Positions 1 to 64,000 of a DNA stretch of 64,000 bases are shown here, in pieces (within the stretch, counting starts at the first letter, position 1; each line of letters opens with the position of its first letter). The DNA lies in NCBI GenBank assembly GCA_964106915.2, contig OZ066918.1; one strand, given 5' to 3'. The position numbers and the translations under genes were made by a program. Below the pieces are notes generated by a model. The model saw only the letters and a program-made list of their open reading frames with translations. It made no database searches and was not told the DNA's origin. Source of the stretch: Podarcis gaigeae. Its lineage: Eukaryota.

Positions 1-3000
1 CTGCTGATCAGGGGCACGGTAGAACTGAAGCTGGTGAGCAGGATAAAGCCAAACCGGATCCCACAACACCAGATCCCATAGAACCAGAACTGGGATCCTC
101 ATTGCCACCTTCCTCAGGGCCCAAAGAACTGAGTACTGCTCACACTGTCTTGCTAGTCCAACAGTGCAGGTAATACATCAGGTGGGAGGCCATGGAGTGT
201 AGGAGAGCTGCTCTTCTGCCTGGAGAGTTGACCCTTTATAAAGCTCTAGTTCCATAACAAAGTGGCAGAGCAAAGGAGGGGTAGGCTGGAGGCAAGAGAC
301 TCAAAAGATCTCTGTCTGCTTCCAACCCCACCAGAGAAAGTTGCTGACTAGGAGCTCTCCTTGGTGCTGTGGGTTCTGCCACAGAACCAGAGCAAGATGT
401 CTCATGCCAAGGGGCACTTTTGGCTTCTCTATCAGTTTTGGCTTCTCAGTTTCCCAGTCTTAAATTCCGTTTCCCAAATTTACATATCAGTTTGCTAACA
501 ATAGCAGCAGCAGCAGCAACAACAACTCCAGAAGATTCATCAGACTTTCAATTCACTTTTCTCTTAATATACACAGTTGCATATTCAGTTTTGTCTCATA
601 TAAACATTTTTGCAAGCAACGTTCTCTAACATAATACCGTTTTGCATGTTATTTTCAGTAATAGATGGGTTTTTATGCACACACCTTTTTGCACACATTC
701 GGGGGGTTGGTGAACTGCATCGCAATATTCAGAGAAGTGTAAATTTCAAAGGATATCAATGTTTCTGTGTATGCAATGTTTCAAGAAATGAGAATTAGGT
801 AGTCAAACCAGAATCCTCCCTACTCCCAAATAAGCACTCCCGAGTTATACTTCACACAGCAGGCTGGAATAGTTTCTTGCAAGTAGTTCCAGGCCAGGTC
901 TGCTGGCAGTGGACTGATGTGCTCAAAATAGCATCCATGTGTTTCATCAGCCTCCCTAATCTTTTAATGCAGGCATATCTCACATGGCACCTTCTATATA
1001 TTGTCAGACCAACATGATCATTGGCCAGAACAGCAGAAGCAGCTGGAAAGAGAGGAGATGAGTTCAGGGATGGTTTTTAAAAATAATTTAATAAGTTGCT
1101 TTTCTCCATTTGATCCTTTTACTTGGTTTGTATGCATTGTGGTCATTTATGCAATGTGACTTGCTGTTATTTTTATTGATTATAGTTTAGTAATTATTCA
1201 TTGTAATTACTGAGACTGAAATTCTGTTTAATTATTATCTGCTGATATTTAATTGTATTGTGTACTATTATATTATAATAGATAGTTGAATATTACTTTA
1301 TTTGACATACTCTGTTTATTTTATTGTTATGTTTTTATTATGGCTTTCTGTGTTGGATCAGATTGTTTATTATATTTGTCGTTTCCTCAGCTTGTAAACC
1401 GCCTTGTGCATAGCAATATAGAAAGGTGGTATACAAATTAGAAGTGAAAGGAAAAATGAAAGAAATATGATGGAGTTCAATAACTTCTAGAGGGCCTCCA
1501 GTTTTGACCAACTTTTCCAGGTTCTTTCTCTGCTCCCCCAGGAACACTTATTCTTATGCAACAAAAATAGGAACCCCAGAAGAAATGGGAAGCAGAAGTG
1601 TAAAAATAATGGAATGGACAAAATTGTTTTCTGGCATAAGAAGTAAGAGAGACGGCGCATCTGAATTCTGAGTTAGCATTCTCTACATTTCACAAAAGAA
1701 GGACCAGTAGGGTCCAAAATATGCAAGACTTTATTGTCTATCCTCTTGGTTGGTTTGTTTTTTTACTTCCACTTCCAGAAGCTACTGTTGGGGAGAAGGG
1801 CTCACAACCTGGTGGTGTCACAACAAGGGTACGTGTGCTTAAAGCTTATGGGGAGAGAGGGAGGCCATTTTCACACGTCAAGCACCGCTCTAACACAAAG
1901 AAGAATGTGGAGACATACTGAGACCAGAAAGGCCAGCTTGCTGCTTTTTTCTCTTTTTTTAATTGTCTTGGAAAGTGCAGCATTATGGAGCATGCTGGTG
2001 CAGACACTATTCAGAACGCCAGAAGACAAAAGCCAACTCACATGGTTGCCCAAGCCTACATTTACATACTGTGCAGAAGGAGACGTTAAAATCCAAATGG
2101 CCTGTAATAATTAACTCTCATTTAAACATTATGTTGTTTAACCATCACTTGCAATTCTACTCCGCCTGGAAGGGGGCTGGATTGTTGGGATTTTTTTTAA
2201 AAAAAAAATATTTTAAGCATAGTAATAATGGAGCCTACTGGTTCTATATTGTATAATCTTGGTTGTCTCAGGACCAGCCCTTCTATGAATGCTGCATGTT
2301 TTGGGGCCTGCTGGAATGAGAACATTTAATGTCTGCTAATTGTTTCACTTCTAATAATTGCTGTGAACAGTCACCACAGGAGAGAAAAGGGGTTTTTTTT
2401 TTTTGAAGACATAATAGTAGAGAGGGGGAGAGAGAGAGAGAGAGCCTGCCTCTGGCACAGACATATTAACTGAATACTGTTCTGTTCATGCTGTTTAAGC
2501 ACCACAATGGGTGACAAATAGCTATTAACATATAGTTCCTTGTCACTGGAGAAACGAGCACTTTTGGAGGCCAAGGCTGCCTTAGGTGTGAGCAAAATGC
2601 ATTATTTATCACCAATTAATCTTCCTTTTTTTCTTTGTTCACTAGCCTCGTAGACGCAAGAGGGAGGTGGGTGGCATGATATTGCCCTAGACACCCCCAG
2701 GAATGTGAGATGGAGATGAGGAGACTCTCAGGACCACAGTCGTCACCCTCACAGTATTAAATGTGATGGCCAGGGAGAGGGTTCCTTGCCACAGTTGTTA
2801 CATGTACACCTGTCCTGTAAACAAGAGACATTGCACACTGTGGTGGTAGATTTAGAGGGGAACCAGAATTCCTCAGAACAGGTGGAAATTTGATATTTTT
2901 CTTTTCTCGCCTCCCTGCTGGTATCTTGCTGGAATGAAGGTGGTGCAGTTACCCAGAAGCCCTTGGGCTTTGGGCCAGCGACTGAAGCCAAGCTGGCCTT

Positions 3001-3799
3001 CCTTTCACCTCTATTTCTGCAAAGCTGAAGTGGAATTGCCTCTGGGAGGGGAGTCAATATAATAGCCCCGCACCCTCGGATGTGTTTTGGACCACCTCAT
3101 TCCTCATATCTGCAGTGTGACAATAAAAGAATCCAATATAGTCAAGAGCACACGCTCTGTTTGAAAACGCCTCCGATTTGCTTGGTATCCCTCAGTTGAC
3201 AACATACATGCCCCGCATGCAAAAACAGCCTCAGAGACGTTCAAAATGGGGAGGGGGGGAGGTTTTTATTGTGAAAATGCCTTAAGGGAGAATGTCCTCC
3301 AACAATGATTCCAACTCTTGCCGTTGGTAAGCCAACCGCATTGATCTTCCTACCGTCTGCCAAGACTCCATGACTAATGAAGAAGAGAAACATACCACCA
3401 GTGCTGAAAGGTGACTGTGGATGGGAGCCCTGAGGCATAACAAAAGCAGATGGCTTCCTTGGCAAGAGCTTGTTCTTGTCCTCAGCACAGGGATGAGTGG
3501 ATCAAAAGGAAGGCTGTGTGTGCATGTGTGAAATAACAGCTACAGAAGTTCACAGCAAGTTTTATAATCCGAAGGAGGGAGGGAGGGAGGGAGGGAGGGA
3601 GGGAGGAGAGAGAGAGGAGAGAGAGAGATGGCAGAGAGATTTCCCTGCTCTGCATGAAAATTTGTGCTTGGTCATAGAATTGTAGAGTTGGAATGGACCA
3701 CAAGGGTCATTTATTCCAACACCCTGCTCACAACCCTAAGTGAGGCAGTGAATGCCAATTCACCACTGAGCTCAGTTTAAGGATGTTGAGCTCATTGAT

Positions 3800-4570
3800 C
3801 TATAAAGCCCTAAGAGACTTGGGCACCAAATATTTGAAGGAGTGCTTCCTCCCACATTAACCTGCCTGGGTATTAAATTGGCAGAGGAGGCCTTGTTGGC
3901 AGTGTCTCCACTCTCTATGGTTTGAGGGGCAGAGGAGTGCGAAAAGGCCTTCTTTGTGGTGGCCTCCAGATTGTGGATGTGGAATGAGGTGCATCTTGCA
4001 CCATCCCTGTATGTTTTTATTATTATTGAGCAAGACACACCTCTTTATTCGCTGTTTTGAGCTAAAGCTAAAGGACCCCTGAGGGTTAAGTCCAGTTGCA
4101 GACAACTCTGGGGTTGCGGCACTCAACTCGCTTTACAGGCCGAGGGAGCCGGCGTTTGTCTGCAGACAGTTTTTCCGGGTCATGTGGCCAGCATGACTAA
4201 GCCACTTCTGGTGCAATGGAACACCAAAACCAGAGCAGCACATGGAAACGCCATTTACCTTCCCGCCGGAGCAGTACCTATTTATCTACTTGCACTTTTG
4301 GTCTGCTTTCAAACTGCTAGGTTGACAGGAGCTGGGACTGAGCAACAGGAGCTCACCCTGTCACTGGGATTCGAACTGCCGACCTTCTGATTGGCAAGCC
4401 CAAGAGGCTCAGTGGTTTAGTCCACAGCACCACCCTCTTTGGTTGTTCTGTGGTGTTATTTTATTATTCTGATGAAACTTGCACTTGTTCTTAATTGTGG
4501 TGTTTTTGTAGCTCACCTCTGGGACCATTTGAGGAAGGGTGGGTCAGAAGTTCAAACAGGAAATAAATAT
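3800..4570 (+). mobile_element. Degenerate L2 LINE 3' fragment, interrupted by a Sauria SINE
   Basis: TATAAAGCCCTAA and AGGCCTTCTTTGTGGTGGCCTCCAGATTGTGG resemble the L2 ORF2 end seen at 18768. An AT-rich tail resumes after 4436. Boundaries approximate. Confidence 0.5.
4061..4435 (-). mobile_element. Sauria SINE (Squam1)
   Basis: Reverse-complement homologue of the copies at 38192 and 59436 (TTTACCTTCCCGCC..GTACCTATTTATCTACTTGCAC core, GGATTCGAAC B-box-like motif). Confidence 0.9.
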
Positions 4571-4999
4571 GGATGGCTGGATGGATGGATGACAGGACTC
4601 TTGCATATAAGAGCCTTGCCAAGAACCCCACAAATGGACAAAGAAAACATTGCACCCATTTCAGTCGCTCAGCAGAAGCCTGTGCTTGTACTTTTCTTCC
4701 CAAAGACTTGCCATGCCAACAGCTTTCCTGAAATGTGCATACTAAATAGGATGTTCCCAGCAAGGCTGGCTTCGCTTCTCGTCTGAAAGCAACGGTGAGT
4801 GGAGACGTCACAAGGCAATGATGCTGGAGAGACCATTGCTTTCCTTCTGCCGGGTGGACCATGCCAAAACACCTGTCTCTGCTCTTGAAGTCATTTGTAT
4901 CTGTCTCTGAAGAAAGACAGGCAACAGCAACACAAAATTAAGTTAATTCCGATATCCATCTGTTGAGAAGGAGAATAAGTATGGAAGTATAAATATCTA

Positions 5000-5258
5000 C
5001 TGTATTTTTTGCTCTATAAGACTCACTTTTTCCCTCCTAAAAAGTAAGGGGAAATGTGTGTGCGTCTTATGGAGCGAACGCAGGCTGCACAGCTATCACA
5101 GAAGCCAGAACAGCAAGAGGGATCACTGCCTTCGCTGCACAGCGATCCCTCTTGCTGTTCTGGCTTCTGGGATTCAGAATATATTTTTTCTTGTTTTCCT
5201 CCTCCAAAAACTAGGTGTGTCTTATGGTCTGGTGCATCTTATAGGGCGAAAAATACGG
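5000..5258. mobile_element. Tc1/mariner (Tigger/pogo-like) MITE
   Basis: TIRs CTGTATTTTTTGCTCTATAAGA / TCTTATAGGGCGAAAAATACGG, flanked by TA at 4998-4999 and 5259-5260. Confidence 0.85.
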
Positions 5259-5326
5259 TAATCAGTTTTGCTTGTTTTCCATTAAGGAATGAAATATTTG
5301 CCATAGACCTTTGATTATTATGCATT

Positions 5327-5872
5327 ATATGACGGAAATGACTGGCAGAATCCGAGACCAGGGAGAAGAGATGGTGGAAGAAGATTGGAAAAGTTTAAAG
5401 TCTATATATAGAAATACTGTAAAATTAATGAGTGTTAGAAAAATGTTGGAATGAAATTTTATGGCTTTAGTAGAAATGTTATAAGGAGTTAAGCATAAAT
5501 AAGTACTTTAGCATTAATGGAAAATAAGGTTAAAAATATGTTAAGATATTTATATTACAAAAAATAGAGAAAGATGGAAAGGAATTGCTGAAACAATTAA
5601 CAGAAGTGGAATACAAAAAGGGAGGTGAGAGGAGGTTGATGAAACAAGGGAATGAAAGATAGGGCATTGAAATTGTATGATGTATGTTTTTAAACTGTTG
5701 TTGTTTTGTTTTGTTTAGTTTAATGTGTTAAGGTTGCGTTTTGTATTGTTTATATATTGTATTGTATTGTGTTTTTTTCTCTCTTTTGTTTTTTCTTCTG
5801 GTCTTTTTTCTTCTCTTTTTTTCTTGTAAGCTTTAAAAGTAATAAATATTATTATTATTATTATTTAAAAAA
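5327..5872 (+). mobile_element. 5'-truncated L1 LINE (ORF2 end plus 3' UTR)
   Basis: Encodes EMTGRIRDQGEEMVEEDWK, similar to the other L1 C-termini here. Purine tract, T-rich UTR, AATAAA and A tail. 14-bp TSD GATTATTATGCATT at 5313-5326 and 5873-5886. Confidence 0.85.
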
Positions 5873-5937
5873 GATTATTATGCATTTTTATAGGCTTTGC
5901 CTTTTTCCCTGATGGGACTCAAGGTCCCTTACAGATA

Positions 5938-6350
5938 ATGGAAAACGAGCAAGGTCCCAGCTAAAGAAGAGTGGCAACTTCAGTTGACAGAATATGCACA
6001 GCTTGCAGACTTAACGTATAGAATAAGAGAACAAGAAGAACATGTGTTTAGAGAAGATTGGAAAACGTTTATTGAATATATGGGAAATAACTGTGTACAG
6101 GTGAAAAGGCTGGCAGCATTAAAATAAATTTAACAGCGTAAATAAATTATGATGGATGGAATAATGGAATACTGAATGGTATAGTTTATGTAAAATATGC
6201 AGGGATTTATGATATGAAAAATGAACCAAGGAAAGAGAAGAAGGGAAGTCATTGCTATCTTAAGGATGTATAAATGAGTACTTTCATATGTAAAACAGAA
6301 AATTTAATTTGTGTTTCTGTATATATATATATACAGAGAGAGAGAGAGAG
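5938..6350 (+). mobile_element. 5'-truncated L1 LINE (ORF2 C-terminus plus 3' UTR), second subfamily
   Basis: Frame reads WKTSKVPAKEEWQLQLTEYAQLADLTYRIREQEEHVFREDWKTFIEYM...LAALK*, homologous to ORF 59856-60059. Ends in a (TA)n(GA)n tail. Confidence 0.8.
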
Positions 6351-6360
6351 AGAGAGATAA

Positions 6361-6795
6361 GAACCACAAAAATCATTTAAAAAAACTGTTAAACATGGAT
6401 TTAATTAAAAATATTTACATATATAAAATCTACTAAAACCATAGCAATAATCACAACAAAAACAGCATGGCAAAAGCCCTTTCATTGAAAGCGCTCAGTT
6501 CCAAAAGCCTGCTGGAACAAAGAGGGAGCCAGTCTAGTTTCTCTAGGGAGGGAGTTCCAAAGTCTGGGAGCAGCCACCAAGAAGGCCCTCTTCCACGCCC
6601 CTACCAAATGTGCCAAGTGAAGGGCATTCCCTGAAGATCTCAAAACCTGGACAGGCTTGCATGAGGGAATCTGATCTTCCAGAGAGCTTGGACCTAAGCC
6701 ATGTAAGGCTTAACCAGCACTTTGATTTGTGCCCAGAAACACACCAATAGCCAGTGGAGCTGTTATAACAAGAGAGTCATATGCTCCCTATAACC
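6361..6795 (-). mobile_element. L2 LINE 3' fragment (host of the two L1 insertions)
   Basis: GGGAGGGAGTTCCA..GCAGCCACCAAGAAGGCCCTC and ACCAGCACTTTGA match the other L2 copies. Its extreme 3' end lies at about 5887-5937. Confidence 0.7.
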
Positions 6796-7307
6796 ATAAT
6801 AGACCAACAACAAAACAAACAAAAAAACCAGAACAGATACATGTTTATTCTTGCAGATGGGGCAGAAATGCTCCAGCTGATGATAAAGACACAGCTGGAT
6901 AACTCTAGGCAATTCTTAACTGATGAAGTGTAAACATCAATGTTTTCTGTTGATTCTTACAGGCGTTTCTCCCCTCCTGCAGCCATACTCCAGCAGAGCT
7001 TGATGAAAAGCAGCTCCCCACACCTTCCTGACATCTTCCACACTTGCCACCCACCCTCACAGATAAGGAAGGGTATGCTCCAAATGGGTTTTGAAGATGG
7101 ATTGCTACAAGTTCATGAGATGGACCGGAAGAGGAAGGCACGTATTCATCAAAGAGCACAGAGAAACTCAGCTAGTGCAGAATGGAGAGGCTATATTGCT
7201 GATGGGGGCAGATAGCCAAGAGCACGCCACACATCTGCTAAAACGTATGCCCTGGCTGTCCCTATGCCACAGGGCCAGGTTCAAAGCTCTTGTGATTATA
7301 TGCAGTA

Positions 7308-7813
7308 TGTTGTTGTTGTTTAGTCGTTTAGTCGTGTCCGACTCTTCGTGACCCCATGGACCAGAGCACGCCAGGCACTCCTGTCTTCCACTGCCTCCCG
7401 CAGTTTGGTCAAACTCATGCTGGTAGCTTCGAGAACACTATCCAACCATCTCGTCCTCTGTCGTCCCCTTCTCCTTGTGCCCTCCATCTTTCCCAACATC
7501 AGGGTCTTTTCCAGGGAGTCTTCTCTTCTCATGAGGTGGCCAAAGTATTGGAGTCTCAGCTTCAGGATCTGTCCTTCCAGTGAGCACTCAGGGCTGATTT
7601 CCTTAAGAATGGGTAGGTTTGATCTTCTTGCAGCCCATGGGACTCTCAAGAGTCTCCTCCAGCACCATAATTCAAAAGCATCAATTCTTGGCGATCAGCC
7701 TTCTTTATGGTCCAGCTCTCACTTCCATACATCACTACTGGGAAAACCATAGCTTTTCTATACAGACCTTTGTTAGCAGGGTGATGTCTCTACTTTTTAA
7801 GATGCTGTCTAGG
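7308..7813 (-). mobile_element. Bov-B (RTE) LINE, 5'-truncated 3' end
   Basis: ORF 7320-7649 (LKLRLQYFGHLMRREDSLEKTLMLGK...WRALVHGVTKSRTRLND) is the RTE/Bov-B ORF end. (CAA)n tail. TSD ATATGCAGTA at 7298-7307 and 7830-7839. Confidence 0.95.
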
Positions 7814-9631
7814 CATATTCGTAGACAGCATATGCAGTACACCAGTACTTAATGGTATTCTTGTACTCAGTAGAGAAGCATACAAATATTCACTGTGTAA
7901 AACAGTTAATTTTTGCGTTTCTCAAGCCATAGACCTCCTTGGGAGAACAGAGGGTGTAGCATTTTACAAAATAAATCTTTCTTGTGCACCTCTTGAAATG
8001 TGTTGTTCTTCACTGTTCTAGGGTGCTACTTGTTCTTGGCAGCAAATATTTTCTCCATGAGAATTGATTTGTTTTCTCAATGTATCGTGTTGACATTGTC
8101 TAGATAAGGGATTTTGGAGCAGGGTGTTTCAAACAAAAAGAGAAAAAGAAAATATTCAGAGATATTGAAAGTGAATGCAACTTCATATTCCTGCATGGCA
8201 GGGAGTTGAATCAGATTGCCCTCATGATCTCTTCCAGCTCTGTGATTCTACAGGGATTGCTTGACAGCACCCAGAAAAAAATAAAGCAAGAGAATGATTG
8301 GGAACCTTGGGGCATCAAAAACACATTTTTTTGGATCACAAAACTGGGTGTGGCCCAAAATAGATCACATTCTGTGCCGCACCAGAGGGACGGTGTTTGA
8401 TGTGGCAAAGAGGAGACAAGCAGACAAGCAGTGGACATGCAGTGGGCTGCAGGACCATGACTTGTGTCTGTTGCATGTTTGGATAAGTGTTATCTTTTCT
8501 TCACGCTTCATTTTTCTACTTATACAAAAATCAGACAGTAGGTGAAATGGCTCTGGGATTGTTGCACTTCTAGTTAACACGCTACATTGCTAATTGAGTA
8601 GTCAACTCCAGGCAATGGGCTTTGTGGAAGATGTTTTGGCTTAACAGCAGCGGTTCCAGTGGTACAAAATCTCTTTGCAGCCACGGAATTGTTCACATGG
8701 CAAAGACCACAAGGCCATGAAATCCGAGTCCTGGGAAATTATACCAGAGTTTGCAAGACAAGTGAGCTGCAATAATATATAGCAGGTGCCTTCATAAAAA
8801 AGTTAGGTCCACAGGGACAATTCATACTTGCTACTTCTTCCCTGTCCATGTCAGACTTTGGGTAAATGCCATGATGTGCTTTAAAGTGAGCCTGAATTTA
8901 ACACGCTCCGAACTGCAAAGAGGCTGAGTTGGTATTGAGCAAATATCATTGCATATCCCAGCATGCTTGGGCAGTTTTCTTTTGGCCCTCAAAGCAGCAG
9001 CACGGCAGACAGCATTTAACCTTCTAAGATAGTTGGTTTTAAAGGGGGGGGGACTTCACACAGATCTTAGCCAAAGCTCATATTCATAACCTTTTTTTAA
9101 AAAGCACCATATATCTTCATTTCAATCCCCACCCCTTACATTTCAAGTAAGCAGCAATCCCTACCCTACAAGAGTAAACCTGAATTTTGACTTGCCTCGC
9201 ATTAAATGCCACCTTGTTAGATTTGCTGAAGCCATTGCTTTTCAGCCGGCACTGTTTCCTCGCTGTTTAGAGCTTCACTTCCAGATTGTTTCTTTGAAAG
9301 ACTGGATGTTGCAAAAGAACTGCAAATCATCCTTCGGTTGGTCTGACATGAAGTCTCATGCTGTCCCAATTTGTGGGCACATTTCCTCCTCTTCCCTATC
9401 AAGGCTTTATTTTTATTTTATTTTATTTTTTAAAATGCCATGGTGAATATGTGTCATGGGATCCACCCACCCATGATTTCATCTGCTCATTTCTTTCAGG
9501 CTGCTCCAGCAACCTCATGACTGTATTTCAAGCTTTGTCGCTCTGTGGAGACAGCTGCACAAATTGAGCGCTTAAGGAAATACAAACCGTGTCCAAAATA
9601 GACATTAATAGAAAAGGTGAGGAGATTCGTA

Positions 9632-9881
9632 CAATCGTATCTTGGATCTTGAATGCCTTGGTACTTGGACGTTTTGGCTCCCCAGCGCCGCAAACCCAGA
9701 AGTGAGTGTTTCAGTTTGTGAACATTCTTTGGAACCCGAATGTCCGACGGGGCTTCCGCTGCTTCTGATTGGCTGCAGGAGCTTCCTGCAGCCAATCAGA
9801 AGCTGTGCTTTGCTTTCTGAACATTTTGGAAGTCGAACGGACTTCCGGAAAGGATTCCATTCGCCTTCCAAGGTACGACTG
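9632..9881. mobile_element. Tc1/mariner-type MITE with central palindrome
   Basis: TIRs CAATCGTATCTTGGA / TCCAAGGTACGACTG with TA flanks. Perfect 20-bp internal inverted repeat at 9761-9803. Confidence 0.85.
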
Positions 9882-9899
9882 TACAGGATAAATACAACA

Positions 9900-10052
9900 T
9901 ATCCATGTTTAGATTGTGGAAAGGGCTTGTGTCAGAGCAGACACCTCACTTCCCACCAAAGAATTCATACAGGGGGGAAACCGTTTCAGTGTTTGGAGTG
10001 TGGGAAGAGCTTCTGCTGTGATGGTACTTATACTTCCCATCAAGGAATTTAT
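9900..10052 (+). pseudogene. Orphan C2H2 (Kruppel-type) zinc-finger gene fragment, two fingers
   Basis: YPCLDCGKGLCQSRHLTSHQRIH-TGGKP-FQCLECGKSFCCDGTYTSHQGIY. The second finger lacks its last His. The fragment sits between a MITE and a CR1 fragment. Confidence 0.8.
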
Positions 10053-10067
10053 GATAGAATGAAACTA

Positions 10068-10207
10068 TTAAATCCCAATACTGCCTTCTGCGGCATTAAC
10101 CCCTCCCGGTTTGGTGTCATCTGCAAATTTGACAAGCTTCCCTTCAGTTCCATCATCCAAGTCATATATAAAGATGTTTAACAACAATAGGTCCAGGACA
10201 AAACCCC
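10068..10207 (-). mobile_element. CR1 LINE reverse-transcriptase fragment
   Basis: VLDLLLLNIFIYDLDDGTEGKLVKFADDTK contains the CR1 RT catalytic FADD motif. Confidence 0.9.
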
Positions 10208-10211
10208 ACCA

Positions 10212-10345
10212 CATTGGACAGATCAGCCAGTAGAGCATGAGACTCTTAATCTCAGAGTCGTGGATTCGATCCCCACATTGGGCAAAAGATTCCTGCATTG
10301 CAGAGGGTTGGACTAGATAACCCTTGTGGTCCCTTCCAATTCTAC
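10212..10345 (+). mobile_element. tRNA-Lys(CTT)-derived SINE with CR1-type 3' tail
   Basis: GTAGAGCATGAGACTCTTAATCTCAG..GTCGTGG.TTCGA.CCCCAC.TTGGGC matches vertebrate tRNA-Lys. It is followed by GGGTTGGACTAGAT..GGTCCCTTCCAA. Confidence 0.85.
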
Positions 10346-10885
10346 ATGTTAGATTACTGTTATGCCCATATTGCAGAGTAATAGTGGGTGGGCACTGAGA
10401 AGCAGCTTACCTACATAGCTGAGCAGAGATTTGAAGCAGAAACATTCTCCATGTATTAACTTCAATGCTAACTAATTTTTGCAGATTGTTTCTCAACCAG
10501 ACTTGAGCAGCAAAACAAAACAGGAGCAAACGAAGCGCAAGTAAACGAGCCTTGACATCATTCTCTTATTGCCCGTTCCTTGCTGCTTCGGAGGGCCAGC
10601 TGTCCCCTTCTTCCTCCTCTTTTCTGGCACACTCTTCCCCTTGACTTCATCAAAGGTCCCCATGACATTTGTGTCACTGCCCTCGATCAAAGTTGTACCT
10701 ATAGATGCAGCCCCAGCATGGAACCGAAAGCGAAGATGGACCAGATGGTCTGGATATGCCTGGGCTGGAGGAATTACTCATCCAGAAATGAACTTTAATT
10801 GAAAAAGTGCTTAATGCTGGTATGAAGAAGCCTAGCATAATCCGGGGGAACTCAAAGGGGCACTGAGTGCTCTGTTTCAGCGCAC

Positions 10886-10888
<3 letters not shown>

Positions 10889-10928
<40 letters not shown>
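10889..10928. repeat. (GA)n microsatellite
   Basis: Direct observation. Confidence 0.95.
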
Positions 10929-10931
<3 letters not shown>

Positions 10932-11516
10932 CTCTTTTTATTTACATTATCTAGATTGTCACAACAGCCATAAAGATGGTTTCTGGAACTCCTCCAACAC
11001 CTGGAGAAGTGATGAAATAAAAAAGCAACAATAGTTTTGCTTCATTATTCCTTCCAGTAAGGTTAAGAAGAAAAGACCCGTCTTATCTGATAGATCCTTT
11101 TCCATCTAATTGAATTGTCCCCACATCTCGTTAAGGTATGAAATGCATCTTCTTCTTGAGTCTAATCTCCATTAGACATTCTGCCAACAGTGTGGAAGAA
11201 AGAATACACAGCGTGCCAGAGGTAGACAGTCCTGGCAGCCCTAGAGGAGACCGAGGCTCACCTTTGGCTCCGCAGGTCACATTTAAGGTTTGTTGGCAGA
11301 CGTGCAGAGCAATCCGAAATTGCTGGGGGTCAGAGAGTCTATGGCAGAGGACCTGCCAATTCCTCAACGCTGCTGGCTTACGCTATCCAAGGTTTAAGGA
11401 GAGCTGGATTCTCTCTTCAATATTTTCCCCATTCAGCCTTTCCGCTTCTCCCATTTACACTAAAGGAAGAGGAAATAACTACGTAAGCATTGCTTCGATT
11501 TTCCTAAAGAAAATTT

Positions 11517-11855
11517 AGAAAGCCGGTGTGGTGTAGTGGATAGAGCAGGCTTCCTCAACCTCGGGCCTCCAGATGTTTTTGGCCTACAACTCCCACGATC
11601 CCTAGCTAGCAGGACCAGTGGTCAAGGATGATGGGAATTGTAGTCTCAAAACAACTGGAGGGCTGAGTTTAAGGAAGCTTGGGTTAGAGTTTCAGGCTAG
11701 GACCTGGGAGACCAGGGTTCAAATCCCTACTCGACAATGAAGCTGGCTGGGTGACCTTGGGCCTGTCCCTGCCTCTCAGCCTAACCTACCTCACAAAGAG
11801 GAAACATGCACACCACTTTGAGTTCTTGGAGGAAAAGGTAGGGTAAAAATGCAAT
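11517..11855 (+). mobile_element. Squam3/MIR-like tRNA SINE interrupted by a hAT MITE
   Basis: AGCCGGTGTGGTGTAGTGG head, GGTTCAAATCC B box and GGGTGACCTTGGGC..CTCAGCCTAACCTACCTCACA core. Confidence 0.75.
11546..11681. mobile_element. hAT MITE (ACTACAACTCCCA family)
   Basis: TIRs CAGGCTTCCT / AGGAAGCTTG. 8-bp TSD GGATAGAG / GGTTAGAG. Confidence 0.85.
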
Positions 11856-12894
11856 AAGAAAAAAGATGATGAAACAATTGAGATATGAAGCAGTTCTGTG
11901 AGAAATTCACACATGGGTTCTTTGCAAGATTTTATTTTTTATCACAATACATTTCACTGACACAGCTTTAGAGTGATTTATTTTATTTTGCCTTCCGCCC
12001 TTAGTTCTCAGCTGGCAAACCTGGCATTACTTAAAGCCAAGCCACTTAATAGAAGGCAAAAATGAGCAGGCAGCTATAGCATCAAACACTCTCTGCTTTG
12101 GGGCATTTTATCAGCACCTTGCTACTCCTTGCAAAAAAGGGGGGGGAGGCAGACTTCTTTTTTCAGTGGAACCAGTGATAAGAATTTGCGTGCATTAGGA
12201 CAGCAATTTGCTGCTTCTGCAAATTAGTTGGTTGGCCCGATTTCAGTCTGAACTAGCAAAAAGAAATGACTTGAGAGACGCTTACGAAAACCAAGCCTAC
12301 ACCCTGGCCCATCTCAGCTTTCTTCTAAACAAATGTGCGCTTTTTAAAACACTTTTTTTATTTTAAGTCTCCCCCCACAGTAGTGGAACATCTCATTATG
12401 CACACATCTTGTCCTTTATGTGGCAGCAAGTGATGGAGGCGAGAGGAGGGCCAATGGGCTGTAATTGCTCTAAAGGTAGTGATTTTGATATCTTTTATTA
12501 TCAGGGTGCCCAGATGTAAAATGAATCTCTGTAATATTTATAATGTGTCATTTCTTATAATAAGTAGTCTGATGTGACAAATGGAGACAGAGTCAAAGGT
12601 GTCAATTAAGGGGGAAATGTCACATTGTATTCCCCCCCCCCCCCCCCGCATTGCAGATGCTGCCTTCTAGCTACCAGGCGCATGGAAAAGAAAGGTTCTT
12701 TGCCATATTTTAACCTATTTTTCCTGAGCAAACTCTGCTAGGTAATTTAAGGGGATGGTGACGTCAATCCACCCAACGTGCTATTTTAAGTTACAGTGCC
12801 ACGTTTACCTTCAGTGGGACTTACCTGTGCTTCAGTGACTGAGGTGCTGCAAAGGAAAGTTTGGTAAAAAGTATGGAACGGGTTTTGCAATTCT

Positions 12895-13052
12895 CCTCCC
12901 AATGGCACAACGGGTTGGTGCGCTTGCTGTTAACCAAAAGGCTGGTGGTTCAAGCCCACCCAGGGATGGCTGTGGGCAGGATTAGTGCATTCCCCAGGGG
13001 TTGGACTAGTTGCCCCTTGAGGTCCCTTCCAACTCACCATTTCCATGATCCT
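12895..13052 (+). mobile_element. tRNA-Asn(GTT)-derived SINE with CR1-type 3' tail
   Basis: TGGCACAA..GCTGTTAACCAAAAGGCTGGTGGTTCAAGCCCACCCAGGGA matches vertebrate tRNA-Asn. It is followed by GGGGTTGGACTAG..GAGGTCCCTTCCAACTC. Confidence 0.8.
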
Positions 13053-13326
13053 AAGCAAAGAGCTGTTTAAGAATAGCCCTACACTGATGACCACTCAGTG
13101 ACTTCTCCAGGAATAAGAAGAGCCCTGAAGGATGAGCCCATAGGTGTGTCTAGTTCAGCATCCCGTTTCCCACAATGGCCAATCAGATGCCTTGGAGGAA
13201 GGCATCCTGCCTCCAATCCAAAGTGGGGAGTGTGCTGTTATGCTCACATCCTGCTTGTAGGTTCTTCATAGGCATCTGGCTGGCCAATGAAAGAACAGGA
13301 CGCTGAACTAGATGAGCCATTTGCTT

Positions 13327-13756
13327 GATGATGATGATGATAAAAATTATTTAAACCCTGCCCACCTGGCTGGGTGGCTCCCAACAGAATATTATAAACA
13401 CGATAAAACATCAAACATTAAAAACTTCCCTAAACAGGGTTGCCTTCAGATGTCTTCTAAAAGTCAGATAGTTGTTTATTTCCCTGGTGGGAGGACGTTC
13501 CACAGGGCGGGCGCCACTACTGAGAAGGCCCTCTGCCTGGTTCCCTGTAACCTCACTTCTCACAGTGAGGGAACTGCCAGAAGGCCCTCGGAGCTGGACG
13601 TCAGTGTCCAGGCTGAACGATGGGAGTGGAAACGCTCCTTCAGGTATACTGGACCAAGGCCATTTAGGGCTTTAAAGGTCAGCACCAGCACTTTGAATTG
13701 TGCTCGGAAATGCACTGGGAGCCAATGTAGGTCTTTCAGGACCAATGTTATATGGT
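13327..13756 (-). mobile_element. L2 LINE 3' end
   Basis: ORF 13560-13745 VLKDLHWLPVHFRAQFKVLVLTFKALNGLGPVYL is the L2 ORF2 C-terminal motif. (ATC)n tail. Confidence 0.9.
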
Positions 13757-14314
13757 TTTAGCTCTTCTTATGCCCTTATGTTCTTGATCCTGGAGATTGT
13801 GAGTGTGTGTATTTGCTGGAGAGGCAAACAACCAGTTCCTGATTCTATTCTACCAAGCAGTAACCTGCCAGGTTTCTAATTCACACACTCATTTGTTATG
13901 AGAGGTGAGTTGCCCATTACCAGACCATGTTGCAATTTTGGAGGGAGCAAAAAGTGATAAGGCTACTAGCACACATCTAGGTTTTAACCAAAATTACACA
14001 GCAGACATTTTGTCTAAGAAATTCGTTGGCGCTTTGCAAAATGTCCCCCAGGTATTCTCCCTCATTCTCACCCCTACCACGCATGTGTACACACACACAC
14101 ATGCACTTGCAGTATCCAAGAATTAGACCCAGGGCATTGGAGGAGACAAAATGGTGGCCAGGATGCCAACTCAGTTGTTGGTAGTGTGGTGGGGGCGGGG
14201 TGAAGAAGTGAAGCCTTCGCCACAGCTAATGGTGAGAAACTTGAATTTCTCCTAACACTGGAAAAATTTAGTGGAATGGCCCTCCCAATTCCTCTACTCA
14301 CCTACATTCTGTGG

Positions 14315-14319
<5 letters not shown>

Positions 14320-14403
<84 letters not shown>

Positions 14404-14413
14404 ACAGAGAGAG
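14320..14413. repeat. Compound (TC)n(CA)n(GA)n microsatellite
   Basis: Direct observation. Confidence 0.95.
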
Positions 14414-16890
14414 AGTTGATTTCAAGAGCAGGAAAGCCAGTTGCAGATCCCTAGTGCATGCTGAATTCCTCTGCTTGCTCAGAGGTTCTTCAGATCCATA
14501 CATTTGTATTAAATGGTCTGTTAGAGATTTGCTGGCACTTTTCAAGCTCTGACAGTCCTGTTTTTATTTCAATTGCCTTTAAGCCAATTCATGAGATTTT
14601 CATATATAAATATGGAAATATGCAAAGTCCTCAGATTTATAGGATCTGACATTGTGGTTTAAACGAATCCCAAATGATCTGGTCTCTTCCTTACATATTC
14701 ATTCCATTCCCCTCGGTGACACGGTCCCATTCTTCACTCAATAGCAACCCCTGCTGGTGCTCTGGAAGCAGAGCTTGTCCCTCGAACGTTGCCTCTCCTC
14801 TATTCACCATCCATCATTTAATTCACTTGAGAATTTGCTTATCTTCCAAATGAGTCTGCTGATGGCATGCTGGGTTTGACCTAATATTATTGCTGAAGAA
14901 ATGTCAACTCTGGAACAAACAAACCTGTGGAGAATTTTACATATGTTAATGAAATTTGTCATCTAATTCTCCCTCTCTCCTTCTTCCTCTTGTTCTTCAT
15001 GTCAGTCCCCTGCTGCTAGCTATATATGTAGGTATCTACCTAGCTACCTAGCTATGTACCCACATATATATTTCATTTTTTTTTATCACTCTGTTTCTCC
15101 AAGGACCGGGTTGCTTCATGCATGTGATCACCCCATTCCATCCTACTACAACTCTGAGATAGATTGTTCTCCTTCAAGGAGCTTCATGGTAGAGCATTAG
15201 AGGGGTTCCTGTCCAGGACCAAAGGCAGATGGTGTCATGAAGAAGGAACATCTTCATTTGGGAAGAGCTGAAATGAAGTACCTGTCGGCCCATGTGCTCT
15301 AGCCAATCCAAGTTATGCACACTATCCACTACACATGATGGGGTGGAATCGCAGGAAAACACAACCATGTCAATGCCATTTCTTCGTCACACAAGCAGCT
15401 CTGCTATGTTATAAGTGTGGGACATGTGTTTTGGCAGGCATATATTTAGATCGGCCTTCCTCAACATGGTGCCTTCCAGATGTTGGGCTCCCAATTCACA
15501 TCTGCACAATCCAGCATGGTCAGCAATGGGTTGATCCCCAGATGTTCAGCAACATCTGAAGGACGAAAGGTTTCCCACCTCTGCCCTGAAGCTGCAAACC
15601 CCAGAGCACTAAGAACAGGCTTCCTGAATCTGGTGCCCTCCAGATGTTTTGAACTACAGCCCTGCAATAGGGGAATTGCATTCCAAGACATCTGGGTGGC
15701 ACCAAGTTGGAGAAGGCAGGAGAAGCAAATGCATCTGTCAAACCAATTCATGCTCAGCAGCAGAGATGGGGAATCAGCAGCTCCTCCAGATGTTGCTGGA
15801 CTCCAACTCCCATCAGCTTCCAGCCAGCACTGTCAACACTGAAGATGGGTGGCCAGCAATTATCTGGAGGGTACTGCATTGCAGAAGGTTGGTTTAGACA
15901 ATCTTTGGAGAATCGATTCTTGGGGGGGGGGGGCTGCTTCTGCTGTCATTGTGCTTCCTTGTCCTTCCCATCCTTCCTTGAGTCACACAATGTCCTCTTT
16001 AATGAAACCTCTCCTGGAAAAGAATCGGCAGCGTTGAAAGAGAAGCTGCAGGTGCCATCAAAGGCAAGGGCAGGCTGACATTGGTCAAGGACCAGCTTTG
16101 CAAAGGAAAGGAGATTCTTTTCATCCCACTCTTGGGGGGTTCCAGTACAGGGAATTAAGCTGCACAGAGGTGAATTCTCAGTGACACGACGAACACATGG
16201 CGCTCCTGAAAGCTCTGCTTTGAGAAAGGGTGTGTGTGTCTCTACTGCTTGAAAACCTCATGCCCAATAACAGCAACAGCAGATGATGCAACACCTCTCC
16301 TCTTGGGTCCCCAAGGCTCTTTTTCTCTTGCTGAACTTGCTGCAACCTCAATACACACACACACAGAATGCCCTTTCTAGTTAGCAAATGGAGCGGCACA
16401 GCTAGGTGGCTGTCACATTTCCAGAAATTCATCCACCATCTCAAGGATGCCAAGAAATGAGCAGGCACCAGTGTGAAGTATGTGACCATGCCAGGTCTCC
16501 AGAAGAGCAATGTATTCATCTAGATGTCTGTCAGAGACCCTTTCCCCCCCCCCAAGCCTCCGTCCTCATTCTGCCCCTTTCCCCCTCCTGCTCTGTACAG
16601 TTCAAGCTCATCAAGTGTGAAGGTGGAGCCTGACTGTCATCTAGGGGAACAGCGACGAGGCAGCTTATCAGCCTAGAGAGCTGTCCCCGGCAGAGCCACG
16701 GCAGCTAAACCTAGCAGTGCAGCAATAAAACTGCTAGCACGTTTGCAAAGCTAAGCAGGGCCCGGTATGGTTTCAAATTGACTGTTGAGATTCCTGCATT
16801 GCAGCGGGTTGGATTCAGTGGCCCTTGGGGTCCCTTCCAACTCTACAAAAGAGGTTTTTAAGGAAATTCATCAAAATCTGGACTTCCCGC

Positions 16891-17006
16891 ATGGGTTGCC
16901 GTACATCCAGATTTCCCCAGGCATTTCAGCAATTTCTGGTCGGACACTGTTTCCAACTGCCGAATCTCGTCTACGTCTGGGAAATTCCAGATGTACGGCA
17001 GCCCTA
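16891..17006. mobile_element. hAT (Blackjack-like) MITE inside a CR1-type tail
   Basis: TIRs GGGTTGCCGTACATC / GATGTACGGCAGCCC. CR1 tail pieces lie at 16787-16847 and 17007-17028 (TTCTGTGA repeats). Confidence 0.7.
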
Positions 17007-18767
17007 CAGTTCTGTGATTCTGTGATTCCATCCTTTGGCAAATACCTTCCCTTTTTCTCTTACCACTCAAATACAGAAAGCTAATGTTTGAGCTGCACAG
17101 AGGCCGCTGGCAACAAGTCACACTCCACATTTGGATGAGAAGGCTCTCAGTGGGCACTGGCCATAGTGGCTAAGCTTTGCCTCCGCAGTCTGAAGCCCTG
17201 GGGAGCTTCTGCCAATCAGTGTGGACAGTTTTGAGCTTGATGGAGCGATGGGTCTGACTGGGTATCAGGCAGCTTCCTATGTACGGGGGGGGGGGGGAGG
17301 CAGTTAACATGATAAAGGAGTTTTAGCACCTTCCTTATGGGGACAAGTTAATGCTTTGAGGCCTTCATAGTTCAGGCGGCGAAAGACAACTCAAGAGCTT
17401 GTAAAATTATGGATGATGTGGAAAGCCGCATTTTTCTTTGGGAAGACACAAGAGGCTCCCATTAATTATATTTATAAGAGCAAAACTCATACAGATAAGG
17501 AGAAGTGGACCGAAAGTCTTTTGCATCCTCTGCATCTCTTAGAATGCTCCACGTTATTCAATAAAGTTGATTTGCGGTAAGTCGGGGAAAGAAAGACAAA
17601 ATGAACGGACTTTTTAACACAGAGACACACACACGGCACAAACACCAGCCTATGAACTCCACCGGCATAAGACATGGCCGTGGCTGCTGTTGGCTTGGAT
17701 AGCTTTTGTAAAGGGTTCGATAAATTCATTTGGGATCGGTCCTGGTGACATCGACAGCTATATGGCATTCCACGTCAGTGCAAAAACACTATACTTCTGG
17801 ACACAAGATGCATTCAGTGGAGAGATGCACCTCCTTTTGTCTGTCATGAACCTACTGCAAATTGACTTCACCGAGTTGATGTGGATGATGGAGGAGGCAA
17901 GATACGATTGGACCACTTGTCCTTATCTATTCCTACAGGTTTGGCTCTTATAAATATAATTGATGAGCACCTCTCACCTTACAAAGGAGCAGTTCCCGAG
18001 CTGCCCGATTCCAGACCCCTGGCTCTCCTTTTCCTTTTAACGGAGCTGCAAAGCCCGTTTCTTGTAACGCACGGCACATTCCGCGAGACCAGCCCGCGTG
18101 TAGCTGTGTGGTGACCCCCCTCCACACGCCCTCACCTCCTTCCCCCTTTCCTTCCCACCTTTTATGCAGTGCCTTCTTTCACTTTATTCCTCAACATGAA
18201 TCATCCTATTATTAACTTGTGACACCATTAGCTTCTGCTGTCACCAGAGCTGACAGTTCAAAGGCCCCCGAGAGCTCTCTGCAAAGGCACAATAAATGAG
18301 ATCTCTTAATTAACACCTCCTTTAACTAAATAAATTAATTTTATGCAACTGATATGTCATCTTCTCCATTTGAGGGTGACTGAATATCCTGTCTGGCTTC
18401 AGGTTCCTCCGCCTTGGCTAGCATCGGCTTCTCTTGCTAAGTCTGCAGGTGGGGGGAGCGTTGCTTGGCAAGCTTCTGATAACACAGGACTGATGTGCTG
18501 AGTTGACCTGCCCTATGGCAGCAGCTCCCCCGGCCCCAGCTCCCGGCTGGTAAAAATGAGTTTGTGCAAATCATCTGCAATGAGTGGAGACTGCTATTTT
18601 CCTCTCCCCCACCCCCCGGCTGCATGTCAATTACAGGGGCTGAGCAATGTGTGGCTGAATTACTCATGGCAAACCACTCCGAAAGCCTGCTTGGCACAAA
18701 CTAGGAGCCACTCTGAAAAGCAGGGGAAAGGTGATCTGTATCAATGGTCCCATAAGTAAGAGGCGCA

Positions 18768-19221
18768 CTGCACTGGCTACCGATTAGTTTCCGGGCCCAA
18801 TTCAAAGTGCTGGTTTTGACCAATAAAGCCTTAAACAGCTCAGGACTGCCTCTTCCCATATGAACCTACTCAGACCCTGAGATCATCTTCTGAGGCCCTC
18901 CTTCGTGTGCCTCCTCCTCAAGAGGCCCGGAGGGTGGCAACATGAGAACGGGCCTTCTCTGCAGTGGCTCCATCTCTGTAGAAAGCTCACCCCAGGGAAA
19001 CTCGCCAAGCGCCTTCATTATACACCTTTAGGCACCAGGCAAAAATGTTCCTTTTTAACCAGGCCTTTGGTTCTCCTGATCAACAGCCCATTCCCTTTAA
19101 AAATGTGGCTCTTTTGGGGGGAGTATTATTGGGTTATTGCTTTTATTTTTATTTTATATATTGTGATCTTTTTATGTGACCCGCCCTGAGACCTCCAGGT
19201 ATAGGGCGGTATATAAATTCA

Positions 19222-19267
<46 letters not shown>
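18768..19267 (+). mobile_element. L2 LINE 3' end with (TAA)n tail
   Basis: Encodes LHWLPISFRAQFKVLVLT.KALN. Ends GGGCGGTATATAAAT followed by (TAA)n at about 19226-19267. Confidence 0.9.
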
Positions 19268-19922
19268 CTGATTATTTGTCCATGTGAGTCTCCAAATGGG
19301 AAAAGCCAGGTGTCCCCAGGAAACACACGAAAGGAGTAGCTTTCTTCTGTTTGTCCACAGCACCTGTGTATGCCTGGGCATCGCTCTGAACAGGGATGTT
19401 CCACTTTTCACTGTGACAGCTTAATAAGAGGCCCCTGCAATCACTGTCACAGTGTTGAATTTCAATCAGAGTTTACATGCCAAAGCTGGAAGCGCGAATG
19501 AATCCTCTGGATTGTTTATTTGCATGTTTCTCCTCTCAGCATTTGAGGAACCCTGGAGAGAGATTCGCCTGATATGTTGATTTTTATTTCATTTTATTGC
19601 ATCACCTCTCGAGAGTTTGAGGTGTCAACAGCACTCTTTGTCCAGCAACAGCAAAACTCACTATATTAAAAGAGCATCTTGTCTAGACTGTGGGGCAACA
19701 CTGGATATCTTGCAGATATTCTCTTGAAAGAAGCAAGATTTAGAAGATGCATTTTGTCCTGAAAGATGGTTCCAAAAAGTGGGGGGGGGGGTGGAATGGT
19801 AACTTCATGGGTATTAGATATATATTAAGGAGATAAATAATAGTTTGTAATTGGGTGTATGGACTAATTTAAATGAAACTGAAAAAAATGTGAATAAGAA
19901 GGTAAGATTTGCCAATGCTATA

Positions 19923-20148
19923 CAGTGGTACCTCAGGTTAAGAACTTAATTCGTTCTGGAGGTCCGTTCTTAACCTGAAACTGTTCTTAACCTGAGGTAC
20001 CACTTTAGCTAATGGGGCCTCCCGCTGCCACTGCACTGCTGCCGCATGATTTCTGTTCTCATCCTGAAGCAAAGTTCTTAACCCGAGGTACTATTTCTGG
20101 GTTAGCGGAGTCTGTAACCTGAAGTGTCTGTAACCCGAGGTACCACCG
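19923..20148. mobile_element. Tc1/mariner MITE (CAGTGGTACCTC family)
   Basis: TIRs CAGTGGTACCTC / GAGGTACCACCG with TA flanks. Four homologous copies in the window. Confidence 0.9.
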
Positions 20149-22155
20149 TATTAGACAATGTGCTATTAAGTTCAGCACTCTGCCTTTAACAGTCATCATC
20201 CAAACATCCCTGAGCAATTCACAAGTCAAGAAAAGTGAATAGACTATATATAGAGACACTATCTTGAGCAAGATGGTCCAGTAGTCTGATTCAGCATAAG
20301 ACAGTTTCCTACTTTCTCATTTGAACAAGGGTCCAAATGGATGCAAAGCATTATTGCACGTAATTTGAAATATTATTGCACAGCTATCTCTCAAGTGTAT
20401 GAAAGAAGACATCGGTTCAGCCTCCAGGCCATGTGACATGTCTCTCAACAGCTGCCCTAAATCTGCAAACTTAAACCTTTCACAGCCGTGAGGAAGTGAT
20501 GGCTTTAGTTGCCTCTGGCTTTTGACCACATGGAAAACTGTGACCCATATTTGCAAACATGTAACTTTAACAGCCAGTATTTCAAGCAAGCAATCCTAGG
20601 TGCAGTTTTAGTCGATCCTTCTCAAAGGGGATATAACAGAGCTGGAAAATGTGTGGAACGGGGCAACCAAAATGAGCCAGATGTTGGAACACCTTCCTTG
20701 TAGGGAAAAAATGGCTTAAATGGGGTTTTGAGGTGTGTGGCACTTCTATACTGTCATTATTTTGGGGGTGGGATTTGACCAGATACCAGAGAATTCAGGC
20801 TGCACAGTTGGAGTTTGTGTGGCGCACTTGCACAACAAGCCCACCCACTGGACTTTTTGTGAAAAAGGAAAGTAAAGGGGAACTACGCTGGAGTGGCGTT
20901 TCCCTGGCACAATGTCATCTAACCTCCTTGCAAACAAGTCACAATGAATTCACAATAAATAGCCAGGGTTGTTGAACCTCCTCACAAACTTTGTGCAGAC
21001 AAGTCAGGGTGAATGCTCGATAAACAGGTCGTCTGGAAGACTGGAAAACAACTGCTGGAGGAGAAACATGGTAGAGGTGAATAAAATTGTGCATTGTATG
21101 CGAAAAGTGGATACAGAGAAACGTCTCTTCCTCTCTCTAGCGGTAGGATTCGGGATCACCCAATGAAAATTGACCAGCAGGAGATTCGACACAGCAGCAC
21201 AAAGTCCTACAAACAACAAAAAATGCACTTCTGGAATTTGCTGTTAAATGATTCAGTGATGGTCACTAGTTCAGGTGGCTTTAAATGGGCATTAAACAGA
21301 GGATTTGTCTAGTAAAGACTTATGGGAGATAAACTGAACCTTTATGTTCAGAGAGAGAAAGTTTCTGATGGAGGTTTGCTGCTTTCATGTTCTGCTTGTG
21401 GGTTTCCCAGAAGCACCTGATCACCATTTTCTGTGGAAAGATGATGAGTTAAATGGTCCCTTGCTCTGTCCAGCAGGGCTCTATTACGACAGGGGTGGGG
21501 AACCTGTGGCTCTCCAAATGTCGCTGGACTACAACTGCCATCATGCCTGACCACTGGCCATGCTGGCTAGGGCTTGTGGGAGTTGTAGTCCAGCAACATC
21601 TGTAGGCTTGCATCTGTGTGTAAAGCTCTTGGTTCAGTTCTTTCTGTCTGGAGATAAAAGAGCTCACCTGCGAAAGACTCTTACATGGTACCTTGGAGAG
21701 ATGCTTTTAGTTGACAAAGACCAATGAAAGTGGAAGTTATATATAGTATAGTTATATTTTAATTCCACACACACACACACACATATACCCCTAAATAATT
21801 AGCTGAGCTGGCAAAATGATAAGAGCCTTTAGATCTAGAAAAAAAAACCCCACTTGAGATCATTTATTTATTTATTTGAAACGGTTCTTTTAAACTACCT
21901 TCTTTCTACAACAGCAATTAAGGCAACCAACATAATAATTAAACACACACAATCAAAAGTATTGAGATTTTAAAAGCCAGTGCAGAACAATGAGACAAAA
22001 ATTTTAATGATGGGATAAGACTCATGGTACATCAACTTGAGAGAAAGATGAGTATACGGGGGTTTCTTCAGTCTGCATTTATTATCAGAACTGTAGACAG
22101 TCTTATTAATACTAATGATCCAGGTTCCTTTCACAGACAGAAAGACAAAGCAACA

Positions 22156-22189
<34 letters not shown>

Positions 22190-25100
22190 TTGTGCAGAGG
22201 CAGTTTCCCCATAGAGAGCTCCAATATCACTGCGCAGAGATGAAGCACCCACATATCTGAAGATAACAAGATCCTGAACATTTGCTAGATGTAGTAAACC
22301 TCTTTTCTGGGTTCAGGAGGTGATTGCAAGCCACACCTGCGTGATTCCAAGTCCCTTTCTTCAAGAATATTTCCTTTTATTGTCTTGTCTCTGTTGATCC
22401 TTGACTACAGCAGCAACATGTGAGGGGGAAAATGGACAATTCTTTGTACATATATAGAAGCCACTGGCTTCAAGGGATTCATATATCAAGATTAACCTTG
22501 AAATATGGAGCAAAGCAATTGGAAGAGGTCACTCCACAGATAGCTCGCTGAAGCTTCAGGTGGCTTCTAAAATTCCACTGGAATAATCTTTAGAGTGCTG
22601 TAGAGGGGAATTCAAGGCCTTGGTCTAGCTTATGAGAGAGAGAGAAGGAGAGAGGGAGAGAGGGAGAGAGAGAGAAAGAGAGAGAGAATGAGAATGCAAA
22701 GAAGCCTCATCAGAAAGCAATGGATCTAAAATAATGGCAACAAAAGCACTTTTGAACACACATACATTGGGCGGGGGGGGCAAAGAAATGGACGCAGTTT
22801 CAATTCTCTGCCAACCATAAACCTTAAGTTGTTGTTGTTGTTTAATTGGGGAATTGATTTGAAATCAAAGCCTCTCTAAAAACAAATCAATTCTTCCTTT
22901 CCTTTCCTTTTCATTTTTAAAAAAGCAAGAGCCGCTCTCTTGAGTCATGCCTTACTACGCAGAAGAGTGGGAGGACGGGTGGAATAAATGGAGAGCTGGC
23001 AACGTCTGTAGCTGCAAGGTCTGCTGTTTGCGAACAGCCTTAAGGAAGTATAAGATTATTGCTCGTCTCCCTCCAGACTTCCATCCTAGAAAACGAGGGC
23101 ACAAATCCAGCCCAAATTCAGTGTGTGATAAGAAGCCCTGGCGGTTTCATTGGGTTAGCTGAGCACAGTGCTGCTTCAGCTGTGGCTGAATCATGCCCTC
23201 TTTAGTTAATTTCAATTGACAATATTATGATTTCCCCAAGAGCCGAGAAGGCATGTTTGGCATTTAAGCTCGGGGTTTGTGGGAAATGGTTCCAATTCTC
23301 TCTTCCTTTTTCCCCCTCCACTGCCAGTTCCTCAGACATCCTGTTTGTGTGGCAGCCATACAACGAAAGCCTGTCTTTATGGCGCTGGTGACCCATAATT
23401 CCATGGCCACCTGGTTTAAGATAGGACCAGACCTCTTGATTATCTGGATCTATCTTCTCTGAGGGTGTCTTTATGTGGCACAAGGGTGGGGGATCTTTTG
23501 GAGCCTGAGGGCCATGATCCCTTCTTTGCAAGTTTTCAAGGTCCATGTGCCATGGGACCAGAGGGAAAAGAGGGGGACCTGTGGATTAAAATTTTACTTT
23601 TGTACAGTAGGCTGGTTTCTACACAACAGGCGTGCCAGCTTCTCCAGATGATTGGGGGGGATAGGGGGCAGAGTCAAATGCCCTCTGAACATTGAGGTGG
23701 CCCTGCCCCCTAAAAAAAAAGTTGGGGGGCCGAAAAAGCCTCAGCCCTTAGGAGTCAATGCCTATGCAAGAGAGAGAGAAAGCTCTTTCCTCCATCCAGG
23801 CAAGAGACATTATCAGAGTAATAGCAGCCAACTCCTAGGGGTTGAGGTCCCTTCAAGGGCCCCCCAATAAAATATTTCAGCCCCTTCCCAAAGTTCATGG
23901 ACATTGCTATTCAAATGGTTTGTGTGCGCCATGTCTTGTGATCAATTATGCAGGGTGGGCCTTACCTCCATACACGCACCCCAAAAATATTTTATTCAAG
24001 TCAGCACCCCTGATCAGAGTTCATGGTCACATTCCAGCCAGGCCAGAAGGAAACTTGCAAGGTGTGATACAAGTGAGGGGCGGGGACTTTGGTGGAGGGG
24101 TGGCGCTGCACAGTCCAAATCTGGTTTCGAGCTGAAGAATCCTAAGAAGGGAGAGCAGCCTGGACCACCAAGTTGCACCTGAACAGCGAAATGAGCAGAT
24201 ACACCAGACACACCTGGTCACAGCCTTCCCAACTAAAGTGAGATGTATTTAAATCACAATTATTTGTATATTTGCAGCTATGCAGATAAATTAGCTTATG
24301 GAAATGGTATGCGAATCACTCTCATCTTTTGTGGGTGTGTAATGTGTTTCCTCTCCTTTTTTTGTGACTCATAAGTGGCCCCTGATTGCCATCTGGTTTA
24401 TTCCAAGGTGGCCTTGGTGCATTCAAAGGGGAGGATCTTCATTGTTGCTGCTTTTTGGTTTCAGTTTGGAGAATGGGTTTCTCAATGTAGAAATGGTGCA
24501 GTGTCAGCTGGATTCCACATTCCCTTTATTCCAGCACTTTCTTAATTCAAGGCACGATTAATATTTTCAGCTACCAACCCATTTTAATGGAGGGAAATGT
24601 GGAGACGGTCTCGGCAATATATACATTAGTGCTAAATTAACGTACCTTTCTTTAACCTGAGACCAAAAAAAAGAGAGCCAAAATAAAGCCTCCAACTTGG
24701 CTTGTTAAATTTTAATACCAAACTGTTCAATTAAAAAAGTAAGCAGCTGCCATCTGCTCCACTCTGTGAGAACAAACCAAGAGCAGCGCAGCTAAGAGAG
24801 ACCATTTCTACCAAGTCACTTTTACGGCTACTTCTTTGTTTTCCTGCCAACAGAGGAGGGAGGAGGCGGGTCACTCGAAAGACTGGCCTCCTCTCCTGAC
24901 TCAGAGTCAGCGAAACATCTCACATGATGCACTGACCTGAAGCTCCAGAGAACAAGGAGTCTGTTAGCCTGCAGTCATGTGAAAAAGCCTTGGACGTGCC
25001 GCTGTTCTTGCCCAAATATTAATCAGCAGAGAGAATGCCTCAAAAACAGAGGCAGGGCGGAGGGACAGCAAGTAGGGATAAGTGGAGGGATTTGATTCAG

Positions 25101-25196
25101 TTTGCATTTAAACGCATTCTGAAACATATTGCAAAACAGAAAAACAATCACCCGTCGAAATCCGCACTGCTCCGTGTTTTGCAATGCAGTTCTCCA

Positions 25197-25452
25197 GAGC
25201 CAGTGTGGTGTAGTGGTTAAGAGCGGTGGACTCATAATCTGGTGAACCGGGTTCGCGTCCCCGCTCCTCCACATGCAGCTGCTGGGTGACCTTGGGCTAG
25301 TCACACTTCTATCTGAAGTCTCTCAGCCCCACTCACCTCACAGAGTGTTTGTTATGGGGGAGGAAGGGAAAAGGAGAGTGTTAGCTGCTTTGAGACTCCT
25401 TAGGGTAGTGATAAAGCGGGATATCAAATCCAAACTCTTCTTTTTCTTCTTC
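25197..25452 (+). mobile_element. Squam3 SINE, near full length
   Basis: GAGCCAGTGTGGTGTAGTGGTTAAGAGC A-box head, GGTTCG B box, GGGTGACCTTGGGCTAGTCAC core and (CTT)n tail. Confidence 0.85.
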
Positions 25453-25536
25453 ATGTTGGGAATTACTGTAATGGGAGTTTTAATGGTATTGTGGTTAGAG
25501 TTCTGGACACACAGGCTCACATCTTCTACATATAAT

Positions 25537-25912
25537 TATAGAATTGTTGAGTTGGAAGGAACAGCCCACTGCAATACAGGAATCTCAACTAAAGCATCCA
25601 TGAGAGATGGCTAGCCAACCTCTGCTTAAAACCCCCAAGGAACGAGAGTCCACCACATCTTGTGAGAGAGTGTCCCACCGTCAGAAGGTTCTTCCGGATG
25701 TTTACTTAGAATCTCCTTTCTCGTAACTGGAACCCATTGGTTCAGATCCTAGCCCCTGGAGAAGGAGAAAATGAGGTTCCTCCATCTTCCATGTGACAGC
25801 CCTTGAGATATTTGAAGATGGCTATTATACCTCCTCTCAGTCTCTTCTTTACCACGCTAAACATACCTAACTACCTCAACCATTCCTCATTAGACTTAGT
25901 TTCCAGACCCTT
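25537..25912 (-). mobile_element. CR1 LINE 3' fragment
   Basis: ATAGAATTGTTGAGTTGGAAGG terminus, plus CCAACCTCTGCTTAAAA and AGCCCTTGAGATATTTGAAGATGGCTAT typical of the CR1 3' region. Confidence 0.85.
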
Positions 25913-26940
25913 GGGTGGGCGGGCAGGGGGAGAGAGGAGTTTTTAAATTCCTAAAAAAAAAATCAGAACTGATGGAGCCAGGTATCTTTCTCTCAGAAGG
26001 GAATTCTATCGGGCAGGATTCACCACTGAATTCTTTGCTTTTTCAGTTAGTTCCTCAGGGAAGCTAGACCCAGGGAGTGCCATTTTCCATTCTACCTTGG
26101 GCAGCAAAATGTCTTGGCCTGGCCTTGCATACACAAGACCCAAAGATGAGTGAATACAGCTGGCAGTGGCAGAGTGGGGCATAGGCAACCATGACCAAAC
26201 CAACCAGTATAGTTATTCTCTTCCAGTCATTGGCATTTTCTCATTTACAAGGAGCCTAAACCATAGCAGGAAACACTTTTCTTTTCAGCAGCGTATGTGG
26301 ATATTGATCAGTGTGCTAACTCATCTTTGAATTCTCCCTTTCTTAAGGGAGGGGGAAAACCTTTGTTTTCAGAAGCTTTCGTTGTTTATTTTGCCACCAT
26401 TTCTCCAGAGCAACAGTTTGGGTTCATTCAGAGGCTGAGGTGACCATCCAGCTGTGGGAGATTGCGGTGCTAATCTCTGGCTAAATGGCTTTCTTTTTTT
26501 TCCCCATAGGGGGAAAAAATCTTTTAGCAGTATCTGCAAGAGGGTGCCAAAAGCTTCTAGTCTTGAAAGAAGTCTTATTTCTCCTTCCTTCAAGTGTTAT
26601 GCAAAAAGAAGACTGCCTTCAGAGTCTCTGGTGCCTGCCTGCCTCTTTTCAATGAGGGCAGCTAGGTGGGATTTATTTAACAGGCTTCCAAAAAGCCAGA
26701 AATAATTCTATTCAGCAATATGTTCTGCTGCTTTCCCCACCCTCAGCTCAGAACTGAGCTAACTTTTATCTCTGGCATTCTTGAGGAGAGATAGCAAAGA
26801 GAATGTTGGATTGTGACTACTGAGGAGGAATTTTCCCCTCCATTCTGGAGTTGGTCACGGATGTACAGCTCAAATCTCTCAGAGGGTTACTTTTATATTT
26901 TCCTTGACTCAAGAGAGCGATGTTGGTACATTAACTGTAG

Positions 26941-26971
<31 letters not shown>

Positions 26972-29900
26972 TCCTTGCCATTTTAATTCAGTGTTTTCTT
27001 TTCTCTCAGTACCAAAGACCGGCATCAATTCCTCATCAATTGGCAATTTACAAAACAAAGTGTAAAATGTTGCCCTACTTTTTGAACGCATTTGGCCACA
27101 CAAAACATACATTTTTACTCCGAAATCTGCATTTTGAACACATTTTGTAAGTACTTTAAGCTAAAATCCAAATTTTGGGACTTTTTGAGTCAAGAACTGT
27201 GTAATAAAAAGTGAGAAGGGCAAAAGTGGAAGGATAGCTGATACCTTTCATCAGGGCCCACGGTCACTCATAGGTTTCTGCTTGTGTTCACAAGTAATTG
27301 GTTCTGTAGCACCCTGCTTGTGGTTAACGCTTAGCTGGAATGAAATATTCAACGCAGCAATAGAGAAATTAAAATAGTAATTTATTTGTCAGACAAATAA
27401 ATGAGAGGCACAGTGGTATATGGTTACCAAGCTCTGGCCTGGCCTCCTGCCATTCTGGCCAGCACTTATATTTCCTTAATCCAGCCCCCTTGCTCCTCCT
27501 GTGGCTGCCTCTGTCCAATCAGCCTGGTTGAAATTCCTATTGGCTGTTTGCTAGAACCAATCACAAAAGATACACCCATTTCCTTTTGCCCTTTTATGGA
27601 AAATAAAAGCTATATATTCTTCTATCTATAAATGACAAATAAGTAGTAATATATCTTACATGTGTCTCAACAAGGAACCTTAATTACCAGCTCACCTCTT
27701 GCCCTCCTTGCCCTATTGCCCTCCAAAACAGATGGTTAATCTTAAATTTTTATCTTAAACATATGTCAAGGATCTTGAGTTCACATCAACATTGAAAGAT
27801 CTCCTTCATTTGGAGGTCTTTAAACAAAGGTCTGACAACCATATGTCTAGAGTGCTCTGATGGTGTTTTCCTGCTTGGCAGGGGGGCTGGGCTGATGGCT
27901 GATGGTCCCTGTGATCTCTTCCAACTATATGAAATAAGAATCTAGCATAAGGATTTAACAGTTCTTAGTTTCTAAATCCTTTACATAATTACATTTAAGC
28001 CAATATATTTAATACATAAATAACCTTTTAAAAGGAAAAGAAATCTTAAAAGGATCTCAGTTTAAGAAAGAAACAACTTTAGAAAAAGACTTCCCTCCCT
28101 TTCTGCCAGCCAGACCAGTTGCTTTTCAATTTGCTCTTGACCTTTCAACCTTAGGAAAATATGGCTCAAGTTTAATGGGAGGCACAATGGTTTTATTTTA
28201 CTATTTACCCACTCTTAATTATGTTTATCTCTGCTTTTTTATCTTCTGTAATATGTAGGGTCAGTGTCCTCGCTCTCAGCCTGTAATTCCCTTTTTTACG
28301 ACTTTGAGAATTGTTTTCTGCTATAAATCAGGGGGTCCCCTTGTCCAGGAGAATAAACATCTTGCCAAGGTTCTTTAGGCAGCTGGTCTTCTGCCTGGCA
28401 TGAAACATTTGAAAATCTTTAAGCTCATTTTAAGATACAGGCCCTGATCAAAATATAAGCTTTGATAAAAAAATGCAGGCTTATGATTAGATGCCTCAAT
28501 TCCTGCAGACCTGACCCACCAGGTCTCTTCTTATGTTTTTGTGTAGAGTGCCTCAAGTTTAAGGCCTACTCCACCGCCTCACACTTGCCCACACTTGAAT
28601 TTGGGCTTGTTCCCCATCTCTGCCATCTGCAGCTGGAGAATGTGGGGCTTGTAGGCCCCATTTACCCCCTGACTACAAACGCTGCCTTCTCATCTTCTGC
28701 CACTTCCCCAACACTCTTCTCTAAGGTTTTTCACCCGTGGGGTAAGTTGGGAGACATGGAGAGGAAGGTGGAAGAATGAAGTAGGCAAGGGGGAATAGAG
28801 AAACTCAATTGTTCAAGTGGAACACTAAAAACATTCCCCTCAACTGTCCCGATTTGAGTGGGAAATCCCTGAATCACAGAAGCCGTCCCAGCCCTTGATT
28901 AGTCCCAGAATGTCCCATTTTTTGGTCCAGCGCTCTGAATCGAATCAACTGGCTCATGCCAGAGTGCCAAACCAAACGACATTTGTTTTTTGGTTTCATG
29001 CTCTCGTGGGAGTTAGCTGGCTCCTGCGAGAGCTCAGGACCCAAAAAACAAGTGTCCTATTTTGATCAGCAGGGTGTGTGTAAAAAAAACTCATTTAAAA
29101 AGCACATCTTGCAGGTGGACAGGAAAAGTATGACATGGGGAGTAAGCCCATCAGCAAGCTGCCAAGATAGATCCCCTTTCTGAATAGTCTGTTTTTGTTC
29201 TCTTTCAAACTATGAGAAATACATCATCAGTAGCAGTGGTGGTGGCAGCAACAACAACCACTCACATTCCTGTGAATCAGGAAACGTGTGGAGAAATTAC
29301 TTAATTTTACACAGTGGAGCTCACCACCCTTCCTTTTGGGTTTTGATGCTCCCTTTTGTGACTCTTATCCCCTAGAAGGAGCAGGAGCCAACAAAATTTG
29401 AAGCTCGTCATTTAAAAATACAAGAATCCCCTTTAGATGTCAGCCCTAGTCACAACTGCTGAGGAAGTCTTTCAGCTGAGTGTTTTCTAGACAGAGATTT
29501 CTTCAACAAGGTGTTCTGTATTAATGAATAACCCCAGCCATGTGCTGCAATACATTCCCTACAGAGGGCTGTCACCAAAGAAAGATGCATTCATTATTTT
29601 CCAAGGGGGGGAGAGAAAACCCCCTCACAATCTCACCTCATGCACTAAATTAGTTTAATTAAATAGCTTGGGAAAGAGGGGAGGGGAGGGAAGGAAGAGT
29701 CCTGTACAATAATATTCATTTGTCTGTATGTTTAAATAGGAGGTGAATGAACGGTTTCTTCAGTCGCTCAATGAATAAGATGTCACTGAAAGATACTTTT
29801 TTATTGTTATTATTATTTGGGTTTCTTTCTTTTTTTTCCCTGAGGTGTCACTGTTAGAAAAGCACAGATCCAGTGCCTGGTTTTTAATTACAAATTTAAG

Positions 29901-30749
29901 ATTTATGGCTTCGGATCATTTTAAAACTAATAGAATAGCCACATCCAAATGAATCAGGAAAGGATGAAGGTGGGGGAATCGCTGGCTAATGGATTGTAAT
30001 GTATATATGCTGAGAATCCGTGGTGGAATCTCCTAATTTCTTTATCAAAAAGCAGCTGGAGGAGAGGAGGTATGTTCCTCTGAGGTGGTATAGATGAAGG
30101 CCACTGTGCTGCAACGATTGGTGAAAATGGCGTACAAAACTGCATTATATTCAGGAAAATTGCTTCCCACTATTGCATCTATTCTGCATGCAAAAATGTC
30201 TGTTTTATTTAGGAGAAATTTGTGCTAAAATGCCAATGAATTTTTAGAAAGGCCCGACATAGAAATGCTTGTGTTGGAATCAGCTTTCCTATTCGTAACT
30301 GGAAAATCCTCTTATGAATCTAAAATTTTGCATTATTTCAGCTGAAAAGACGTTTGGTGCTCCCAAAGAACTGGCACGCACAAGACCCTGCTCTGCAACG
30401 GGGAATGGTTTGGAGTGCAATGGGCAGGTGGATTGGAGGCAGCTCTGTTGTTAGTATGTTATCACATCACATATTTATTTCTTTGTTAAAAACATGGTGG
30501 CCACACAATGCCCAGGCAGCACAGGAGGTCTCCAATTTGATTGACATTATCATTTCTGAAATGTGATCAACAACATACTAGCCTCATCATCACCCAAGTG
30601 CTGATGACTGGAAACCTGTGGGCCTCCAGGATATTGTTGGACTACAACTCCCATCTCCCCTGATTGTTGACCATGCTGGTTGGGGCTGATGGGGTTATGG
30701 AGTCCAGCAATATCTGGAAGGCCTCAGGTCTCCCAAGCTTGCTTTAAGC

Positions 30750-30884
30750 CAGGGTTTCCCAAACTCGGCCCTCCAGCTTTTTTTGGACTACAATTCCCAA
30801 CATCCCTGACCACTGGTCTTGCTAGCCAGGAATGATGGGAGTTGTAGTCCAAAACAGCTGGAGACCCGAGTTTGGGAAACACTG
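30750..30884. mobile_element. hAT MITE (ACTACAACTCCCA family)
   Basis: TIRs CAGGGTTTCCCAAACT / AGTTTGGGAAACACTG. Degenerate 8-bp TSD CTTTAAGC / GTTTAACC. Confidence 0.85.
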
Positions 30885-33800
30885 GTTTAACCAATGAGGA
30901 CAATCTAAGCAGGGAAACCCAGTCAGATGGGCGGGGCACAAATAAATTATTATTATTATTATCTGTTCAGCCCAGTTTACAATGGAAATCAACACATCAT
31001 TTCCCTGCCCTACACACATTTACACACATAATAGAAAATGGAGGTGATGATGAGCAAAAAGAGAAAGCCTGAGAACAGGACAGGAATTCATCATTCTTTT
31101 GAGCTAATTTGGATTGAAACCATTGCAGTTCAGAAGAACAAAGTTTGCTTTTGGATGAGCCAGAAGGCATTTTCTTCCTCCCTACTACCCCAAAGATTGG
31201 AGATGTTTTTTTACGATGCAGCCCTTACTGATGAAATGGCCTCTCGTGTCTTTCCCATAGGAGGGGACAGGATGACTTGTGATTCCTGGCTCAGAGTCCC
31301 AAGGCTGAGTTTACAGAATATTTTCTGACAGGAAAAGGGCTCTAAATGGTGACTTTTCCCCTGCCTGTCTCCCCTCCACATGGTAACAGTTATATTTAGC
31401 CATGTTTTGAAGTACTTTGTAAGATGGATCGGGCAGTGGTGACAGAAAGAGGAGAGAGTGCAATTCAGAAGGCACAGGAATAAGGCAAGATTTGAGGTCT
31501 CAGGCTGCCAGTCTGAGAAGGCATCCTGGTTCCTGGAAGTCTCTCTTTCCCGCCCGCCCTCAACCTGGCACGGATCCTGCACCCTTCTGCATGCATATTT
31601 ACATGGCCAATTGTGCCATTTAAATGGGCTTCCAAAGCACCTCGCAACTTACGTAGAGGTTTTACATAAGCAGTATACATTGCAAGACATTTTTTAATGT
31701 GAAATAACGAGTTGCATGGCTTTATATTTCTCTAACCAGTGACTGGTTGATTTGGAACTTGGACAATCTTTTTTTTTCCCCTCCCACTTTCCCAAAGCAA
31801 ATGGGCAGATCTACTGAGAGCAACTGGCATGACATGCTCCAGAGCCAGCTTCTCAGTGTTCACACTATTTAGGAACAAAATAACCCAATGTCCCAATGTG
31901 AAAGCTTCATTTTGGGGCAACCAAGCGCAGCAAAATTGTTTGCCAGGTGGCACAGTGCCCTGTAGCAATTAAGATAATGCCCTTTTTTTTAACTGAACAT
32001 GGGGCTGTGTACAATGAGAGAAAGCTGGCCTAAGTAAGAATGTGGCACATATTGTTGATTCTGCAATATTTTGGACTGTCTATTTGTTATTTTATTTTTT
32101 GCATTTCTTTTGATGTGATTTCCCCCATGTTTTCTTTTCTGCTGCTGTTTTCAAAAGGATCACATGTTCTTCCTCCCTCTGATCACCAGAAACTTGGGTT
32201 TCTGCGCCTCTTCTAGCTTCCTTCCAAAAATCTCACCTGGCCATGAATACTCAAGAGCAATTTCAAATTCAACGAGGCCCTTGAATTTGCAGTCTTGTAA
32301 CTTCAAGCTCAAAATTATTTTCAGGTGTGCACATTTTGTAATCACGGATCACATGGTGCATATTCTCCCTTTCCTTATTTTTCTCCCCTAAGTATTTGTG
32401 GCCATTTCAACTCAGTTACCTTTAATTTCAATAAACTGAGTGCAATCACGGGGGGGGGGGGAGATTGCCCTAAGGACTTCTGAATTTGCATACTCTGTCA
32501 TTCCCTCAGTGTGCTGGGAGCCATTTGCATTATTATGGAGTGCCCAGGGAGTAGAATGGATAATTTTCCCTATTGATGGTGAGCTGGAAAAGGAGGAAAT
32601 TGCAGAGAAAGCCATAAGAGATTACAATGGTGTTGCCTTTTCCCCCCTGGAGAACTCCATTCCCTTCAGAGTAACCAGCTGAGACAAAAGTCTCTGAGGT
32701 AATTTCTACCCTTGTGTGGTAGGTGACTTTCTACACAAATGCACCTTGACCCTCTCCATACTCTAGCCAGGCGAACAAGAGACTTTATCGGAGTTCAAGT
32801 ACACCTTCCAAACCAGGCAAAAGCATTCAGGAAGCAGGACCAGTAAGAGGTGTGACTTGGGAATAGGAGGTGTGGCTTCAGAGAGAGATCTGTGGGCCAC
32901 ATTGAGAGGGCTTGAGGGTCACATTCAGCACCCAGGCCTAAGGTTTCCCACTCCTGGCCTGTGTCATCAATGCATTCATCTAGCCTTGGCATATTTTCTT
33001 GGCTTGTTTTCTGGCAGTTCCCTGGTTTGGCTAGTACTAGCGAATTCTGGCTTAATACAAGTGAAACTCAGCTCCAAAGTGGCAAGGGAGGAAGATGAGG
33101 GGAGGTGCGAGGGAAGAGCACTTTGACCTGGTGTTCATGTTTAATTGACAATGAAATGCTGTTTAAAATGGGGAAATGGCTAAATGTGTATTGCTTTAAA
33201 AAAAAAACAAGTATACTGCATAAAAATCTCTGCCGAAATTCCAGGTCAGGACAGTGCTTGAAATGAACTTTTTGGGTTTAGCTTTAAAATATCTGTACTA
33301 CAGCTGAAAGCAGTTCCCATAATTGCTGAGTGAACTGAATATGAATTAAGTTTGTTTGTGGTGGAACTTGGAATGATTTCTGATCAAGTTCATCCCTTTG
33401 CATGTGAATTGCTCTGAGATTTAAGCTTAAAAGTTGTAATTGTTGATGAAAATGAACATTTCACATCTCACTGTCTCGGCGTTTTGATGTTTTTGTCATC
33501 TTCTTAAGTATATTTTATACTTCTGCACAGCTGCTTGTAAAGAGTCTGAATGCTGAGGCGGACATGCCAAGGATCATTTGGATGAAGTTGAATGTGAACT
33601 GAATCTGAATTGAACTAGTTTGTTTTGTAAAGGCATGAACGTTAACTGGTATTAGTTCCCATTTGGACATGTTGAACTAGAACTAGTTCCTTTTTGAAAA
33701 ATGAACTTTCCAAGCTCTGGGTCACAATCAGGAATGTTCACACTTATCCTTACAGAACTAATTTGCCCATCTTTACCTCTAGCTCAGTAACAATCCTAGA

Positions 33801-35177
33801 TTTCAAGAGAATGAAAAACCTTTGCATAGTTTTTCCCTAACTCAGCTCCCGCTCTCTTCTTCAATCAGATATCTCCCTCCTTTTTTTCCACTTCATTTCA
33901 CTACAATAAGAATTAATCTACAGCTGCAGCGACAGAAAAATAAGTTAACTAAGTTCTATAAAAGATTGCTTTTAGGAAGATCTGAACTTTGTGTCTTTCA
34001 GATATAAAGCAGTAGACTGGAAAGTATTGATGCCGAAGCAGCTTCCAGAGTTTGAAGGTCCTAACTTGGCTACTGGAAAATCTATATTCTATTTCTGAAC
34101 CTACCAGGTTGCATGTAGATGCAATACTGAGGCAGGACCACACCAATCTGGAAGAGCATTTAAAAGGCGATCAGTAAACACACAGTAGTGGACTCAAGCT
34201 GAGGATAGGCAGATCCAACCGGTTCCAATCACAAAAAGATTTGACGACCCTGTATTCTACATTCTGCCTGTAGTACGGATACCCAACATGGTGCCCTTCA
34301 GATGCTACTGAACTACAACTCCTATCATCTTTGACTATTGGCCATGATGGCTAGGGCTGAGGGGAGCTGGAGTCTGACAACATTTTGAGGGTACCATATT
34401 GAATACCACTGGCCATTGTGTACAACAGATCCCCCACTTCTTTTGATCAATGTATCAAAATCTGGCATGTTTCAGAAATAAGCAGGTCCAGCATTTCCAG
34501 AGGCTTACTAAATCTTTGAGGCCAGTGTTGAGAAGATGCAGAAGTCCCCACATCAGCAGTGGTACATCATGCCACCATTAGATGCACAGCTTACGTCACC
34601 AGGACCCTCACCAAAACCCACCATGATCTAATAAACTGGGACTATACTCTGGTTTGTTATTGCAGTGGGTGAACCTCACATTCCATCCCAAGTTGAATTT
34701 GGCCATATCCTTAGCTAGAAATACTCTTCAGTCCAAAATTTCACAAGGCTCATTCAGGAATGTAGGGACATGTTTATGCCATCTGTTCACTTAGTTTCGT
34801 TGACTACAGCTTTCCAGAGCAGCAGGACAAGGGTTTCAGATAAGGGTAGCTCTGCAACCTACCTGAAAATGCCAAGAATTGAACCTGAGACCTTTTTCAT
34901 GCAATGCATGTGGCCCTTCTCCTGAACTATCCGCTACCAAATTGGATGGATGTGTTTTTTGATGTGCATGCAGATGATCATCCCCATTGGGAGCCACTAG
35001 TCACTATATGCATTAGGGACTAAAACTGTGTTGGGAGCTCAGGTGAGCTGGAACTTCTCCCCTAGAGAGAAATAATAATACAAAGATAACAGCTACGTTG
35101 TAGGAAGTGCCATTCAATGAGGGTTCCTCACAAGTGGATAAGTCCCAGTAGCAAGAGGCTAAATCATCCCTCTAACC

Positions 35178-35297
35178 CAGGCATCACCAACCTTCAGCCC
35201 TCCAATTCCCATCATCCCTGACCACTGGTCCTGTTAGCTAGGGATCATGGGAGTTGTAGGCCAAAACATCTGGAGGGCCGAAGGTTGGGGATGCCTG
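35178..35297. mobile_element. hAT MITE (ACTACAACTCCCA family)
   Basis: TIRs CAGGCATCACCAAC / GTTGGGGATGCCTG. TSD CTCTAACC / CTCTGACC. Confidence 0.85.
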
Positions 35298-36834
35298 CTC
35301 TGACCTATAATCCACAAAAGTGGATCACAAACACACACAAAAATACTTGCACTGATGAAGAATCTGTAGCTGGCTTGAATCTCCCCTTCTCCAGGGGCAG
35401 TTCCTATGGCATTTTCCGTAGCAAACATGCAACATGTAGACAACATATATGAGTACATGTGTCTGTTTAAACACATTTAAATGTGTACATGTGAAACCTG
35501 GCTGAACTCAGGTTTCCAGAAACACGAAGGCTGATGCTAAAAGTTGTGTGTGCACTTGTGTGTAACAGCCACACAATTGCTGTTGGAAATGCTATTGTAC
35601 CACTTGTGTTCCCTACAGCAAACATATGTGTGGAGCAGCCCTTGATCGTGGTTGGCATGATGGTTAGCCCAGTCCTCCTGCGATACGTATCTGGCCATGC
35701 ATTTCAAGTAGTGACCAGATCAGACAGTTAGCATATTTGCAATTCTGGTTCAAAATTAATAATCTAGTTTTTGTGGAAATGCAGTTTATAGGCAGAGTAG
35801 GCAGACACTATACTTAAGGTTGTTGTTGTCTTTCACTTTTACAGTCTGGGAGAATTCATGCCTGCCCATCTGTACTGACAAGAAATTCTCCTCCCTCCCC
35901 ACCACACACAAAAAAGAGGCGAAAGAAAGAAATCTAAGCTGAGCCACAGAAGGAGCTGACCATCTCCTAACCCTTTTTATAGAATGTTGCTAGCAACAGG
36001 CAAAATTGCCAGCAAGTTAGAACACAAAACAAAGCCATGTTCAATCACACGATCTGTTAGAAGTGCCTTGACACAATGTTTGGCAAAAGGAGAGGAGTTG
36101 ACAGACTTGGTACCAGCAAATGTGATTTCAAAGCAATCTGCGTTGTGATTTGCAAAGGAGTGGACATTAATGAAAAAGTGGTTGACAAGTTTTCGTTAAC
36201 GCAACTCAAATGTCTTGTAATTTTCTTTCTCGGCACTCTTTTTAAAGTGAGCAATTTGTGTCAAAGAGAAAGTAAGAGGGAGGGAGGGCGGCATCAGCTA
36301 TTGAAAACTAAAGGGATGGTTCTAATGGGCTTTCATGTGGATGAAATGAAAGACGATGGAGGGAGGCAAATCTTGTTGATCTAGTTTTGACACCTATCGA
36401 CCACCCATTAACAACATCCGCTGGGCAGTTCACTCAAAATTCAAAAATAAGAGTTATAAATGACAGCGGCATGTTGTGTTGTTGTTTTTTTAAAGTAAAA
36501 TCCTCTTAAAAATCAATCAAATTATCCACATTAAATATATATAAAAGCACAAGCAGCACAAAATCATTCTAAAACAGCAACCAGGTAAGAGAAAAAAATG
36601 TCTTCCAAGAACTAAAATAGACAGAGCAATCAATTCTAAGTGGGTTCGGGGAGAGGAAGTGACCAAGTAGAAATATCTCCACAGCTTCACCCTGCCAACT
36701 CACACCAACCAGGGCAGGGACTGGGGCCTTACACTTTTTCATTATTTTCCTGTTTCACTACTCCAGCTCCTGGCTGCTACAGCTGCAGGGCTGGAGGATT
36801 GAGCTCAAGGTGTGTGATTTGGATCCAGTTAATC

Positions 36835-37089
36835 CATGGTTAGGCAAACTAAGGCCCGGGGGCCAGGTCCGGCCCAGTCGTCTTCTAAATCCAGCCCGCG
36901 GACAGTCCGGGAATCAGTGTGTTTTTACATGAGTAGAATGCTTTCTTTTATTTAAAATGCTTCTCTGAGTTATTTGTGGGGCATAGGAATTCGTTCATTG
37001 CCCCCCGCAAAAAAAAATATAGTCCGGCCCCCCACAAGGTCTGAGGGACAGTGGACCGGCCCCCTGCTGAAAAAGTTTGCTGACCCCTG
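36835..37089. mobile_element. hAT (Charlie-like) non-autonomous transposon
   Basis: TIRs CATGGTTAGGCAAACT / AGTTTGCTGACCCCTG with GGCCC subterminal repeats. Perfect 8-bp TSD AGTTAATC at 36827-36834 and 37090-37097. Confidence 0.9.
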
Positions 37090-37402
37090 AGTTAATCCAG
37101 AGCCACTGCTGCCCTCCTCCAAAAGCTCATGTTTGCTTGCTCTTGCAAGAGGGAGAACTGTCATTGGTCACTTTCTGGGCAAAGCCATAGCCCTCCACTA
37201 GGGCAACCCTCCTCCATTTGTGGTGCTCCTCTCTGGTGTCAGAGCGAGGCCCCTAGGTGCTATTCTAGCTGCCGCTGCCACCCCAGATACTAGGTTTAGG
37301 GTTGTGCTCTAGACAGTGGTGGCTTGTCCTCACTTCTGCTTCTCCCGTGCCTTGAAAGCAGAGGTCTGAGTGGTTTTTCTTTGGTTCAGCTGCTTTCCCT
37401 AC

Positions 37403-37441
<39 letters not shown>

Positions 37442-37541
37442 ATTTATACCCCGCCCATCTGGCTGGGTTTCCCCAGCCACCCTGGGCAGCTTCCAACAGA
37501 ATATTAAAATACAATACTCTATTAAACATTAAAAGCTTCCC
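37403..37541 (-). mobile_element. L2 3' tail with (ATC)n repeat
   Basis: TATACCCCGCCCATCTGGCTGGGTTTCCCCAGCCA matches the 3' end of the L2 at 52957. Confidence 0.85.
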
Positions 37542-37910
37542 TACCACTGAATTTGAACAAACGTCAATCTGCAGAAAAACTGGATTGTTCGGATTCAGTG
37601 GTAAGCAGTGGGTTTCCTTGGGGGAAATGGCAGAAGCGTGGGCAAGCCCTGGGACTGGTAGGACAGACGGCAGAGAGGCCAACCATAAATGGAGCCAGAT
37701 CCAGGAACAGGCAGAGTTTACTCCTTTCCCCCCCATCGTATTCTACAAAGGCAAGACTGAGACAAGCAGAATGAAGGTGATAGCTGGTGCCACCCACCAG
37801 CCTGGTTGTAAGCAGGAAGGCAGGCAGGTGGGGGCTGGCTAAGGGCAGAGTGGAACTGGTGGGGCATTGCCCCATTTGCCCTAATAGATCAGCCTCCACT
37901 GGTTCTAGAG

Positions 37911-38008
37911 CAAGGTTCCCAAACTTGGATCTCCAGCTGCTGTTGCACTACAACTCCCATCACCCCATGGTAGAAGAACCAGTGGTCAAACCAGTTTGGA
38001 AAATGTTG
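37911..38008. mobile_element. hAT MITE, internally deleted
   Basis: ACTACAACTCCCATCA core. TSD TTCTAGAG / CTCTAGAG. Confidence 0.7.
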
Positions 38009-38191
38009 CTCTAGAGCATTATCTGGCAGGATAGGAAAGTGCATACCTGGTGTCAAAAGGATCTGAATGTAGGCACCACTGAGTGAGTCTTGCTGGCACC
38101 AGCATTCCATAATCAGGACACCATCACTGAAAAGACCCTCTCCGTGATGGCAATCCTTGTCACCCTTTTATGCAGGTGTACCTGGAACAGA

Positions 38192-38547
38192 GGGACGCAG
38201 GTGGCACTGTGGGTTAAACCACAGAACCTAGGACTTGCTGATCAGAAGGTTGGCGGTTCAAATCCCTACGACAGGGTGAGCTCCCGTTGCTCGGTCCCAG
38301 CTCCTGCGAACCTAGCAGTTCGAAAGCAGGTCAAAGTGCAAGTAGATAAATAGGTACCGCTCTGGCGGGAAGGTAAACGGCGTTTCTGTGCCCTGCTCTG
38401 GTTCGCCAGAAGTGACTTAGACATGCTGGCCACATGACCCAGAAGCTGTACGCCGGCTCCCTCGGCCAGTAAAGCGAGATGAGTGCCACAACCCCAGAGT
38501 CAGCCATGACTGGACCTAATGGTCAGGGGTCCCTTTACCTTTACCTT
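38192..38547 (+). mobile_element. Sauria SINE (Squam1), full length
   Basis: GGGACGCAGGTGGC head and (ACCTTT)n tail. 13-bp TSD TACCTGG(A/G)ACAGA at 38179-38191 and 38548-38560. Confidence 0.95.
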
Positions 38548-39480
38548 TACCTGGGACAGAACCTCAGATGTTCTTGCATATATATACAGTCATTCTATTT
38601 GATTCCTATTTGCCTTCAGCCTTGTACAGAAGGAGCTGCTCGGCTTTGTCCCATTACAGGAGGTGGGCGCATTGCCATTGCAAGCAATTATCCCTTACCA
38701 CTGGCCAAGGGAAGGGGCCCAGCCCATAAGCACCCTCATTAAACCGGCTGTGCTTACATGGGAATGGAGCACAGCAATGACATTCAACAGGGCTCCCTTG
38801 GCCCCCTTCGTCTCTCTGATCCCTCGGGGCATTCTTTGGGTGATAAAGGCTGAATTCAATCATGAGGCTCCTGCTGGCTCTGGGAAGCGTTGGCAAAGAG
38901 GGAAGCTAAGATGGATGGCCTGCCTGGGGCTTGGGGGTGGGTGGCTGGGGGAGAAGTTAAGAGAGGGAATGATGATTTCCTGTGTGATTGATTTAACTAA
39001 TTAGCACAAGTGTTTAAGGGGAGTACAGAGTGGAGGTATGGCGAAGGTGGGGGCTGCGAGAAAGAAGAGCACTTCTTGGCTTTTAGCTAAAGAGTGCCGT
39101 GTTTTGTGAGTTTGCAGTTGCCTCCGCTAAACTCTCCTTTCCGTTAACCAGGAAGCTCCTTTGCTGTTCAACGGTAATGGTCAGGAGGTCAGGCATGGCA
39201 GGTGTTAAGAGACCAGTTACTGCATTATTTATCTGTTCCTGCCATTTATGGGCTGACCCATAATTCACTGAGCAGCTTACAATAAAAGCTTGTTAAAATA
39301 CGATCCAAAGCCTTCATGGTTATCACAGGAACGATGACTGCGCAACTGGACTTCGACAAAGACTAATTTAGAGGGGAGTCTGGTAGGCCTGGTTCTTTGC
39401 CCAGCAGTTCTGTTTTCAAGGGTTTTTAAGCTATAACTCTGTGGTAGAGCACATGCTTGCATGCACAAGGTCCCAGGTCC

Positions 39481-39819
39481 CATACCCTCCAACATTCCTC
39501 CAATAAAAATAGGCACGTTCCATTCCATAATGATAATTTTACTATTTTATATATCTTATTGGGTTGCCCCAGCACTCTAGGCAGCTTCCAGCATATATAA
39601 ATAACATAATAAAACATTAAACATTTTTTAAAAACTTCCCTATACAAGATTGTCTTCAGACAGCTCAGGGGTTGGATAACTCCATAACCTCCAACATTTC
39701 TCCAATGAAAATAGGGACATCCTAAGGAAAAGCAGGACATTCTGGTATCAAGTCAGAAATAGGTATAGCTTCTTTAAAGCAGGGATGTCCCTGGAAAATA
39801 GGGACACTTGGAGGGTCTG
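39481..39819. mobile_element. Composite MITE (CATACCCTCCAA TIR) carrying an L2-like tail, inserted in a tRNA SINE
   Basis: TIRs CATACCCTCCAA / TTGGAGGGTCTG, flanked by AGGTCC / AGGTTC. About 40 bp of the left end is repeated at 39683. Confidence 0.7.
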
Positions 39820-39845
39820 AGGTTCAATCCCTGGGATCTCCAAGG

Positions 39846-39990
39846 AGAAGAAGAGTTTGGATTTGATATCCCACTAATTTATCACTACCCTGAGGAGTCT
39901 GAAAGTGGCTAACATTCTCCTTTCCCTTCCTCCCCCACAACAAACACTCTCTGAGGTGAGGGAGGCTAAGAGAAGTGTGACTAGCCCAAT
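39846..39990 (-). mobile_element. Squam3 SINE 3' half
   Basis: Reverse complement of the 3' half of 25197-25452. Confidence 0.8.
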
Positions 39991-42900
39991 CCTTGAATTC
40001 TGACAATGCTTATTTTTTGCCTGGATAGAGGGCAAAGGGGACATGTGAGCACGTACAGAAACAAGCCTACTGAACCAGGTGGGAAATTAACATTTGTTGC
40101 TCCGCCCTTTTTGCTTCTGGCCATGCCCACCACTGAAGGTTGTGTAGAAGGGAATGTCGCACTTGAGCAGAAAAATGTTCCTCAGCCCAGCTGCCAGTCA
40201 GTATAATGAATACTAAGATAGATGGATTGGTGGTCTGACTTGGTCCAAGGCAGCTTCCTTTGTCCCTCTAATTTAGCGTTCACGCAAAACTGGGGCTTTG
40301 GGAAGTGCTCATGCCACATTCAATCCAAGTGTGCCTTTTCCCACTCCATAGCGAAAGCCAGCTCAGCACATTTGCAGCAAAAAACGACCCAGGTATCACA
40401 AAAGCCATTTTCCTCCTTTCACCCGCCACTCGAAAACCTGGAGCAGTTTTGAAAATGCATCCCATTAAAAACACTGAAAGTGTAAGATATAAGTCAGACA
40501 CTTAAATGCTTTGTTTAAAGATGGACAGTTCACCTGAAGTGTGATGTAACTGACCCAGATTTCAGCTTGATGGGATCCACAATTACCATGTGAATTGGGA
40601 AGGGATAGGGGACCTGCTCTAATTTCCCTTTGGTGTTACATCTTTCTTCACTCATTGTCTATAATAGAAGGTTTATTGTTTAGGAAGACAAATGGCATGT
40701 GAGCAGCAGCTATGGCAGGAAACATATTTGATCCTGTTTTAGACTAACCCTACACTGGTGGCAGCAACAGCTGCTGCCCAACACTCCTCTGTTTGTAAAA
40801 CTCCAAAGCGGATCAATTGACTTTTTAAAATAAATAAAAAATTGCGCTATTTGCCAGAGTCTCAGAATTACAGCAGCTCTGTTGACATGAGTTCTGCCAA
40901 TAAATCCCACTGGCCCTGGTTCAGTGGTAGAGCTAGGCCCATGGATGCTCCAGCTTCTGTCCAGATGTGCAAAGAGCTAGGAGGGAGGCACAGAAGGATA
41001 GGGGGCAGACAAAAGAAAGCCCTCATTCAGTCAGTGCGTAGTTAAACTATGGAATTCTGAAGACTTCTGAATTTGATCTTGGATAGCCTAGCGGCTGGTA
41101 CAACGGGAGAAGACCTATGAAAACAGGTGAGGCCAATAACATTTCATAAATCAAACTAAGGACTGGTTGCATCCAGTGAAACTGTCCTGTTTGCTCAAGG
41201 ACCTCCACTTATACAACAAAACTTCCTCTCCCTCTCTGATCCCCATGTACTCCACACACAGCCAAAATCCAGTTCCAGAGGGTTGGGGAAAACCCCAGAA
41301 TAGATTTGGGGTTCACACAGGGAAAGTACGGGGGGAAAGAAGTTCTGCTGCACAAGCAAAAATCCTTGTGCGAATGGGATGGTTTTGTTGAATACAACCC
41401 ATGTGGCCCAAAAATATCTCATCGCTTTTTCTCCTTCCAGAATTTTTTTAGAACTCTATGTGGTAGATTGATAGATGTAGTTATCCTCGGCTAATTGACC
41501 AAATATTTCAACAGAAACACTCTCTGGAGCATTGTCTATCACTGAGAAATGGAAGTGTCAGAGGGCAGATGTTAAAGGTGAAACATCTGCATCCAATGGA
41601 TCTTTTACAATAATTTCAATTCCCTGCTAGACAAGGAGAGTAAAATAGCTTTGAAACCCCTTAGAGCCACTCTCCTATTTCTTCATATTGGGCCCTTTCA
41701 ATATATAGGGCAGGTTGCTTTTGCTTTACCACCAAACCAGCCACATCCTTCACTTTGATGGCGAATAAATAGGCACTTGGCTTAATATGACAGCATTTCT
41801 CCTGTGAACTCCCTAGTAGTACTCCCACATCAGTTGAACTCTCCAGGGTCTGACATTCTCTCAAAAAAATGCTCTGTTGGCCATTTTTCATCTTGGCATA
41901 TTACCACTCCAAGCCCAATCCACCGGTTTCTAGCTTGTGAAGTGATATGTGCTTTATAATTGGGCGTGTATGTAGGTCACCGCTAACTCTTTGGACACAG
42001 AAAAATGTTGCTCACACAAGAAAGGAGCCAGCTTCCCCCACCCCAGGTGGACCACCTGGCTGGGTTCAACAGGTATTGCTTCTGAGACTGGCATCTGCAA
42101 GACTTTAAAAACCTCGAAAGTATGCATAGGTTAGTTGCCTGGAGGAACTATGAACAACAGCCTGTCTAACCGATGGTTTCAATAGTGCCAAATAAAGCAT
42201 TATGAATAGGGGAGGGGAAATGGTTGCTCAGCTGCTGTAAAAAAAATCTATTTTAAAAAATAGCTTTCCTCCATTTTGCGTAGATCCGATGTGAGGAACG
42301 TTTGTTCCTCCAGATGTTGCTAGCCTGAAACATCCGCCATCCCTGGTGATTGGCCCATGCCTGCTGGGGCTGATGGGAACTGTAGTTTAGTGACATCTGA
42401 TCACCTAAGGTTTTTCACATCTGGTGCTGATGCTATGTGAAGATGTGGGTATTCTTTTCTTAGTAGCACTTCTTTTCGTAAGCAGATTATTTTTTCCCAA
42501 GGGGGAGGAATGTCAGGATCTCACTAGCATGAAACAAAAATTGCCTGCTGCAGTAGACATGAAGATATCCAATAGTTCTGGAAATCTGAACTCTTGTTCT
42601 GTTGCCCTCTTGTTCTGTTGCAGGGTCCACTTCTTACTCTTTCTTGCAAACAGTGATATTTCAGGAACCTAGCCAAATGGGAGCCCATCTTTTAAGACAA
42701 CAGGTAATGACTGGCAACTTTCCTGCCCAGACTCTGAAGCTGTAAAAGTCCTCTTAACTAGCAGGAATGTGTTTCCACTACCTCCCAGCAACAGACAATG
42801 CTTTAGAGTTCATGCAGGGATTTCTTGTCAATAAATTGGATCTTGGGGCTTTAGTGTCCTCATTCCAGATGAGTGGGGAGGGATGGGGAAACAGTGTCAG

Positions 42901-44243
42901 TTATACAAATGGTGAAGACTGGAGATAATAGCAGAGATTCCGGCTGGTTGGCTGGGAGACACAATGCAAGGGAGCAATCTGAACAAGCCCGGGGAGATAG
43001 CAAGTCAGGAGAAAGGATAGTCATTTCTCATCCAGAGCCCTTTTACAAATGATGTCCTCTTGACTTTCTCCCTTCCCACCCATGATTATCAGAAAGCTTT
43101 CCAGGCTGCATTTGTGAGAGTGTCAAACTTCAAGGATATTCCAGAGAAACCTACAGCACCTCCTGGGCTTAAGTCATGACCAAAATGAGGGCAAAATTCA
43201 GGGCCAACCCAAGATGTTTTGCTTCTTGAGGTGGAGCAGCAAATGACATCCCATCCCACCTCAAGTCAAGGTGTATAGCCATAGTACCCAGGGCCACTCA
43301 CATTATTATCCTGGGTGAGACAGCATCTTCCAGCTTTAGTGGACAGGGGCCACTAGGAGCTGTCGAGGATCCTAATCTGCTTAAAGAGCCTTAGCTAATT
43401 CTGTGTGTTGCCTTCTCCTGGGAGCCCCGCAGAACAGAATAAGAGCTGGAGCATCTCCGTTATATTCTGTCCAACCTTTGCCTGAAGACCTCCAGTGAGG
43501 GAGACCACACCAGCCCTCTAGGGCACCACCTCCACTGCTGAATTTCTCTTACCATTGAGAAGTCCCTCCTAATATTCAGCCAGACTCTACCTCCCTATAA
43601 CTTAAGCCCATTGGGTTGACTCCTGCCCATCACACAGCAGAGAACATTATTTTCACCCTCGCCGACAGACAGCCTGTCAGGTGTTCACAGCGTACTGCCA
43701 CTCTAGGACACTCTGTAGAAAGCATGGGAAGCCAACTGTAGAGACTTACCCAGCCCATGACAGACCCTTTGAGGCACAGGGATCAGTGGAGGCTGGAGTA
43801 GCCCACATATCTCAGTGGTGGAAATTGGAAGCATTAAAAAAGATCCCAATTCCCAGAATTAAAGCAGTCTGTGTGTGCCCACAAAGAGGCCATGAAATGC
43901 AGAGCAATCAAGGCTGGATCGTGAGTTGGGAGTTTTGCCACGGGAAGGTAAATCTGTGAAGGAGGCCCATCGACCATCACGTGTGACTAACCTATACATG
44001 TGTGATTTGCTGCAAGTATGCATGGTTCCTGTGCCGCCTCCTAGCAATCTGCAGATGATTATCACCCATGCAGGTTTCAGGTGTAATTTACTTTCTGCAT
44101 CAGGGAAATTGAAACAGGAAGTGTCCCCCAGTGACAAAATACATTGAAATGAAAGGTCTGGGGAAGAAAATGGAGCAATGTTTTGTGGAGAAAGACACAA
44201 ATGTTTCTCATGGGGTCAGTGTTAGTCCTTTGGCACTTTGCAG

Positions 44244-44410
44244 CAGTGGCGTAGCGTGGGTTGTCAGCACCCAGGGCAAGGCAAGTAATTTGTGCCCCCT
44301 AACCCGTGGATTTTAGTAGGGGCAGAGAGCTGCGAGTGCGAGCGAGCGCCCCCCCAGATGTTGCGCCTGGTGCGGCCGGCCCCCCCTGCACCCCCCATGC
44401 TACGCCACTG
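44244..44410. mobile_element. GC-rich hAT MITE
   Basis: Perfect TIR CAGTGGCGTAGC / GCTACGCCACTG. 8-bp TSD CTTTGCAG / TTTTGCAG. Confidence 0.9.
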
Positions 44411-46073
44411 TTTTGCAGAGCCAAGGGATGCTACTATATGGAAGGCAAATGTTATGATATGCAATTAATAATCCTGTTGAAAGTATGGAACCTGAGGCCT
44501 GCACTTGCTGTCCAACTCACACTTACTTTTTGAATTTCGCACTAAAAATGCCCAAGTTTAAATAGCAACACTCATGGGCACGCAGGGTGCATATGACCTC
44601 TGCAGTGATCAGATTCTCCTTTCCTGATAGCTGCTTGTTTTCTTTACTAAAGAGAAGGCCAGTTATTTAAAAACACCATCCATAATCAAAGGCGGATTTT
44701 ACTGAGACAGGCTGGTAACACTGAGACATTCACGCTGGCAAAGCTGGCAAGGAAATCACGACATAAGGCACAACTAGTTCAGCTTCCAACACCAGGATTT
44801 GACATGCTGAGGATGGAAACAATACTTATTAGATGGATATACATGGAGAATTTGGAAAGAAGCCTCTGTTCATTGGCGCTTCTTTGGTGCACAATGGTTA
44901 ACTTTTTTAGATAGTGGGAAATTATGCAAGGAAAGTGTCCTGTGCTGCTTAAACAAATGCTGATTTTGAGGGAGGAAGATGCTACAGTACCATCTCAAAG
45001 ACTTCCTGGCTTTTGTTTTATCTCATATAGAAAACCCTTTCTGTTAATTAACATACAACTGCCAGGCCTGCTGTATCTTCGAGAATTTTCTGCCGAACTT
45101 CTCTCATTATCCCAGATCACGTTGCATGATGCTAGCACAGAACAGCTGGGCCACTTGTTCCCTGCCACTCCTGAATTTAAAAGATGGGTTTCTTTCCTGA
45201 AGCTTTTCGAAAAGGACCTTCATCTTGTTTTTCTGCCTCTTGTTGTTTGGGTGTGATCCGAAGCAGAACATGGACCAGAGCGAAGCAGACAGCGCTTCCA
45301 GCTCTCCCATCCTTCTTGACATTGTAAACCTGTCTTGTAAAAGTAAAATTAAAGGCCTGAGTGCTGGCCCTGGAACTCTTGCTCTCTGGACATGTTTTAG
45401 CTACGAACAGCTCCAGCTCACAATGGCAGGGATTGCAGAAAGGAGAGGGGGGATAGCCAGCACTAAATTCCTTTATATAAATCTGTTGGTGGCATTTTAT
45501 CATTTCCTGACAGTCTTCTATAAAAACCACTCAGCTACATTTACAAATTAAAAAATTAGTTTTATGAGAAAGATCCAGCTAATGGTGTAACTAAATCTAG
45601 CGAGCAGAAAGATTAGATACTTCTTCCTTTCCACTGCAAGAAATTTATTAGGTAGCATCTTACCGGGGGGTTGGGGGGGGGGAGGCAGAGAAACAAAGAA
45701 GTCGAGTTGAGTGGCACTTCTCAAGGGTCAGCAATGCACCAACCAGAGACCTCTTTGCAGTGATGAAGCATGATTGGATGGGTTAGGGATGTACTTACAC
45801 TTTATAGATCGCAAATATACTGCCTATAAATAAATGAGTGCCGAACTGGAGAAGGAGTTTAAGTACATGGAGCAATGGGCTGAATGCTGCGAGAAGAGAC
45901 AGAAGGAATGAGCAAAGGGCTGGGGAGATTTAGGGGGAGTACATACAGGCACACTCTCAGATCCTGATTTTTTTGGGGGGGCAGCAGGGGGCATGGACAA
46001 GATGCACTGAGGTCAGCTCCCCCTTCTTCAAGGAAATAAGGTCAGGGACTCAGAGTTAGAAGGGAAACTAAAG

Positions 46074-46242
46074 TAATTCTAGGCTGCATCAACAGAAATC
46101 ATAGTGTTCAGATCCAGGGAATTAATAGTACCACTTTATTCTGCCTTGGCCAGACCACAACTGGACCACTGCGTCTGGTTCAGGGCACCATGTTTTAAGA
46201 AGGATATGGACAAGGTGAAACGTGTGCACAGGAAGGCGACCA
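46074..46242 (+). mobile_element. CR1 LINE ORF2 fragment
   Basis: ILGCINR../FRSRELIVPLYSALARPQLDHCVWFRAPCFKKDMDKVKRVHRKAT matches the CR1 post-RT motif. Confidence 0.9.
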
Positions 46243-46582
46243 GCAACAGACCGCCATATTATTGTTTAACATTGCCTTCAGCGCTTCTGGCCACCAAAAC
46301 ACTTTATTCTGTGGACTGCTATTTTGGCTATGTACTTAAAGAAACTGCTTTATTTTAACCCAAGTTGGGACTCGGTGGTTTTTGGCCAATTTCTCCTGAA
46401 GCAATTAAAGGGAGCAGAGCCACAGTGCAATATACCACGAGGCATGCAACGAGCTACAAACTGAAGATCTCCGGTATTGTGCCTCTGTGGCCACATGTGG
46501 AACTCAGGAGTTGATGTAATACATAAACAGATTCATGCAGACTACAGAGCCAACTTGGATTTCAGAGCAAACTTCCCCCTAT

Positions 46583-46591
46583 TTATCTATC

Positions 46592-46634
<43 letters not shown>

Positions 46635-46661
46635 ATCTATCATCTATCTATCATCTATCTA
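46583..46661. repeat. (ATCT)n/(GATA)n microsatellite at the tail of an old L2
   Basis: Direct observation. Confidence 0.9.
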
Positions 46662-46890
46662 TTTCACAAGATTTATATACCACTTGATTGTAAACCTCGA
46701 AGCAGTTTGCAAAAAGAAGAAAACAATAAAATTATCAGTCATAATAGCTAAAAGTAGCTATTTAAAACTTTTTTTAAAAAAATATCAACAATAATCTAAA
46801 AACCAGATGACAACACATCTCAAGATTTTATGCATCTAGATAGGCTTGCCTAAACAAAGATGTTTTTTAGCAAGTGCTGGAAGGGAAATA

Positions 46891-47104
46891 CAGTGGTACC
46901 TCGGGTTGAGAACTTAATTCATTCTGGAGGTCCGTTCTTAACCTGAGGCACCACTTTAGCTAATGGGGCCTCCCGCTGCCACCACATGATTTCTGTTCTC
47001 ATCCTGAAGCAAATTTCTTAACCCGAGGTACTATTTCTGGATTAGCAGAGTCTGTAACCTGAAGCATCTGTAACCTGAAGCATCTGTAACCCGAAGTACC
47101 ACTG
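46891..47104. mobile_element. Tc1/mariner MITE (CAGTGGTACCTC family)
   Basis: TIRs and TA flanks. Homologous to 19923-20148. Confidence 0.9.
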
Positions 47105-48798
47105 TACAGTGAAGGCACCTGCATGGTGTCAATAGGCAGGGAATTACAATGTTTGTATTTATTATGAGCAGAAAACAAGTATTACATGGCATGTTCTCTG
47201 CCACTTTGCAGAGAAAAATATCTTCTCCTGCCTCTCAAGCAACTGCAGTGTCTAAGGGCGACCTAAAGCAGCCCCTCCCCCTCCCATTGTCAGATTTTAT
47301 TACAAAGCAGAATGTCGTCCAGATTGTGGCAGAGAACCAAAAATGTCAGAGGGGCTCTTAGAAAGGGTGCTTTGGAAAAGCAGCTGAAGCAGCAATGGCT
47401 CACACTGAGCAACATCTTGTTTGGGGGATCATCCAACACGAGCCTGCAAACATCTGCACGAAAACAACAATGCCTATGTTTATTTCTTCGCTTATTCCCT
47501 GAAAGTTTAGTCTTTCCATTTGCGGTCTTTAAAGATTACTCTGGGATGGAGAGAGAGAAAAATAATACAGCGTAATGAATCAAGGCCTTAAGAGGCAGAT
47601 AAGCAGCGGGCGGCTGGTTGGAGGAGAGCGCGTCTCCTGATTTAATTAAAGTCTTAAAAGATACTCCAAGAAACAAAATCCATTCAAGCCATCAATGTGA
47701 TAAAAAGACTGCGAGTTTCCATCTACTCACCTGCCTGCCTCATGAATCTCCTTGCTAAGAAAAGTAAAGCAAAGATGTGGTCTTCTTTCATTTAATTCTT
47801 CAAACCAGCAATTTTCTTGCAAGCACTACAGTTTTACTGCTCCCTGGAAACACTAATGGGAGCTACGCCTGAGCAGTGAGAGGAGGAAAATGCTTCAAAG
47901 CAATGCCAAGGCCAAGGTGCATCAAAGCCCTGAGAGGTAATTGAAGACATGCTATTCGTCGGAGGACAGGCATGTGTTCTGATCTAAAGCTTCAGAGACG
48001 GGGGAGATTACTGAAGGCAGTGGCACTCTGCCAGCCAAGTTCACTCTGGCGTAACTGAGAACAGATATACACACTATGCAGCTCACACAACTTTGAACGT
48101 GAGCTTGAGGCTGATGCCTCTGGACTAAATCCCTCCTAACCATCTATTTGGCTGGATGTCTGGAGTATGTCAGAAGTCTGTTCTGCAGGCCCCAAATAGG
48201 CAGGTTCTTCCAGCTTTCATGCAAGGGTGGTTTTGTTCAAATGATTAGATAACACGAGCAAAAAAAAGGACGGGTGGGAATAGGGAACCTGGATTTTCTT
48301 TTTCCCCATCTCTTGCAATGCCAGAAGGCAACAGATATCATGGCACAGATAAAGTGTCATCCTAGAGACACTTGTTTGCATTCAAGTCTATGAGACGGAC
48401 CACTCTTTCTTGGCCAGCCTACACCACATTGTTCAATAGTAACAGTGCACTCCCAACCATGCCTACTCAGATGTTAAGCCCTGCTGAATTCATTAGGGCT
48501 GATGTATGTGCATGGTTAGGATTGGGCTGAAAATCCATCTTATCTGGTGATCCAAGATTTCTGCATGCCTTGCTGATCACAGGATCAACATGATAATATC
48601 TCAATAAAAGCCAGCTCCTGGGCTCTTTGTCACATGCTGTCATGACCAAGAAACTGAATCTAGAGTGGATCCATCCATGTGAGATGTCTGGACACTGCTA
48701 CACAGAGGTTTGCTTGGTTCCTGGTGGCTCCCACTCAAGGGCAAGGGCCAAGAGCCATTTCTCAGTGGTAGCTTGCCTGCAGAAGGTCCCAGGTTCTA

Positions 48799-49024
48799 CG
48801 GTGGTACCTCAGGTTACAGACACTTCAGGTTACAGACTCCGCTAACCCAGAAATAGTACCTCGGGTTAAGAACTTTGCTTCAGGATGAGAACAGAAATTG
48901 TGCTCCGGTGGTGCGGCAGCAGCAGAAGGCCCCATTAGCTAAAGTGGTGCTTCAGGTTAAGAACAGTTTCAGGTTAAGAATGGACCTCCAGAACAAATTA
49001 GGTTTTTTACCTGAGGTACCACTG
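48799..49024. mobile_element. Tc1/mariner MITE (CAGTGGTACCTC family) inserted in a tRNA-derived SINE
   Basis: TIRs and TA flanks. The host SINE head (CTCAGTGGTAG..AGAAGGTCCCAGGTTC) and tail (GGTCTGACTC..TTCCTATG) lie either side, about 48750-49152. Confidence 0.9.
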
Positions 49025-50339
49025 TATCCCTAATATCTGCAAATGGGCCTGGGAGAAAACACCACATAAAATCCTGTGAGGGCTACTGCCAGTCAATATA
49101 GGAAATACTAAATTGGCCAATGGTCTGACTCTGTATAGGGCACCTTCCTATGAATTCTAAATGAGAAGGTGAAGAATGGAGCAAAATTTGCCTAGCACAT
49201 TAGACACTCTGCCAAGAATCCCCCGATATAGGCATCCATGTATCATTCAGCCTCAGATATTATACCAGTAGGCATGTATCTGAGTGTGCTAATCTGATGA
49301 ATGAAGCCAATGGGATAAATGGGGTTCTAAAATTATCCTGCGGATCACAATAGGAACAGTCAAATAAGTCACTGCTTGGCAGGATATGCAGAGGGATTCA
49401 TATCACTGATCGTTGTGATGTAAAATTAAACTGCAAAAAATAAATAAATCACAAGGTATCTTGCGACCAATTAATTCATAAATAGATGGGTAAATTATTC
49501 AGTGTGAATTTTTCACTCAGATTTGTTCACTCTATTTACTTTTTTCACGCTTGGTGAAGACTAAACTGTGGATCATAGTTAAATGTTGTTGCTTTTTTAC
49601 CTTTACCTGTGTTTCTCTTTGTTGTGCTACGCAATACGATGCATGTTTAATCAGAAGGAAATTAAGTTCCCAATTGCAGAGCAGTAAGACCATTCAGCTA
49701 AAGGCTTATTTCTGAAAAGGCATGTATAGGATTTCCCTGTTAAGTATGCAGACGTGTGACCCAATCCCATGCATTTTTTCACAGATGTGAATTTCATTTC
49801 ACAATTAGAATCGCTTGATGGCTTCATGCCCACTGTCTCCCTTTTCTTCACCCAAATCCAGAAGTGCTCCTTTCAGTCGAGTGCATATTTCCCCCTCTCT
49901 CTTTTAAAGTTTCGCTGAGAAATAAAACCAGTAAGAATGGAGGCTCCTCAGGAACTGACGTAGTCAATTTCCACACGCTGCATAGAGGTTGAGGAAGAAA
50001 CTGGAATCAGGAGTTTGGAAATTTTCCAGTACATTTTTTTAACTTTCCTCATTTATTCCCTGAGTCAAACCACCCATTGGCAAAGTCAATGCTCAAGCAT
50101 CCAAGCATGACAGATGTCTGAAGAGTTTCTTTTCTCTCTCCCACCACTTACTCAAGGATTATCTGCAAATAGGAAAATGTAATGTGTAAAACAGCTCTCG
50201 GAATCCATATAGTTTTGGAACCCATCTGCAAAACAATCAATATCGTGAAACCATTTGCAGCCATGCTTTTGAGTGGCAAGTCTGGATAACAAAATGAATC
50301 TAACACGCCATCTTGTCATTGCAATATGGCAGGCTCTGT

Positions 50340-50432
50340 TAGTTAGAAGCAAAATGTCTAAAATTGTTTCATTCCTGCTGGATGCCCGAGTAAGCTGAGT
50401 GATGAGAAAGGTACCACTCATTCTGTTCAGAA
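50340..50432 (-). mobile_element. Possible ancient CR1/L3 endonuclease-domain relic
   Basis: FLNRMSGTFLITQLTRASSRNETILDILLLTNR resembles the CR1 endonuclease motif FL..DNFLTQLV.EPTRG.AILDL.LTN. Confidence 0.45.
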
Positions 50433-50592
50433 ACTATGTGCAATAAAAGCAACGGTTGGGAGCAATCTGATTCTATAGATGCAGTCCATACATCCACCAC
50501 AGACCTTTTCTACAAGCAGCTCTGCCAATTGCTGCCAAATCTCCATCGTAGTTTTACCAGCTGGGGAAAACAGTGTATCTTGGTTTGATCCC

Positions 50593-50608
50593 TGCTGCCA
50601 CCTAGAGG
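50593..50608 (-). promoter_or_regulatory. Candidate CTCF site
   Basis: Minus strand CCTCTAGGTGGCAGCA fits the CCxCYAGRKGGCR core. Confidence 0.5.
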
Positions 50609-51173
50609 TAATAAATATAGAAACCAATCTGCCTTAATTAACAGAACAAATGAGAGAATATTAACAAGATGAGGAGAACTCAGCAGGAAAGACTCAATTG
50701 GTGCTATTTAGTAGTTGGCTCAATATGTTGTTTTCTAGATTGTGAGCCCCTTGGGACAGGGAGCAGCCCTCACTTTCTCTGTAAAGTGCCTTGTATATGC
50801 GTGGTGGTGACAATTGTAATAATTCTTCAGAAAGATCACAACTGTTACCAGTAGGGCTGATATTCTAATAGGTCGATTAATAATGTAGACAAAACATGAT
50901 GTTGATGTTGATATACCCACCTAGACTGTGATGTACTAAGGTCACAGATGCTCACGCAGAATGCAAAGAGGCACTGGGTGGCTCAGAGAGCGGTGAAGGG
51001 ACAGAGAAAGAGTGAGAGAGCTCTTGCAATGATGCAAAGCCCTTTCACCTTTGGCTCTAGCTCCACCCTCCATCAGCTCAGAAGACTTCTCCCATGAGTC
51101 TTAAGGAAAAGGCTCCTCACTCTGGTTTAGTGCTTCTGCACATAGATAGAACAAAACTGCTGTCAGTCTTTGG

Positions 51174-51176
<3 letters not shown>

Positions 51177-51244
<68 letters not shown>
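51177..51244. repeat. Compound (TC)n(CA)n microsatellite
   Basis: Direct observation. Confidence 0.95.
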
Positions 51245-51248
<4 letters not shown>

Positions 51249-51498
51249 CCTCTTCCCACCTTGCCAGGGGGGAGGCTTTAGCAGAGCTTAGTTTTACTTT
51301 GCATGCAACCTGGCTCATCCCTCTGGCATGTGAACCCAGTTTCTAAATAAAACAACTTCAAACCATGGTTTCCGAAGCCGGCTTGTTTCACTCACCAGCA
51401 GAAGCTCTCCAGGGTTTCCGACAATGGAGATCCTGGGTATTGAACCTGCAAAGCAGATGCTCTACCACTTGAGCGATGGCCCTTTATATTACTATCTA

Positions 51499-51502
<4 letters not shown>

Positions 51503-51544
<42 letters not shown>
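51503..51544. repeat. (CA)n microsatellite
   Basis: Direct observation. Confidence 0.95.
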
Positions 51545-51546
<2 letters not shown>

Positions 51547-52956
51547 ATGTCATAAGATGATTCAGTTCAATCTGCAACTATCTAACAGCACCGCTGGAAT
51601 CCAGGGCAAAACATATTCTATTTACTTAAGGTGCACAGCTTTCTATGGGGAGGGGATCAATGCAAGGGGTGGAAGGAAGAGCCTTGCCCTCATTTCTTTG
51701 GCCACTGGCCTCAATTTTGCCGTCAGTTCATTACCCGACCCTTCGCATATTTTTAATGTTCAAATCTTAATTTAAATGAATTTGCGGTGACACACACATA
51801 CATACCTGTATGTGCCTATTTCTTTCTCTTGTCATTTTGGGTGGTAAGGATGCTTATGTGTTGGGGGTTTGGCATGGCACTGCTTTTCAAACGGCATTTT
51901 AAAGTGACTGTCTCATTTTGTTAATCCTGCTTTAAATAGAGCTTGCGTGCAATCCCCCAGGTGGAAAGGTGCATCGAACATTACAATGGATTATGATGTG
52001 GCAAAATGTGGACCGGTGAGATAACTGCCACAGTTAATTTCCTGCCTTCTCTATGTAAACCTCACCTTTGGCCCTTCTGTCTGAGTGTTGACTGTTTCCT
52101 GTGCGTGAGTGTGCTCAAGAGATTAGGATGCTCTTCCCACTGCTGCCCCCCCAAAAAAACACTTTGGGAAAAATGTATATTCCTACCCACCCGACCCCAC
52201 CCCAAAAAAAGCATCTGGTGCATGGAGGTGTGATTTATATAATCAGTTCTGACTTTGAGAAAAACATGTCACATTGCATATTGTTCAGAATTGTGTTCTT
52301 TGTTGGCCAATTCTCCTGTTTGCAAATATTAATAATCAAACACTTCCCATGCTGCTAGCCCTCTCTAAACATCCATTGCTTTTGAGAGACTTCCCCTTTT
52401 GTGGAAGGAATTTGTAATGTGTTAGTTCTCACTGGATACCTGGGAGGAAAAAATAATCCCTAAATAAATTAACCAATGAAAAGTTGCCATTTCTTTCCCC
52501 TCAAGGAACACGCTGGATGAATAAGGTTTGATCAGTTTTACATGCAGCCTGAGATGTTGCAAACATTTTTTCTCTCTCCCCTTCAGATAAATTATTTGAC
52601 AAATCTCAGCATCATTCATCCAGTGTATTCACTGAGTACTATTTGACCTGCTCTGTTTTACATCGGAATTAGACTGCAAGGCTTTCACAACTCCCTGAGA
52701 ATAATTCAGTGAGCCAGCTTCTGTTTTTCTTTCTTGACCCAGTTCTCTCTCTTTTTTTTAAAGCCAATTATAAATCATGAAGCTGCTGCACAACACCTAC
52801 AACTAGTGGACCAGTGATATGAGGAGGCTGGCGTGAATAAGGAGGAACCTCTCTGCCCCCATTCCTCATCTGATGGGAAGGTTCAGCTGACAGAAAGAAA
52901 GATTGGTTCCATTCTACATGTTTGACACAGTCAGTACAGTAGTGGCAAGTTCAGAA

Positions 52957-53270
52957 GTAATAATAATAATAATTTATTATTTAGACCCCGCCCATCTGGC
53001 TGGGGTTCCCCAGCCACTCTAGGCAGCTTCCAACAGAATATTAAAATACAATAGTCCATTAAACATTAAAAGCTTCCCTAAACAGGGCTGCCTTCAGATG
53101 TCTTCTAAAAGTCCGGAAATTGTTTTTCTCTTTGACATCTGGTGGGAGGGCATTCCACAGGGCGGGTGCCACTACCGAGAAGGCCCTCTGCCTGGTTCCC
53201 TGTGACTTGGCTTCTCACAGGGAGGTAATCGCCAGAAGGCCCTGGGAGCTGGACCTCAGTGTCCAGGCAG
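52957..53270 (-). mobile_element. L2 LINE 3' end
   Basis: Homologous to 13327-13756. (TTA)n tail. Confidence 0.9.
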
Positions 53271-54011
53271 AACTGTGGGACCTTTTCATGACAGTCGCAG
53301 CCATGCCCTCTCACAGCCACACACCCTTCTAAGATTATTCAACCGTCTAAGATTATGCAGTAATAATAATTAGGGATGCAACAATCGATGCAGCTCTCCA
53401 TGTGTTGCCTTTCAGCTAGATCTAATATTTTCTGTGCGGGTATGCACAGGCAAATTATTTGGAGCACTCCAATATCTTCTTTTCAGAGTGATTCAAGTTG
53501 TGTTTTCCACAAAGTTCCTTTGTAAGTAGCAGAACTCTCACACTATTCTTGTGAAACTGGATAGTCCCTTGTGTTTTCAGTGTTCCTCAGTGGTTAGCAT
53601 TGGAGCATAGAGAACAACTCTTCTGTGTTCTTCCCACACGCCTTCTCCAGAATCACCCTAGGAGCCAATCCTCAGTGGCTGACTCACCTCCTTCCACTCA
53701 GTCAACCCAAAGGGTGAGAAGACTCTGGACTAGATGGGTCTTTGGTCTTATCCAGCAGGGTTCCTGTTATTTTGGTTACATTCTTAACATACACACAAAC
53801 TACATTGTCTTATGAGAAAAGCAGTAATTCAATGGTAGGAGCACACTTAATCTCTTGTGTCTCCAGGTGGGGTGGTGAAACACTCTTGCCTGGAGGTCCA
53901 CTGCTAGTTGGTGTTCACAGTACTGAGCCAGATCGACCCATGGCCTGATTTGGCATAAGGCAGCTTCACATGGTTCAGTCGGTAGAGCATGAGACTCTTA
54001 ATCCTGTGGTT

Positions 54012-54326
54012 GGGTATACAGGGCTGAGGCTGTTTAGGGCCTAAGAGGTCAACACCAACACTTCGAACTGTGTTCAGAAATGTACTGGGAGCCAATGTAG
54101 ATCTTTTAGGACCAGTGTTATATGGTCTCGGCAGCCACTCCCAGTCACCAGTCTGGCAGCCACATTCTGGATTAATTGTAGTTTCCAAGTCACCTTCAAA
54201 GGTAGTCCCATGTATAGAACATTGTGGTAGTCCAAACTGGAGATAACCAGAGCATGTATCACTATAGTGAGGCAGAGTGCAAACAGGTAAGGTCTCAGCC
54301 AACAGACCAGATGGAGCTGGTAGACA
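54012..54326 (-). mobile_element. L2 LINE ORF2 fragment abutting a tRNA-Lys SINE head (53972-54011)
   Basis: ORF 54074-54331 VIHALVISSLDYHNVLYMGLP...KLQLIQNVAARLVTG...HITLVLKDLHWLPV is the L2 ORF2 motif. Confidence 0.9.
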
Positions 54327-54421
54327 GCCACCTATGTTCCTATGACCACTTTGCTTAGCTGGGATCACCTCCTGTGATGACAAAGAGAGATCTCTAGATA
54401 TCAAGGCACTATCTTCTAACA

Positions 54422-54582
54422 GGTAGGTAGCTGTGTTGGTCTGCCATAGTCAAAACAAAATAAAAAAAATTCCTTCCAGTAGCACCTTAGAGACCAACAC
54501 ATGCACACAAAAGCACATACCAATAACAAACTTAGTTGGTCTCTAAGGTGCTACTGGAAGGATTTTTTTATTTTGTATTTTG
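54422..54582. mobile_element. Penelope-like element remnant with inverted terminal segment
   Basis: Perfect 28-bp inverted repeat at 54471-54498 and 54535-54562. 12-bp TSD TATCTTCTAACA at 54410-54421 and 54583-54594. Sequence recalled as a reptile Penelope pseudo-LTR. Confidence 0.8.
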
Positions 54583-55675
54583 TATCTTCTAACAATTAGC
54601 TTCCTTTGAAGAAACATCAACCAGCCACCCTTGGCCATTAAAAAGCAAAGGAATGGTCCCAGAAGCCAAAATAGTATTTATATAGCATTTTCCCAAAGCC
54701 CTTGAAGCTCTTGCCATATATTATCTTGTTATCTTTACATCAACCCTGTAAATACATCCATAATTCAACCACTCATATCTTCAGTATAGGACAAAAAGGG
54801 CTGGCACCCAAGGGAACAAGTCGTAATTGACAGATCAATGTCTTTAACAGCTATCAAGACCGGGTGAGAGAGACATTCTAAAAATCAAATTATTATTACT
54901 TTTCTAAAAGGCAATGAGCAGGCTTGCACTTGGAGCAATCAGGGCAGCTGAGAGTCCAGAGGCAACCTAGCAAAACGACAGTAGAGATTAATAAGGGTTG
55001 AGAGAAATGTCAACATGTGGGCAAAAGGAAGCCTCCTAAGGTCTCGCAGATCTCCACCCTCCAAGCCTGGCTATGGTTTATTAAGATTCAATGAGCCAAG
55101 GGTTTATTAAGCAACATGCTCAATCGCTGAATCTACAAGCATCATCAAATTTCATTGGAACAAACTATCACCGGCTGATGCCAAGGGCACATTACTGCTT
55201 CCAGCCAGGTCTTTAGGTTCTAAATTAACCTTTTCACAGCTGCCAGGCACCACAGTGGCTGTGTTTTGCTTTTTTTTAAAAAAATAGCAAATTAGATACA
55301 CATCTTTGCCTCCTGCGAGACTCGGGATGCAAGAACCCTTGAAAATTGCTATGCCCACTGCTGCTGCAACATCGCAGCCGTTCTTCACAAGTTTCTGGCT
55401 GGATGTTTTCATGGCTGTAGGCTGCACCTGAAAAAAGAGTCAGGGTGGGATGGGATGGGGTATCTCGCTCCTTGTTCTTAGCGAGGTCAGCCTCTTGATT
55501 GACAAGTTGACATGTCCAGCTGACAGATCTGTCAGGGGCTTTCAGTGGCCTCTAGCTAAGCAGTTTCAGTGCATCATCCACTGTGCTCATTTGATTCCCT
55601 GCAAGGGTTATACAAGCCACCTTCTGATATACTAGTAGATATTTGAGAATAGTCCTTCACTTTCCTTCTCAACTG

Positions 55676-55964
55676 TGTGGCGTCCATACGTAGCCCCCGG
55701 TCTAACGGACTATTGACCTGTACACCACTAATCCGGGGAGAACCAACCAGGTTCTCCCCAGTAAATCACTTAGTCTCAGTCAGGCTCTCAAGTTAACAAC
55801 AAAGATTGTAGTTTTCCCCCTACTGTCTTTCCCCTACTGTCTAAACCTCCGGCTAAGCCTTTTAAAAACAGGTAGGCTCCGCCTCTGGGCTTTCTATTGC
55901 TCTACCTATTAGCCCTTTCTCTCCCCCTGTACAAACATTTCCAAAAGAACGGGCAAACGCCACA
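55676..55964. mobile_element. Solo LTR (289 bp)
   Basis: TG...CA ends with an 8-bp inverted repeat TGTGGCGT / ACGCCACA. Perfect 5-bp TSD AACTG at 55671-55675 and 55965-55969. Confidence 0.85.
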
Positions 55965-56152
55965 AACTGTTATTTATTTTTATTTGTGTCAATGTTGTTG
56001 ACTGGCTAAAGAATTTATTGCTGTTGATTAATTAACACACTGCCTCTGGTGAACGTCAGACTTTGGGACACTGTTTCTGTTGCATTTGACATCCAGTCTG
56101 GTGGAAAGTTCTAGCAAACTCCAAATGTTGCACATGACTTTGTGACATTCTG

Positions 56153-57837
56153 TTTTGTTTTGTTTTTAAAATAATTTTTATTAAGATTTTCCAAATTAAA
56201 ACAAATTAAATCCAATTTATACACTTCTTCCAATAACCAAGACTTCCCCCTCCCCCCCTCTTGTGTTCCAAATCTTCTAAATAAACAATTAAATTCAACA
56301 AGTTCTTATCCCCAGATTACACTCATCGTCAATAACCCAATTTTTTCAAATTCCCATCCCCTAAGATCTGTCTTCCCTTCCACGAGTTCCCCCCTTTCAG
56401 ATATAGTGCAGATGAAAAGAAAATACAAAAAGAAAAAAGAAAAAATAATTTTACAGCCTTTGGATTCCAAATTTCCCTCCCCTCTTTCCCTGTTGCGTTC
56501 CTTATATCCCTCCAATTCTAATATCTTCCTGGTGTTCCCACATTTCACTAAACCCATATCTCTCTGATTCTTTACCAGTCATTTTTAATCACAAGTGTCC
56601 AATCTTAGAAGGAGTCTATCTCAAAAAGGGGCTCATTTCTTCTATCCAGATTTTTGTATCCAGGAGTAAAAACTCCAATTTTGTTTCCATAAGCTTGTCA
56701 AATCTGGATATCCCAAATGTCCCCACTTCCAGTTCTGTCCAGTTCTTGTTGTTTCCTTATTCTTGTCGGTCACTCTCCTCCTTTTTGTTTCCCTGTTCTC
56801 CCGCAGAAAGGTTCTTTTCCCAAAAGCTTCTAATTCCTCTGCAGAGGCTTGTTATTCAGGAGCAAAACATTACGTCATGTCCCTTTCATTTTCCAACAGA
56901 TAAATCCATTGTTTCTTGTAGTATGTAGACCTCTGTAGACAAAATAATGTCCCATTTCTGCAGTTTCCCAGGAGGTTGAAAGTTCTGTTCAACTGTTCAA
57001 GTTTCCTAGCAAAAACACATGCAATATCCCTCAGCTCCTCTAGATGGATTGCAGTAACTGAGTTCCCTTCCAGATCACATCCACCAGTCCAAATAGGTTG
57101 TTAATCCTTATTTGAAACAATTTGTATCCAATTTATATCCAAATGTAACTGGCAAAGTCCTCAAAACACCGTCTCTATTTTGTTCTTCCGTTTTGACAGC
57201 TCTTTGACAGCTGTCAAAACCTCCATTACTCTTCTCCAGGTATTCTCGCAGATCGCTCCAGGGATTCCGGGGGGGGGGGGTTGCTTTTTAATGCAAATTC
57301 TCCTTTTCTCCTCCAGCTCAAACTTATAATTTTCCCTCGCGAAGTTGTTAGTTCATCAAGATAGGGTTACACTCGATCTTAGTTGTCAAGTCCTATGTTT
57401 TGTCTTTTCTACAATAAAGGGGGGGCTGACTTCCTTTTTCCACCTCCCCCGTTCGCATCAAATTTTAAAAATTTATCCCTCTTTTTAATCCATAGTCCAA
57501 TTACTCACGGGTTTTTCTTTTGGATCCAAATTTTCAATAGAAGAAGCTAGCGCTCTCCACCGAATGGCATGCGGCTTCGCTCGGCAGGGGAAGCGGCGGA
57601 CTCAAAGCACCACCACCCCCCAGGCGCCCGTTCCTTAGCCTTTAAAAAGGCTCTTTCGCGGGCCGGGGAGGGGCGCAAAGGTGCCAGCCGAGTCACCATG
57701 TCCATGGGGCTCCGTGCCCATGGCTTTTGAGGGTCCCCGCGTCGCCGGCGCGGTAGAACCCAACCCCTGCCGAGCCGGCTCCCTCCGGAGCACGGAGGGA
57801 GCCCGCCATTCGGCGATGGCGCCAACCCGGAAGTCCC
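56153..57837 (-). mobile_element. Full-length non-autonomous L1-type retroposon (HAL1-like or ORF-less), 1685 bp
   Basis: 17-bp perfect TSD GACTTTGTGACATTCTG at 56136-56152 and 57838-57854. CpG-rich 5' end starting GGGACTTCCGG. G-rich 3' tract, AATAAA and (AAAAC)n tail. No long ORF. Confidence 0.85.
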
Positions 57838-59029
57838 GACTTTGTGACATTCTGGCTGGTCCTAATCAAGGTGTTATCATGCTGTGGCTTTGGGGGTTGT
57901 TGTAATGGGCCATCAATTTTTATGTGCCTTGTAGTATGTTGTCCTGGGCCATGAAGGAGAGGGAACTTTAATCCAGAAGGAAAATATCTTCTGAAATAAG
58001 AAAACAGTTTAACTTGGGGGACAGGGAATGCATGACACTAACTTACCCAGTTTTAATGTATTTATGTGGGTGAGGGGATGGTTGGTTGCAACTCACTTTG
58101 GGTTTCCTTAGGCAAGAGAAAGTGACTAAAAATTCATTAAATAGCAATATCTTCCCCTTCCCTCTTCTCTCCCTATGTGCCCCACATGCCCCCTAGCCAT
58201 GGAATCTGCTGTGGGGGGATTGGGGGGGACCAGAACCAATTTGGACAACACAGGGAGAAGAGGAAGTTTCCTTGTGCAAGCAGACGTCATTGCAGGAGTG
58301 GAAGAACTTAGCTGAATGCAAGCCCTCCCTCTCCGAGATGACGTGTGCATATCTCATAGCAATCTCCATCATGTTTTTTGTTGTTTTAAATGCGTTTTTG
58401 GCTTTATTCTTAATTGTATTGCTTTTCCCCTTTGGTATTCCTTTGGAAGGAAGGGTGGGATACAAAATATTAATAAATAAGTGGAAGAATCTCAATTAAT
58501 CAGCAGGCAGATTTCCTCTTCCAATGTAACTATTTTCAGTATGCAGGTGGATGGCACTATCTTAGGGTGTTTCCAGGAAGCCTGTTTATTGATTGTTTGT
58601 TCTGATTTGTTTTCAGGGAGGTTAGATGATGCTTGAAAGCAAGTGTCATCCCACACTTTCCAATTTCCTGTCACTTTCCTTATTGCAAAAAGGCTGGCTC
58701 TTTGGAGGGGAGGGTTGTTGCACACGACCTCCCTATGAACTACAATTGTGTGACCTGAATTTGTCCGTATGTGATTGGGTCCCACCTGAAAATACCAGCA
58801 CTCTGGAAGCATCCCTTTGGAGATGAATTCTACTCTCTCCCTCACCATGGATCTTCTGAGAGGCTGTGATGCTTTTATTCATCTATTGTTCACAGGAATA
58901 TTTTCATTTGTTCTGATTTGCAATAGTTAATGAATTATGTTGTTTGTTTTTGATGTTGTGAGCCATTTTGGAATGTAGATCATCCCTGACAAGTGGCATG
59001 ATAGATTCACTTATTTATTAAATCTCATT

Positions 59030-60280
59030 GGATCGTCTAACCCTTAGAATGGGAAATGAAAGATGAGCCTGTGAAATCATATATGATTAATCTGGCAAGG
59101 GGTGTGGGGCACAATATTGAGTCTGCACTATGGGAGAAGCTATGGGAAATGAACCTGAAAAACTGTGTGTTATATATTGAAGTAAAGCCACATGAAAATG
59201 ATCCACAGATGGTATTTAATGCCAAGTAGACTAGCAAAACTGTTTAAAGTTGGGACAGGCAAATGCTTGAAGTGTAAAGAGGTAGAATAATCATTTTACC
59301 ACACGTGGTGGTTGAGTAAAGTAATCAAGGAATTCTGGGAAATGATTCATAACAAATTAAAAATATTTCAGAGAATATTTCACAAGAAACCAGAAGCTTT
59401 TCTTCTGGGAATAGTAACAACATAAGTCCGCAAATGGGTGGGGACACAGGTGGCGCTGTGGGTTAAACCACAGAGCCTAGGACTTGCCGATCAGAAGGTT
59501 GGCGGTTCGAATCCCCGCGATGGGGTGAGCTCCCGTTGCTCTGTCCCAGCTCCTGCCCACCTAGCAGTTCGAAAGTACGTCAAAGTGCAAGTAGATAAAT
59601 AGGTACCGCTCTGGCGGGAAGGTAAACAACATTTCCGTGTGCTGTTCTGGTTCGCCAGAAGCAGATTAGTCATTCTGGCCACATGACCCGGAAGCTGTAC
59701 TCCAGCTCCCTCGGCCAATAAAGCAAGATGAGCACCGCAACCCCAGAGTCGGCCACGACTGGACCTAATGGTCAGGGGTCCCTTTACCTTTAAGTCCCCC
59801 AATATTTTTTAAAATATATATATATATTATGTATGCCACTACAGCAGCCTGAATTTTGCTTGCACAAAAATGGAGAACAGGTGTAGTACTGACCATGAAG
59901 GAATGGCACTTTAAGTTGTTGGAATATGTGGAGCTGGTGGGTCTGACCAGTAAGATAAGAGAACAAGATGATGAAGAATACAAAACGGATTGGAAAATGT
60001 TTGTACAGTATTTTAAAAATCAGTATAAACAAGTGAACAGATTAGCAGGACTTGAATAAATTCAGCAGTATAAGTGGAAGTAGGAGTAGTAAGAAGAGTA
60101 GAACTTGGTAACTTGGAAGAGAGGGAAAAGAAAATATATCAGAGAAGGAGAGGAAGGGAAATCCTTCGGTGTTTTGTGTTGTGTCCTTGGTTTTTCATGG
60201 TTTTGTTTTCATTTTTCTTCATTTATTCTTTACTTTCTTTTTCTTTTTAATTGTATGTAAAAACACATAATAAAAATTAC
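59030..60280 (+). mobile_element. Degenerate L1 ORF2 3' region plus 3' UTR, interrupted by a Sauria SINE
   Basis: KMIHRWYLMPSRLAKLF...KCLKC...YHTWW..K..KEFW is a decayed CCHC domain. It continues as ILLAQKW...DWKMF...LAGLE*. AATAAA lies near 60269. Confidence 0.9.
59436..59790 (+). mobile_element. Sauria SINE (Squam1), full length
   Basis: Homologous to 38192-38547. Imperfect TSD TAAGTCCGCAAAT / TAAGTCCCCCAAT. Confidence 0.95.
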
Positions 60281-61537
60281 TTTCAATTAACCCCACTGAT
60301 TAATTGACAAAGCACTGCAGCTGGAGGAGGAGCTGTCAAAAATGTCAGGGCAGCATTGCAGATGGTTTTATGGCATGGGGAAGCAGAGAAAGCTAAATCA
60401 AAGCTGGCTTGTGAAAGGTAAGTGGTGTTCCATTGAAATATCAGTAGACGTGTGCCAAAGAAAGCAGGCGCCATTGTATCAAAGCACTGCGAGCTGCCTT
60501 TTCCCCTTCCTTCCAAAGAACACCAAGCTCCTGATCCCGCAATATTAAAAACAAACAAACAGCTAGCTCTCTCAGGTACCTTCCTCAGCGCAATCACATA
60601 TTTCACCCTTCCATGTATAATAGCATTTGTTTCGGCTAGCCAATTCATAATGCGCTTTACCTTACAAGAACTCTGTTTTTGTGTGTTCCCATTTCTAACC
60701 ACTCTTCCGGGTATTTGCAAACCCCTCTCTCCTATACCTCTTGAAAGAATTACTTTTCAGAGAATGCAAAGCATGGGGTGGGGAGCCTCTTGTTCTTGGA
60801 AGCAGTGAGAATCAGTTCACTTGAGAAAACATGCTCAGCAGAGAAAAGGGAGCTTGAGAATCCCTGGATTCAGTTCCAGCCAAGCCAGGGCAAAAAGTTC
60901 GATACCACTCATGTGCCAGGTCAACAGCAGGTCGCTTTCATCTCATTAAAGAAAACAGGGTGAATGGGTATTCACTGCAGATCCTTATACAACACTTAAC
61001 ATTTTCCTCACTTTGTGATGGAAGGTTAAGATGCTCCTGTCCTCTCAAGCCTATTACGTATTTGGCTACTGTTGCTTTGATCTGTTTAAAAAGAATACAT
61101 TATATAGCTGGCAGAGGGCAGCAGGATGCTCCCCAGTCCACCAGACCCAGTGCCTTGGAAATGAGCACATGACCCTTCTAAGATGTTGCCATCAGAGTGG
61201 GCAGAGCTAGGGGCAAGAAGGTTGGCATCAGACAGTTGCTAGAGCCAACCCCCAGCATGGTTGCAGCTGACTTGGTGGTAGGGAGGAAGAAAATGCCTCC
61301 TGGCTCATCTAGAAGCTCATCTAGAACAGGGTTCTACTGAACAGCATCAGTTTCAATCCAAATTAGCTCAAAAGAACGATGAATTCCTGTCCTGTTCTCA
61401 GGCTTCCTCTTTTTGCTCACCATCACCTCCATTTCCTATTGTCTATGTAACCTGAAGAGCACGTAAATGATGTATTGATTTCCATTATAAACTTGGCTGA
61501 GCAGACGACCTGCTTAGATTGTCCTCATTGCTTAAAG

Positions 61538-61656
61538 CAGTGTTTCCCAAACTTGAGTCTCCAGCTGTTTTTGGACTACAACTCCCATTATCCCTAGCTG
61601 GCAGGGTGAGTGGTCAGGGAAGATGGCGATTGTAGTCCCACGTTTGAGAAACACTG
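61538..61656. mobile_element. hAT MITE (ACTACAACTCCCA family)
   Basis: TIRs CAGTGTTTCCCAAAC / GTTTGAGAAACACTG. Confidence 0.8.
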
Positions 61657-61683
61657 GTCCAGTTTCTGACATTTGCTCCACAA

Positions 61684-61704
61684 GGAACTGGCCGTGGTGC
61701 TGAT
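61684..61704 (-). promoter_or_regulatory. Candidate RE1/NRSE (REST-binding) element
   Basis: Minus strand ATCAGCACCACGGCCAGTTCC matches consensus TTCAGCACCACGGACAGCGCC at 17/21 positions with canonical half-site spacing. Confidence 0.55.
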
Positions 61705-61793
61705 TTCCTGCAGTTAGGTCTGCCTTCCGCTGAGTTTCGCCAGCACTCCTACAAGGTCCTGGCCTGAAATACAGATAGAGAGAAACACACATA

Positions 61794-62035
61794 CAGTGGT
61801 ACCTCGGGTTACATATGCTTCAGGTTACAGACGCTTCAGGTTACAGACTCTGCTAACCCAGAAATAGTACCTCGGGTTAAGAACTTTGCTTCAAAATGAG
61901 AACAGAAAACGTGCTCCAGCGGCACGGCGGCAGCAGGAGGCCCCATTAGCTAAAGTGGTGCTTAAGGTTAAGAACAGTTTCAGGTTAAGAACAGACCGCC
62001 AGAACGAATTAAGTTCTTAACCCGAGGTACCACTG
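61794..62035. mobile_element. Tc1/mariner MITE (CAGTGGTACCTC family)
   Basis: Perfect TIR CAGTGGTACCTCGGGTTA with TA flanks. Confidence 0.92.
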
Positions 62036-62881
62036 TATCATCATCACCAGCACCACCAACACAGCAGTCCTTTTGCTAATAATAATATAAAATAGATTCC
62101 CAACAGATGAGGCTGCACGGTTCTGATGAGGTGGCTCCCGCCTTCTGACATGCCGTTTTCCACTGTCCTTTGCAATCGGCAGATATCTTTAACCTTCTGG
62201 GGTTGCCATGCTCTGGCACACAGTTCCTGCTATGTCCCCCGTCCCCGTCCCCCCGCTGCTGACAAATAACTCATTCTGTGACTGAAATCACCGCTTGAGC
62301 ATCCTTTCGAAAAACAAATTGTCGAGGAGACAGTAATCAATTCTGTGTCTCCATGTTATTACAGCTATAACCGACCCCTAAAAATTAACCTGTCTTTTGG
62401 GAATGCCCTTCAGCCAGAAGCGAGCAAATCTTATAAGAGCAGAAGATTCAGCCTTCGTCCCAGTCGAAGCAAGGGGTGAAGTTCTCCACTCTTCCTGCAA
62501 AACGAGGAGCTTGCAGATGGCTTGCGATGCATCTAGCCACAAATCTCTGCACATCCAAATAAATGCACCTGAACTTTAAAAACGAGGAGGGGCCACCACT
62601 GAAAAGGACAGCACCTGCTTGCATGCAGAAGGCATTAGGTCCAATCCATGGCATTAGCAGCTTCAAAGGGCAACGGAACCTGGCTGCAGCATCTGAAATC
62701 ATGCCTGAAACTATGGAGAGCTGCTATCAACCAGAATAGGGTATATACTGCAATGGTGCACAGAAATAAATAGTCCGACGAGACTGCTGAAAGGATAAAG
62801 AAAACTTGGGTATAGGTTTTACATGTGGTCAAGATGGAGCCAATTAGTTAACACTAGCAGAAGCTGACTCATACTCAAAAC

Positions 62882-63017
62882 CAGGCATCCCCAAACTCGA
62901 CCCTACAGCTGTTTTGGGACTACAACTCCTATCATCCCTAGATAACAGGACCAGTGGTCAGGGATGATGGGAATTGTAGTCCCAAAACAGCAGGAGGGCT
63001 GAGTTTGGGGATGCCTG
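62882..63017. mobile_element. hAT MITE (ACTACAACTCCCA family)
   Basis: TIRs CAGGCATCCCCAAACTC / GAGTTTGGGGATGCCTG. TSD CTCAAAAC / CTCATAAC. Confidence 0.9.
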
Positions 63018-63160
63018 CTCATAACAGACCTTGGAGAAGAAGCAGAAAGGAAGTAAGCCTGAGAGGATGTGATCTACTTTACCAACAAGCATACTAAAAG
63101 TGAACGGATCAGTGAGCTGAGCAAAAGGTTGCCTTTCCATCACCCTCTACTGGCTCAGGT

Positions 63161-63652
63161 TGTTGTTGTTGTTTAGTCATTTAGTCATGTCCAACTCTTC
63201 GTGACCCCATGGACCAGAGCACGCCAGGCACTCCTGTCTTCCACTACCTCCCACAGTTTGATCAAACTCATGCTGGTAGCTTCGAGAACACTGTCCTTTT
63301 GTCCTCTGTTGTCCCCTTCTCCTTGTGCCCTCCATCTTTCCCAACATCAGGGTCTTTTCCAGGGAGTCTTCTCTTCTCATGAGGTGGCCAAAGTATTGGA
63401 GTCTCAGCTTCAGGATCTGTCCTTCCAGTGAGCACTCAGGGATGATTTCCTCAAGAATGGATAGGTTTGATCTTCTTGCAGTCCATGGGCCTCTCAAGAG
63501 TCTCCTCCAGCACCATAATTCAAAAGCATCAATTCTTCGGCGATCAGCCTTCTTTATGGTCCAGCTCTCACTTCCATATATCACTACTGGGAAAACCATA
63601 GCTTTAACAGTACAGACCTTTGTTGGCAAGGTGATGTCTCTGCTTTTTAAGA
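63161..63652 (-). mobile_element. Bov-B (RTE) LINE, 5'-truncated 3' end
   Basis: ORF 63177-63629 reads VKAMVFPVVIYGSESWTIKKADRRRIDAFELWCWRRLL. (CAA)n tail. 13-bp TSD TACTGGCTCAGGT at 63148-63160 and 63653-63665. Confidence 0.95.
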
Positions 63653-64000
63653 TACTGGCTCAGGTACCTAAGTGCAAGCATTGTTGCTTTCCTTGCCCCA
63701 CCTAATAGATTTAGTTTTGGACAAGGCAGCAGAGGACAAGTCTTCAGTTATCTTCTCAGCAGCTGTGCAGGGTTAGGTCAAATGCTGTGATGTGGAAGTA
63801 CACATGCAACTGCAAAGGAAAGCCCAAAGGCAAGTGTTCGATATGATAACGCAGGGGTGAGATGCTGGGTGTAGTTCTGAAGATGTCCACCACTATTACT
63901 GCCACCAGAATGGCACACATACACTTGCCTTCTTCCCCCAGGTCTCATGCAGGGGTGCTTGGGAAATTTGAATCCTGTCCATCCCATTGCAAATGGATCT

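Follow-up and report, generated by a model that had tools for sequence, protein, structure and literature searches.

L1 proteins favour the RNA that encodes them. The HAL1 (half-L1) elements of mammals are said to have been described by Smit (1999) and by Bao and Jurka (2010). According to the available part of Kojima 2018 (PMC5786205), bipartite non-autonomous LINEs comprise an ORF1-present kind (HeT-A, HAL1, and Ag-Sponge) and an ORF-absent kind; in that part the latter has no examples outside RTE, Ingi, Vingi, and R2. HAL1 is described there as needing to make ORF1p. In the accessible portions of four further papers (PMC5753468, PMC13756887, PMC8535693, and PMC4859970), HAL1 is presented as a mammalian element, and three of the four describe it as ORF1-coding. 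SVA, which is about 2 kb long, transcribed by Pol II, and mobilised by L1, appears together with Sadhu in the available text of PMC4494074 among long non-coding retroposons other than Pol III SINEs; the portions at hand of this paper, PMC7245038, and PMC5203782 added no L1-derived ORF-less case. For lizards, the excerpted text of PMC5381506 describes a clade-1 L1 with a long CpG-rich 5'UTR and a terminal GACTTCCGG...ATGGCG motif. In the same text 'splic' and 'intron' do not occur, and the donor/acceptor-like pair described below is thus not covered there. Among titles and beginnings of abstracts, a literature search returned no reptile HAL1 or ORF-less L1 derivative; repeat libraries in the supplements of genome papers may contain the family.

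The element studied here is very probably a recent copy of a multi-copy non-coding family that arose from a lizard L1 by an internal deletion, after which ORF1 was lost, and that is likely transcribed from its inherited promoter and copied in trans by the ORF1 and ORF2 proteins of intact L1s. It occupies 56153..57837 on the minus strand of the window, by which we mean the entire analysed stretch of 64,000 nucleotides. The original prediction of a 1685-bp minus-strand unit between perfect target-site duplications (TSDs) was borne out, as the 17-bp 5' copy (57838..57854, minus strand) is repeated exactly by the 3' copy (56136..56152, minus strand). The 5' part is a CpG-rich head derived from an L1 5'UTR (57509..57837, minus strand), recognised by its identity to parent L1 heads, by a 5'UTR profile, and by its CpG content, and predicted to contain an internal Pol II promoter and a first exon. 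The first 300 nt of the element have a GC content of 64–71% and a CpG o/e of 0.85–0.9 compared to 0.27 for the window, in line with the CpG-rich 5' end originally proposed, and the 5'-most 60 nt are the best conserved part across 16 ORF-less representatives. At 57804..57835 (minus strand) lies the 5' terminal motif GACTTCCGG...ATGGCG, which is like the terminus of lizard clade-1 L1 and has a spacer exceeding that of the published consensus. The individual motifs were recovered at their predicted positions: CCGGAAGT at 57827, CGCCATT at 57804, ATGGCG at 57816, and GTGAGT at 57503–57508.

The 3' part of the element consists of an L1-derived 3'UTR (56172..56439, minus strand) and an A-rich tail (56153..56171, minus strand). 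The 3'UTR contains the predicted GGGGAGGGGGAAGTC tract, a polypurine stretch at 56241–56257, and the predicted AATAAA at 56177–56182. Two tracts elsewhere in the window, at about 6240 and about 60150, had been likened to that of the element; they are similar but not identical. An (AAAAC)n tail is indeed present in the window copy, but it does not hold as a family trait, as T(n)A(n) or plain poly(A) is found at the end of most copies. A second, 5'-truncated representative of the lineage was found on the plus strand at 5330..5860, where the 3' end (ORF2 end and 3'UTR) of an ORF1-bearing subfamily is located.

The coding capacity of the element is very low. On its own strand the longest ATG ORF comprises 83 aa, and the majority sequence of 30 copies has no longer sense ATG ORF than 82 aa. 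In the antisense direction, two frames run from stop to stop over 159 and 130 aa, but at most about 53 aa remain when counting starts at an ATG. Pfam searches with the six read-through frames of the element gave nothing below E 0.066, and an Rfam scan of the element gave nothing near the gathering score. According to the ORF list, Pfam, and the 30-copy majority, EN and RT are absent from the element, and just an eroded ORF2 end of about 42 codons is left. The claimed absence of a long ORF, an RT, and an endonuclease was thereby confirmed. The window element thus lacks the intact ORF1 and ORF2 of an autonomous L1, and it lacks the tRNA, 7SL, or 5S head of a Pol III SINE, as it has no Rfam match and its head is an L1 5'UTR. 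A strict Pol III box pattern had no match throughout the window, its SINE-like repeats included, and was therefore uninformative. ORF1p, the product by which HAL1 is recognised, is encoded by related subfamilies only and not by the window subfamily.

The element belongs to a family of very similar copies. The own-genome search, in which 40 of 2369 candidates were scored, yielded the window copy, 38 near-full-length copies with 97–99% identity, and one copy that starts at query base 170. TSDs of 13–21 bp, all of them different, flank 27 of 30 fetched copies, while the remaining three have matches of 9–11 bp. The family thus shows what the original prediction had called for, namely copies of about 1.7 kb with common ends, distinct TSDs, and no ORF. 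The mean divergence of the 30 copies from their majority is 0.54% (0.12–0.96), a value that is biased low because these best-scoring copies were picked for their resemblance to the window copy. For the ORF-less clade, a 22-mer spanning the donor had 295 exact matches (control 0). The spelling of the window subfamily occurred in 31 of the first 100 listed matches, as counted by eye, which suggests that about 90 copies of this subfamily are present in the genome.

The insertion in the window is recent, as had been claimed. In all four runs analysed, two of which carry the label of the best-matching organism while the other two come from different species, a single contig joins 56135 to 57838 and contains the empty site with one copy of the TSD. 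The window insertion is therefore absent from the other samples, and a presence/absence difference between samples is established for this locus only. The flanks in runs X1 and X2 differ at just 1 and 6 positions. Run X1 yielded contigs along the element at 73–95x flank depth, a measure of depth and not of copy number, with the 5' and 3' parts alike; related copies of the lineage also occur in runs of two other species. Across 53 target sites, the base preceding the TSD is mostly T and the start of the TSD is A-rich, in agreement with the predicted L1-type target sites, and many copies carry one to four additional 5' purines. All three features are expected for L1-type insertion of capped RNA.

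The family is part of a wider lineage. A 5' 20-mer of the element gave 409 exact matches in the genome (control 0). Among the first 30 consecutive loci, 8 belonged to the window subfamily, 11 to other ORF-less subfamilies, and 11, which match the element at the 5' end only, to ORF-bearing clades; none of these 30 loci with the shared 5' motif was an autonomous L1. A further 40 loci were fetched, known copies of the window subfamily being excluded. TSDs were identified at 32 of the 40 loci, in most cases enclosing 1.6–2.0 kb, and no 6-kb L1 was among them. Thirteen of the 40 fall into clades with one ORF, which is complete (193–215 aa) in eight. In the 27 others, which make up the ORF-less clade, every sense ATG ORF falls short of 120 aa.

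The window element aligns across the ORF of these relatives with many frameshifts. A DNA profile of the ORF matched the element at 844–1017 (E 1e-3) and 1107–1278 (E 1.5e-5), while reversed controls gave no match. Based on this profile and the alignment with ORF-bearing subfamilies, a decayed, frameshifted, and internally deleted ORF1 remnant was placed at approximately 56533..57018 (minus strand). Intermediate subfamilies have ORFs of graded length, namely 279 aa in L224, 261 in L223, 239 in L209, 220 in L227, 215 in L074, and 212 in L072. Along this series the ORF sheds its N-terminal extension, always in frame. Judging from the alignment, in which the domain labels are our own reading, the RRM core and part of the CTD were probably lost in frame as well. 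In a direct comparison, the 212–215-aa ORFs did not match the lizard ORF1 profile A3; the degenerate ORFs had no match in Pfam, and the ESM Atlas contained no usable match. A profile search did reach full-length ORF1-type proteins, and the link of the degenerate ORFs to ORF1 came via a representative search and the nearer subfamilies. A genome search with Pfam PF02994 (L1 ORF1 RRM) returned nothing, and since the control was silent too, this search was uninformative. Lizard ORF1s match Pfam barely. The ORF of the coding relatives is an ORF1 in decay.

Of 13 indels in the body of ORF-bearing pairs, 9 had a length divisible by three and none was of 1–2 nt, compared to 11 of 46 in the 5'UTR segment of ORF-bearing pairs and 14 of 53 in ORF-less bodies; the pairs used for this test share members and were chosen with the ORF state known. 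The dN/dS ratio in the coding subfamilies was 0.31–0.76, that of the parent pair 0.18, and that of the non-coding control 0.29–1.74. As the range of the non-coding control overlaps, dN/dS was set aside as evidence, and it is the indel test alone that supports probable selection on the ORF in the coding subfamilies.

The origin of the lineage can be followed to a parent L1 with an ORF1 of 360 aa and an ORF2 of 1245 aa that includes EN and RT. The ORF of L224 is 50% identical (E 7e-79) to ORF1 of L239, an autonomous L1 with a 1245-aa EN/RT ORF2. ORF1 of L239 matches a profile of other lizard ORF1s at 99.8%, and this profile in turn matches human ORF1p structures at E 7e-8; human ORF1p was not reached by profile A5 at E 0.1. 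The first 20 autonomous L1 loci, selected as the best PF03372 matches, were rejected as the parent, as they have only the extreme ends in common with the element. The head of the element is 66–68% identical to the heads of the parent L1s, and the parent 5'UTR profile matches the element at 3–484 (E 4e-34). The parent ORF1 and 3'-end profiles gave E-values of 0.57 and 1.3 with the window copy, while the parent 3' profile matches L081 (9e-7) and L090 (8e-11) of the same clade. Because the direct parent match of the window copy is confined to the 5'UTR, its ORF1 and 3' homology rests on intermediates.

These intermediates display the boundary of the deletion. At position 1777 of L224, the parent ORF1 DNA profile ends and the parent ORF2-end/3'UTR profile starts at the same base, and in L195 and L210 the sequence following the ORF reads as the ORF2 C-terminus in a different frame. 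The corresponding CCAGG junction is aligned throughout the seven family members displayed, one of which is the window copy, where it lies at about 56530 (56525..56534, minus strand). It is followed by the eroded last ~42 codons of L1 ORF2 (approximately 56440..56527, minus strand), which are recognisable only via intermediate subfamilies. A single deletion, which brought ORF1 next to the final ~42 ORF2 codons, founded the lineage, and its layout is HAL1-like, with an L1 5'UTR, ORF1, the last ~42 ORF2 codons, and an L1 3'UTR. Compared to the parent L1, about 4.3 kb are missing from the element, nearly all of ORF2 included, and ORF1 is dead.

The element had been proposed to be a 'long SINE' parasitising L1. 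As framed, this part of the original prediction did not stand: the element is not a SINE-like composite with a body of unknown origin, as the head is an L1 5'UTR, the purine-rich body a decayed ORF1, and the 3' part an ORF2 end with a 3'UTR. An independent 'long SINE' similar to SVA or Sadhu, composed of an L1 promoter, unrelated sequence, and an L1-like tail, would account for the lack of a direct match between the body and autonomous L1 at the protein or DNA level, and it would agree with the occurrence of head swapping between subfamilies. We nevertheless consider such an origin highly improbable. The body is collinear with ORF1-coding subfamilies, with which it has the junction and the acceptor-like site in common, and a tree calculated without the head gives the same ladder as the head tree. 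The homology is continuous through the intermediates, which refutes a composite, and the deletion junction common to the element and its ORF1-coding relatives argues against an independent 'long SINE'.

The two trees were built on non-overlapping regions. The head tree included 54 sequences, 13 of which are parent L1s, after two had been dropped for want of the anchor. It formed a ladder leading from parent L1 via elements with near-canonical ORF1, the L074 clade, and the L072 clade to the ORF-less clade (support 0.77). The post-donor tree contained 25 of 27 sequences and was rooted on L224 as nearest to the parent. Here, the 13 ORF-less tips formed one clade (UFBoot 98) that was sister to the L072 clade at 100, and the ladders of both trees agree. 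In L085, the head has been swapped between subfamilies. The ORF was thus lost once among the sampled elements, before the radiation of the subfamilies. The ORF-less clade is a single one nested in the ladder and continued to yield subfamilies, indicating that ORF loss preceded amplification. The proposal that the unit was already non-coding when it moved is consistent with this order, given the 30-copy majority with at most 82 aa and the position of 13 of 13 ORF-less tree representatives in one clade.

An ordinary HAL1, in which an ORF1-coding master gave rise to each copy and decay set in only after insertion, would have the same architecture as the element, and the 13 of 40 relatives in ORF-bearing clades, eight of them with a complete 193–215-aa ORF, would be its natural kin. 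However, the same closed frames occur in 30 copies at about 0.5% divergence, sense ATG ORFs of at least 120 aa occur in 0 of 27 fetched ORF-less clade members, and this clade is monophyletic and comprises many subfamilies that are now 71–85% identical to the window copy. Decay after insertion is therefore already largely refuted, and we regard it as extremely improbable.

A splice-donor-like CCC/GTGAGT (57503..57511, minus strand), inherited from the parent L1, terminates the head. Of 20 parent-type L1 loci, 16 have a donor-like site, whereas a site with the same context was found in 0 of 16 loci from different L1 families. An acceptor-like site follows 465–532 nt downstream in 49 of 54 elements anchored on the donor, and in the L072 and L074 clades is located shortly upstream of the ORF start. 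In the window copy, the splice-acceptor-like CCATCTAG at 57040..57047 (minus strand) corresponds to a position about 25–30 nt upstream of the ORF start in the closest coding relatives, and the two sites would delimit a predicted GT-AG intron of the 5'UTR of 469 nt (57040..57508, minus strand) that is retained in genomic copies. Among 16 ORF-less representatives, near-invariant positions account for 91% of the donor and 82% of the acceptor, compared to 59% of the intervening sequence and 44% of the body, although the 11-base windows at the two sites are small and the figures carry no significance test. A spliced-junction pattern had three matches in the genome, none of them related to the family, resulting in 0 spliced copies compared to 295 unspliced ones; in the sampled ORF-less representatives, the spliced-junction pattern detects 9 of 16 and the unspliced pattern 10 of 16. 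The pair reads as a predicted 5'UTR intron that would be retained in the RNA that is copied.

The conserved splice-like sites also bear on the question of which proteins the ORF-less clade depends on. Apart from intact L1, it might require the ORF-bearing HAL1-like subfamilies, as a two-tier parasite, or a short peptide of its own produced by splicing, in which case it would not be truly non-coding. The ORF-bearing subfamilies coexist in the genome and have many open frames, and in ORF-less subfamilies conservation is higher at the donor- and acceptor-like sites than in the sequence that separates them. On the other hand, 39 of 53 indels in ORF-less bodies shift the frame and no frame is conserved, the longest ORFs vary in place and length, and core segments of the RRM and CTD are missing from the degenerate ORFs. 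We therefore judge such a dependence very unlikely.

The preferred reading is mobilisation of a non-coding RNA by intact L1s. The element would be transcribed by Pol II from the inherited CpG head and polyadenylated at AATAAA; predicted signs bearing on a Pol II origin are the CpG head, the AATAAA, and the extra 5' purines. The unspliced RNA would then serve as template and would capture ORF2p, and probably ORF1p as well, from intact L1s in a poly(A)-dependent manner, followed by target-primed reverse transcription. TSD length and target sites are L1-like. At the 3' end, parent-type copies are 93–99% similar to L246; in other L1 families, which have pairs of up to 99.2%, the resemblance to the element is confined to the extreme ends. 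The short length keeps most new copies full-length, and each therefore likely retains the promoter and is a possible new source. Given the full CpG head with the donor-like site and the absence of at least the window copy from other samples, such copies are candidates for population markers and for sources of new promoters. If the broader proposal given below is true, a HAL1-type lineage can do without ORF1p encoded in cis, and hundreds of sites have received a CpG promoter together with a ready first-exon donor. A lineage that multiplied past the loss of ORF1, with its coding intermediates co-resident, would represent a natural series on the capture of a long Pol II RNA by the L1 machinery.

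Compared with known systems as far as their published descriptions were available, the element resembles HAL1 in being an internal-deletion derivative of L1 with an L1 5'UTR and 3' end, and its ORF-bearing relatives encode ORF1 only. In contrast to HAL1, which is mammalian and encodes ORF1p, ORF1 shrinks in frame and is lost in this lizard lineage, and the ORF-less clade still amplifies. The parent family has an ORF1 and an EN/RT ORF2, and the 5' terminus of the element resembles that of lizard clade-1 L1. With SVA and Sadhu the element has in common that it is a long non-coding retroposon and not a Pol III SINE. Unlike SVA, a composite of unrelated parts, all of its parts trace to one L1 lineage. 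As the ORF-absent derivatives are listed for RTE, Ingi, Vingi, and R2, and HAL1 is described as ORF1-coding, an ORF-less L1 derivative provisionally looks new, being set apart from HAL1 and the ORF-absent families named in print by published descriptions only. We give about even credence to the broader proposal that it is an undescribed ORF-absent LINE of the L1 clade, and that the genome preserves the whole path to a non-coding Pol II retroposon, in which ORF2 was deleted and ORF1 was whittled in frame and abandoned, while the promoter head and the donor/acceptor pair were kept. Like Bov-A, RTESINE, RIME, NARTc, and the Vingi and R2 derivatives (PMC5786205, available part), the element is non-coding, combines LINE 5' and 3' parts, and is presumed to be transcribed by Pol II and mobilised in trans. 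It differs from these in its L1 clade, in its length of 1.7 kb, and in having become non-coding by gradual decay of ORF1 and not by one deletion. The element is built solely from the 5' and 3' portions of a single LINE lineage, the extreme 5' end included. It descends from a HAL1-like lineage and probably works like an ORF-absent bipartite LINE, yet does not encode the ORF1p that characterises HAL1.

One copy of the lineage, L085 (G000:C2:20105212-20111412, in the window's own genome), is chimeric. Its head (element bases 1-300) is 95-97% like a distant subfamily, that of L071, and the closest match of its body is the window subfamily. Because the switch point between head and body lies near the donor-like site, this copy suggests that the module carrying the predicted promoter has been exchanged between subfamilies. 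Two short palindromes on the minus strand of the window element, a perfect 16-mer (57203-57218) and a near-perfect 17-mer (57637-57653), are among the longest near-invariant runs of the ORF-less clade. The 16-mer is also common to the ORF-bearing L072 clade, and nearly so in the L074 clade. At a further locus, L169 (G000:C9:97322400-97330400), an ORF-less copy is itself host to an L1 inserted at about element base 400-411, with an overlap of approximately 13 bases. The frame of ORF2 is long in the inserted L1, in which no ORF1 was found.

In the ORF-bearing relatives L074, L072, L063, and L209, the degenerate ORF retains a conserved C-terminal motif of about 10 residues, which originates from the deletion junction and also occurs in database proteins (P0001-P0021). 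The RNA-binding cores of ORF1 appear to have been lost from this ORF while the C-terminal motif was kept. One database protein, P0013, combines RING and B-box domains with the RRM/CTD half of an ORF1 of the parent L1 type; it may represent a genuine TRIM-ORF1 fusion or an artefact of the gene model. Contig C32 (29.5 Mb) of the window's own genome is strongly enriched in parent-type L1s and in the subfamilies that bear an ORF. More than 20 near-identical ORF1 matches at 24.6-27.4 Mb on this contig resemble the product of tandem or segmental amplification, and C32 is possibly, as a guess, a non-recombining sex chromosome.

The window also holds, at 5330-5860 on the plus strand, a 5'-truncated copy, reduced to its 3' end, from one of the ORF1-bearing subfamilies of this lineage. 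In itself it resembles the 3' end of a plain L1, but the ORF1-to-ORF2-end junction is present in its relatives. Ordinary 5'-truncated L1 3' ends occur, likewise on the plus strand, at 5940-6330 and 59040-60290, the latter with a SINE-like insertion at about 59440-59790. Two reverse-transcriptase-like C-terminal fragments (7303-7752 and 63156-63705) are related to each other, being 94-97% alike, and are presumably of the BovB/RTE type.
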